NCBI GenBank assembly: GCA_051439505.1
Contig: JBFRWI010000162.1
Span: forward strand, 1-50,560
Length of the DNA: 50,560 nucleotides
From: Hormoscilla sp.
Lineage (GTDB): Bacteria > Cyanobacteriota > Cyanobacteriia > Cyanobacteriales > Desertifilaceae
Direction of reading: 5' to 3'
Part shown: positions 1-50,560 of the stretch, in pieces
How positions within the stretch are numbered: position 1 is the stretch's first letter
Layout of the letters: each line of letters starts with the position of its first letter
The notes under the pieces: generated by a model
Seen by the model: the letters and a program-made list of their open reading frames with translations, nothing else
Told to the model about the DNA's origin: nothing
The model's database searches: none
Translations under genes and position numbers: made by a program

Positions 1-1651
1 GATTACAGCCACAGAAAGGGTCTTGTTTTCTGGAGAGTCGCCCCAGGGATCGGGCAGTATTGCCTTAAGCACAGAGCAACCGGATGCTGTAGGTGATGCC
101 GAGGGAATAGAGATGACTACAGGTACATCAGATACATTAGATATGAGCGACGGGGCGCAACTGAGCGGGGTTAAAGGCGGTAAAGGTGAAGCAGAAAATA
201 TCAGGATTACTGCCACAGAAAGAGTCTTGTTTTCTGGGGAGGCGACCCAGGGATTGGTCAGTGGTGCCTTCAGCGCAGTGGGACCTGATGCTGAAGGTAA
301 TGCCGGGGGAATAGAGATAACTACGGGTACATTGGATGTAACCGACGGGGTGGTGCTGAGTGCGGGTACCTTTGGTAAAGGTGATGCAGGTACTCTCACC
401 ATTGAGGCATCGGAAGCAATTAATATCTCTGGGCTGGGTTCTATAGGAAATTCTAGTGGATTATTTGCTGATACTACATCGGATGCAGTAGGAGAAACAG
501 GTGATATCATCATCACGACTCCTATCCTCAACCTCGGCAATGCTGGTGTTATCGATGCTATAACTAGAAATAACTCTACCGGTGGCGATATTCAGATTAA
601 CACCAACAGTCTTTCGGTGACAGGGGGTGCCCAAATTCTTTCCTCTAGTTTCAGCAGTGGCAATGCCGGAACCATCTCGATAGATGCTAGGGAACGGGTG
701 ACGATTTCTGGTATCTACCCAACCGACGATAGTCGAGGAGCTGAATTTGGCGAAGATGCAGTTGACACGATAGGTCCCGAAAGTGCAATTTTATCAAATG
801 CCTTGTCAACGGGAACGGGTGGTACTGTCTTCCTGGAAACAGACCAATTACAGGTCAGTTCTGGGGCGGAAGTCAGCGTTAGTAGTGAAGGGGGAAAGGC
901 GGGTTCGTTAAACCTGATAGCTGATGCGATCGAGTTAAATAATGGCACCCTCAGGGCCGAAACTGCTGAGGCCGAGGAAGGAAGCATTACTATTGATGCT
1001 CACACATTGGTGCTGCGAAATAATAGTGCGATAAAAACAGATGCGATCGGGGGTGCTACTGGAGGTAATATTACCATCTCCACGGACAATCTCGTGGCCA
1101 TGGATGATAGCGACATCACCGCCAGTGCTATAGATAGAAGTGGAGGTAATATCTTGATTACAACGTCGGGATTGTTTCTCGACAATGAGAGTGAGATAAC
1201 TGCGACTGGGTCCGTCCGAAGAGTCACCAAAAAAGAACAACCCCAAGGAATAGTATCACTTGCCGAGACCCTGGTAGATCCAGAAAGCCTAATTTCCAAA
1301 GGATGTGAAGACTATCGAGGCAGTGAATTTATCATCACGGGACGGGGAGGGATACCGCCCCATCCTTTAGAAAGGCTTCGGAGTGAAGTAATCTGGCTAG
1401 ATTGGCGGGCCCTCACGGATGAGAATTCATCTCTGAGGCAGGACTTACCCGACGAAACATCCTCTTCGTCAGAGGTAGAAACCCCCCAAGAAGGAGAACT
1501 CCCAGATGATGAAATACGGCAAGCACAAGGTTGGTTGCAGTTGCCAGATGGTACGGTAGTGCTGACCGCTTATCCTGTAAAGATGACCCCAGTGGGTCCA
1601 GTCATGCAGCATCCTGGATGTCAGATAATACTGAGGGACGGCGAACGGTGA
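1..1651 (+). CDS. Filamentous haemagglutinin-family (TpsA-like) exoprotein, 5' end probably outside the window
   Basis: Beta-helix repeats (G.AG.I.I.T..L); cyanobacterial C-terminal signature SEFIITGRGGIPP and AQGW..LPDGTVVLTA; lies upstream of a TpsB gene. Confidence 0.85.
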   Translation, partial: ITATERVLFSGESPQGSGSIALSTEQPDAVGDAEGIEMTTGTSDTLDMSDGAQLSGVKGGKGEAENIRITATERVLFSGEATQGLVSGAFSAVGPDAEGNAGGIEITTGTLDVTDGVVLSAGTFGKGDAGTLTIEASEAINISGLGSIGNSSGLFADTTSDAVGETGDIIITTPILNLGNAGVIDAITRNNSTGGDIQINTNSLSVTGGAQILSSSFSSGNAGTISIDARERVTISGIYPTDDSRGAEFGEDAVDTIGPESAILSNALSTGTGGTVFLETDQLQVSSGAEVSVSSEGGKAGSLNLIADAIELNNGTLRAETAEAEEGSITIDAHTLVLRNNSAIKTDAIGGATGGNITISTDNLVAMDDSDITASAIDRSGGNILITTSGLFLDNESEITATGSVRRVTKKEQPQGIVSLAETLVDPESLISKGCEDYRGSEFIITGRGGIPPHPLERLRSEVIWLDWRALTDENSSLRQDLPDETSSSSEVETPQEGELPDDEIRQAQGWLQLPDGTVVLTAYPVKMTPVGPVMQHPGCQIILRDGER

Positions 1652-1709
1652 ACGAGCAAAACTCGGTTGATGACAGGCACGCGCGATCGCATCTTATGCC
1701 CCCCAGAAA

Positions 1710-2255
1710 AGAAACCGGGTTTCTGTGAGAATTTTTGCTACTAACGGCAGGAATATTCAAAGGGCGTTGCACATTTTTGGGATGATAGCAGTCAATGGTT
1801 GCAAATTGAAAATTGAAAATTGAAAATTGAAAAGCCAGTATTTGTCTATTCCTGACAATTTATAACTATTTCAATTGACCATTCGCAATTTGCAATTTTC
1901 ATCCCGTATCATCCCGTCGTTGTGCAACCCCATTCAAAGAAACCCGGTTTCTGGCAGAAGCCCGATCGGCCCCTACGCGAAGAGACAAGAAACCGGGTTT
2001 CTGTGAGAATTTTTGCTACTAGCGGCAGGGATAGTAAAAGAAACCCGGTTTCTCGCAAACCACCCGATCGGCCCCGTATGGGAGGATAAAAGAAACCGGG
2101 TTTCTGCCAGAGTTTTTGCTATTAGCAGCAGGAATAGTAAAAGAAACCCGGTTTCTCGACCCCCGCCCGATCGCCCATTATCTGCCATCAGCAAAAAAAC
2201 CGGGTAAGGGCTATAATTTATGCTACCAGCGTAATGTAAAAGAAACCCGGTTTCT
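1710..2255. repeat. Cluster of short palindromic repeats AGAAACC(G/C)GGTTTCT
   Basis: Copies start at 1710, 1938, 1988, 2039, 2091, 2142 and 2241 (plus a degenerate one), with conserved spacers TTTTTGCTA..AGCRGCAGG.ATAGTAA. Confidence 0.9.
1763..1931. mobile_element. MITE with ~23-bp imperfect terminal inverted repeats and an 8-bp target-site duplication
   Basis: Ends GGCGTTGCACATTTTTGGGATGA ... TCATCCCGTCGTTGTGCAACCCC; flanked by ATTCAAAG at 1755-1762 and 1932-1939; internal AATTGAA heptamer repeats. Confidence 0.85.
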
Positions 2256-2504
2256 GGCAGAAGCCCGATCGCACCCCGGATGCAATATCAGCCAGAGATC
2301 GACAAATTGACAATTACATTTGCTTCGCCCACCGCGTAGTGGAGTGTACCTCGATCTCCAAATCTTAAGGTATTGTAAAACCCCATAACCCAACAACGGA
2401 CAGGATAGACGGCGGCGCAGTCCGGAAAAAAATATTCTCGACCGCATCCAGGATGCTCTATAGTATCTAACGAACGATCTATTACTGTCGAGGAGTAGAA
2501 GAAA

Positions 2505-4358
2505 TTGTCCATCCTGCCCAACACCCCCAGCGTCACCCCCAGCGTCACCCCCACCCCCGCCCCCACCCTAAAGGGTGGGGCTACAAGAACGAAGCCCGCC
2601 TGCGCGGGCTTAAGATGGGGATGGACCTTTGCGGTGTTACCGTTGATAGTTAGCGTTCCCGCCCAAGCAAACACTGAAGTGTTTACTACAAACGAAGTGT
2701 TTACTACGAACAGGGCAAACACTAAAGTGTTTACTACGAACATGGCCCAGGCATTGCCACCACCGGTGCTGCCCTCTCCCCAACCCCTGCCAGCACCGCA
2801 ACCCTTGCCACCCCTAGAAGATTTGCTGCCCCAACCGGGCCAGGGAGAAACGCCCCCCGAACTGAATATTCCTGGTAGAATTAGGGTCGATCGCTTGGAA
2901 GTAGTGGGCAGCACGGTATTTAGCGAAGAAGAATTGCAAGCAGTTCTAGCACCCTTCACTGGACGGGATCTTTTGTTTACCGAACTGCTAGAAGCGCAAA
3001 AGGCGATCGGGGATCTATACATCAACAATGGATACATTACCTCGGGGGCGGTGATCGAACCCCAATCATTGCAAGATGGGGTAGTGATTATTAGGGCGAT
3101 CGAAGGGCAAGTCTCGGATATAGAGATTACGGGACTGAGGCGACTGAAACCCAGTTACGTGCGCGGCAGACTGCGGTTAGCGGCCAAAACACCCCTAAAC
3201 AGAAGTAGATTGCTGAATACCCTACAACTGCTGCAACTAAACCCGCTGATCGAAAGGTTATCGGTAGAGTTAGGGGCGGGGACGCGGCCTGGGGTGAGTA
3301 CCCTAACAGTGGACATCTCCGAAGCAGCCGCGTTGGGAGCTTTCCTGGGTTATGATAACCAGCGATCGCCCAGCGTCGGGACAGATCGGCGGATAGTAGG
3401 ATTGAGTCATGGGAACCTGCTAGGATTTGGCGATCGGGCGAACATTTCCTACGTCAACACCGATGGCAGTAACGCCCTGGACGATGCCAGCTATACTTTA
3501 CCCATCAATCCTCGGAATGGCACCATCACCTTGCGCTATCGGAACACGGACAGCGACATCATCGAAGAACCCTTTAACCAACTAGATATTGAATCAAAAT
3601 TCCGCAGTTATGAAATCACCTACCGCCAACCCCTGCGAGAAACTCCCACCTTTGAGTTCGCCTTGGGATTGAGTGCCACCAGACAAGAGAGTGAGAACTC
3701 CCTATTAGGAGATCCTTTCCCCCTATCTGCCGGGGCCGATGATGACGGCCAAATCCGAGTATCATCAGTGCGCTTCTTTCAAGATCTCACAAAGCGTACC
3801 GCCCGGGATGTCTTTGCCATGCGATCGCAATTTTCCCTCGGCATCGGTTCCTTTGACGCCACGGTTAATAACGAACCGCCCGACAGTCGGTTTTTCGCGT
3901 GGCGGGGCCAAGCCCAATACTTGCGGATCTTAGCACCAGAAACCGTGCTATTATTAAGGTCAGACCTGCAACTAGCGACGCGCCCCTTACTGGCCATAGA
4001 ACAGTTTAGCCTGGGAGGATTGTCCAGCGTGCGGGGCTATCGTCAAGATCTATTCTTAGCAGATAATGGCATTTTTTCATCAGCCGAGGTCCGCTTCCCG
4101 ATCGCGCGAATTCCCTCATGGCAGACAGTATTGCAGTTGACACCCTTTGTAGACTTCGGCTATGTCTGGAATGACTCAGATTCTCAAGTAGAAATCAGCA
4201 AACACAGTCTCCTCTCCATAGGAACGGGTTTGCGCTTGCAAGTGAGTGACAAGTTAACAGCAGAATTAAATTGGGGCATTCCCTTAGTAGACGTGAAAAA
4301 AGAGGGCAGCACCTGGCAAGAAAATGGGGTATATTTTAGAATTGAATATCGACCCTAA
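2505..4358 (+). CDS. ShlB/FhaC/HecB-family two-partner secretion transporter (TpsB); true start uncertain
   Basis: POTRA region (VVGSTVFSEEEL, LYINNGYITSGA), VRGY motif (GGLSSVRGY), C-terminal ENGVYF. Confidence 0.92.
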   Translation: MSILPNTPSVTPSVTPTPAPTLKGGATRTKPACAGLRWGWTFAVLPLIVSVPAQANTEVFTTNEVFTTNRANTKVFTTNMAQALPPPVLPSPQPLPAPQPLPPLEDLLPQPGQGETPPELNIPGRIRVDRLEVVGSTVFSEEELQAVLAPFTGRDLLFTELLEAQKAIGDLYINNGYITSGAVIEPQSLQDGVVIIRAIEGQVSDIEITGLRRLKPSYVRGRLRLAAKTPLNRSRLLNTLQLLQLNPLIERLSVELGAGTRPGVSTLTVDISEAAALGAFLGYDNQRSPSVGTDRRIVGLSHGNLLGFGDRANISYVNTDGSNALDDASYTLPINPRNGTITLRYRNTDSDIIEEPFNQLDIESKFRSYEITYRQPLRETPTFEFALGLSATRQESENSLLGDPFPLSAGADDDGQIRVSSVRFFQDLTKRTARDVFAMRSQFSLGIGSFDATVNNEPPDSRFFAWRGQAQYLRILAPETVLLLRSDLQLATRPLLAIEQFSLGGLSSVRGYRQDLFLADNGIFSSAEVRFPIARIPSWQTVLQLTPFVDFGYVWNDSDSQVEISKHSLLSIGTGLRLQVSDKLTAELNWGIPLVDVKKEGSTWQENGVYFRIEYRP

Positions 4359-4492
4359 TTGAGAAGGGAGAATTGAGAATGTCGGATTGAATATAAGTTG
4401 GGTTAAAATTTATTACCCAACTTTATCAATGGGGTGCATTTGGGGAGTGCGATCGGGTATAATAGAGATGTAGTATTCTTCGGAATAAAAGC

Positions 4493-4738
4493 ATGACTAT
4501 AGCTAAAGTAGATGAAAAATATCAAATCACGCTCCCGTTGGATGTGCGAGAACACCTGGGACTAAAAACGGGAGATACTCTGGATGTGAAAATCATAGAT
4601 GGGGCTCTAGTTATGATACCGCTTTCAGTGCCAACCCTAAGTCATACAGATAGACTTTATGGAAAGCATCGCGAACTGTGGTCTGGAGAGGATGCAGTAG
4701 CTTATATTCGTAAGGAGCGGGAATCATGGCGCGATTAG
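4493..4738 (+). CDS. AbrB/MazE/SpoVT-family antitoxin-like protein
   Basis: KVDEKYQITLP..VREHLGLK.GD motif; C-terminal DAVAYIRKERESW typical of VapB-type antitoxins. Confidence 0.8.
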   Translation: MTIAKVDEKYQITLPLDVREHLGLKTGDTLDVKIIDGALVMIPLSVPTLSHTDRLYGKHRELWSGEDAVAYIRKERESWRD

Positions 4739-4942
4739 AAGAAAGACAAGGTGATAGAATGGCTATTGAGAATGGTGAAGAGAGAATGGCGAATGGTTTA
4801 AGAAAAAAACTCAATATCCATGATAATAATATTTTGGGGTCAACCTGATTTTAACGAAACTTTAAGAAATTACTAAAATTAGTGCGGTTGGCAAGATCGA
4901 TGCAACTGGAGAAGATACAATACAGGTACTACAGAATCGAAG

Positions 4943-5806
4943 ATGAAAATGCCGACAATAGAGAGAACAGCGCCACAGACAAAGGAAAGACCAGAAGAGA
5001 CTGCCTCCACGGACGATCGCCCCTTAAGGATAGGGGGAAAGACCTTCAGATCGCGCCTAATGACGGGAACTGGCAAATATCGCAGCATGACAGAAATGCA
5101 AGAAAGCATTATGGCCAGCGGTTGCGCGATCGTCACCGTAGCAGTCAGGCGGGTACAAACGAAAGCCCCAGGACATGAGGGGTTAGCAGAAGCAATAGAC
5201 TGGAGTAAAATCTGGATGCTACCGAACACAGCCGGTTGCCAGACAGCTGCCGATGCCATCAGAGTAGCGCGTCTGGGGCGGGAGATGGCGAAACTATTGG
5301 GCCAAGAAGAGAATAACTTTGTCAAGCTAGAGGTGATACCCGACAGCAAATATCTGCTGCCAGACCCGATCGGGACATTAGAGGCAGCGGAACAGCTAGT
5401 GAAAGAAGGCTTTGCAGTCTTACCCTATATCAATGCTGACCCCTTGCTGGCCAAGAGACTAGAAGAAGCCGGTTGCGTCACAGTCATGCCCTTGGGTTCC
5501 CCGATCGGTTCCGGACAAGGGATCAAAAATGCTGCCAACATCCAAATTATCATTGAGAATGCCGGAGTGCCAGTGGTAGTCGATGCTGGCATAGGTACCC
5601 CCAGCGAAGCCGCAGCAGCAATGGAAATGGGGGCAGATGCCTTGTTGATCAATACCGCGATCGCCCAAGCCCAGAACCCAGCCATAATGGCCAAAGCCTT
5701 CGGGCAAGCAACAGCTGCTGGGAGACTTGCATACCTTGCTGGACGTATTCCGGTCAAATCATACGCCAGTGCCAGTTCTCCGATTGCCGGCACCATCACG
5801 AGCTGA
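4943..5806 (+). CDS. thiG: Thiazole synthase
   Basis: [45 protein letters not shown] motifs. Confidence 0.97.
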
Positions 5807-5959
5807 GATCGGCGACCGGCGATGGCGGTAACTGTTCGCCGGTCCCTAGGGAAGCAATCCAGGCATATAGAAGAGATTCCAAAAAGTTAAGGATCGAAAA
5901 CTGCACGATGCTAAAATCTTTGTTAAGATAAGTAAAGAATCACAAAGAGGATTTAATAA

Positions 5960-6139
5960 ATGCCTTATACAACAGAAGACGGCGGACGGCTGAACAACTT
6001 CGCAATAGAGCCCAAGATTTCTTACGCAAAACCTCCCGACAAGCGCCAACAGCTGATATACGCGATCGCGGGGATAGCAGCATTAGGGCTGGTAGGAGGT
6101 TTAGTGTTTGTAGCCTACAGCATATCAAACGCTAGCTAA
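5960..6139 (+). CDS. psb34: Photosystem II assembly factor Psb34 (Ssl1498 family), 59 aa, not in the ORF track
   Basis: Manual translation MPYTTEDGGRLNNFAIEPKISYAKPPDKRQQLIYAIAGIAALGLVGGLVFVAYSISNAS; GGRLNNFA.EPK motif plus C-terminal TM helix; AGAGG upstream. Confidence 0.9.
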   Translation: MPYTTEDGGRLNNFAIEPKISYAKPPDKRQQLIYAIAGIAALGLVGGLVFVAYSISNAS

Positions 6140-6145
6140 GGGCAA

Positions 6146-6211
6146 GGACTAAAGTCCTTACTACGAACGGGCGCAAGAAAAAGTTTGTAGTAAGCACTTT
6201 AGTGCTTACTA
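6146..6211. repeat. Palindromic intergenic repeats of the GGACTAAAGTCCTTACTACGAAC / GTAGTAAGCACTTTAGTGCTTACTA family
   Basis: Related copies at 2670-2740, 6876-7040 and 50312-50437. Confidence 0.8.
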
Positions 6212-6299
6212 TTTGGAGTCAGGGGAATCAGTCCTGAAGAAGTGCTTGTCAGGTGAAGAGATAAATATACAAGCATAGTTCTTCAAATCTGGCAAAACT

Positions 6300-8195
6300 G
6301 TGACAGATCGAGAGGTTGAGAAATTAAACAAACAAATATACAAGCGTCTGGAAGCGGCATTGAGTCTGAATCTACGTCAGCAAATCTTTTTAGCAGTATG
6401 TGATGATTGCAGCTTGCGCAATCAGATTGCTAAACAGTTAGCGGTATCACTTAACATGGAAGATAGGATATCAGATAGAGTCATATCAAGGGATAGTAAA
6501 GCAACATTTGCCAGGGACCAGACAGGGGATGCTGCAACTAAATCCTATCCCCTATTAGTGAGTCTGAAATTGAATGTGAGGGATCCCAATCCCGTGAGCG
6601 AGATAGCGACTTGGTTGCGCCAGAACCCAAACGGAGAAAGATCGATCGCCCGTGGATTTCAAATATTAGGAGTAGAGCAATTAACGCGGCAACCATCAAG
6701 GATACAGCAGCAGTTTCTCAACTATCTGCAAATGATGGGGCAGAGTTGGCCATTACCATTAGAGTCAACGCTACTGCTGTGGATGCCGCGACCGTGGTTG
6801 CTTTCTATTCAACAGTCAGCACCGGATTTTTGGCGCTGTCGGACCGGAATTTTTGAGTTTATCAGCGAACCAACCGTTTGTAGTCAGCACTTTAGTGCTG
6901 ACGAAGTTGGAAGTTCCGAATTTAGTGTTGATGAAATTGGAAGTTCCGAATTTAGTGCATCCGAAGAGCAAGGACTAAAGTCCTTACTACGAACCCAGTC
7001 TGCATCCGAAGAGCAAGGACTAAAGTCCTTACTACGAACCCTGAATGCCTACCGCGATCGCATTCATTCGGGAGAGGCGACAGCAGCAAATCTGACAGAA
7101 GCAATTATCGCCTACGAAGTCGGGATAGAATACCTTGAAGCCGACTCACCCCTGTGGGCAGATATCTTGAATGACCTGGGAAATCTCTACTGGATGCGAT
7201 CTCGTCAAATATCGGTACGAGAACAAGCGATCGGGTCCTTAGAGCAGTCCATCAAAGCCTATGAAATTGCTATCAAGCATATATTAGAGTCCGATAATAA
7301 GAAGCGCGATCGGCAAAGCTACAGGAGATTGCAGAATAACTTAGGATCTGCCTATAGTGAGTTAGCTAGATATACAGAGCCAGTCAATAATTTTCAAGAG
7401 TCGATCGGATATTATACAGAAGCCCTAGGTTCTAGTCAAGAGTTATCAGAAAGCCAACAAAATGCTGCCACCTTGAATAACTTAGGGACAGCATATTGGA
7501 ATTTAGCCCAGCATCAACAGCCAGTAGCCAACCTGAAACAGGCGATCGGGGCCTATTCGGAAGCGCTATCCTACTCTAGGGAGTCCCAAGAGCCACTCAA
7601 TTATGGGATGATGCAAAATAACTTGGGGACAGCTTACTGGAATCTAGCCGCGTGCCTGTCAGAACCAGAAAAATATCTACAAATGGCGGTAAATGCCTAT
7701 AAAATAGCATTAGAATATCGCACTGCCAGTGCGGCACCAGCGGCCCATGCAGCCACCCAGAATAATCTAGGCACGGCCTACTGGCACCTGGCGAATCAGG
7801 AGAATTCAGGGCCCTTGAAAATGGAGTTTTGGAACAAATGCATTAGCGCTTATCAACAAGCTTTGGAAACAGTTACCAATGCACAATTGACAGAACTCAG
7901 TTTCGATATATGGGCGACTCACAACAATCTGGGACTAGCCTATTATCAAAAAGCCAGTTTGGCCGCCGACCCTGGGCAAGTCGGAGACAAGCTTCATCAT
8001 CTAGAAGCAGCTTTAGATCATCATTTGCAAGCCCTATCCGGATGGGAAAATCAGCCCGAACTGTATGAGGGAGCCTTGAATTATACCATCGAGGTGATTC
8101 GCGTCATCTACAGAGAATATGCTTTACCAGGACAAAATCGAGCCCTATCCAGGGTACCCCCCTCCCTCTTACCAGAGATTTTGTCCCGTCTGTAA
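6300..8195 (+). CDS. Tetratricopeptide repeat protein
   Basis: Repeated NNLG.AYW.LA TPR units; N-terminal APDFW motif. Confidence 0.88.
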   Translation: MTDREVEKLNKQIYKRLEAALSLNLRQQIFLAVCDDCSLRNQIAKQLAVSLNMEDRISDRVISRDSKATFARDQTGDAATKSYPLLVSLKLNVRDPNPVSEIATWLRQNPNGERSIARGFQILGVEQLTRQPSRIQQQFLNYLQMMGQSWPLPLESTLLLWMPRPWLLSIQQSAPDFWRCRTGIFEFISEPTVCSQHFSADEVGSSEFSVDEIGSSEFSASEEQGLKSLLRTQSASEEQGLKSLLRTLNAYRDRIHSGEATAANLTEAIIAYEVGIEYLEADSPLWADILNDLGNLYWMRSRQISVREQAIGSLEQSIKAYEIAIKHILESDNKKRDRQSYRRLQNNLGSAYSELARYTEPVNNFQESIGYYTEALGSSQELSESQQNAATLNNLGTAYWNLAQHQQPVANLKQAIGAYSEALSYSRESQEPLNYGMMQNNLGTAYWNLAACLSEPEKYLQMAVNAYKIALEYRTASAAPAAHAATQNNLGTAYWHLANQENSGPLKMEFWNKCISAYQQALETVTNAQLTELSFDIWATHNNLGLAYYQKASLAADPGQVGDKLHHLEAALDHHLQALSGWENQPELYEGALNYTIEVIRVIYREYALPGQNRALSRVPPSLLPEILSRL

Positions 8196-8345
8196 TCCAT
8201 GACCAGCGATCGGCGATCGAGTACCGGGTTCGCTCTACTGCAATAACAACTGACAACTGACAGGGATGACAGATGGACGGAGCACGTGATATAATCGCTT
8301 GTAGTCTGAAATGTCGTACAAGAAATCCATCTGTTTTTCCTGACC

Positions 8346-11108
8346 TTGCTAGAACTTGACCTCAAAACCCTATTTCCCTTTGAGTTGGATTCTTTTCAGC
8401 TCTCTGCGATCGCGGCCTTAGACTCGGGGAAGTCCGTAGTCGTCTGTGCGCCCACCGGTTCGGGCAAAACCCTCATCGGAGAATATGCCATCTATCGGGC
8501 CCTGGCCCATTCCAGACGAGTATTTTATACTACTCCGATCAAAGCCCTTTCCAACCAAAAATTCCGGGATTTCTGCCACCAGTTTGGCAAAGAGCAAGTA
8601 GGATTACTGACGGGAGATGTGTCAATATTTCCGGACTCGCCGATTCTGGTGATGACGACAGAAATCTTTAGGAATATGCTGTACGGCACGGATATAGGAG
8701 ATGTAGGCACTTCCCTGAACAATGTTGAGGCGGTAGTGCTAGATGAATGCCATTATGTCAACGACTCCCAGCGGGGTACAGTTTGGGAAGAGTCGATCAT
8801 ATATTGTCCGCCGTCAATTCAACTGGTGGCTCTATCGGCCACGGTGGCCAATAAAGAACAACTGACAAATTGGATCTGTCAAGTGCATGGACCGACAGAG
8901 TTGGTAGCATCAGACTATCGACCAGTGCCGCTAGAATATCACTTCTGCGATCGCAGAGGATTATTTCCGCTACTAGACAGCAAGCAAAGGGAGATGAATC
9001 CCCTGCTGAAAAGCCGGAAAGTGCGCAGAAAGGGTGAAAGAGGGCGTTTTCCGGTAGAAGATTGTCCGACAATAGGATTTGTGCTGAGTCAATTGATGCA
9101 GCGGGATATGCTGCCAGCAATATACTTCATATTTAGCCGTAGGGGCTGCGAACGAGCAGTGGCAGAACTGGGAAGTATGTCACTGCTGAATGCAGCAGAA
9201 TCAGAGCTGGTAAAAAAACGTTTAGAGCAATTCATCGAGGATAATTATCACCATTACAACCCCGACCAGATCGCATCCCTGTACAGAGGCATGGCGGCCC
9301 ATCATGCCGGGGTATTGCCAATGTATAAAAACTTGATCGAAGAACTGTTTCAGGAAGGTTTGTTGAAAGTAGTGTTTGCTACAGAAACCCTGGCAGTAGG
9401 AATAAATATGCCCGCCAGGACAACAGTAATATCCAGCCTGTCAAAGCGCACGGATGAAGGGCATCGGATGCTGAATAAGTTAGAATTTTTGCAAATGGCG
9501 GGCAGGGCAGGTCGCCGAGGCATGGATCTGCGGGGTCATGTGGTAACAGTGCAAACGCCATTTGAAGGGACGAAGGAAGCAGTCAAGCTGACAATTAAAG
9601 AAGTAGAACCCCTAAGGAGTCAGTTTACACCTAGCTATGGAATGGTGCTGAATCTACTGCAAAAGCGGAGCTTGGCAGAAGCAAAAGCACTGGTAGAGAG
9701 CAGTTTTAATCAGCACCTGGCGACATCGAACCAGCAAAGGGCGATCTCCGGGTTGCAAGGAGAGATAAATTTCCTGACAGGGGAAATCACAGAAAAGGTC
9801 AAGCATCTGTTAGCATATGGATACGGGGATATCGAGTTGATCGGGGAGCAATTGAGCAGCTATGAAAAATTAAAAGAGTCAATCAAAGTCGAACAGAAAA
9901 TCCTGAAGAATCTGAAAAATCAGGCCCAACAAGCGCGGACAAAAGACCTAGCAGCGGCAATAGATTTTGCCGTTACGGGAACGATACTCAGCATAAAAGG
10001 AAAGTACGTGAAAGTGGCAAGGCCAGTGCCAGCTGTGCTGGTAGAAAAAATTCCCGGGTCGGGTTTGGCTCCACAGTTGGTATGTTTGGGCAAGGATAAT
10101 CGGTGGTACGTGGCAACAGTAGCGGATGTGGTAGAATTACATGCAGAAGTACCGCGTTTGAAGGTGGTGGATGAATTAGCGCCCCCTCCTCAGATGCCGC
10201 TACAGCGAGGAAAATCTTGTCAGGGAGATGAAGTAACAGCCCAGATCGCCCAGCAGATACCGGTAATGACCCCAGAAGAACCAGCGGAAGTGGCGATGCA
10301 ACAGGCGCGAGTAATCACCCTACAAGAAAAGATGGAGCAACATCCAGTGGGACAGTGGCGCGATCGGGGCAAGATCGTCAAGCAAGTCGAGCGGGCGGCG
10401 AAACTTCAGGCCCAAATAAAAGAGCGCCAGCGAGAAATAGAAAAGTGCCAGCAAGAACTGCAAGAACAGCTGTCACGGAACTGGGAAGAATTTATCTGTT
10501 TAATTGAGATATTGAAGGAGTTTAACTGCCTGATAGATTCCGGCGATCGCCTGAGGGAGACTGAGTTAGGGCAGTTATGTGCGGCCCTGAGGGGAGATAA
10601 CGAACTGTGGCTGGGTTTAGCTTTAATGTCAGAAGAACTAGAATACCTCAAACCCCATCAGCTAGCAGCAGTATGTGCGGCTTTGATCACGGAGGAGTCG
10701 GGACGTACCGACTCCTGGACGGAATATGAATTATCAGCGGAAGTGGAGCAAATATTAACGGGGTTTAAGTTGCGGAGTCTGCGCCAGAGATTAAATCAGG
10801 TGCAGCGCCGCTACCAAAAGAAAACTCCCATGCTCATGCCCCCAGTTTGGTTAGAGCGGGATTTAATTGCTATAGTAGAAAAATGGACATCGTCTGAGGG
10901 GGGGGGGCAAGTATCCTGGCTAGAACTTTGCTCCCATACGAGTTTAGACGAGGGAGATGTGGTGCGGATGCTGCGCCGAACTTTGGATTTCTTGTCGCAA
11001 GTGCCCCGTTTGCCCCACCTGTCAAAACAGCTGAGAAGAAATGGCAGGCTCGCGATGGATATGATGAAAAGGTTCCCGATCGATGACAGCGTCCAATGGG
11101 AAGTGTAA
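8346..11108 (+). CDS. Ski2/HelY-like DEAD/DEAH-box RNA helicase
   Basis: APTGSGKT, PIKALSNQK, DECH, LSAT, TETLAVGINMPA, QMAGRAGRRG, C-terminal DEGDVVR (DSHCT-like). Confidence 0.95.
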   Translation: MLELDLKTLFPFELDSFQLSAIAALDSGKSVVVCAPTGSGKTLIGEYAIYRALAHSRRVFYTTPIKALSNQKFRDFCHQFGKEQVGLLTGDVSIFPDSPILVMTTEIFRNMLYGTDIGDVGTSLNNVEAVVLDECHYVNDSQRGTVWEESIIYCPPSIQLVALSATVANKEQLTNWICQVHGPTELVASDYRPVPLEYHFCDRRGLFPLLDSKQREMNPLLKSRKVRRKGERGRFPVEDCPTIGFVLSQLMQRDMLPAIYFIFSRRGCERAVAELGSMSLLNAAESELVKKRLEQFIEDNYHHYNPDQIASLYRGMAAHHAGVLPMYKNLIEELFQEGLLKVVFATETLAVGINMPARTTVISSLSKRTDEGHRMLNKLEFLQMAGRAGRRGMDLRGHVVTVQTPFEGTKEAVKLTIKEVEPLRSQFTPSYGMVLNLLQKRSLAEAKALVESSFNQHLATSNQQRAISGLQGEINFLTGEITEKVKHLLAYGYGDIELIGEQLSSYEKLKESIKVEQKILKNLKNQAQQARTKDLAAAIDFAVTGTILSIKGKYVKVARPVPAVLVEKIPGSGLAPQLVCLGKDNRWYVATVADVVELHAEVPRLKVVDELAPPPQMPLQRGKSCQGDEVTAQIAQQIPVMTPEEPAEVAMQQARVITLQEKMEQHPVGQWRDRGKIVKQVERAAKLQAQIKERQREIEKCQQELQEQLSRNWEEFICLIEILKEFNCLIDSGDRLRETELGQLCAALRGDNELWLGLALMSEELEYLKPHQLAAVCAALITEESGRTDSWTEYELSAEVEQILTGFKLRSLRQRLNQVQRRYQKKTPMLMPPVWLERDLIAIVEKWTSSEGGGQVSWLELCSHTSLDEGDVVRMLRRTLDFLSQVPRLPHLSKQLRRNGRLAMDMMKRFPIDDSVQWEV

Positions 11109-11213
11109 ATGATTTCCCGATCGGAAGTTTCAATTATAAATTGGGAATTGGGAATTGTTTAAGTTAGGGTGTAAGAGAAAAGATGTAGGAGAGGGACTCA
11201 GGGTAGAAAGTCC

Positions 11214-12344
11214 ATGACAGTTGTAGAAAAACTGGTAAAAGATTGGCGAACGAGGCTGCAAACAGAATGTGCAGACCAAAACCGGAAAACGCAGGAGAGC
11301 ACGATCGACTGGCTACTAGGAGAAGATAGAGACCGGTATGAGACGATGAGTGCCGACCAGTTGGAAATAGCAGTGCAAGCAATGGATTATCGCTACCGGA
11401 TTTTACAGCAGCGATACTTGGGGGTACACCCAGAAGCAGCATATAACCGGTTAATGCAGCGGCTGAGCAGCTTGTTTTTGATTCGCAACAAGATCAGGAC
11501 TTGGGTGGCCCTGAGCCGCGATCGACAGCGGTCAGTGGTGGATGTACTGCAAGAGGTGATTCAGGAATTATTGCAGAACGATCGATACCTACAGCAGCAA
11601 ATAGCTTGGATTGCCAAATGCACTCCCAGCAACCGGTTGAGAAACACCCTGATCCTAGCCACGACGGAGGAATATTGCCTGCGACCGATCAGAAACCAAC
11701 CGCTATTGCTGTATAGATTTGTTAACTATCTGCGGCGGATCCAGCGGGGAGGCATGACACAAGTGCCAATGGGAGATTTGGTGCGGGTGGTTTCCGAAGA
11801 ACTGACAATGGATGAGACAGACAACCCGATCAGTCTGCTAGATGCCCAGGCGATCACGCAATACCAGGAGTCGGAAGCATGGGAAGAACGAGAGAGACAG
11901 CGGCAGACAGTACAAAAGGAATTTGCAGCATACCTAGAGGAGAAACTAGGTACGCCAGCAGCTAAGTGGCTGGAACTGTACCTGCAAGGTCGATCCCAAG
12001 AATCGATCGCGCAAGAGTTAAATCTGCCAGTCAAGCAAGTGTATCGGTTGCGGGAAAAAATTAGCTACCATGCGATTCGCATCTTTGCGCTGAAAAATCA
12101 GCCGGAATTGGTAGCTAGTTGGTTGGAGACTTCTTTAAGGGAAAACAGCCTCGGACTAACGCCGGCTGAGTGGACGCAATACTGGGAAACACTCACGCCA
12201 ATTCAGCAACAGCTACTAGAACAGATGAAAGCAGGTAAAAGCATTTCCGAGATCGCATCTTTGCTGAACTGGAAAGCCAGCCAAGTAATGTCAGAATGGA
12301 GTAAGCTTTACTTAGCAGCCCAGACAATGAGAAATTCGGACTAG
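11214..12344 (+). CDS. HetZ-related protein
   Basis: Resembles the cyanobacterial HetZ-related family (RNKIRTWVALSRDRQRSVVDVLQEV) with C-terminal HTH-like segments. Confidence 0.75.
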   Translation: MTVVEKLVKDWRTRLQTECADQNRKTQESTIDWLLGEDRDRYETMSADQLEIAVQAMDYRYRILQQRYLGVHPEAAYNRLMQRLSSLFLIRNKIRTWVALSRDRQRSVVDVLQEVIQELLQNDRYLQQQIAWIAKCTPSNRLRNTLILATTEEYCLRPIRNQPLLLYRFVNYLRRIQRGGMTQVPMGDLVRVVSEELTMDETDNPISLLDAQAITQYQESEAWEERERQRQTVQKEFAAYLEEKLGTPAAKWLELYLQGRSQESIAQELNLPVKQVYRLREKISYHAIRIFALKNQPELVASWLETSLRENSLGLTPAEWTQYWETLTPIQQQLLEQMKAGKSISEIASLLNWKASQVMSEWSKLYLAAQTMRNSD

Positions 12345-12433
12345 GGCGGTATACCAGGGCAGGGCAGCAGGGAAATAATTGACAAATTTGCAGAGGGCGT
12401 CTATAATGAAGAACTGCACGAGATGCACCCTAT

Positions 12434-13624
12434 ATGAGTGTCCCAACAGAAAAATCAAGGCGATCGGACGGTAAAGCAGCAGCCGAGATAGATACGGACG
12501 TGATGTTTGATTTGATTGACAGGATTTTACCCTTTGAAGCCTGTCTTTATCATCAAGTGCTGCCGATGAAGCTCATCGGCAGCAAGCTGCATTTGGGCAT
12601 GGTCGATCGGTCGGACAATGGCGCGATCGATTACTTCCGCCGCCTGATGGCCTATCTGAATTGCTCGGTGGTGCCCGAAGAGATTTCCTCCCAGACGCAC
12701 CAAAAGATGCTCTCGGCGTATTTGAAGCAAGCAAGCAAAAAGCAATCTGGGCAGTCACTTCTAGCATCTGGTTCTCAAAAGGCAGCCCCTCGCCAAGAAA
12801 AAAAACCAGCTAGTGATAGCGTGCAGCCCGATGGCCAGAAATCAGACGCTTCCTGGCATACGGAAGCGACTCTGATTGTGGATAGTCCCGAGGAACTGAA
12901 ATATGGCCAGGAACGGGATACTTCCCAAGGGGGACGGAAAACTCTTCCAAGGGCCGATCGCGATCCCATCAAGCAGCATGGGGGACCGCCGCGAGCAATA
13001 AAGGGTCAGGCATTGCCCAAGCTGGAAGTGCAGGCGCGTCACTTATCAACTCCTGTAGAAGAGCTAATTTTTCTACCGCCCCAAGAGTTGCTACAAGAAT
13101 TACTCGCACGAGTGCTGATGGGAGGGATTGGCAGGTTATACTTTGAGAGGCATAAAGATTGCGGGCGGATTTTGTGGAGTCTCAATGGAGTATTGCAATC
13201 TGTCTTAGAAAGCATACCCCCAGCAGTCTTCCAAGGAGTAATCAATGAGTTGAAGCGGTTGACGAGGATGCCGTTGCTGCCAGTACAAAAAGCAAAACAA
13301 GTGGAGATTGAACGACTATATCAACAAACGCGGCTGTTATTGCGCCTGCGAGTGATGCCGGGTACTCATGGAGAGGATGCAACTCTCCAGGTGTTGCGCG
13401 GGGCAGCTTTGAAGTTCTATCAGCAGCAACAGCTGACTTCTTTAGGTAGAGATGCCTTGACGATCGCCCAACAGTTGCAGCAGAAGTTGAATGAAATTGA
13501 GAAACGCACCCAAGATAATCCGAGTTTAGGCATGAACTTGGAGGCTTTGCCAGTGCTAAATCAGATTTTGAACCATCTAAATCAACAGCTGCAGGATTTG
13601 ACAGTAAAGGCCAAGCAACGCTAG
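12434..13624 (+). CDS. GspE/PilB N-terminal-domain protein lacking the ATPase domain
   Basis: ILPFEACLYHQVLP, GIGRLYFER, GEDATLQVLRGAAL; no Walker A motif. Confidence 0.7.
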   Translation: MSVPTEKSRRSDGKAAAEIDTDVMFDLIDRILPFEACLYHQVLPMKLIGSKLHLGMVDRSDNGAIDYFRRLMAYLNCSVVPEEISSQTHQKMLSAYLKQASKKQSGQSLLASGSQKAAPRQEKKPASDSVQPDGQKSDASWHTEATLIVDSPEELKYGQERDTSQGGRKTLPRADRDPIKQHGGPPRAIKGQALPKLEVQARHLSTPVEELIFLPPQELLQELLARVLMGGIGRLYFERHKDCGRILWSLNGVLQSVLESIPPAVFQGVINELKRLTRMPLLPVQKAKQVEIERLYQQTRLLLRLRVMPGTHGEDATLQVLRGAALKFYQQQQLTSLGRDALTIAQQLQQKLNEIEKRTQDNPSLGMNLEALPVLNQILNHLNQQLQDLTVKAKQR

Positions 13625-13718
13625 TCATAGAGTTATAAGTTGTAAGTTGTAAGTTGTCGGTTGTGGGCTATTGTTGACCACTAACAATTAACCACTGACG
13701 ACGGATAAAGGTAAGTGC

Positions 13719-14642
13719 ATGACCAATTATGCAGATAAATCTATCCTCATTGCCGTGGTTGGGGACATCCACGATCAATGGGAGGCCGATGATGCGGCGG
13801 CCCTGAAACATCTGGGAGTGGATTTGGTGCTGTTTGTAGGGGATTTTGGCAATGAGTCAGTGCCAGTGGTAAAGGCGATCGCGTCTCTGGAGATCCCCTT
13901 TGCGGCGATCGCGGGCAACCACGATTGCTGGTATACGGCGACGCCTTGGGGCGTGAAGAAATGTCCGTATAACCGGCAGATAGAAGACCGGGTGCAGCAA
14001 CAATTGGACTTGCTGGGGGCGGCCCATGTAGGTTACGGTAAGCTGGATGTGGCTAGTTTGAATTTAACGGTGGTGGGAGGGCGTCCTTTTAGCTGGGGGG
14101 GATCGGACTGGAAGAATGGCCAGTTCTATCGCGATCGCTATGGCATCAATAATTTTGCCGAGTCAACCAGTCGGATCGTAACTGCTGCTGAGGCTGCGGC
14201 TTATGAAACAATCATTTTTATGGGACATTGCGGCCCCAAGGGGTTAGGGGATAAGGCGGAAGACCCCTGTGGGAAAGATTGGAAGCCGATCGGGGGGGAT
14301 CATGGAGATCCGGACTTGGCCGAGGCGATCGGCCTGACGCGGGCAGCTGGAAAAAGGATTCCGCTGGTGGTATTCGGTCACATGCACCACAATCTGCGTC
14401 ACACTAAAACCAGGCTGAGAAAGTCGATTGCGGTCTCTCCAGAGGGAACGGTCTACCTAAATGCTGCCAGAGTGCCCCGATGGATGGAAACCCCGAGGGG
14501 TCGCCTGCGCAATTTTTCCCTGGTGTCCCTGGAAGCTGGGGTGGTATCGCGGGTATCGCTGGTCTGGGTTGATGAAGACTTTCTAATTGCCAATTCAGAA
14601 AATCTTCTGAATCAACCGAATTTGGTAGTGTCATCCGTGTAG
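13719..14642 (+). CDS. Calcineurin-like metallophosphoesterase (TIGR04168/DevT-like)
   Basis: GDIH, GDFGNE, GNHD, GHMHH metal-binding motifs. Confidence 0.88.
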   Translation: MTNYADKSILIAVVGDIHDQWEADDAAALKHLGVDLVLFVGDFGNESVPVVKAIASLEIPFAAIAGNHDCWYTATPWGVKKCPYNRQIEDRVQQQLDLLGAAHVGYGKLDVASLNLTVVGGRPFSWGGSDWKNGQFYRDRYGINNFAESTSRIVTAAEAAAYETIIFMGHCGPKGLGDKAEDPCGKDWKPIGGDHGDPDLAEAIGLTRAAGKRIPLVVFGHMHHNLRHTKTRLRKSIAVSPEGTVYLNAARVPRWMETPRGRLRNFSLVSLEAGVVSRVSLVWVDEDFLIANSENLLNQPNLVVSSV

Positions 14643-14671
14643 AAATAAGATATGATATGATACGAGGAGCT

Positions 14672-14756
14672 GGAGAGGTGGCAGAGTGGTCGATCGCGCT
14701 CGACTTGAAATCGAGTGAACCGCAAGGTTCCGTGGGTTCAAATCCCACCCTCTCCG
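14672..14756 (+). tRNA. trnS: tRNA-Ser(TGA)
   Basis: Acceptor GGAGAGG/CCTCTCC, D-loop GAGTGGT, anticodon arm CTCGA-CTTGAAA-TCGAG, long variable arm GAACCGCAAGGTTC, T-loop GGTTCAAATCC. Confidence 0.97.
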
Positions 14757-14762
14757 TTGGTT

Positions 14763-15112
14763 TCAGCCTCGTGGCCCCCGCTTTTTTGAGTATTTTGAGT
14801 ATTTTGAGTATTCGGGGGCTGGTACCCTCATTGTCGATCGCCTTGGCGACCATATTGCGGGACTGACCTGGGATGTAAGTTGCCCGCAAGCACTGGCTGG
14901 TTGCGATCGCCCACTCATCCATTCTCGGATCCAGCGGTTGACCATGATTCGGAACTGTGGGGAGAGCCATTGAGCTAAATCTATGGCCACTTCTGGGTGG
15001 ACCCAAGTCCCCTGAGAGCCGTTGCATCTCCTCCACGCTTGCATAGTTTCGTCGCATTTACATAGCCGTCTTCCTGACGTTGGGGCACGGCCAGCCCATT
15101 AACTTCATGCAT
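14763..15112 (-). pseudogene. KilA-N domain gene remnant (internal deletion plus frameshift)
   Basis: One frame reads MHEVNGLAVPQRQEDGYVNATKLCKRGG; a shifted frame continues QGTWVHPEVAIDLAQWLSPQF; the usual intervening KilA-N segment is missing. Confidence 0.8.
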
Positions 15113-15120
15113 AATGCTGT

Positions 15121-16041
15121 TCAATCGTCAAGTCTCAGCCCTTCTTTCCCCTCTAAGATAGGCTGAATTATTTCTCTTTCGTAGGACAGGAGTGGTATTA
15201 ATTCCTGGGCTTTCTTCTTCTTTGCTTTTTTGTAGTGAATGCTGGCTTTTAGCAAACGCAACGGAATATTAAATTCCTGAATGTCAGATGTGAGTTCTTG
15301 CCAGACTGTAAACCATGATTCGGCAGCGAAGTCACTAACCATTTCTGATGTTAGCATAGGGATAGCATATACAAGTCCTACCCCTAAATTTGTTAGGGCC
15401 TGAAATTCATCGTAAATTGTGATAATGAAAGGAATATCTGAACGCCAAATCGCAATATCGTAACTTTCCTTAAATTGGTGGCGAAGGATTAATGCGGTAC
15501 TTTCTTTACATATGCTTTCTGCGGGATTATGTTCAAACGCTTCATATAAGGCTGAGATGCCTTTTTCCGAATTGCCTAGTCCAAAAAATGTAATAGCACG
15601 GATGACGAAGACATAAGGTATTTCACAGCCTAGCTCTATTGCTCGTTCACATGACTGTAAAGCTTTTTGATTACGCAAGAGCATCATTAATGCTCGTGAC
15701 TGCCAAAACCAAGCATCTGCATCAGTAGGTTTTAACTCAATAGCAGTATCGGCAGAAGTTAAAGCTTCTTCGTAACGTTCAAGAGCTAGTAAAATATAGC
15801 AGCGTAGAATCCAGATGTAGTGGACGTTATTCATTGCGGCAATAGAGTTGTCGCAGGCTGTTAAAGCCTTGTCATAAGATCTTTCTTCTATCAACTCACA
15901 AACCTTTTTGTACTGCCCCATCCAGTATTTAGCCTTGGCCTGGGCCCTCTGGTAGGGAGATAGCACTACTTCTATTCTCTTGATTCTATCTTCTTGATCT
16001 TCATCTCCTTGGTAAGTAAATGGAATTTTTCCTGGGCTCAT
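15121..16041 (-). CDS. TPR repeat protein
   Basis: YEEALTSADTAIELKPTDADAW and related TPR units. Confidence 0.8.
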   Translation of the reverse strand: MSPGKIPFTYQGDEDQEDRIKRIEVVLSPYQRAQAKAKYWMGQYKKVCELIEERSYDKALTACDNSIAAMNNVHYIWILRCYILLALERYEEALTSADTAIELKPTDADAWFWQSRALMMLLRNQKALQSCERAIELGCEIPYVFVIRAITFFGLGNSEKGISALYEAFEHNPAESICKESTALILRHQFKESYDIAIWRSDIPFIITIYDEFQALTNLGVGLVYAIPMLTSEMVSDFAAESWFTVWQELTSDIQEFNIPLRLLKASIHYKKAKKKKAQELIPLLSYEREIIQPILEGKEGLRLDD

Positions 16042-16138
16042 GATTCTATTCCCTGATATGTTTCAGTCATTAAGTCTCAGTCCCCCAGTTGGCTGCTGGG
16101 GGGTATTCAATTATAGCCTACAGATGCAATTGAATTGC

Positions 16139-16414
16139 TTATAACCCTTCAGTCTTCTGGATCGTAATCACTTCGGAGTGAAACTTCTCTGTAATCTCCT
16201 TGAGTTTTTTGATTTCCATCAGGCAAGGATCATCGTATGAATAGTCGCCATCCATGGGGAACAAGGGGAGAATTGCAATTAGTTCTGTGATGGCGTACAG
16301 CCCATCTTTTAGGTCCTTGGGGGTTAAGGTTCGCCAATTGACAGCGTCGTCCATTACGGCGATCGCCAAAAGCCGTTTAGCAGCATCTCCATTCTCTACC
16401 CAAACATTGAACAT
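16139..16414 (-). CDS. Hypothetical protein
   Basis: Co-oriented in the leftward operon; AGGAG RBS upstream. Confidence 0.6.
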   Translation of the reverse strand: MFNVWVENGDAAKRLLAIAVMDDAVNWRTLTPKDLKDGLYAITELIAILPLFPMDGDYSYDDPCLMEIKKLKEITEKFHSEVITIQKTEGL

Positions 16415-16426
16415 TTTGTTGTGCTC

Positions 16427-16684
16427 CTATGATTTATTGAATTCTTCGTCGTTTTTGATGAGGATAGCATTATCCCATTCTTTATAATCACAATGGTCAC
16501 AGCCCCAGCCATACTTCGTAGAAACCATTGTTCCCTTTTCACAATGAGGGCAATAAACCTTGTCCCTTTCTTGACTCGACGAGATCGATCGCATTAGAGC
16601 GTAATGAAGTAGATCACGACCATTCCAATTAGCATATTGCAGCAGTTTGTTTTTCTTGCTCATGGTACAATTCCTCATAATCAC
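16427..16684 (-). CDS. Small zinc-ribbon protein
   Basis: CPHC...CDHC; overlaps the end of the helicase gene. Confidence 0.6.
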   Translation of the reverse strand: MIMRNCTMSKKNKLLQYANWNGRDLLHYALMRSISSSQERDKVYCPHCEKGTMVSTKYGWGCDHCDYKEWDNAILIKNDEEFNKS

Positions 16685-18275
16685 TTATAGAGCCTAGGAG
16701 CTGATCCTCCGACTTCTCTTTTTTGTTGCCAGGCAGCCACCCCGGATTCCCCACAATACACAATTCCGACTTGCTGCGAGTTAAGGCTACGTACAACAAA
16801 TTCTCCTCTTGCTCCTCTTGCCACGGCTTGATCGATCTCCAGCTCATGGGCATGTCCTCTGGTCGATACAGAAAGATGCGATCGGCCTCTAATCCCTTTG
16901 CCCGATGGCAAGTGCAGAGAGTAACCAGTCCATCGCTGTTGTCCGAGAACAGGCCATGAATGTAGTTCTGCAACTCTTCAGTGCTTTTGGTCATAGGTAA
17001 AGCCTGGCAGATCGCAGAGATGGCAGCAATCTTATCCTTGAACAGTTCGATCAGTTGGTCAGCATTGTCCATCTGACGGTATTGCTCAATCTTCGCTGCC
17101 CGGTACATTTCTAGGGCTGACAAAAAGTGATCGAACGGAAATCCTAACTTGTCAACTTCTTTAATCACCTTACAGAGGGACTCCCCGATCGCCCGTCCTT
17201 TGACGATCGCCGGGACACCATCAGAGATCAGTTTGATGCAGAGGCTCACAAGGGGGGCGGTTTTGCGGCCAATTATCAAATCCTCTTTCGATAGCTCGGT
17301 TTTCCTAAGTTGATCTTCGTTAATTATAGTGATCATGCCCTCATGAGCACCCGGGGCTGGCTCGATCAGGATATGGGGGAAGATCTTGTTAACCAGTTCG
17401 ATATGCGATCGGGGGCACCGGTAACATAGCGAGAGAGGTAACTCCATACCGCCAATCCTGCGGAGGATTCTCTCGTAACTGTCAGAGTCGGCCCCTGCAA
17501 ATCCCATGATTGCCTGGCGAGGGTCGCCAACGAACATCATGCGGCCATTATCCCCCGCCAAAATGCAGCTCAATTCCAATTGAGTAGCGTTCAAGTCTTG
17601 GCATTCATCGACGAAAACAAACTGGTAAGGCTTGAAGATCCTGGAAGTTTTCCCTAGATTCCACTTGACAGGAAGCCAGATCATATCGGTGTAGTCAAAG
17701 CTCCTTTTTTCTATAGCCAGACGTTCTCCCTTTTTTAGGAGAGTTGAGATAGCAGAGGAGATTTCCTCAGTATAGTCAGGATCAATGTCAATGTCGAAAT
17801 GATTACAGAGATTCATTACTGACTCTTCGATGACTTTGACATTAGTCAATCTAACAAGATCTACCAACTTGACAAGACCTCTGGGACCATCTATAATTCC
17901 TTTGAAATCTTGGATTAACCGATTATGATAGATCCATCCGAAGTCCTTCATGATTTTTTTGTACTTACTGGCATTGACTAATCCCCGGGGCTTTAGGGAT
18001 AAGTGCGATCTCAGTAAGCCCCACCCGGCACTATGAAGGGTGCTAATGCTTTTAGCCCATCTGGGGCCTAGCTTTGAGGTTAACTGGGTCGCATTGGCTT
18101 TGCCGAAAACTACAATCTTGATGTCGCGGGGGTTGACTCCATCCGATTCTAGCGCCTTGACGCCCAGTTCTATACTTGTGGACTTCCCACTGCCTGCAGC
18201 GGCATTGACACAACTGCTGCCTTCCCCAGTTTTGAGCCATTCAATGATGGATTGTTGGTATTTTGATGGTTGCAT
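16629..18275 (-). CDS. UvrD/REP-like superfamily 1 helicase
   Basis: AAAGSGKST, VDECQD, VGDPRQAIMGFAGA, YRCP, TCHRAKGLE, LLYVALTRSK. Confidence 0.93.
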   Translation of the reverse strand: MQPSKYQQSIIEWLKTGEGSSCVNAAAGSGKSTSIELGVKALESDGVNPRDIKIVVFGKANATQLTSKLGPRWAKSISTLHSAGWGLLRSHLSLKPRGLVNASKYKKIMKDFGWIYHNRLIQDFKGIIDGPRGLVKLVDLVRLTNVKVIEESVMNLCNHFDIDIDPDYTEEISSAISTLLKKGERLAIEKRSFDYTDMIWLPVKWNLGKTSRIFKPYQFVFVDECQDLNATQLELSCILAGDNGRMMFVGDPRQAIMGFAGADSDSYERILRRIGGMELPLSLCYRCPRSHIELVNKIFPHILIEPAPGAHEGMITIINEDQLRKTELSKEDLIIGRKTAPLVSLCIKLISDGVPAIVKGRAIGESLCKVIKEVDKLGFPFDHFLSALEMYRAAKIEQYRQMDNADQLIELFKDKIAAISAICQALPMTKSTEELQNYIHGLFSDNSDGLVTLCTCHRAKGLEADRIFLYRPEDMPMSWRSIKPWQEEQEENLLYVALTRSKSELCIVGNPGWLPGNKKEKSEDQLLGSISDYEELYHEQEKQTAAIC

Positions 18276-18305
18276 TTTAATCCTCTCCTTGCTTTTTCAC
18301 TTTTA

Positions 18306-18587
18306 TTAGCTCCTCATAAGCTCAATAATCTGATCAATCTTTGATGCGGAACAACCTAGTCCAAAAGGGGGCTGGGTTTGGCAAAACTCTTCATGACTAT
18401 CAAAGTGTTGTTCATTTTTCTTGGTAAATTGGCTATAACCTTTGCGTTCCCTCATATAACTACGCCATGATTCCAGTTGCTGAGCGTAAGATTGAAGGGC
18501 GCTTAGATTTTCCAACATTTTCAGATACGCTTTGTTATTCGGAGGTTGATCTTTTAGCATTGCCAGACCTCCTGGGGTTGCCCCCAC
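18306..18587 (-). CDS. Hypothetical protein
   Basis: Co-oriented; EFCQTQPPFGLG segment; overlaps neighbouring gene. Confidence 0.55.
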   Translation of the reverse strand: MGATPGGLAMLKDQPPNNKAYLKMLENLSALQSYAQQLESWRSYMRERKGYSQFTKKNEQHFDSHEEFCQTQPPFGLGCSASKIDQIIELMRS

Positions 18588-19132
18588 GCTTCCAATCCTG
18601 GGATGACCATCTGAATAATGACAGGGATGCCAGCTAGCTGCCGTGCTCGCTCTAACGCTTCAGCAGTTGGGGAGGAGCACCAGGAAATGCAATCTAGTAA
18701 CTGGCGTTTGGTGCTCGTTAGTCCAGTGATGACAAGACCCATCCCCTGACGAACAACCCGGGATTTCCCCAGCAGCTCAGTGCGAGTCAGATAGCGGGCC
18801 CACTTTTTGGCAGTTCCATTGTCACCACACCAAATCACGCTACTCGTGCGGTCTACTGCAATCTCGATCGCGATAATGTCAATCTGTTCGGTACCGTAGC
18901 AAGCCGCAATAGCACCGGTGGGATGCTTGTGCCGCTCGATCCAGCTCCGAACAATAGTTCCCTTAATCCGATCGCGCTTACTGTAGCCCTTTGACAATGT
19001 CACCTCACGGCCTGGAATGCATTTAGCCAGAGTGAACTGACCGACGCCAGCCCGGCGGTACTCAATCCGTTTACTGCCGTTCAGGAATGTCTGATAATAT
19101 TCCGACTTGAGAGGGATAAAAATTGGTTTCAT
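18554..19132 (-). CDS. ASCH/PUA-like domain protein
   Basis: N-terminal IPLKSEYYQTFLNGSKRIEYR matches the ASCH GxKxxExR motif. Confidence 0.75.
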   Translation of the reverse strand: MKPIFIPLKSEYYQTFLNGSKRIEYRRAGVGQFTLAKCIPGREVTLSKGYSKRDRIKGTIVRSWIERHKHPTGAIAACYGTEQIDIIAIEIAVDRTSSVIWCGDNGTAKKWARYLTRTELLGKSRVVRQGMGLVITGLTSTKRQLLDCISWCSSPTAEALERARQLAGIPVIIQMVIPGLEAWGQPQEVWQC

Positions 19133-19134
19133 GA

Positions 19135-19661
19135 TTATCTCCGAACTCGCGGTTTAATACGTTCATTGATTTTGTCTCTTGTGACTTTAGCGTCTTTTGC
19201 CATGATCCATAGTAGCCAATTGAAGACTAGGCAAGTATCAGAAGCAAAACAAAGCAAAACTGAACCGATCAAAGAATTTAAGAAATCTGTAAAAACCCGT
19301 AAGGCGCAGTAGCTTGAGTAGATATTCAGGCCATAAGCAGCTCCGATCATCCCAAATAAAAACGTAGATTGTAGACAAAGGCCAAAGAGCCTTAGCCCTT
19401 TGTCTAATTCTTCTTTGACCTCTATTATATCATTCAAGGTATCGTTGAGAATTAACGCCCATACTGTCGAATGAGTAAGAAGAGCCCCGACTGAGGTTGA
19501 GACTGTTGAGATAATAATAGATATCCCCATCGCTACCATGGAATTTATTCCAATGGTGGCTTCTACCCACTTATAAGAATATTGGGCATCAATGACGATC
19601 GCAACACCTGCGGAAACGAAGCAGGCGAAGGATCCAAATCTATAAATCCATACTCCCCTCA
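19135..19661 (-). CDS. Multi-pass membrane protein (likely start near MRGVW; track ORF extends to 19749)
   Basis: About four hydrophobic segments; follows the ATPase gene; AGGAG upstream of the likely start. Confidence 0.65.
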
Positions 19662-19663
19662 TT

Positions 19664-20887
19664 TTACACTCCTGTAATTTCTTTGTATTGTACTCTAGCG
19701 TCCTGATAACGTTTACCCTCTCCTTTTGTACAGTTCCAGAGCATCTCAATAATCTGGGTTTGGTTGTGTCTCTCCTTTAATTTATTAATCAGCTCTAGTG
19801 CCTGCTGCCTTGTTAAGTTCAAGTCCGTATAAGACGGTTCTGACGGTTCTGAACCATCCCTAGAACTGCTGAACCCTACGCGCCGCAAGGGTTCTAGCGG
19901 TTCGGATGGCTGATTCCTCGGTTCCACAGTTCTGCTTGCTGGGGCTTCTGGTTCTAACTGATAGAGCCGTTCAAGTTGTCTCTTGATGTCAGGCTTTGAA
20001 GCAGTGAAAACCTCTTTCACTTCATGGGGGACTAATTCTATCGTAATCGGAGCCGATCGCACTGGTTCAATATTGCGGGGAACCATCCCTTGAGGGCGAA
20101 ATACTACATGATGACCATGGGTAGGATGTCGATACTGCACCGACTCAAAGACACATGGATAAGCGACCTTCTGTAAGCTCTGGGGCATGTATTTCTTGAT
20201 ATCTTGGCAGTTGTAAATCATCTTGCCCAGATAAATGATGGAGTAGTTACACCGAAGGTAACTATCAATTCCTGCCTCTTTAACATTCGGTGAGTGCATG
20301 ATGAAAATGACAGCCTTATTAAACTTTCGACAAGCAACAGAAAACAGCTTGATGAATTTATCTGCTAGCCCTTTAGTCTTTCCACTCAGATTTAAATCGT
20401 GACAACGGATTTGTATCCAGTCATCACAAATGATGATTATTGGTGAAGTGTCCCTTTCTTCGATACTTGTCATCAAAATTTGCATCTGAGCAAAAATGTT
20501 TTCCATGGAGACAATCCGATAAGCCCCTCCCCAGTCGGCGTTCGGGTCGTTGTGAGGGTCGAAGACGATCACGGCGGCATCTTTTAAAAAATTGCTTATC
20601 AGATATCGTGCAAGAGAACTTTTTGCAGCCCCTTGATTCCCCACGATGAGAATTCCTTGATTAGAGGCCATTATTTCTTGAGCGGGGAATTCGTGCAGCT
20701 CATGGCTACTAGAATCTGGGGAGCCCGATACACCTGTTGAGGCTTCAGGGGCTGGGGGGAGGTAACCGATTGGCATTGACCCTGGCAAAGCCTTCTGGTC
20801 CTTTTCTTTTTCTCTGTACAGCCAGAGAATAAAGGATGTTGGGCCCCCGACCCATAGCAAAATAAGGAGGGCGAAAATGATTGGCAT
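19664..20887 (-). CDS. Membrane-anchored FtsK/HerA-like P-loop ATPase
   Basis: N-terminal TM, Walker A GNQGAAKS, Walker B IIIICDD, RKF arginine-finger-like motif; GGAG RBS before MPIIF. Confidence 0.7.
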   Translation of the reverse strand: MPIIFALLILLWVGGPTSFILWLYREKEKDQKALPGSMPIGYLPPAPEASTGVSGSPDSSSHELHEFPAQEIMASNQGILIVGNQGAAKSSLARYLISNFLKDAAVIVFDPHNDPNADWGGAYRIVSMENIFAQMQILMTSIEERDTSPIIIICDDWIQIRCHDLNLSGKTKGLADKFIKLFSVACRKFNKAVIFIMHSPNVKEAGIDSYLRCNYSIIYLGKMIYNCQDIKKYMPQSLQKVAYPCVFESVQYRHPTHGHHVVFRPQGMVPRNIEPVRSAPITIELVPHEVKEVFTASKPDIKRQLERLYQLEPEAPASRTVEPRNQPSEPLEPLRRVGFSSSRDGSEPSEPSYTDLNLTRQQALELINKLKERHNQTQIIEMLWNCTKGEGKRYQDARVQYKEITGV

Positions 20888-20917
20888 TGTTAAACTCCAA
20901 GGTGAGTGGTTGATTGT

Positions 20918-20957
20918 GAGGCTTGTAAAAGACGACTTTAACAAGCCTCTATTTTTT
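20918..20957. terminator. Hairpin with T-tract between the ParR-like and ATPase genes
   Basis: GAGGCTTGT...ACAAGCCTC followed by TATTTTTTT on the + strand. Confidence 0.55.
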
Positions 20958-21284
20958 TCAACTTCCTAAGAGAGCATCCAAGTCTGAGATTGCATCATGG
21001 TTGCTCCTTGATACCAGTGTGGTACCAGCCTGACTATCGTTGGTGCCAGACCGACTGCTGTCAGTGTCAGGTTGATTGCTATTGGAGCTAAACTGACTGG
21101 CGATCGAAAAACGCAAATGCGGCTCACCCTCAAGCCAAGCTATAAGCTGCTCACCGGTCTTGTCGAACACAAATGATGCTGCTGCTGACATTGACGAATC
21201 ACCTATCAAAGGTTTAATCCTCTTCAGTAAAGCCCGATCGCGCTCATGCAGATGGAGCTGGGTGGGAATGCGTGGCTCGTTCAT
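20958..21284 (-). CDS. Putative ParR-like adaptor (small DNA-binding protein)
   Basis: Translationally coupled downstream of ParM; RHH-like N-terminus and disordered tail. Confidence 0.5.
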   Translation of the reverse strand: MNEPRIPTQLHLHERDRALLKRIKPLIGDSSMSAAASFVFDKTGEQLIAWLEGEPHLRFSIASQFSSNSNQPDTDSSRSGTNDSQAGTTLVSRSNHDAISDLDALLGS

Positions 21285-22264
21285 TAGGCCGCCTCAATAC
21301 TCTGCTTGTGTTCTTCTCCCAGGACCATGCCCCGGACATTTGCAAACCTGGGATCCCCGATGACGGCAAAGGTAGAAAGACCCTTGACCCTGTCCGCAAT
21401 CAGCATGCTGCTCCCTCCCGTTAGTACGAATTTGACAATCCGTGCTCGCTGGGGTTCATACTGAGCCTTGACAGCCCCGACAATTCCCCCAAACCAAGGG
21501 GTAAGGTATTCGTCCAACCACGGCTTCCATGTAGCATCAGCCTGAAACCCGTAATAATGGCTACCATTTGCAAAACCGTCCATAATCACGCCGGCATGGG
21601 GGCGGGTTCCTAACACTTTGGTTAGACGAGTGTCGAAACTAATTGAGCTGGCAAGGTCATAAGCTCCACCCTTGAGGTCAACTGATTGATCAAGGATCTG
21701 GCCAGAGGCATTAAAAAGTCTTGTCAGCGAAGTCCCGCCCCCAATATCAAGGAGGATTGTGTAACCTTCGAGGGGAATTAACCCTTCTGCTTTAGCTTGT
21801 CGCCAAGCTCCCAATCCTTCAGGCTCTACTGTTACATCCTCAATGTGGGCGATGTACTTGCTGCGGTTCCGCGAAAATACGTGACATCCTTGTAGTTGTT
21901 TCTTGATGTCAGCAGCGACAATGCCAGGGGTTGGGTGGGACGTTCGGACGGAAAGCTGGAATTCTTTAGGCAGAAAATCACAGCACGCCAATACTGACAG
22001 CAAAACATTTTTAGACTTATCTCCTTCCACTGCATGGGATTGCTTGCGATATTCGTAAGCTCCGACGCCAACGTGCCACTGCTGACCCTGATATTCAATC
22101 AGAGGACTATTGGGCTTTCCTTCTAAGGGCTGCCGTCCTTGAGGTAACTGAAATTGAATCGATCGGATAGCACGGGTCTTCCTCCCATCCCAAAACTTCA
22201 GTTCGTAATTGCCGATATCGACAAAAAGTTTTATTTTAGTCAGTTTGTTCATCTTTTCCCTCAA
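21284..22264 (-). CDS. parM: ParM/StbA actin-like partition ATPase
   Basis: VDIGNYELK, EPEG.GA, LLDIGGGT, LTGGSS, FANVRG actin-fold motifs. Confidence 0.88.
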   Translation of the reverse strand: MREKMNKLTKIKLFVDIGNYELKFWDGRKTRAIRSIQFQLPQGRQPLEGKPNSPLIEYQGQQWHVGVGAYEYRKQSHAVEGDKSKNVLLSVLACCDFLPKEFQLSVRTSHPTPGIVAADIKKQLQGCHVFSRNRSKYIAHIEDVTVEPEGLGAWRQAKAEGLIPLEGYTILLDIGGGTSLTRLFNASGQILDQSVDLKGGAYDLASSISFDTRLTKVLGTRPHAGVIMDGFANGSHYYGFQADATWKPWLDEYLTPWFGGIVGAVKAQYEPQRARIVKFVLTGGSSMLIADRVKGLSTFAVIGDPRFANVRGMVLGEEHKQSIEAA

Positions 22265-22728
22265 AATATCTCTAAATAACCATTAGGATCAACCGTCACC
22301 AATCCACGCTTCTCTAGTTCCAAAAATGCAGCAATATAATGATTTGCTGCCGGAACCCCCTCGTACCCATCCAAAAACTCATCTTTGGATATTGATCCTT
22401 CAGCTAAGTTAATCTCTAAATCTCGTAAGACCTCCCGTTCTGCGACAGAGTCGAAGCGGAAGATCCTGGCTTCTCTTAGCTGTTGATGAAATTTAGTTAC
22501 TCGCTCCTGCTCGGTCCGACTACGCTGATAAAAGCCGCCGACAACTATCTCACGAGCCAAGAACTGACAGACTACACGTGTTAGCTCTAGCTCAATGCAG
22601 GAGTGCTCTAATATCCCCATGTCGATAAAAGACTTGAAGAGATTGGCACTTAGTTCTTCAATGGTGGTTTTCCTCATGGACTTACCTTGGCCTCCTCTTC
22701 TTTGAGCGCATGTAAACGATTGGCGCAC
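22261..22728 (-). CDS. Hypothetical protein
   Basis: Co-oriented, overlapping start/stop with neighbours. Confidence 0.6.
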   Translation of the reverse strand: MRQSFTCAQRRGGQGKSMRKTTIEELSANLFKSFIDMGILEHSCIELELTRVVCQFLAREIVVGGFYQRSRTEQERVTKFHQQLREARIFRFDSVAEREVLRDLEINLAEGSISKDEFLDGYEGVPAANHYIAAFLELEKRGLVTVDPNGYLEIF

Positions 22729-23027
22729 CAGACTGCCAGATTGAGATTGTCGCGATCGGTGAGCTGCCCCTGCTTGCGCGTCGCCTTTTCTTCATAGCCA
22801 AAAATGACTAGCCAATTCACTTGTTTAGCCTTGGCTTTCATCGCTAAGCAGGAATTACCTTCAAGCAAACAATCCTCACTACCACAATGGTTGATCGCCT
22901 GTCGCAAGGTCATATTTGTTAACCAAGCAAAGGATAGAACCTCCATCCAACCCCACAACTGAGTTTCGCTTGCTTGCTGCCAATACTTTTGACCTAACAG
23001 GTTCTCAAACCCTTTAGGGATTTTCAT
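22674..23027 (-). CDS. Hypothetical protein
   Basis: GAGGAGG RBS; co-oriented. Confidence 0.65.
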   Translation of the reverse strand: MKIPKGFENLLGQKYWQQASETQLWGWMEVLSFAWLTNMTLRQAINHCGSEDCLLEGNSCLAMKAKAKQVNWLVIFGYEEKATRKQGQLTDRDNLNLAVWCANRLHALKEEEAKVSP

Positions 23028-23102
23028 CGTTGTCCTCCTCTGTTTGCCGATTGGGTGTGGCCTGTTTTCAACAAGACCCCACCTCTCCTATCATCTACCC
23101 CC

Positions 23103-23453
23103 TCACTGGGATAAGGTTGAGGGCAAGCCCTCCCGACTTTTGGCTACCATTAGCTTGTATCGTTCTCGATCGCTTTCAGCCTGAGTGATACTCTCCATAA
23201 CATGACGATCCAGCATGGCTTCGGTGATCAAAGCCAAATCATAGAGAAGCATGAGATCCACACATCTTAGAGTTTCTGGTTCCATTAGCCTGTCAGCCTC
23301 GCGAAGCATCTTAATTGCTACGCGGAAACCATCTGAGATAATTTCCCCCACCTCTTCAGGACTGTAATGTTTGTGATCAAGCAACCGAGAAACCCTTATC
23401 AGATCAATATGATCCGATGCATTATCATTTTCAACCTTGTATTTTTGGCACAT
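23103..23453 (-). CDS. Hypothetical protein
   Basis: Tightly packed in the leftward operon. Confidence 0.6.
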   Translation of the reverse strand: MCQKYKVENDNASDHIDLIRVSRLLDHKHYSPEEVGEIISDGFRVAIKMLREADRLMEPETLRCVDLMLLYDLALITEAMLDRHVMESITQAESDRERYKLMVAKSREGLPSTLSQ

Positions 23454-23455
23454 AA

Positions 23456-23806
23456 TTACTCACTGTCACAAAATTCGCGACTCAACCACAAAATCCGCTG
23501 GCCTGCCCAGCACAAAAACTCGTGCAAGTCTACTATGTCAAAATCTTGTTCATCAAACTCTTCTATGAGATGACTATCAAGTGTCAGAGCTCCTTTAGGT
23601 GGGTAGGGCCGATCCCATGGGTCTGTATAGCTGACCGCTGACCCAATACCTCCATAAGCAGCGGGTATCCTAAGATACGAGCAAACCCCTTCCGTCCAAA
23701 CCAGCAGTTTTTTGATGCTGAGGGATTCCCAATAATCTCGGGAACAGAATTCAAACAAATGCCCGTCTGGCATCAGCGGTTCTTTATCTAATGTGATCCT
23801 TGGCAT
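23456..23806 (-). CDS. Hypothetical protein, paralogue of 23810-24199
   Basis: Shared LDK.P..P...LFEFC..DYW.SL and EFL.W....LWL.R. Confidence 0.7.
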   Translation of the reverse strand: MPRITLDKEPLMPDGHLFEFCSRDYWESLSIKKLLVWTEGVCSYLRIPAAYGGIGSAVSYTDPWDRPYPPKGALTLDSHLIEEFDEQDFDIVDLHEFLCWAGQRILWLSREFCDSE

Positions 23807-23809
23807 TAC

Positions 23810-24199
23810 TTACTTCTCCCAAATGATGCTACGAAATAGCCACAAGAGCTGACGACTCCCCCAGTTAAGGAACTCAAAGAAATGTTCAATCTCAAAGTTT
23901 TTGCCATGAAAATATTCCCAAACATGCCCTGAACCACTGAGATCAATTTGTAGCTCATCAAGAATGACCCCAAATCTGGCAGAAAGCCCTTCAACTTCTT
24001 CTTCTTCGAGGTCAAGAACGATTGTGGCCCTGATCACTTCATCAATGTACGAGCTGAGCGCATGGATCCATCGGGCCAACTGTACGCTGTCGAGAGATCG
24101 CCAGTAATCCTGGGGGCAAAATTCAAACAACCCCTTGGCTGGTATCTGCGGCGCCTTGTCTAATATGACTCCTGACATTACTGATATCCTCCTGCCCAT
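23810..24199 (-). CDS. Hypothetical protein, paralogue of 23456-23806
   Basis: Same shared motifs. Confidence 0.7.
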   Translation of the reverse strand: MGRRISVMSGVILDKAPQIPAKGLFEFCPQDYWRSLDSVQLARWIHALSSYIDEVIRATIVLDLEEEEVEGLSARFGVILDELQIDLSGSGHVWEYFHGKNFEIEHFFEFLNWGSRQLLWLFRSIIWEK

Positions 24200-24381
24200 C
24201 GCTTCCTTGCCCTTGCCGGACCCCAGTATAGGTTGGCTCCCTTCGTCCGGGCCCTTTCGAGTCGCCTCATGTACTCGCCCACAATCTTTGCCACCGTTTC
24301 TTGGTCAAGGTAGACCTTATCTCCCACGTAAGCACTCATCGTTACCTTGAACTCTGCCTTTTCTGTCATGTCCCTTACCAA
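24178..24381 (-). CDS. Small hypothetical protein
   Basis: First gene after the structured spacer downstream of the repressor. Confidence 0.5.
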   Translation of the reverse strand: MVRDMTEKAEFKVTMSAYVGDKVYLDQETVAKIVGEYMRRLERARTKGANLYWGPARARKRWAGGYQ

Positions 24382-24547
24382 TTTTGTTTGCTTATGAGGG
24401 GGTACTCAGGTACTCCCTCTCTTTCTCATCTGCATGTAGACACCGGTAGTTAGGCTACCTGCTCTAACCAGGGCCTGTTTTGTTTACTGCTCGGGTGGGG
24501 GTATCCTAATACCCCCACTTCTTCGATCCTGCACGCTGTCACCGGTG

Positions 24548-25033
24548 CTATATCTTCTCCTGCTCGCCCTCTGGTGATTCCGATTTTTTAGATTGCGGAT
24601 AGTCATCCGGGATGCCAGTGGTATCAATGCCAAAGGCTCCGCATAGTGCCTTGAGTGAAACATTAAGCTTCCTCGCGGCAGAGATAACTGTTGCAACAGG
24701 AGTCATCTCCAAACTGTGAATCTCCTCTACAGACCTGTGTTCATTTGATGGCCCTGGCCGCTGACCGGTAGGCTCTCTCCTTAAAACGTCGTCAATCTCC
24801 ACTCCCATAATCTGAAAAAAGACATCAAGAGATATTTCACACATCCGGCAAGCACTGACGATTTGCTCAAGGGTGAACTTTGGCAATGTCTTTCCAGACA
24901 GCCATCTACGATAAGTAGACATTGAGATCCCGAGATTAACGACGAATTCCTCTCGTGACATGTCAGTATGATCGACCCTCAACATTTCCAACGGGGCATC
25001 ACCTTCTCTTGTGTGGTTTTCTTCTTTCTCCAT
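24548..25033 (-). CDS. XRE-family HTH repressor-like regulator
   Basis: MSREEFVVNLGISMSTYRRWLSGK HTH; second partial HTH (AARKLNVSLKAL); sits at the divergence point of the two arms. Confidence 0.8.
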   Translation of the reverse strand: MEKEENHTREGDAPLEMLRVDHTDMSREEFVVNLGISMSTYRRWLSGKTLPKFTLEQIVSACRMCEISLDVFFQIMGVEIDDVLRREPTGQRPGPSNEHRSVEEIHSLEMTPVATVISAARKLNVSLKALCGAFGIDTTGIPDDYPQSKKSESPEGEQEKI

Positions 25034-25083
25034 TATATACTGTAACTGTCATTCTGGCTAGTCAAAAAGATTTTTAATTGGGG

Positions 25084-25112
25084 TTGACATTTTCTCTATG
25101 ACCATCCATAAT
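25084..25112 (+). promoter_or_regulatory. Sigma70-type promoter for the rightward arm
   Basis: TTGACA (25084-25089), 17 nt, CATAAT (25107-25112); a structured hairpin begins 8 nt downstream. Confidence 0.75.
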
Positions 25113-25119
25113 GAATATA

Positions 25120-25436
25120 GGTAGACAACACACCCCTAGAGACTGGCACGGCAGATACCCGACGACCAGTTCATAAGGGGATTGTCTACCGAAAGCCCTA
25201 AGTTGTCAGCCCACAAGGGGTTGAGAGTCCAAAGAGTCAAGTTCGTTACTTGTCGGGCCCACCTAAAGGCGGACAGCTAGGAAAAACCTTAAATTGTTAC
25301 CCTGTAAGGGTCTGAGCGCCCAGAGACTCAAGCACACCACTTGTTGGGCCCACCAGAACAGCTAGCGATTAAGGACTCTAAAACAACAGGCAAGCACCGG
25401 CAGGTCAAAGGATAAGCGCCTTCACTTGCACCGGTG
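25120..25436 (+). ncRNA. Putative structured RNA / long 5' leader with a tandem-duplicated motif
   Basis: Nested stems GGTAGACAA/TTGTCTACC, CCCCT/AGGGG, ACTGG/CCAGT; two similar ~80-nt units at 25199-25280 and 25290-25365; further CACCGG/CCGGTG stem; no ORF. Confidence 0.55.
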
Positions 25437-25530
25437 GAAGGATTAAAGCTGATGTAGTTATTGCGATCGGCTAAAGCAGGCATGGACTCTGTCCAGCCAA
25501 AAACGTGACTTAAATATCTCAGGAGTAAAA

Positions 25531-25797
25531 ATGAGCGAGTCTTTGAACGTGACCATAGAGTTGCCTTGCGATTACGACAAGGAAATGCCCCCAGTTACTG
25601 TGACGATCGTGCCCCCCGGGGAAAAGCCAGGCTATCCAAAGCCAACACCCATATATGAGATAGGCGAAGCCGTGGACCCCGAAGGCGGGATAACAACCAC
25701 GGACAAACCGGTGGAACCGGTTAAGCCCCCAGCAGAACCCATCAAGCCCCTGGCAGAGCCTGCCAAGGCATCCGGTTCTAAAGTCGAAGCTAAGTAG
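25531..25797 (+). CDS. Pro-rich small hypothetical protein
   Basis: AGGAG RBS; first gene of the rightward arm. Confidence 0.7.
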   Translation: MSESLNVTIELPCDYDKEMPPVTVTIVPPGEKPGYPKPTPIYEIGEAVDPEGGITTTDKPVEPVKPPAEPIKPLAEPAKASGSKVEAK

Positions 25798-25980
25798 GAA
25801 AAGACAAGGGGGCGACCTGGCGCGCAGGGGGAAGAAAGCTAGAACAACACTAGCGAAACGAGGGCTGAGTAGGCACCACAACCTACCGTTATCCCACTAA
25901 CGATCTATGCGAGTTGGGCGGTTTTAACCGGGCGTAAATGACAATCCCTCTCCCAAAATTCAACACACAATCGAGGCTAT

Positions 25981-26409
25981 ATGCAATTACAGCGGCGAAA
26001 TGCGAAAACTGACCTAATCCATGTCAGAGAAGAAAACGATTCAGACACTCTGATCATGCGCGGGCATGGCCCTTGGATGCCCGGTCGGAATTTCAACCCA
26101 AACGTCGGAACGTACTATGACGCCAACTTGTTTGTTATGCACGTAGAAGAGAATGGGCAACACAAATTCATGGCGCGGCTCGATCAGGATGGCAACGCTC
26201 CGATGGGCAGCGGTGGAACGAGTCCCTCAGTTTGGGGAGTTCTTTCAATTTGGAATGATCAAGGGCAGTTAGTTTTCCAACAAGGCTTACTAAATGACAG
26301 CCCCACTGGCTTTGTTCCTCCCGGAGCCTATGTTTTTCATGCAACCTACGAGATCCCTGGGCAACCGAATACACGGCGCTTTGCGGAATTTGAGGCCGCT
26401 TTAATCTAG
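25981..26409 (+). CDS. Hypothetical protein
   Basis: GAGG RBS; co-oriented. Confidence 0.65.
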   Translation: MQLQRRNAKTDLIHVREENDSDTLIMRGHGPWMPGRNFNPNVGTYYDANLFVMHVEENGQHKFMARLDQDGNAPMGSGGTSPSVWGVLSIWNDQGQLVFQQGLLNDSPTGFVPPGAYVFHATYEIPGQPNTRRFAEFEAALI

Positions 26410-26495
26410 CTCGATTGATTTAGCATCAACTAATTAGCCAGGCTGCGGGGTGAACCAAAAAGGGACGCTGGCATAACAAAACCCGCCCATGATTT

Positions 26496-26852
26496 ATGTT
26501 TAAGGTTGTCATCAAACTTTTTGAACCAGCCGTACATCTTGACCGAGTACGAAAAGAGCAACTAGCAGACCCTTTCAATCATCCGGATCGCTATCGTCTT
26601 TCACTCGGACTTATGGAAGTCCTGGATGGAGTCCCCTATTGTAAAGAGTCACGAAAAAAAGATTTTTATGCATTTCCTGACAATTTTTGCCCACGATACC
26701 TGGGAGAATATCCAGCGATAATCCTTGGGCTAAACGGATCAGAACTTTTCGGTGAGGATCGATTCTTACAATACGATCGGACTCCCGTAATCTTGCCATC
26801 TGTTTTTAACCTTCCACTCCCGCTAATAAAGAAGTTAAGAGAGCGAGACTGA
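26496..26852 (+). CDS. Hypothetical protein
   Basis: Co-oriented ORF. Confidence 0.6.
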   Translation: MFKVVIKLFEPAVHLDRVRKEQLADPFNHPDRYRLSLGLMEVLDGVPYCKESRKKDFYAFPDNFCPRYLGEYPAIILGLNGSELFGEDRFLQYDRTPVILPSVFNLPLPLIKKLRERD

Positions 26853-26859
26853 AAATATC

Positions 26860-27147
26860 ATGAAAGAAAACAATCGTTATTTTGTTTGTAGTCCCCCAGG
26901 AATGCCCAATCAATTCCTGACCGTGACAGCGGACCAAGCTAAACGAATAGAGAGAGATCCTCTATATCTAAACTCTAAAACTCCTGTCAGCGATTGGGCT
27001 TTTGATAGATTGTCCGAAATATTTGAAAAGGATGGACAAATGTTTTATGACTTCCAGGAGCTGTCTCAAGAGGAAGGAGACAAGCTCCAAATAATGAGGG
27101 ACGTTTTAAATGGTCTAATCAAACCGAAAGATCCAAATGCAAAATAA
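26860..27147 (+). CDS. Hypothetical protein
   Basis: Co-oriented ORF. Confidence 0.6.
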   Translation: MKENNRYFVCSPPGMPNQFLTVTADQAKRIERDPLYLNSKTPVSDWAFDRLSEIFEKDGQMFYDFQELSQEEGDKLQIMRDVLNGLIKPKDPNAK

Positions 27148-27247
27148 TAACTATCGAGGAGAACTCGCTGATACAATAGTAATTGTCAGTTCCTTAATAA
27201 TCTTCGCCATCCCACTATTTCTAGTAATATCCAGCATGTTACATTGA
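27137..27247 (+). CDS. 36-aa single-pass membrane peptide, not in the ORF track
   Basis: MQNNNYRGELADTIVIVSSLIIFAIPLFLVISSMLH; start overlaps the end of the previous gene. Confidence 0.5.
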   Translation: MQNNNYRGELADTIVIVSSLIIFAIPLFLVISSMLH

Positions 27248-27276
27248 ACAGGTGATATGAGCGATTCAAGAGGGGA

Positions 27277-30200
27277 ATGCAGCAGCGGCTATCAAAGAAT
27301 AGCGAAAATCAAATGTATACAGGAATAACTCTATTCTCTGGCCTTGGATTGGCCGACATTGGCTTAAAAAAAGCAGGCGTTAACGTAGTTGGTGCTGTAG
27401 AGATCTCCCCGGCTATAGCTGAATGGTATCAACGCAATAACCCCAACTGCCAGATGATGATCGGGTCAGTAGAAGAGTTTGATTACCGCCTATTCTCCGG
27501 GGTAGATCTACTCCACATGTCCCCACCATGCCAGCAATACAGTATTGCTAGGAGCAAAAAAGATCTCCCCCGCCATAAAGGCGCAGATGCTGGACTTCTG
27601 ACATTCAAGGCGATCGAGCAAATCCGCCCCAAGTTCATTACCTTAGAGAACGTTAGAGGCTATGCTCTGGCTAAACCTTATTCAGAACTCAAACAGTTCT
27701 TGTGGGACTTGGGATACTGGATAAATGAAGAGATCGTAAACTGTGCGGATTATGGAATTCCCCAGTCAAGGATTCGACTTATTACTCAGTGGATACGGAA
27801 TGATGCTGTAACCGATCATGCCGTCATCCAATACCAGACCCTGTTTGGGGAAAAATTTTGGGGCGGGCACCCTCTGCAAAAACAAGAGCACAAAGGCTGG
27901 TACTCGGCGATCGAAGATCTCATTCCCTCACTACCAGAAACTAAGTTAGCTCCTTGGCAAAAGAAAAGACTGCCTACAGAATTTCATGGAGATCTTCTTG
28001 TTGGTGACCAACACGAACGCCCCCGTACAACAGAACAACCAGCCTTTACCGTCTGCATTAAAGGCCCCCCGCGAGCGTTCTTGATCCGCAGGAATGGACA
28101 GAAATCACACTCAAAATTTGTTGAGATTATTTGCGAATCAAGACCATCCCCCACAATCCTGGCATCACAGAATATTAGTGGCAGACAATTTGATGGGTGG
28201 GACGGCCAGAAGGTTGTAGAGATTACTCCCCAATGCCTAGGAAGATTTCAGACACTCCCCGATTCTTTCCAGCTCCCAGAGAAGAAATCCCTGGCATCTA
28301 TTGGCATCGGGAATGGTGTCCCCTGCGAGATGATGCGTCAAATCGCCTCAAGATTAATCAGTCCCGTCAACTCAACAGATATGACCCCACCGATTATTAC
28401 AAAGGGCAAGCCAAAATGGACTACTGATGATTGGCGGACTCCAGATGAGGAGCGTCAACCAGTCGTAACCCTGGTAAAGCAAGCATTGGGTGGCGTGATC
28501 GGACTTGATCCTACAGCAGATTACAGCAAGCTTATCCCGGCTCAACGACATAGCACTAAGGCCGAAGACTGCCTACCATTAGATTGGGAATCACCGGCTG
28601 GAACCGTTTTCCTAAATCCTCCTTACTCCAACCCCTTGCCTTTCATCAAGAAGCTGATCGAGCAAATGGACCAGGGACTGGTAAAAGAGGCGATCGTGCT
28701 CCTGCCCCTTCGCTGCATTGGCAATCAAGGGACCGGTAAGATTATCAAAGCACGGGCAAAAGCCCACTGCGTGTGGAACTGGAATGGTCGGCTAGCATTT
28801 CTAGCGGAGGATGGCATCCCGAGAAAAGGACCTGATTTTATCTCCTGCTTAATTTATTTTGGAGACATGGAGGCTCGATTTATCGAGACATTCCATGACT
28901 ATGGGGTTGTCTCCCGCTTTGACAAAGGCAATCGAAACATGAGTACCAACGGGGCAGTGATCACCGGTACAGAAGAGATAAAAAGCCCATTAACACAAAG
29001 TGAACTCAATAAAAAAGGTCTCTGTGATTATGTTATTAACGTGGCCTCCGGTTGCCTGCACGGCTGTACCTTCTGCTACGTACCGTCAACTCCAGTTATC
29101 CGCTTTAGGCAAGGCTATCTCCAGAACAAGGGAGTAGAGAACCCCCAGCAAGACTGGGGGAAATATCTGTTTACCAGAGATGCGATCGCTCAACAGTTGG
29201 ATAAGGCTCTAGCCAATAAGCGCACTTGGCTAGAGACCCCAGCAGGAAAAGGCGTAGTCATGCTATGCTCAGGTACAGACCCTTACCAAAACCAACGGAC
29301 TGCGGCAATCACTCGGGCTTGTGTGGAAGTGTTGCTAAAGCATGGCAAACGGGTTAGAATCCTCACTCGTAGCCCGTTATGGACTCAAGATTTAGATATC
29401 CTGGTAAGCCCTCTCGTAACGGTGGGGATGAGCTTGCCCCATTTGGACGATCGCCTTAGCCGCCAGATTGAACCAAAGGCCCCACTACCCAGTGATCGCT
29501 ACCGGGCATTAGAAAAAGGGGCCGCAACAGGATGCCGGTTGTTTGTGGCCATGGCACCCACTCCTCCCCAGATGGGAACAACAGAGTTCCTAGAGCATTT
29601 ATCCAAACTGAAAAAACTCAACCCAGAGGTGATATTCTGGGAGCCGATCAATGCCAGAGGGACTAACGGCTCACGAATGTTAGATGCTGGCTTAGATTTT
29701 GCACAAGATATTTCCAGCACCCAATCCTGGGCGGACATTTTTGTGAGACAATGGCGAGAGCTTAACGTTGCTGCTTCATTAGCTGACTGCCAAGAGCTAC
29801 TTCACATCTGGCCCGATCGCGCTCTGAAAGGATATATTCCCGACAATGAAATAGAATCATGGTGGTCACGGCCCACTAAGGAAGCATGGCCATCCGCTAT
29901 AAACCAACCTCAATCAACCACTACTACTATGTTTAGAGAAGAAGATCACTACGATTTAAGTGAAAATATCGAAGCCTTCAACCGGCACATCCCACTCCTG
30001 GAGCCCCTAACTCCCCCGATCGCCTATTTACCACAAGCTCCTGATACCTTGATCACGTCATCAATTGACGAAAGGATCGCCGCCCTCACCGAAGAGATCG
30101 AGAGCCTAGAGGAACAAGCGCGTATCCGCCGGGAGGAGATTGTTCATCTGCAAGAACAGGCCAAAATTCAACTAAGATCGGAGTTTGAGGAAAAACTAAA

Positions 30201-30813
30201 GGAGCTGCAAGAATTGTTTAAGCGGGCTTCCCAATACGGCCGAACAGAGGATTTCTGTTGTGAGTTGAAACGCTTTCACGATCAAGTATGCCCAGGTTCT
30301 TGCAAAGGAACTGAGGATACAGATGAGGCGATCGCCCCCGTGTTACCCCAACAAGACCCAACCGTAGATCTCAACATTCCCGAAGTCGAAATCTCGCCAT
30401 TGCCCCCCTCTGACCCTGAAAGAAAACCACTGTCATCTCTGGACTATCCAGAACAAGACAGTGACTCTTATAGTGAGAGGGAAAAAAGTATAGAAGCTTC
30501 CTTTGATTCTAACCTTAAAAAAGAAGAACTGCAACTTTCACACGGGGAAGACACCGTGTTAAAGTTCCAAAGCGCGGCCCAGGCTGAGATTTGGAAAGGA
30601 TGGTTTACTACCCTGGTAGGTCAACAGCTCGGGGAAGAAGTTATTGTTACCCGTCACAAGCGATCAAGGAATCTGTACATCAAAAACTTGACGGTCAATG
30701 AGCTAAAAATTATTGACTATTTAGAACTGCCAGAAAATCTCCCCACTCCTTTAGCAGCTCATGAAATGTGGGAACTCGCAAAAATAGAATCCGGAATTAC
30801 AGAGGATAAATAA
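27277..30813 (+). CDS. Fusion of C5-cytosine DNA MTase, phage Dam-like N6-adenine MTase, radical SAM domain and coiled-coil C-terminus (likely start 27313)
   Basis: FSGLG, SPPCQ, ENV, PQSRIR, IGNGVP (C5 MTase); DDWRTP, LDP, FLNPPYS (N6 MTase); GCLHGCTFCY, TDPYQ, ILTRSP (SplB/Rv2578c-like radical SAM). Confidence 0.88.
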   Translation: MQQRLSKNSENQMYTGITLFSGLGLADIGLKKAGVNVVGAVEISPAIAEWYQRNNPNCQMMIGSVEEFDYRLFSGVDLLHMSPPCQQYSIARSKKDLPRHKGADAGLLTFKAIEQIRPKFITLENVRGYALAKPYSELKQFLWDLGYWINEEIVNCADYGIPQSRIRLITQWIRNDAVTDHAVIQYQTLFGEKFWGGHPLQKQEHKGWYSAIEDLIPSLPETKLAPWQKKRLPTEFHGDLLVGDQHERPRTTEQPAFTVCIKGPPRAFLIRRNGQKSHSKFVEIICESRPSPTILASQNISGRQFDGWDGQKVVEITPQCLGRFQTLPDSFQLPEKKSLASIGIGNGVPCEMMRQIASRLISPVNSTDMTPPIITKGKPKWTTDDWRTPDEERQPVVTLVKQALGGVIGLDPTADYSKLIPAQRHSTKAEDCLPLDWESPAGTVFLNPPYSNPLPFIKKLIEQMDQGLVKEAIVLLPLRCIGNQGTGKIIKARAKAHCVWNWNGRLAFLAEDGIPRKGPDFISCLIYFGDMEARFIETFHDYGVVSRFDKGNRNMSTNGAVITGTEEIKSPLTQSELNKKGLCDYVINVASGCLHGCTFCYVPSTPVIRFRQGYLQNKGVENPQQDWGKYLFTRDAIAQQLDKALANKRTWLETPAGKGVVMLCSGTDPYQNQRTAAITRACVEVLLKHGKRVRILTRSPLWTQDLDILVSPLVTVGMSLPHLDDRLSRQIEPKAPLPSDRYRALEKGAATGCRLFVAMAPTPPQMGTTEFLEHLSKLKKLNPEVIFWEPINARGTNGSRMLDAGLDFAQDISSTQSWADIFVRQWRELNVAASLADCQELLHIWPDRALKGYIPDNEIESWWSRPTKEAWPSAINQPQSTTTTMFREEDHYDLSENIEAFNRHIPLLEPLTPPIAYLPQAPDTLITSSIDERIAALTEEIESLEEQARIRREEIVHLQEQAKIQLRSEFEEKLKELQELFKRASQYGRTEDFCCELKRFHDQVCPGSCKGTEDTDEAIAPVLPQQDPTVDLNIPEVEISPLPPSDPERKPLSSLDYPEQDSDSYSEREKSIEASFDSNLKKEELQLSHGEDTVLKFQSAAQAEIWKGWFTTLVGQQLGEEVIVTRHKRSRNLYIKNLTVNELKIIDYLELPENLPTPLAAHEMWELAKIESGITEDK

Positions 30814-31434
30814 ATGAATCTCAACACAATAGACAACCCCTTGGCCCTGAGCAATCAGAAGTCTCCGCAAATGACCCATCCTTATAAGGCTCTTATGGCA
30901 GGATTTCCCGGGGTCGTTGCTCTCTACCTATTGGACCTCCGCCGCGAAGGATATCCCTACGTAGACATCTATGCATCTGACCCGCGTAGGCTCAACATCC
31001 AACAGCAAGACTTGATCGGCAAACCATATAACTGGCATGGAATCTCGCCAGGGGTGGGACTTCCCCGTCAACGGGCAATAGACGAGTTCATTGCCAAAAA
31101 ATACACCGCTGCCAGCTATAGCTATCAATTCTGGGATAAGGGAACACGATGGGAATTCCTCTGCCGCCTAATCACGCTGCCATCAAATTACCTCCTGTTG
31201 ATCGTTTCTGATGCCGACCCCAGACAGTGCTGGTATTGGGAAGTCACTCAGCAGCCCCTGGAAACTCTGGGGCAAAGTACAGACGAAGACTATGACAATG
31301 ACAGTCAGCTCTTAATCGTGACTGATGCAGATCCTAGTCAGTGGCATTGGAAGGTCACACAGCAGACCCTCGGACAATGTATCGATGACGACAACGAAGA
31401 TGATGATTTTGACGAGGGAGATCTAACTTCCTAG
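30814..31434 (+). CDS. Hypothetical protein, possibly PAS-like, with a duplicated C-terminal segment and acidic tail
   Basis: QQDLIGK PAS-like motif; LLIV.DADP.Q..W.VTQQ..LGQ..D.D occurs twice. Confidence 0.6.
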   Translation: MNLNTIDNPLALSNQKSPQMTHPYKALMAGFPGVVALYLLDLRREGYPYVDIYASDPRRLNIQQQDLIGKPYNWHGISPGVGLPRQRAIDEFIAKKYTAASYSYQFWDKGTRWEFLCRLITLPSNYLLLIVSDADPRQCWYWEVTQQPLETLGQSTDEDYDNDSQLLIVTDADPSQWHWKVTQQTLGQCIDDDNEDDDFDEGDLTS

Positions 31435-31578
31435 CATTATCATCAAGCTGGGTAGTAAACTGCAACACCTAGCCGTAGCCAAGTGCTGCGGCTCTAAAAG
31501 ATATATGTCTCAGAATCCCATGAATCACGCCACCCGACAATCCCCCAAAGGGACTACTAGCATGAGGGGAGGTTCCAC

Positions 31579-34500
31579 ATGACGTACATCCCCAAGAACA
31601 TAGGCGAACTAGTTAAAGCGTTAGGTAAGGAAAAACACCGCAACGGGAAATACGAATGTCCTAACTGTGGTGAGATCCATCTGTCCATCGCCCGGGACAA
31701 GAAGCAGTATGACTGTTACAGCTGTCACGAGACAAGCAAAATCCTCTCCTTACTCTGGCAAGAATGGCGTGACCAAAACAACGGTCTATACGAGCCACGG
31801 AAGCGCGAAGAAAGAATCCCTCTAAAGGAAGAGGAGGAGCCCGAAGTTCTATTTTTCGACGAATGGGATGCTGCCGGTCGGTCTTTAAGCAAATGGCTTG
31901 GGTTATCCCCCAACGCCCGAACTGCCTTAGCAGAAAGGGGCTATGATGCTAGTACAATCAAGCAGATGGCACAAAATGGCTGGTTTAGTATCCCCGCCGG
32001 AAGGACAGAAGTTACACATATAAAGGATGTCCCCGAGAACTTCCCAGGGACTCAATGGTGGCAAGATGACACAAACCTAAAAACCCAATATCTATGCAGT
32101 CCCCGGATTGAGACTCAACCTGGGGAATGGGAAAGCAGAGAAGCGATCGCGATTCCGCGTTACCGGTGGGACGGCTTCATAACGGGCTATCAGTTGCGAC
32201 TAATTGGGGCCCATCTAAAAAAGGACCAGCGCTACCGGTTCCTATATGGCGGGGCAAAGGGAAGTCAGACAAAAATATTCACCATCGATGGAAGGGAGGT
32301 CTCAGAAGGGGCCTTAACAGTTTGTGACTCCCGCAAATTGTTTAGGCGGGGCGAACTGACTATTGACGCCTTGAATTTCGTTGAAGCAAATCTGAAACCC
32401 CACATCTGTTCCTATAAACATGGCGGCATCTGGGTTGGGGCAAACAGTAACACTTTTGCGAGCAGCCCTGCTCAATTGCAAGAAATAGCCCTGGAGGCCC
32501 GATCGCAAAATATCAAAATATTAAGATTTCATCTCGATGCTCGGACCTTGCCCTGCGAGAAAAAGCCCGAGGGCAACCCCGGGATCTTAATCAACTGGGC
32601 GAAACTAGCTCAATACTTTTACAAAAACTATCCTGAATTTGAAATTGAAGTCTACGTCTATGGGGATATGGATCCAGACGAGGTTGACAAGATTTCTCCA
32701 GAGAACTGCCTAGGGAGTTTCAATGCAGTCTTCGCAGCCGCGCTGAAACGATCGCGCAAGCTGACCAAGGCGGCCAAGGCTCTCATTAGGGGCGATCGAG
32801 ATTGTGAGTGGGTACAGGAAATCCGGAAAATCCAGAGGTGGCTACACCGTAAGCTGTTAGGCATTCTCAATGACCGGGAGCTGCAAAGAATCAAGGCGAA
32901 AACGACTACTGCGATCGTACTGAGATCGCAGTCAAAACACTGGGGGGACACTTACCTGTACGCCTGGCCAGTGGAGGGTCCGCCTTACTTGCTCTACGAT
33001 CCGAACAACTCAGACAGCATCAACTACACCCGGCACAAACATTCCCCCACCGATTTAATGCCTCCCATCTGTCTAAGTTCCACAGAGCATTACGAGGCAT
33101 TTCACCGGGACGCCTACAATATGGGATGCCAACATTTACTGAATATAACAGAGGCTGGCGGGGGTAAATCTCATAACACGGCTCTGCTCGATCCTGAAGC
33201 GATCGGGATTGAGCGTGAAAAAATTAAGTTTACCGATGAAAATGGGGATGTCAAGGAAGAGGAAATAGAACCTCGGATCCTTTATTTTGTGGATTCTCCA
33301 AAAAACCCCACGAACATAGCTCTAGAGGAAAGGACAATTCCTTTACCGGCGAGGGCAGAGGAACTATTTGAGAATCCGGAAAAAACAACCCCCAAGGGTA
33401 ACAGTTACATTCATTCCAGCGATCCTAATGGAAATTACATTCCTATTCCCCACAGTGGCAACTGTGGCTACGCAAGTCACCACAGTTATCTAAACTCATT
33501 AGGTTACTCTCCAGAAATTAGATACGGCGCGATCTGCCTGCAATGTCCTGCAATGATAGGCAGAGAGAAGGAGTTGAACTGTTCCCATCATCGCAGTTCC
33601 CTAACAATCAAAGATTCCCAGACCGGAGAGGACATAGAGTTCCCTTTTGGCTTTTTATCTGAAAGAGTAGAGACCCTCAGTAAAGAGAACGCGATCAGAC
33701 TTCACCACTCCCAAACCCCGCCAAAAGAAAATATTGATGCAGGTCCAGGACGGCGCACCGGCATCTCAGACGTTACAGACTTGGTGATCCATGATGATTG
33801 CATCCCTCAGACCTCTAGAACCTATTACATTACCGCCGCCACCTGTGATAAAACCGCCCGGATTTTAAGACACAATCATGAAGTCGCTATTCAATCGGGA
33901 GACCCCAATGACGTTACCAGGACAGCTCAACAGCTGAAAGCCTTTGATCCATTGCTAACACGTCTCGGAGATTACATAGAGAAGGCTGAACCAGGAAGAT
34001 ACGGGATAGGAGATCCGGAAGTGCGATCAGATATGGCCCAAGGCAAAGCCCCAAATGACCCCACTATCTGGACAAAAACCTACAATATACTTGCTAGGGC
34101 ACCTTGGAAATCCTCTGAGTTTGATACTTACACCATCAACCCTGATGACCATAGCTACAACACAATATTAATGAGCTTGAGAAATTCATGCTCAGGGTTG
34201 GGGAGTAATCTTGGGGAAATTAAAAGTCTCATCCTAGAGAACAAGGGTAAACCTCCAGAGGAATCCCTTAATGCCTTGCGAGGAACCGCAATCCCGCAGT
34301 TTTTACGCCCGTTAATACTGGCGGGTTTAGGTTATGGAAGCTTCAGGATTGTCCATGAGTTTGATGTAAGTACGCAGAGATGGAAAAACAAATTAGCTAT
34401 TACGATCAAAAACCGCAGTGAGGTAAAAAACTCTCGGGGGGCTTTTAATATTCAGCTAGACGCCACAATGAATCAGCATGAATATAGCCAGCTCTATGGG

Positions 34501-36216
34501 GTGCAGAAAAAAAATGTCTGGGTAATGCATCATTTACCCATGGACCACAGTAATCTAACAGTCTTTCAATATCAGGATCTGGGAAAGCTAGCCTCTAGTA
34601 CCTGGTCTCAAGATATCTTCGATCGCCTAACTGCGACAATCTCCTTCTGCATAAAAAGCCATACTCAATGGGCTATAGACAATGGACAAGACCCAGAGGG
34701 GATTGGCTTGATCGCTCCTAAATGGCTGATAAAAACTGGATTTTTCGACCAATTTATTCCCAGATCACGACAAGGATGGTGGTTTGCCCACACCCGGGGG
34801 ACTAATATATGGCAAAATTGCCACACATTATATTGTGTCGGCTCCCCTCGTTCGTGTCTCGGCCAACTTGCCGTTGACTGGCAAGTGCGCACCGGTGAAT
34901 CAGTAGATCTAAACAATCAGGATAGGCACCCAGATTTTCGACGCTGGGCAAACGGTCTAATCCGCAAAGAGCAGATTCAGACGACAGCACGTCTGCGATC
35001 GGGGCGAACGGAAGGCCCAAAAAATCTTCACTGGTTCTGCTCAGAGTCTTTGACATTCTTGGAAAAGAAGTTTCCCGGATGTAAAGTCAGTACCAATAAA
35101 TCGCGGGAGCTTACAATCAAGGCGGCACCCAAGAGCGATCGGCACCTCCTGGAAATGGCAGAGGCTATCATCTCCTACTATGAGAACGACATTACCCCAA
35201 CTCAACAGATGATCTCTGGGATGATTGACTGGAGCACGGCCCAGATTTCTAAGACTTGCAAGCAGATGATGCAGATATTGGTTGAGAGTGGTGAGGTCAA
35301 AATGGCCGGGCGTCAGTGGTTTAAGCCGTTTGTGCAAACTTTCATTTCACTATATAAAACTCTTATAGCGGAACGAAAGTTTTCTGATGGGGTGGAAATC
35401 ACTGAGGCCATGAGGCGGTTTGCTGAGACTCTATTGCCTAAGCAGTTGCAATCATATTTAGACCGGCGAGAAAAAATTCTCGAAGATCAGAGTGGCAAAA
35501 ATGACGAGTCCTTTCGTCAGCGGATTTTCGACAATGCTTGGCATGTTCTAGGGGGGATGATTCGCAGTGGCGTCCCTAACTCCACTGTCATTGAGAAGGT
35601 CGTCACTCTTCTTGGCTGGGGCGATCGGGTGGTTTTGTCCCAGGTGATGACGGATCTTTTCCCTACGAGTCCTGGCCTTGACGCTCTGGAATATGCGATC
35701 GATGTCCGTCCCGCTTTACTGGAGAAGGCAAAGGTGGCCCCTCCGGTAGTACGCGATCGACCTGTGCCGGTGGTCCAAAAGGTAGCAGCCCAATCCTCCG
35801 ACATCCCAGTCAAGGCTTCCCTTTTAGTAGAGGAACAGCTAGATCCTGAGATGGAACAAGGACTTTTGGAGGCTTTTGATTATTTTGATAAGCGGCGACG
35901 CCAGCAGTCAGGATCATCAGTCGAATTTGTTGTTGAGTTTCTTCGGGGAAAAAATCGAATAAATCATGTCGAGAACCATGTTCATGTCAAGGACTGGATT
36001 AATGTTCTAAGGGCCTTAAAGGCATCGAGTTTCCCAGGTTTTGAATCTGTTAACATTTTTCAGCGTTTAGCTCAAGTCTCAACGAATGAGGAATTACATG
36101 TAACTTGTATATCGAGGGAGACTTGGGAAATGCTCCATTACGTGGATTGGGATGCTCAGCCGTCAGAGGCGGAAATAGTGGCAGCGCAGGAGAAAGTCAG
36201 AAATGGTCATATTTGA
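31579..36216 (+). CDS. Large primase/helicase-like replication protein
   Basis: N-terminal Zn finger CPNC...CYSC, primase-like AIPRY..DG.ITGYQLR, TOPRIM-like DMDPDE, P-loop AGGGKSH, LDAT, QTTARLR, late HTH-like PTQQMISGMIDWSTAQISK. Confidence 0.75.
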   Translation: MTYIPKNIGELVKALGKEKHRNGKYECPNCGEIHLSIARDKKQYDCYSCHETSKILSLLWQEWRDQNNGLYEPRKREERIPLKEEEEPEVLFFDEWDAAGRSLSKWLGLSPNARTALAERGYDASTIKQMAQNGWFSIPAGRTEVTHIKDVPENFPGTQWWQDDTNLKTQYLCSPRIETQPGEWESREAIAIPRYRWDGFITGYQLRLIGAHLKKDQRYRFLYGGAKGSQTKIFTIDGREVSEGALTVCDSRKLFRRGELTIDALNFVEANLKPHICSYKHGGIWVGANSNTFASSPAQLQEIALEARSQNIKILRFHLDARTLPCEKKPEGNPGILINWAKLAQYFYKNYPEFEIEVYVYGDMDPDEVDKISPENCLGSFNAVFAAALKRSRKLTKAAKALIRGDRDCEWVQEIRKIQRWLHRKLLGILNDRELQRIKAKTTTAIVLRSQSKHWGDTYLYAWPVEGPPYLLYDPNNSDSINYTRHKHSPTDLMPPICLSSTEHYEAFHRDAYNMGCQHLLNITEAGGGKSHNTALLDPEAIGIEREKIKFTDENGDVKEEEIEPRILYFVDSPKNPTNIALEERTIPLPARAEELFENPEKTTPKGNSYIHSSDPNGNYIPIPHSGNCGYASHHSYLNSLGYSPEIRYGAICLQCPAMIGREKELNCSHHRSSLTIKDSQTGEDIEFPFGFLSERVETLSKENAIRLHHSQTPPKENIDAGPGRRTGISDVTDLVIHDDCIPQTSRTYYITAATCDKTARILRHNHEVAIQSGDPNDVTRTAQQLKAFDPLLTRLGDYIEKAEPGRYGIGDPEVRSDMAQGKAPNDPTIWTKTYNILARAPWKSSEFDTYTINPDDHSYNTILMSLRNSCSGLGSNLGEIKSLILENKGKPPEESLNALRGTAIPQFLRPLILAGLGYGSFRIVHEFDVSTQRWKNKLAITIKNRSEVKNSRGAFNIQLDATMNQHEYSQLYGVQKKNVWVMHHLPMDHSNLTVFQYQDLGKLASSTWSQDIFDRLTATISFCIKSHTQWAIDNGQDPEGIGLIAPKWLIKTGFFDQFIPRSRQGWWFAHTRGTNIWQNCHTLYCVGSPRSCLGQLAVDWQVRTGESVDLNNQDRHPDFRRWANGLIRKEQIQTTARLRSGRTEGPKNLHWFCSESLTFLEKKFPGCKVSTNKSRELTIKAAPKSDRHLLEMAEAIISYYENDITPTQQMISGMIDWSTAQISKTCKQMMQILVESGEVKMAGRQWFKPFVQTFISLYKTLIAERKFSDGVEITEAMRRFAETLLPKQLQSYLDRREKILEDQSGKNDESFRQRIFDNAWHVLGGMIRSGVPNSTVIEKVVTLLGWGDRVVLSQVMTDLFPTSPGLDALEYAIDVRPALLEKAKVAPPVVRDRPVPVVQKVAAQSSDIPVKASLLVEEQLDPEMEQGLLEAFDYFDKRRRQQSGSSVEFVVEFLRGKNRINHVENHVHVKDWINVLRALKASSFPGFESVNIFQRLAQVSTNEELHVTCISRETWEMLHYVDWDAQPSEAEIVAAQEKVRNGHI

Positions 36217-36294
36217 GGAGTTCATGTGAACGTTGTTTTATTTCCGTATAAAGACGGTTGACGGTAAGCCCTGTAGGGGACGAACATTATGTTA

Positions 36295-36349
36295 GACTTG
36301 AAGAGGTTCCCGCCGGACGCTGAGCCTTCATAAGGAACCTCTTCAAGTC
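36295..36349. other. Perfect 16-bp inverted repeat with 23-nt loop between the replicase and the structural module
   Basis: GACTTGAAGAGGTTCC ... GGAACCTCTTCAAGTC. Confidence 0.9.
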
Positions 36350-36378
36350 CCTTGGGAGGATGAGAGAACATTCTTTGT

Positions 36379-38256
36379 ATGGAACAGCTTATAGAAGATT
36401 GGGAATATCATTATTCCTTGGGGATAGTAACTCCCAGTCAAGTCGTTGAGCCTACACTACAGATCTCACAGCCAGTTTCCATTGCATGGCGAGTTCCTTT
36501 GAACACCGAGACTGAACTGTTGCGGGCTGTTCCCTTTTTCCAGCAGATATCGGAGATAGAAGATGTGGGCAGAGATGGATTGAGCGCTTATCAAATAGCG
36601 GTAAATGAGGGGTACTCTGGCACGGTCACTGAATGGCTAGAGTATTTAAGAGGGCCTGTTGGTCCAGCGGGAGAAAGAGGGCCTATTGGTCCAGCGGGAG
36701 AAACAGCATATGATATGGCTGTTGCTGATGGGTTTGTTGGAGATATCACAGATTGGCTAGAAAGCCTTAACGGTGATGGAATAGAAGAGTCCCCAATGGA
36801 TGGGGTTCAATATGTCCGTAGAGATGGAAACTGGGAGCCAGTTCCTTTCTATAGTAAGGTTATAGCTGGGGAGAAGAGTTTTTATTGGCGGCTTCCCGAC
36901 GGAACAGAGCAGAAAATATCTATTCTTATACAAAATAAAAGCATGCAAATACGTACAGATGATATCAGTTATCTCAATCCTTTTGCCGATCAGAGTGCCC
37001 ACGGTCGGCAGATAGGGCAACCTGAAAGAAATTATTCAACGGGCTGGTTCTTAGACATAGCAAAAGATGACCTAAGCACGGATGGCCAGCAGTCTTTTAG
37101 GATCTTTGACAACCGGCATATCACAGTTCTTGGGAAAATTCCGCTCATTGGACCTTTCACTATTCAGGGCTGGTTCTGTACTGGTCACTATGATGGGCCT
37201 CGGCGTGATTCTGTGATGTTTGATTGGAACGCAGGCAATACAAACGGTTTGCGATTAGAATTTGATACTGACGATCCCGCGATCATGCGTTTGCATCAGC
37301 ACAATGTTGGTGATATTATGTACCATCGTAACTTAAATACTAATTTTAGAGATCTTCAATGGCATCATTTCGCCCTTACTCGTGATGAGCATAACATTAT
37401 GATGATGTGGCTTGATGGGCAGTTCATGCAAGCAATTAAAGAACCATACCCTTTTTCTACTACTACAAACTTTCAGTTCTTTTGCAGGCATAATGATGGT
37501 TCTTTTGGCAATTTGAATGGTTGGTTTAATGGGTTAGAAATAGCAACAGTTTGTCGATATACTCAAGCTATGCAAAGCACTGGATTTACTCCTGCTAAAG
37601 TAGTTACACTTGTGCCACAAACTGAGTTCTTATTACAAAATGATAAAAACATTCAAAGGTACGCAACTGTTGGAGACGATAGACCTTTGATTTTTAGAAA
37701 TACAGCAAAGCTTTATTTTCTAGAAACAGATGCAGCACGAGCTATTTTGGGGACTTATGCGTTAAGGCATGATGGCGACAACAACGGCTGGATAACCTTG
37801 ACCCAGTCAGCAGATTACGTAGCCAATCAAAATGACTTTGATTTTGAGTATAGTTTCTATCAGGTGAATGGGAGCCATAGCTACCATGTCGCTTGCAATA
37901 ATCTAAGCACCACCTATGGACGCTTTATGTTTGGCTATGGGAGTGCTAGCAATACGACTCATTTAGTCTTTTGGGCTGGTGGATCGCAGGATTGGAATTT
38001 AGCAACTGAATTGCATGTAGTTGTCTCTTTACCCAAAAATCAGCTTCACAGAATAGGATTGCAGCGCAGGGGCAATATACTTGCCTTCTTTTTAGGGGGA
38101 AGACAAGTGCAGACGTTAACCATTCCAGAAGATTATGTTTGGTCCCTGGATTTTAACGACTTGGTACTGTTTGCCCATGACACGAGTGGCAATCAATTTG
38201 GTATGCAAAATCAAATCATCTATATAAAAGATGTTAATTTTACGATTCATTCATGA
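36379..38256 (+). CDS. Fibre/receptor-binding-like protein (collagen-like segment and LamG/ConA-like domains)
   Basis: SAYQIAV.EG..G...EWL..L.G repeats flanking GPVGPAGERGPIGPAG; ESPMDGVQYVRRDGNW fibre motif; FTIQGWF, QWHHFALTRD, MWLDG LamG motifs. Confidence 0.75.
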   Translation: MEQLIEDWEYHYSLGIVTPSQVVEPTLQISQPVSIAWRVPLNTETELLRAVPFFQQISEIEDVGRDGLSAYQIAVNEGYSGTVTEWLEYLRGPVGPAGERGPIGPAGETAYDMAVADGFVGDITDWLESLNGDGIEESPMDGVQYVRRDGNWEPVPFYSKVIAGEKSFYWRLPDGTEQKISILIQNKSMQIRTDDISYLNPFADQSAHGRQIGQPERNYSTGWFLDIAKDDLSTDGQQSFRIFDNRHITVLGKIPLIGPFTIQGWFCTGHYDGPRRDSVMFDWNAGNTNGLRLEFDTDDPAIMRLHQHNVGDIMYHRNLNTNFRDLQWHHFALTRDEHNIMMMWLDGQFMQAIKEPYPFSTTTNFQFFCRHNDGSFGNLNGWFNGLEIATVCRYTQAMQSTGFTPAKVVTLVPQTEFLLQNDKNIQRYATVGDDRPLIFRNTAKLYFLETDAARAILGTYALRHDGDNNGWITLTQSADYVANQNDFDFEYSFYQVNGSHSYHVACNNLSTTYGRFMFGYGSASNTTHLVFWAGGSQDWNLATELHVVVSLPKNQLHRIGLQRRGNILAFFLGGRQVQTLTIPEDYVWSLDFNDLVLFAHDTSGNQFGMQNQIIYIKDVNFTIHS

Positions 38257-38346
38257 GCACCGATCGCCTAGTTTGTGTTAGTCTGAATAATATAGATCGA
38301 CGGTCTAGTGACTTCCTGTTGGAAACTTAATATTGGAATTTTCGAG

Positions 38347-39972
38347 ATGACCGAGAAAACTATTATTCATTCCCTGATTGGGGGGGGCTCTGTCCCCAAG
38401 ACTATTATCCCATTATATCGAACAAGTTATGGGGCGAAAGTTTTGAGCCTTAAAGCCGATGTCTGGATTCCAGGTTATTCAATTGTCCCACTCCCCTTTT
38501 TAGATGAAGACAATACTCCAGAGCAAGATACGTTAATTTTAGTTAAAGACGAATTTGACAATGCTCAAATTTTCTTGCATCTTTTTTTAAGAGATCTGTC
38601 CACATGGCATTTTGTCCGTACATTTCCGCTTGTTAACAGAGGGACATTGATGATCCCAGATCTTTTAGCCTCGTATACTAATCACTGGGGATATTTTGCT
38701 TTACAAAAAGGTTATGTGCTCGGGGTTTGTTTTGAATTTATAGAGAAAGAACTGGATACATATGAATATATTACTGTTCGTGGTCATATAGAGGAGTCTA
38801 TACTTCCAGGGACGGAGGAGGTGATAGATGAGTCCCCTGTAGAAGTTCCCGAGCTGCCTCCAATACCTACTAGAACGCCGCAACCGACGCCAGACCCATC
38901 TCCAACACCAGACCCGTCACCGGCGCCAGACCCATCTCCAACACCAGACCCATCGCCAACGCCAGACCCGTCACCAACGCCAGACCCATCTCCAACGCCA
39001 GACCCGTCACCGGCACCAGACCCATCGCCAACACCAGACCCGTCACCGGCGCCAGACCCATCGCCGACGCCAGACCCATCGCCAACACCAGACCCATCGC
39101 CAACACCAGACCCGTCACCGGCGCCAGACCCATCACCGACGCCAGACTTGATTGTTGTTGGGGTCAGTAATCCTACTTCAGTTGTTCCAGGGGGCACTCT
39201 TATTTATCAATTTACGGTCGCCAATGTTGGTAGTGCGATACAAGGTGAGATCTCAGTTTCGAGTACCCTACCTTCTAGTTTCGAGTATGAAAATGTGACT
39301 TTTAGTAGGGGAGGTTTTTCTACAGATGGGGTTAGTGATAATGTTCTCCAGTTTTATGGGGGGAGACTTGAACCATTAGAATCTGCTGATTTTACTGTAT
39401 CTGGTACTGTTGCACAAAGTACATCTGTTGGGCAGATTGAAAACATAGTTGCGATCGGGGATGGGGATACTGTAATTACAATTCCCACAACAATTATGGA
39501 GTCTAGCCCAGGAAATCCAGAACCAGTAGAGCCGACTCCGACACCACAGCCAGTTCCAGATCCAGAGCCAGAGCCAGAATTACCTCCTATCGAATCAGAG
39601 TTAGAGTTGACACTTTCTACTACATCATCTGCGGTCCAGGTTGGGGGGACTGTATCGTATAGATTCCGTCTTGAGAATCTTTCTTCGAGGACAATAATGG
39701 GCATAAGCGTTGACAATGATTTTGTTGGCACGGGGGTGACGGTTGTTGGTGCAAGTGTAGATCCACCAGAAAGAGACTTTAGGGTTGTTAGTGCTAGAGG
39801 GTATGATTTCTTGGGGACGTTACTCCCTAGGCAAGTAGTCCGTTTGGATGTTGTGTTGATATTGCCTAATTCCTACACGGGGACATTACAATCTACGACA
39901 ACGCTCCGAACCGATGACGGTCGTTCTAAAGAGTATGTGTATGAGAAGGGATTTTCTATAAGTCCTAGTTAA
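38347..39972 (+). CDS. Putative structural/spike protein: shared N-domain, (P[T/A]PDPS)14 stalk and two DUF11/Ig-like domains
   Basis: MTEKTII start shared with the next gene; [15 protein letters not shown] and [18 protein letters not shown]11-like motifs. Confidence 0.7.
38884..39147 (+). repeat. 18-bp coding tandem repeat, 14 units plus a partial unit
   Basis: Encodes P(T/A)PDPS. Confidence 0.95.
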
Positions 39973-39974
39973 AA

Positions 39975-41531
39975 ATGACTGAAAAAACAATAATCAAAAC
40001 GATCACATTTGCCAACTATGCATCAGAGATAGTTCCAGTATATTTAGCTAGACAGCATTCAAAAGTCTTAAGCTTGAAGGTTCAATCTCGTCTGCCTAGC
40101 TATAGATTACATCAGTATCCGTTCAGCCTTTCCTTTGATGATACAGACGAATTGAATAGAGCAAGGATTACTACATATAATTGTGAGCATACCCAGGTTT
40201 TAATTAATTTATTTTTGATGGATTATAAGCGTTGGAATCTTATACGCTCAGAGCCTGTTGTTAATTATGGTGGGGTTATTGAAACTTTAGTTATCGAGCC
40301 ATACATTAGTGATTTTTGCTATTTTGTTTTACAACGTGGATTTGCTATCGGCATTCACATTCAATGCTTAGAGCACCCTTTAATGCCTGGGGATGTAATT
40401 ACCATTATTGGGCATGCAGAGACAGCAGAAGAATCCGCCCCTGTAGCGGATCTCATTCCTAGCCCTGAAAATATTTATTTTGCTGCACCTTCTTTGCCAT
40501 TGCCCAAGCCCCGGGGTGGATTTATTTTAGATGCTTATCCAGATGCGATCGCGGGTTTTAGCTTGAGGAAGTTAACGGAACATTACAATGGTCCTGCTCT
40601 TCGTGCTCGTCGTGCGGATGGGGTAGACGCTGATATTGGATTTGATGGCGATCGATTGGATGTAGCGCAGTTATTCGACTTTGCATCAGGTAGTAGTGTT
40701 CATGGACATGTTGAGGTTTTGGTTTGGTACGATCAAACTGGGAGATACGGTCATTTGTATGCTCCCGATCTCTCTCTTGATGAAAAAAGGCCCTTGATCA
40801 TGTCATACTCTAATAGAAGGGGATATAAAATATATAGCGATGCTTTAGGGTATAAAATAAAGAATGGAGAGCAGGTCCGTGATGATAGATATCGAGATCT
40901 TCCTTACATGGAGTTTCAGAGGGGGTCGTTTTTACGGGGAGCCGAGGGTGTTAGGATTCTCGGAGATGCATCTCGGAGATTGGTTGTAGTCGCTGGTCGG
41001 TTTGGTTTTGGGGAGCCTTATTTATGCGGTTTTGGAGGGACGGAAAGTCCTCAGTTTTACGGATTGTCCTTTTTTCGTCGATCGGGAAGACCTAGCCGCA
41101 CAATGAAAGTGTTTTTGACTAATGGGAGGGATGGGAATTCTTTGTCTTTACGATATGGTAGCACGAATATAATTTGCGCTACGTATTATCAGAAAAGCAA
41201 GATCAATCATTTGTCTCTTAATGGAGGGGCAGACGTGGGGGGGGATGTTGATATGTCATCCGAGTTTCTTCTTGAGACTATTGACGGGCCTCTCGCTGTC
41301 GGGGCAACTTCTTTCCCCGTTCCAATAGAACAACAGCGGCAAGGGGATTTTGCTTGTTATGAATTACTGCTGTGGGGTCAAATAAATCCTACTGACAATT
41401 GGACCCCTGGCAGGGACACTCATTGGGACTTAGCTATTGATATGGATATATTTTATCCGACATTTGAGCCTTTTAGTAGACGATATGTGAGACCTGGGGG
41501 TAGAGTTTACGATGTTCAAAACATTAATTAA
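39975..41531 (+). CDS. Putative structural/spike protein: shared N-domain plus LamG/ConA-like head
   Basis: AGFSLRKL...YNGPALRARR.DG..ADIGF and V.VWYDQTG motifs typical of phage lectin-like domains. Confidence 0.7.
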   Translation: MTEKTIIKTITFANYASEIVPVYLARQHSKVLSLKVQSRLPSYRLHQYPFSLSFDDTDELNRARITTYNCEHTQVLINLFLMDYKRWNLIRSEPVVNYGGVIETLVIEPYISDFCYFVLQRGFAIGIHIQCLEHPLMPGDVITIIGHAETAEESAPVADLIPSPENIYFAAPSLPLPKPRGGFILDAYPDAIAGFSLRKLTEHYNGPALRARRADGVDADIGFDGDRLDVAQLFDFASGSSVHGHVEVLVWYDQTGRYGHLYAPDLSLDEKRPLIMSYSNRRGYKIYSDALGYKIKNGEQVRDDRYRDLPYMEFQRGSFLRGAEGVRILGDASRRLVVVAGRFGFGEPYLCGFGGTESPQFYGLSFFRRSGRPSRTMKVFLTNGRDGNSLSLRYGSTNIICATYYQKSKINHLSLNGGADVGGDVDMSSEFLLETIDGPLAVGATSFPVPIEQQRQGDFACYELLLWGQINPTDNWTPGRDTHWDLAIDMDIFYPTFEPFSRRYVRPGGRVYDVQNIN

Positions 41532-42195
41532 ATCTTGGAGCAGCGTTAATAAATCTTGGGGGAAAATGGCCACTATAAGTGAAGCTTTTGATAATAGTTA
41601 TCATTACCGAAACTCAATAGGAGTTAAGCTGTATCCAGGGATAGTAGATATTCTCCATCAGGCAAACCATAGTGGAATTATTATTTGTCTTAAGGCTTGG
41701 ATGAGTCTGTATGAGCAGCATGTTGACGGGCGTCTTGGGTATACAGCTAAACCGTTGGGGATACCAGATGGCTCTAGCTTTGAGGATGATCGCGTAGTGA
41801 ATTTGCAAAATGTTGCTAGTGACCGACGGATGCGGTTTTATCTTGAATTTCTTAAGGCTACAAGGATTTTTGATGAGCCGACGAGTCCTTTTGCCCCGCC
41901 TCGTAAACCATCTTTGCTTGGTATTGATTGGCTCTCTGAAGATACAGCAGTTTTGTTGGATTGGGCTGATTGGCATTTGCTGAGCCGATTCTCTATTCCC
42001 GTGAGAAATGTCCCTATTGAGATTGATTTGTTGAGCGAAGTGAAAAGCCGAGATGATTTAGGATATCTTCCCTTCGTCAAGGGAGATATCTTTGGAGTGC
42101 GGCTTTTGGTAGATTCATTTCAGGACAATCACCACTTATCCTTTGGAGATGCTATAAGTATAGTAGGCAGTATTGTAGATGAGGAGTTAGAATAA
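41512..42195 (+). CDS. Putative structural protein: stand-alone copy of the shared N-domain
   Basis: WHLLSRF, GYLPFVKGDIFGV, GDAISIVG align with segments of the two upstream N-domains. Confidence 0.6.
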   Translation: MFKTLIKSWSSVNKSWGKMATISEAFDNSYHYRNSIGVKLYPGIVDILHQANHSGIIICLKAWMSLYEQHVDGRLGYTAKPLGIPDGSSFEDDRVVNLQNVASDRRMRFYLEFLKATRIFDEPTSPFAPPRKPSLLGIDWLSEDTAVLLDWADWHLLSRFSIPVRNVPIEIDLLSEVKSRDDLGYLPFVKGDIFGVRLLVDSFQDNHHLSFGDAISIVGSIVDEELE

Positions 42196-44024
42196 TGTCA
42201 TTGGCGGGTCTTTCTCTTGCTACGCCTGGTGTTCCGGGGGCTTTTGGCTATGGTGGGGGCTGGGCTTTGGGGAGTGGGTATGCTCCTTTGTCTGCATTGA
42301 GTGGAGTGGGGGCTTGGCTTGGTCATGCGGTGGGACCTATAGTCTCTGCTGGGGGTTCTGCTTTATATGCTGCTGGTACTGCTTTAGCCTATGGAACTGT
42401 TACTGTGGGTGGAGCGATCCTGATTGTACTACTCACTCCTAGCGTTACTGGAGACTTGACGATCTCCAGTCCCATAGCTACGTCTAGCCCTTATGTTGGG
42501 CCTCCTCTGCCTACCACTATTACAGAGACTATTACGAGAACTTTAACTAGAACGACGTACTTTTCCAGTGCGACGCTTGTCTATCATAATTGGAATGGTC
42601 TGATAGGAACAGCCCAGGGTATGTACTTAGCTGCTGTTCCTGATGGGGATAGAATTATTTGGCCTTATTTAAGTACCGGGTGGGTTAGTCAACGGGGTTT
42701 AATAGGAGGAGGGACTCCTTTTGATATGGGGGGGTTTATGCAGAAGGGGGGGGAAGTTTGGTTAGGGGCTGGCTTGAATACCCGGGACTCTTTCCTCCTG
42801 TGGTTTGAAAAAAGTTTCCCTGCTTCTTGGACAGACTTGGGGCTTGTGTGGACTCCGGATATGATGAGCGCGAACGATCCGCGTCAAGAGCATCGGTGGA
42901 AGTGGGATGGTTATGGATGGTTGCATCAGCCAAATTTGGCGCGTTACGATCCGGATGGGGTTGAATGGTTTGACGGAGGCATTCATCCAGATTTTTTGGA
43001 TTATCTATATGTCCTCGGGAACTTTGCTCATTCCTTGGCTCAGAGAGGGGCATTCTTTAATGCGTCAGGGGAACTTCGGAAGACTTTTACCAATCTTTAC
43101 GGGGGATTGACTCTTGTGATCAAGAGTGAGCGTGGTTTTGATGTCTGGAATTCTAAGCAGTTGAGTGATTACGCCTGGAAATGGTCTAATGGGGCTACCG
43201 CAGACCCTCGTGATGCGGTGCCAATATTGGAGGGTCACAGACCTCTCGCAGAGGAGTTTGTCCTTTGGGAGTCACCGCCACATACTGAAAAAGAAAAGGT
43301 TTCTACGATAACTCTTACAAAGACAAAGACGAAAATGAAGTGTTGCCCGTTAGTTCTTAAAAAGTTAAAAAAAATAAAAAAGATCCTTGCGACTTATGTT
43401 GTCCATGATGTTAAAGGATATTTCCCTCCGATCTGTTTGGAACGGGGGACCAAAAACCGTTTCACCGGGGAGCCGATTGTAGACTGGAACAACCGCCATG
43501 CTGTAAATAGTCTGGTGAACAGGATCTCTAGTGGGACCGTCCCCATAACAGTAGGCCCTGGTGGAGTTAAGGAGATTTATGCTGGGAAGGGGCTTGCTGG
43601 AATTGCTAAGATGATCAAAGCCCAAAACTTTCAGCAAAGTCAGACGGCGCTTGCTACCGATCGGGCTAAGGCTTTATGGTGTGAGGTGGCTGAGCCTGAA
43701 CTTGAAACTAGGTTATTGGCTTCCGGTATAGAGGAAGATCAGTTGGTAAGCTTGACACCTACAACGATTTATGTTATATTGAATGTGGAGTATGATCCGA
43801 CCCAAATCAGAAACTTCTGGCCATCTATGACGTCAGCACTCCCTGATAAGTTGTGGGCAGGGCATGTTCTATTTAAAGACTCTGACGGAAATTATTCGCC
43901 TGAGTATCCTGTTATCAGCAAGAATACCCGGCTTTTTTTGCCATTTCCGTCCTCGGGGATCTTGATCAGACCTGCCCAGGGGGTAAGGTATCGGGTCTCT
44001 GTTCGGCAGGTTGTGCCGACTTGA
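42195..44024 (+). CDS. Hypothetical virion-like protein with Gly/Ala-rich hydrophobic N-terminus
   Basis: TM-like N-terminal segment, Thr-rich stretches, basic MKCC..KKLKKIKK helix; coupled start. Confidence 0.65.
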   Translation: MSLAGLSLATPGVPGAFGYGGGWALGSGYAPLSALSGVGAWLGHAVGPIVSAGGSALYAAGTALAYGTVTVGGAILIVLLTPSVTGDLTISSPIATSSPYVGPPLPTTITETITRTLTRTTYFSSATLVYHNWNGLIGTAQGMYLAAVPDGDRIIWPYLSTGWVSQRGLIGGGTPFDMGGFMQKGGEVWLGAGLNTRDSFLLWFEKSFPASWTDLGLVWTPDMMSANDPRQEHRWKWDGYGWLHQPNLARYDPDGVEWFDGGIHPDFLDYLYVLGNFAHSLAQRGAFFNASGELRKTFTNLYGGLTLVIKSERGFDVWNSKQLSDYAWKWSNGATADPRDAVPILEGHRPLAEEFVLWESPPHTEKEKVSTITLTKTKTKMKCCPLVLKKLKKIKKILATYVVHDVKGYFPPICLERGTKNRFTGEPIVDWNNRHAVNSLVNRISSGTVPITVGPGGVKEIYAGKGLAGIAKMIKAQNFQQSQTALATDRAKALWCEVAEPELETRLLASGIEEDQLVSLTPTTIYVILNVEYDPTQIRNFWPSMTSALPDKLWAGHVLFKDSDGNYSPEYPVISKNTRLFLPFPSSGILIRPAQGVRYRVSVRQVVPT

Positions 44025-44052
44025 TGTAAGTAAAAAGAAGAGGAGGGCTTAA

Positions 44053-44427
44053 ATGTCTTCAGGAGATTTCATTATTTCTAAGTGTGAGGACACCCAGGAT
44101 CCCACAATAGTATATAAGTGTCGGGTGCAGAAAGAGACTTTAGATGCGTCTATTGGCTCTGTAATGAATACAGAAGCTACTATGGACGTGAATCAGGCTG
44201 TTTCTGCCTGGATTGGAAAGAGTAATCGTCAGCTAGGGTTCCGTCCCGCCATTGCATATTTTAGATGGCAGGACGGACAAATCCCTGCTAACTATACTGG
44301 GCAAACTGGAAAAATCGTGCTTCTTACTCAAGCGGCATATAAGGCGGCTGTAAAAATGGGAGCAGAAATCACCTATCTGACTAAAATGGCGGATATAACA
44401 AGTGTGGATCCTTCTGATGCTAAATGA
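44053..44427 (+). CDS. Small beta-rich protein, candidate major structural protein
   Basis: Very strong RBS GAAGAGGAGGG; 124 aa. Confidence 0.6.
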   Translation: MSSGDFIISKCEDTQDPTIVYKCRVQKETLDASIGSVMNTEATMDVNQAVSAWIGKSNRQLGFRPAIAYFRWQDGQIPANYTGQTGKIVLLTQAAYKAAVKMGAEITYLTKMADITSVDPSDAK

Positions 44428-44462
44428 AGCAAGATGAACTTTTTGGATGGATTTCGTGAGGT

Positions 44463-44723
44463 TTGACAATGAGAAAGCTTTACTTTAAGGGCCCTTATAA
44501 CCTCATAGCTTTTGAGGTTATCCCTGCGTTAGTGCAGGCAGGAATAATAGCACCTGTGACTGATGAAACTATCTTGACTTATCGTCCTCCTCATGGTCCT
44601 GATCGATGGATCTATGAGTGGTTGGTAGACGCTTTTGAGGAAGGAACTGAAAACTCTGAGGATGTCTCGAAGGAGAGTCTTGACAATTCTCAGGGTGTAG
44701 AGGGACTTGAAATATTGGAGTAA
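44463..44723 (+). CDS. Small acidic hypothetical protein
   Basis: GAGG RBS; co-oriented. Confidence 0.6.
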   Translation: MTMRKLYFKGPYNLIAFEVIPALVQAGIIAPVTDETILTYRPPHGPDRWIYEWLVDAFEEGTENSEDVSKESLDNSQGVEGLEILE

Positions 44724-44727
44724 CGAT

Positions 44728-45675
44728 ATGGTTTATGACCTATCTAGTTATGGCGCGATGATTGTTGATCAGAGCAGGGATTTGTACGTGCAGTCTCTGC
44801 TTGATCGAGTACATCCAGGCGATCGTGTTTTAGACTTGGGATCTGGTACGGGATATTTCTCGTTAATCGCTTTGAAGCAGGGGGCTAAAAAGGTCTATGC
44901 AATAGAGCCTGATGAGGAAGCGTTAAAATGGATAGATCCCTGTGCGGCGGAGAATAAAGTAGCCCCTGGCACTTTAACTGCCATATGCAAGGACATCAAG
45001 CGAGTGACCTTAGAGGATCTGGACAACGAGAAGGTTGATGTTATCGTCTGGGATACTAGGGGTACGATTCCACACAACTTGAGTGTTGAAACAGTTATTT
45101 CAGCGAGAAGATTTTTGAAGCCTGATGGTTCTATTATTGCTAAGAAAGATTTTCTGTATTTAGCATTAGTAGAAGACTCTTCTTTTTGGGATAAGTTGGC
45201 TTCTCCTTGGGTTAATGGAGGGGTCCGAGAGGTTAATCTGACGAGTTGTCGAAATGCCTGTCTCGATCGATTTTATCAATGTTCGCTTGAGGGAAGGCAT
45301 CTGTTGTCGAAGCCAGTGTTGTTTCAGGAAATCGATTATGCGACAGTAGAACCTGGGTATGAGTTCAAAGGTTCAATGACTTTAGAGGTTGAGAAAAAAG
45401 CTCTTCTTCATGGGTTTGCCTTGTGGTTTAACTCCGAAATAGATGATGGGTTGTTTTTGTCAAATGAGCCTGGGGCAAAAGGGTCACGATTGTATAATCA
45501 AATGTTTTTTACTTTAAGGGAGCCGTGTTTTGTTTCTAAGGGTTATAAAGTGAACCTGAATATAAACACGTCTTTGTTTGAGTCGGAGAAAGGGATTATG
45601 GCGCGGGTGATTCGGAATGGCTCTATTGTGGATACAGATTCGCGATTGGTTATGACTTTCGACCAAGATGGATAA
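44728..45675 (+). CDS. PRMT-like class I SAM-dependent protein methyltransferase
   Basis: YGAMIVD..R, VLDLGSGTG, GAKKVYAIE, KVDVIV, RRFLKPDG.II, LHGFALWF, LSNEPG...YNQMFF follow the PRMT Rossmann plus beta-barrel layout; GGAG RBS. Confidence 0.8.
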   Translation: MVYDLSSYGAMIVDQSRDLYVQSLLDRVHPGDRVLDLGSGTGYFSLIALKQGAKKVYAIEPDEEALKWIDPCAAENKVAPGTLTAICKDIKRVTLEDLDNEKVDVIVWDTRGTIPHNLSVETVISARRFLKPDGSIIAKKDFLYLALVEDSSFWDKLASPWVNGGVREVNLTSCRNACLDRFYQCSLEGRHLLSKPVLFQEIDYATVEPGYEFKGSMTLEVEKKALLHGFALWFNSEIDDGLFLSNEPGAKGSRLYNQMFFTLREPCFVSKGYKVNLNINTSLFESEKGIMARVIRNGSIVDTDSRLVMTFDQDG

Positions 45676-45687
45676 TTAGTTGATCTG

Positions 45688-45714
45688 AGGACTAGCACAT
45701 TTAGCTAGTCCTTT
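45688..45714 (+). terminator. Probable intrinsic terminator
   Basis: AGGACTAGC-ACATTTA-GCTAGTCCT followed by TT. Confidence 0.55.
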
Positions 45715-45755
45715 CCCTTGAAATAATAAACAGACAAAATAGAGGACTTATCCCC

Positions 45756-46157
45756 ATGGTGGATTTGACAACTGTTTCGATACTTGCTATTGAGTTTGGC
45801 TTGGGAGCCTTGGTTCTAAAGCACAATCATGTGATAGATAAGCAAACAGATGTTCTCTCAGAGATTGATGGAAAGCTAGATCGAGAGTTTCAGAGATTGG
45901 AAGTTAGGGTGAATAACCTGTTGCAAGAATTTGATCGGGACATTAAAGAATATGCAACTATTAGTCATCAAATGAATCAGAGCTTTAAAGAGGCTAAAAG
46001 AAATATCGAGGTTACTTTGTTAGGAGTAGAAAATAAAAATCAGATGGTTTTGTCTAAAATTTATGGGGTTTTAGAAGATCTGAAACGTATTAGTTTTAGT
46101 TTACTATCAGAACTTGACATTAGGAGAAATAAAGAGGGTGAGTCTAACACGGGATAA
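45756..46157 (+). CDS. N-terminal TM plus coiled-coil protein (holin-like architecture)
   Basis: Hydrophobic N-terminus VSILAIEFGLGALVL, then heptad-rich helix. Confidence 0.55.
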   Translation: MVDLTTVSILAIEFGLGALVLKHNHVIDKQTDVLSEIDGKLDREFQRLEVRVNNLLQEFDRDIKEYATISHQMNQSFKEAKRNIEVTLLGVENKNQMVLSKIYGVLEDLKRISFSLLSELDIRRNKEGESNTG

Positions 46158-46584
46158 AGAGGACGAGCTTGTTCGGGCGCTGGTTGTTGATGATGAAAGA
46201 TTGACGAGAAAATTATATCAGTTGTACTTTCGCAAACTTAAATGGCTAGAATTTGAGTTCGCAGAGAATGGTGCGATCGCATTAGAGAAGATAAAAGGGA
46301 CTTCCGTTCCCTCTTTTAACGTTATTATTACCGACATCAACATGCCAGAGATGGATGGGATTGAGCTGTTACGGCGTATTGGGGAAGACAAAAGTAGTAG
46401 GATCCTTCCAATTGTTGTAACTGCTTATTGGGGGGAATATCAAGAGGGTATAAAAGAGGTAGGATTTTACCGGATCCTTCCGAAACCTATTGACTTTGAA
46501 CTGTTAGTCTTGGCGATTAAGCGTGGGTTGGTTCAGTATGACTTATTGAATAGGGACAATGGAGAAAGTTTGCGATCAAGCTGA
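46114..46584 (+). CDS. Stand-alone CheY-like response regulator receiver (likely GTG start 46138)
   Basis: ALVVDDE, IITDINMPEMDGIELL, VVTA, LPKP: catalytic residues present. Confidence 0.9.
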   Translation: MTLGEIKRVSLTRDKEDELVRALVVDDERLTRKLYQLYFRKLKWLEFEFAENGAIALEKIKGTSVPSFNVIITDINMPEMDGIELLRRIGEDKSSRILPIVVTAYWGEYQEGIKEVGFYRILPKPIDFELLVLAIKRGLVQYDLLNRDNGESLRSS

Positions 46585-46614
46585 CTCGTCGTCAGTGTGC
46601 CTGGACAAACCGGA

Positions 46615-46740
46615 TCAGAGAAAAATAGGTACGTCTATATTTTGTTTTGCCCCAGCATAGTGTCTATAAATTGTTTCTGGACTGTTGCCTACCAGTTTCG
46701 CGACATCCTTAATGTCCATCCCGCCTTCTAGACATATTGA
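46615..46740 (-). pseudogene. C-terminal remnant of a tyrosine integrase
   Basis: Manual translation SICLEGGMDIKDVAKLVGNSPETIYRHYAGAKQNIDVPIFL*; matches box II (GNS...RHY); upstream RHT motif and the rest of the gene are absent. Confidence 0.8.
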
Positions 46741-46756
46741 GTTTAGGAGACTAATC

Positions 46757-47380
46757 ATGAATCAAGCACATCAAAAAAAATCGCTAAACTTTTTACGGTC
46801 GTAGACCGTAAAAAGTTTAGCGATTGCGGCGGTTTTAGCTGTTTTAATGCCAACTAACTCAGCTCAGGCTGCAACCATAACCATTGGTTTTGATGAATTC
46901 AGCAACTTTGAAACTATCTCAGGTGATACTTTTATAGATTTAGGTGTTGTTTTTGACAACTCCTTAAGGATTTTCGATGGCAGTACCGGGGCATTGCCTC
47001 AATCTCAACCAAACACGGCAGCAAGGGCCGTTCCCTTTGCAGGAGATATTAGCGGGTTTTTCACAGAGACAGTTGATTTTATTTCAGTCTTTGCAGGGGA
47101 TGGGGTCCGAGATATCGATACTGTAACTCTTCTAGGGTTCGATGAATTTGACAACATTGTTGCTTCTGACACTTTTTCAGCAGTCACAGCACAGACTTTA
47201 TCCATCTCTGGTCCTGGGATCGCTCGGTTTGAGATTAACAATGTTGGACGGATTGCCATAGATGACTTTACCTTCAATACTAAATCAGTTCCTGAACCAG
47301 TTTCAGTTGTTGGTTTATTAGCCCTTGGTGCCGTTGGTGCAGGTTCGATGTTAAAGCGCAAGATGTTAAAGCGCAAATAG
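46757..47380 (+). CDS. PEP-CTERM sorting-domain protein; signal-peptide region interrupted by in-frame TAG (46802-46804)
   Basis: AGGAGA RBS and ATG 46757 in frame with the 46847 ORF; KSLAIAAVLAVLMPTNSAQAA signal; VPEP, TM and KRK tail. Confidence 0.85.
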
Positions 47381-47387
47381 AATTACG

Positions 47388-47499
47388 GGCGTTGCACAAT
47401 AACGGGATGATGGGCATAGTTGCAAAAGTTTGAAACCTCGACTATAAGCCACGTTCAGTTATGTGCCAAAATGGCATCATCCCCAAAATGTGCAACGCC
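47388..47499. mobile_element. Second MITE of the GGCGTTGCACA family
   Basis: TIRs GGCGTTGCACAATAACGGGATGATG / CATCATCCCCAAAATGTGCAACGCC; 8-bp TSD GAATTACG at 47380-47387 and 47500-47507. Confidence 0.88.
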
Positions 47500-47633
47500 G
47501 AATTACGCTTTGTGGCATCAAATAAAAGATTCGTAACGGGCGCAGCTAGCGGTTGAGGGGCCGACGAAGATGTGTTGTTTCACGGAAGGAAGATTCGAGG
47601 TTTCAGCCTTTCCCCTCCAACTTCTGGATGCGC

Positions 47634-49616
47634 CTATATTGAGTCCCAATGGCGGATGAGTTCGGCCACAGACCAAGCTTGGGCAACGGTCCCCCTAGGG
47701 GCGTGGGGCCCATCCCCATCAAAAATCTCGGAAACCGAACCCATGCAAGCTTGCTGCTGAAAATGCTCCAGTAAGGGTTGCCAATTGAACGGAAGGGGTT
47801 CATCATAGAAGCGTTGCCAACTCCTGACAAAGGGACCGATTAGCCAACTCCAAACTGTACCCTGGTGGTATGCCCGATCGCGTTCTAGGCGCGAACCCCC
47901 GTAACGGCCAATATACTCGGGATCCTCTGGGGATAAGCTGCGCAAACCGTAAGGCGTCAGCAGGCGATCGCGTGCCACCTGTAGGATCCGACGTCCCTGT
48001 TCCGCTGGAAACCCACAATGATGCAAAGATAGGGCTAATATTGCATTGGGGCGAATGCTGGCATCCCGCCTGTCATTCGGATCGATGCGATCGTAAAGAT
48101 ATCCCAACTGTCCATTCCAAAACTTTTGTAAAGATGCCTTCACTTGCCGGGCTTCTCCTGCATGTCTAGCGGCGATCTCATGATGCCCCAGTTGCTGGGC
48201 CCACTGAGCGATCCAGCACAAAGCCGAGTACCAAAGAGCATTAATTTCTACCGGTTTGCCTGGACGGGGGGTGATCGGGTAACCGTCAATAACAGCATCC
48301 ATCCAAGTCAGGGCCACACCGGGCGCTTCCCAAGTCACCAATCCATCCGTAGCGTCAATGCAGATATTATAGAGAGTGCCGCCTCGGAAACCTTTGTAAA
48401 TCTGCCGCACCACTGGATATTGTTGCTCCAAGAAATCCCTATCCTGGGTCGCTTCCAGGTACAGCCCCAAAATTTCAATCCACCACAGGGCCGCGTCGAT
48501 ACTGTTGTAAGCTGGTTCGCAACCCCGATCGGGAAAAGCATTGGGAATCAATCCCTTCTGGCAATAGCGACCAAAAGTTGACAGCAGTCCCCGGGCCACC
48601 TCAAAGCGCTGGGTAGTTAAAGTTAACCCAGGCAAGGCAATGAGAGTATCCCGACCCCAGTCATTAAACCAATGATAACCGGCTATCACTGTCGGACCAG
48701 CAAGGTCGGCCCGGTAAACCAGAAAGCGATCGCCTGCCCGCAGCAATTGACGCCAAATGGGGCGATCGCTCAAGGAGAGTAAATTACCATAAATCCTTTC
48801 CAGTCTATGTTCTTCCCAGACAACAGCTTCGGTAAAATCCGAATTACTCACGGGGGGTGCTGATGCATCCAACCATCCCACTCTCGCTTCTAAAGTCACC
48901 GTCTCACCCGGTTGTAGAGTAACTCTCAAGTAACCGGGACTGTAGAGGTCTTCCGAGTAGGCCAATCCCCGCCGATGCTCTTCTGGTAAATAATAGTTCC
49001 AATACCAAAAACCTTCCGATGTATACTCCCCGGCACTCCAGCGCAACTGCCAGGGCGTTTGGGGTTGTCCGTCCCGAATTGCTTGCAAACATAGTGAGTG
49101 GGCCCTCGCCTCCGAAGAGAACTCTACCCCGAAGAAAGATTGCTGGTGGTGAAAGTCCCGATCGCCGATCAGCGGTCGCAACCTCAACACCGCCCTTTGA
49201 GAACCGCTGTAGCGATATTGAATCAAGATCCGATGCTGGAAATCCTGCGGTTCGCCAGCTTCTGGGTTTTCACTCATGCCGTAGGGCATGACCAACTGTC
49301 GCGACAGCTGCCAGTTATCCGTACCCCAAACCCAACTGGGCAGAGGGTCGCTTTCAAAGGAGAGCAGCAACCGGTAACCTAGAGGGGCGATCGCGCCATC
49401 GGACCAAAAATTCGTCCCTAACTCCCATACCCGCCCCCCTACATCCAGAGTCGCCTCCAAGTGAGAAAGCAAGAGAGTGCGGCCAGTTGGGGGATCGCTA
49501 GCAGCAATCAACCAACCGTGGTAAGTACGGGTACGGGCATCAGACACCGTACCCGTACTCATACTGCCCAACCCATTGGTCAGCAGCCATTCCCGCCGAT
49601 CCAGATTCTCCATCAT
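47634..49616 (-). CDS. Amylo-alpha-1,6-glucosidase (glycogen debranching enzyme family)
   Basis: REWLLTNGLG, IAGYHWFNDWGRDTLIALPGL, LTWMDA, GKPVEINALWY, AYHQGTVW, AQAWSVAE. Confidence 0.93.
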   Translation of the reverse strand: MMENLDRREWLLTNGLGSMSTGTVSDARTRTYHGWLIAASDPPTGRTLLLSHLEATLDVGGRVWELGTNFWSDGAIAPLGYRLLLSFESDPLPSWVWGTDNWQLSRQLVMPYGMSENPEAGEPQDFQHRILIQYRYSGSQRAVLRLRPLIGDRDFHHQQSFFGVEFSSEARAHSLCLQAIRDGQPQTPWQLRWSAGEYTSEGFWYWNYYLPEEHRRGLAYSEDLYSPGYLRVTLQPGETVTLEARVGWLDASAPPVSNSDFTEAVVWEEHRLERIYGNLLSLSDRPIWRQLLRAGDRFLVYRADLAGPTVIAGYHWFNDWGRDTLIALPGLTLTTQRFEVARGLLSTFGRYCQKGLIPNAFPDRGCEPAYNSIDAALWWIEILGLYLEATQDRDFLEQQYPVVRQIYKGFRGGTLYNICIDATDGLVTWEAPGVALTWMDAVIDGYPITPRPGKPVEINALWYSALCWIAQWAQQLGHHEIAARHAGEARQVKASLQKFWNGQLGYLYDRIDPNDRRDASIRPNAILALSLHHCGFPAEQGRRILQVARDRLLTPYGLRSLSPEDPEYIGRYGGSRLERDRAYHQGTVWSWLIGPFVRSWQRFYDEPLPFNWQPLLEHFQQQACMGSVSEIFDGDGPHAPRGTVAQAWSVAELIRHWDSI

Positions 49617-49705
49617 CGTGCCCCAGGATTTCAGTCCAATTATGCTATACTCATAATCGTTATGACTATGATATAGTTGTAACGATTTATGAAGGAGACT
49701 AAATT

Positions 49706-50302
49706 ATGACTGAAGGATGCCTGCGGGTGGGACAACCGGCCCCGGACTTTACCGCCACTGCTGTAGTCGCTCAAGAATTCAAGACGATTAAGCTGTCTGA
49801 CTATCAGGGCAAATATGTCGTCATATTCTTTTACCCCCTGGACTTCACCTTTGTTTGCCCCACTGAGATTACCGCCTTTAGCGATCAGTTTGAGGAATTC
49901 AAGAAGTTAGGCACGGAAGTTCTCGGCGTTTCCGTAGACAGCGAGTTTTCTCACCTAGCATGGATTCAAACAGACCGTAAGGAAGGCGGCGTCGGCGATC
50001 TCAACTATCCCTTGGTTTCCGACATCAAAAAAGAAATCAGCACCGCTTACAACGTACTCGATCCGGAAGCGGGCATTGCCCTGCGAGGTCTATTTATCAT
50101 TGACAAAGAGGGCATCATCCAACATGCTACCATCAACAACCTCGCCTTTGGTCGCAACGTTGATGAAACCCTACGGATACTGCAAGCCATCCAATACGTA
50201 CAAACTCATCCCGATGAAGTTTGCCCAGCTGGCTGGAAGCCCGGAGACAAGACTATGAACCCCGATCCGGTCAAGTCTAAAGTCTACTTTGCCGCTGTTT
50301 AG
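49706..50302 (+). CDS. ahpC: 2-Cys peroxiredoxin (AhpC/Prx1)
   Basis: [13 protein letters not shown] and EVCPAGW; GGVG and YF motifs. Confidence 0.96.
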
Positions 50303-50311
50303 TCATCTATA

Positions 50312-50437
50312 GGTTCGTAGTTGCGCTTTAGCCGCCCGAACCCTAAAGGGCCCGGCTACACGAACAAAGCCCGCCTGCGCGGGCTAGATTATAAAAGTGA
50401 TATGCACCCGCTTTAGCGCTTTAGCGCAACTACGAAC
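50312..50437. repeat. Composite palindromic repeat element
   Basis: GTTCGTAGTTGCGCT...AGCGCAACTACGAAC ends enclosing CCCTAAAGGG..GCTACACGAACAAAGCCCGCCTGCGCGGGCT, also seen at about 2566-2610. Confidence 0.8.
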
Positions 50438-50477
50438 TCTAATTTCCTGACCCTATCAATCTCTAATACCTTTTACT

Positions 50478-50560
50478 ATGCTGACTTTAACAGACATTAA
50501 AGATGAGCGGTTTAGGAAAAACTTTTTCCCCATTCCTGCCACCACTACCCTCAGCTTGGG
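50478..50560 (+). CDS. Start of a probable AhpC/TSA-family redoxin gene (runs off the window)
   Basis: MLTLTDIKDERFRKNFFPIPATTTLSLG resembles cyanobacterial redoxin N-termini; follows the peroxiredoxin. Confidence 0.5.
   Translation, partial: MLTLTDIKDERFRKNFFPIPATTTLSL

Follow-up and report, generated by a model that had tools for sequence, protein, structure and literature searches.

Does the long leader at the head of the rightward gene arm in a mobile island of Hormoscilla sp. contain a new cis-acting RNA and, if so, what might this RNA do? The question was raised by an initial annotation of the window (the whole stretch of 50,560 nucleotides analysed here), in which a near-consensus promoter was seen to be followed by about 410 nt free of ORFs, with two tandem copies of a motif, units A and B, resembling no known riboswitch or ribozyme. 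A put-like antiterminator, a tandem riboswitch or a ribozyme at the head of a co-oriented arm of about 21 kb was proposed. The layout of the region, the origin and distribution of the repeat, its predicted folding and the competing explanations for it were therefore analysed.

Results and discussion

Layout of the promoter and leader region

The features of the locus are compiled in Table 1. The promoter is indeed close to the consensus and is the best of 3 sites in 24200-27400, where the control consisted of shuffles that average 4.0 sites at a laxer 9-of-12 threshold. A transcript with a putative start near 25119 would have a leader of 412 nt up to the ATG at 25531, in good agreement with the annotated length; it contains no ORF of 80 aa or more, and stops are present in all three forward frames. 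Both units have the positions and the sequence that had been assigned to them, and the co-oriented arm was recovered at the expected size. A-rich linkers part H1, unit A, unit B and H3. H3 does not appear in the list of terminators on the forward strand. The bases of the Shine-Dalgarno (SD) sequence have predicted unpaired probabilities of 0.29, 0.97, 0.46, 0.80 and 0.83. One Logan contig spans 25114-25489 with zero differing letters; as it derives from one study, possibly the source sample, it supports the assembly only.

The divergent gene encodes a repressor-like protein, as judged from matches to Pfam HTH_3/HTH_31 (E = 2e-4, below the cut-off), a PHROG repressor (E = 2e-4) and an RstR-like protein (E = 1.4e-3). 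One relative of it was found, in Logan, with 66% identity.

Table 1. Positions of features of the leader, its surroundings and the mobile island in the window
Feature	Position	Strand	Remarks
XRE/HTH repressor-like gene	24548-25033	-	divergent from the leader; true start may be the ATG at 24985
Promoter-like TAGCCA-17-TATAAT facing the repressor gene	25032-25060	-	10/12 consensus matches; putative function
Sigma-70-type promoter TTGACA-17-CATAAT	25084-25112	+	11/12 consensus matches
H1, long irregular hairpin at the putative 5′ end	25120-25190	+	-30.1 kcal/mol, z = -5.9, 0/200 shuffles as stable
Unit A	25195-25282 (core 25199-25280)	+	from repeat alignment; folds alone, z = -2.0
Unit B	25286-25368 (core 25290-25365)	+	6 nt shorter than A near the 3′ end
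H3, hairpin past the units	25395-25436	+	z = -1.3; no U-tract behind
Two small hairpins	25447-25472, 25479-25498	+	z = -1.3, not significant
AGGAG ribosome-binding site and ATG (25531) of the first gene	25521-25533	+	start of an 88-aa proline-rich orphan
Mobile island	14900-46730, limits approximate		adjoins tRNA-Ser (14671-14757)
Rightward arm	25531-46584	+	21 kb, co-oriented

The mobile island

The host genome has a size of 6.47 Mb and is 93% complete. The leader lies in an island of about 32 kb with plasmid- and phage-like genes, which is poor in the motif that we take to be HIP1 (0.22 per kb versus 1.0 genome-wide). The genome-wide frequency fits a cyanobacterial host. Similarity to genomes of the same genus ends near 14810 and restarts at 46736. 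Neither an integrase gene, among the island ORFs compared with Pfam and PHROGs, nor an att repeat, despite the abutting tRNA-Ser, was found for the island. In the related locus L049, 28 bp from the 3′ end of a tRNA-Ser-like gene recur about 15 kb away from it. The gene content points to either a prophage or an integrated plasmid-like element, for which the ParM-like gene suggests an episomal stage.

According to Pfam, the genes of the left arm include those for the XRE-like repressor, UvrD, an ATPase and a ParM-like protein. The leftward operon begins with two paralogues (23456-24199) that share 30% identity and have no family match. Between this operon and the repressor gene two similar G/C-rich hairpins are located (24396-24419 and 24497-24516), which have pyrimidine runs behind them on the forward strand only, antisense to the left arm. 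The right arm comprises four small orphans, a methyltransferase/radical SAM fusion, a 1545-aa Rep/primase-like protein, further orphans, and collagen-LamG and DUF11 proteins that are tail-fibre-like. The fusion is a 1178-aa ORF (27277-30813) in which a radical SAM part is joined to two methyltransferases, a C5 cytosine and a Dam-like adenine one; at 27986-28132 contigs of two runs show a joint that skips 145 bp, its short side measuring 28 letters. The 1545-aa protein has a primase-like N-terminus and shares 22% identity over 78% of its length with a Planktothrix plasmid protein.

Further observations were made in the downstream part of this arm. Between the Rep-like and the first tail-fibre-like gene there is a perfect 16-bp inverted repeat with a 23-nt loop (36295-36349) and no U-tract after it, possibly a processing site, a pause or a DNA hairpin; a CCC-TGTA-GGG mini-hairpin just upstream, at 36268, resembles helix P2 of the units. 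Three adjacent genes at 38347-42195 appear to have a common orphan N-terminal domain of about 150 aa, as indicated by an E value of about 1e-18 between the genes at 38347 and 39975 and, for the gene at 41566, by alignment only (19-27%). Two of the three carry extra C-terminal parts, namely DUF11 and a phage-structural-protein-like domain, and the gene layout may be likened to that of virion spike proteins.

The element appears to be rare, and many of its genes are orphans or near-orphans. Those homologues of its proteins that have names are cyanobacterial. The ATPase has 95 matches at E ≤ 0.001, itself included. For the 124-aa orphan (44053-44427) two close metagenomic relatives (79% and 67%) were found, and none in 300 and 400 other genomes or in a viral contig. 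Together with the relative of the repressor, they are known as Logan and ENA proteins. An Atlas search with it gave no match scoring 0.9 or above; its best matches reached 0.87, and two of three lie in viral clusters, which is taken as a lead only. Two AlphaFold models, both with pLDDT 34, were too low in quality to use.

One of the closest comparisons is with the integrated cyanobacterial Rep and ATPase elements at loci L049-L055, where a Rep-like arm likewise diverges from an arm ending in an ATPase of 30-41% identity, and a ParM-like gene is also present in L050, L051 and L055. Unlike the island, these loci have no match to the RNA model of the units, and their fetched stretches are without repressor or tail-fibre-like gene matches.

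Units A and B are a tandem duplication

Unit B follows unit A at a spacing of 91, which is not a multiple of 3. An ungapped stretch of 72 nt shows 72% identity between the two, and 57 of 80 aligned columns are identical. The score of the self-alignment (44) compares with a maximum of 24 in 300 dinucleotide shuffles. The differences amount to 23 substitutions and one indel. Of these substitutions, 17 are transitions, a type of change that often keeps pairs through G-U wobble. The duplication is real; the leader that contains it is long and in part well folded, and belongs to a rare mobile element.

A profile search of the genome yielded A and B and no further copy, and an unfiltered search of the whole window with the RNA model returned the same two, the next best match having E = 1.1; the leftward arm is without a copy. 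A dispersed repeat of the REP or MITE kind was rejected since the genome has two copies only. Likewise, a CRISPR repeat was rejected, as the scripted list of tandem arrays, judged by eye, included no CRISPR-like array. The short BLAST matches were discarded because they belong to a different dispersed repeat.

Searches for relatives

In Rfam, the region 24900-26000 gave two weak matches at E ≤ 10, both outside the leader, so that the earlier failure to recognise a riboswitch or ribozyme was upheld. At the gathering threshold, the window had only a tRNA and a match at 50363. The latter, to CRISPR-DR28 (50363-50386), falls in one of two dispersed repeats (47378-47506 and 50328-50410) with many copies in same-genus genomes, and probably is not a CRISPR repeat.

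Similarity to the leader DNA was found in none of 60 relatives. When 24500-26500 was compared with 400 other genomes of the class, the leader had no match, and two genomes had matches of about 35 bp inside the 142-aa gene. Plasmids and phages gave no match, and three 24-nt matches at E = 7 are put down to chance. The RNA model, which rests on two sequences (A and B) and was run on overlapping genome samples (101, 151, 151 and 5 genomes), matched none of 100 relatives, one of 151 genomes of the order, none of 150 other genomes of the phylum and none of 5 genomes with ATPase relatives. The one match (33 bits) was rejected, as it spans the ends of two host-type ORFs, presumably GUN4-like and IctB-like, with little sequence identity. 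The fetched loci gave no match. The ATPase relatives led to 8 genome loci, 25 metagenome loci and 0 viral loci; these 33 are without a unit, most of the 25 being too short for the matching region.

Six scans of viral data with patterns gave 9, 0, 2, 1, 26 and 3 stretches, none of which extends to a unit. Neither the model in cyanobacterial genomes nor the patterns in viral data, as used for the proposed search, returned a homologue. Among the 26 pattern matches, 14 IMG/VR loci have a common leader of their own, in which one segment can pair with an upstream site and with a site at the next start codon; of the 13 loci that include the upstream site, 12 have matching changes. This leader has a layout like that of C4/CI antisense RNAs and is unrelated to units A and B; no Rfam match was seen in those of its loci that were compared, six of ten at the gathering threshold and four at E ≤ 1, where unrelated weak matches alone were seen.

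In the mechanism literature, at the level of titles and the beginnings of abstracts, no paper on the element was seen. Taken together, no homologue is found in any collection searched, the repeat is known from one locus, and the units could be assigned to none of the families tested. They are an uncatalogued candidate and not an established RNA family.

Predicted folding and tests for selected structure

The whole leader folds with z = -3.1; most of this signal is due to H1 (z = -5.9), the units having z = -1.9. In the segment 25193-25395, the forward strand has z = -1.9 and the reverse strand -0.6. Unit A alone forms a closed domain; unit B alone is not above shuffles (z = +0.4), yet its helices P3 and P4 have pair probabilities of 0.9 or more.

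A and B have in common nine potential helices of at least 4 bp, and the four pairings named earlier (TTGT/ACAG, CCC/GGG, CAAG/CTTG and GYCC/GGGC) can form in each of them. In the nested model P1 pairs alignment columns 9-13 with 78-82, P2 16-18 with 23-25, P3 33-36 with 61-64 and P4 44-47 with 55-58. A pseudoknotted model keeps P1 and P3 and pairs columns 19-23 with 55-59 and 28-30 with 43-45. The two predicted folds fit equally well, in line with the suggestion that a pseudoknot could form instead. One compensatory pair distinguishes A from B, C13-G78 becoming U13-A78, a change that hinges on the placement of the 6-nt gap by hand.

Folding of successive prefixes predicts that H1 forms first and that A then stays closed as a separate domain until the synthesis of B. 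In the minimum-energy fold of the full-length leader A pairs with B and the downstream linker, across the GGGCCC palindrome; at -87 kcal/mol it is 21 kcal/mol lower than the modular model (-66 kcal/mol). No duplex between modules clearly beats shuffles (p ≥ 0.05).

The differences between the copies had been said to fall mostly in loops. This holds only for the structure derived from the two copies themselves, where 7 of 44 paired and 16 of 36 unpaired columns differ by hand count, and is circular; tests free of this circularity were not significant. With these substitutions placed at random as the null, alifold consensus energy (p = 0.29 and 0.35), the SCI (p = 0.27 and 0.44), the pairs predicted from one copy and kept in the other (15/20, p = 0.31; 13/18, p = 0.65) and the counts of conserved helices (p = 0.32-0.68) gave no departure. 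RNAalifold on a MAFFT alignment gave 17 pairs, 0 of them with a two-sided change. Since these four random-substitution tests have p = 0.27-0.68, selection for structure is undemonstrated, and with two copies and little power they neither show nor exclude function. As for the claim of a new cis-acting RNA, the lack of an Rfam family and the position behind a promoter divergent from a repressor gene in a mobile island agree with it; covariation could not be shown because there is no homologue and the two copies do not beat the random-substitution null.

Candidate functions of the leader

None of the three mechanisms proposed at the outset gained direct evidence. Our working model, the likeliest of the readings though itself doubtful, is that the leader could be a cis-acting structured RNA of a repressor-controlled rightward operon, that is, a processivity element of the put type. 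When the repressor is lifted, transcription would proceed from near 25119, and H1 would fold first and shield the 5′ end. Each unit would fold on emergence into a compact P1-closed domain, either as a nested three-way junction (P2 CCC/GGG, P3 GYCC/GGGC, P4 CAAG/CUUG) or as a pseudoknotted domain (columns 19-23 with 55-59 and 33-36 with 61-64). Without a helper protein, this domain would bind the elongating RNA polymerase and take it past pauses and hairpins, for example the 16-bp hairpin that separates the Rep-like gene from the structural ones, and a second copy would improve the odds of one folding in time.

It is from position alone that this working model was drawn: the leader follows immediately after a strong promoter that points away from a repressor gene. 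Points that agree with it are the closed domain of A in prefix folding, the helices possible in A as well as B with their one compensatory pair, and the better folding of the forward strand. According to PMC9378689, the put sites of phage HK022, with a size of about 70 nt, are located downstream of early promoters and exert their effect over at least 10 kb; each early promoter is followed by one copy, the fold is V-shaped with two stems, and the host has Rho. Here, as with putL/putR, a structured RNA of comparable size follows an early promoter in a temperate element and heads a long operon, with two related copies per element and no recognised antiterminator protein: families of such proteins had 0 matches among the island ORFs scanned (44 window ORFs with Pfam, 36 with PHROGs and 25 with NCBIfam), most of which are orphans. 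A cis-acting RNA near the head of a long operon is also seen in EAR of the Bacillus subtilis eps operon, which was proposed to allow read-through (PMC7858274). Unlike put, the two copies here stand side by side on the rightward arm, preceded by a distinct 5′ hairpin, and the leftward arm has no copy. Their predicted folds are P1-closed or cross-paired. Moreover, no Rho was found near the cut-off in the genome (best 22.5 bits versus 509), and the 3 terminator-like sites on the forward strand in 21.6 kb compare with 2.2 expected, the first of them at 42242, about 17 kb downstream. Given no Rho match and so distant a first site, there is little to antiterminate, which counts against the put-like proposal, as do the lack of a homologue, and hence of covariation, the two-copy tests that are not significant, the stability of unit B alone, which does not exceed that of shuffles, and the lower energy of the cross-paired full-length fold.

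Somewhat less probable is cleavage of the leader in the A-rich linkers to separate RNAs of about 90 nt, which would bind a protein of the element as an antitoxin, decoy or assembly RNA. The linkers would provide for this, the ParM-like gene hints at an episomal stage, and the order of promoter, about two pseudoknot-capable tandem repeats, palindrome and small genes is like that of the type III toxin-antitoxin systems toxI, cptI and tenpI (PMC3401426). Their RNA repeats, however, measure 31-62 nt in Table 2 of that source and the present one 91 nt. In addition, H3 has no U-tract and no terminator is present, no gene of the ToxN, CptN or TenpN family was found, the four downstream ORFs match no Pfam, PADLOC or NCBIfam family, and the 142-aa protein has 0 relatives among 1.84 billion representatives.

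Equally unlikely is an old tandem duplication drifting without specific function, in which only H1 and the length of the leader would matter. The substitutions are not clustered (runs p = 0.18) and are no better than random at keeping structure, the folding signal resides mainly in H1, and the divergent regions of six related Rep-ATPase loci have no comparable repeat of about 90 nt (repeat scores of 20-23 in five loci, and 38 in L055 for a 37-nt AT-rich repeat). Against drift it may be argued that the repeat survived 23 substitutions and an indel in a compact element, suggesting retention, and that the two-copy tests have little power.

Self-cleavage, with each unit being a ribozyme of an undescribed class that processes the leader, is a clearly improbable explanation. 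The units resemble small ribozymes in their size of about 85 nt, in a P1 that would close them and in the double pseudoknot that they may form; no Rfam ribozyme model matched at E ≤ 10, though, and the short cores that we take to mark the hammerhead, twister, pistol, hairpin and HDV-type classes are absent from the leader.

A tandem riboswitch coupling induction of the element to a host metabolite is still less credible. Its attractions are aptamer-sized tandem units in a 5′ leader and a possible switch: in each copy the UUGUY segments at columns 9-13 and 56-60 both match RACAG at 78-82, and columns 13, 60 and 78 change together from C, C and G to U, U and A, so that the two segments can compete for one partner, an observation that is post hoc and dependent on gap placement. 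Opposed to it are the lack of an expression platform, as the leader has no terminator and the SD sequence, about 155 nt after B, is predicted to be mostly open, marginal pairing of the units with the start region (p = 0.05 and 0.09 for the best two of nine pairings) and no match to an Rfam aptamer.

That the repeats act as DNA, with the repressor, the Rep-like protein or a ParM partner using them as operator, replication origin or partition site, is just as hard to credit: TTGTY-N1-3-CCC occurs four times at spacings of 47/44/47 bp, H1 is a strong hairpin as single-stranded DNA on either strand (z = -4.2 and -4.6) and the element encodes Rep- and ParM-like proteins, but similarity between half-units lacks significance (best p = 0.14), the units show no folding as single-stranded DNA (z = 0 to -0.9) and lie 80-250 bp downstream of the promoter, and iterons normally are short and near-identical.

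Base pairing of C4-type antisense RNAs with two complementary sites leads to premature termination. The leader is like those of P4 CI, Gifsy-1 IsrK and other C4-type RNAs in being long, structured and equipped with repeated short elements before replication genes, which in their case are those of a prophage (PMC4825925). Unlike them, it has no duplex between modules clearly above shuffles, no terminator and no match to RF01695 in the genome (150 of 633 first-look candidates scored), and this assignment was rejected.

Significance

The boldest form of the proposal, which is rather unlikely, is that the unit would represent a compact functional RNA of a new class with a double pseudoknot, which would serve as an RNA-only regulator of cyanobacterial RNA polymerase or as a new self-cleaving ribozyme and occur in tandem in an undescribed plasmid-like lineage of cyanobacterial viruses. 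At about 85 nt the units are small enough for direct testing. RNA-only antiterminators are known from few systems (put and EAR), and new ribozyme or riboswitch classes are rare. If the proposal is true for a host with no detectable Rho, such RNAs would either need nothing but pausing to act on, or there would be a new fold for catalysis or sensing.
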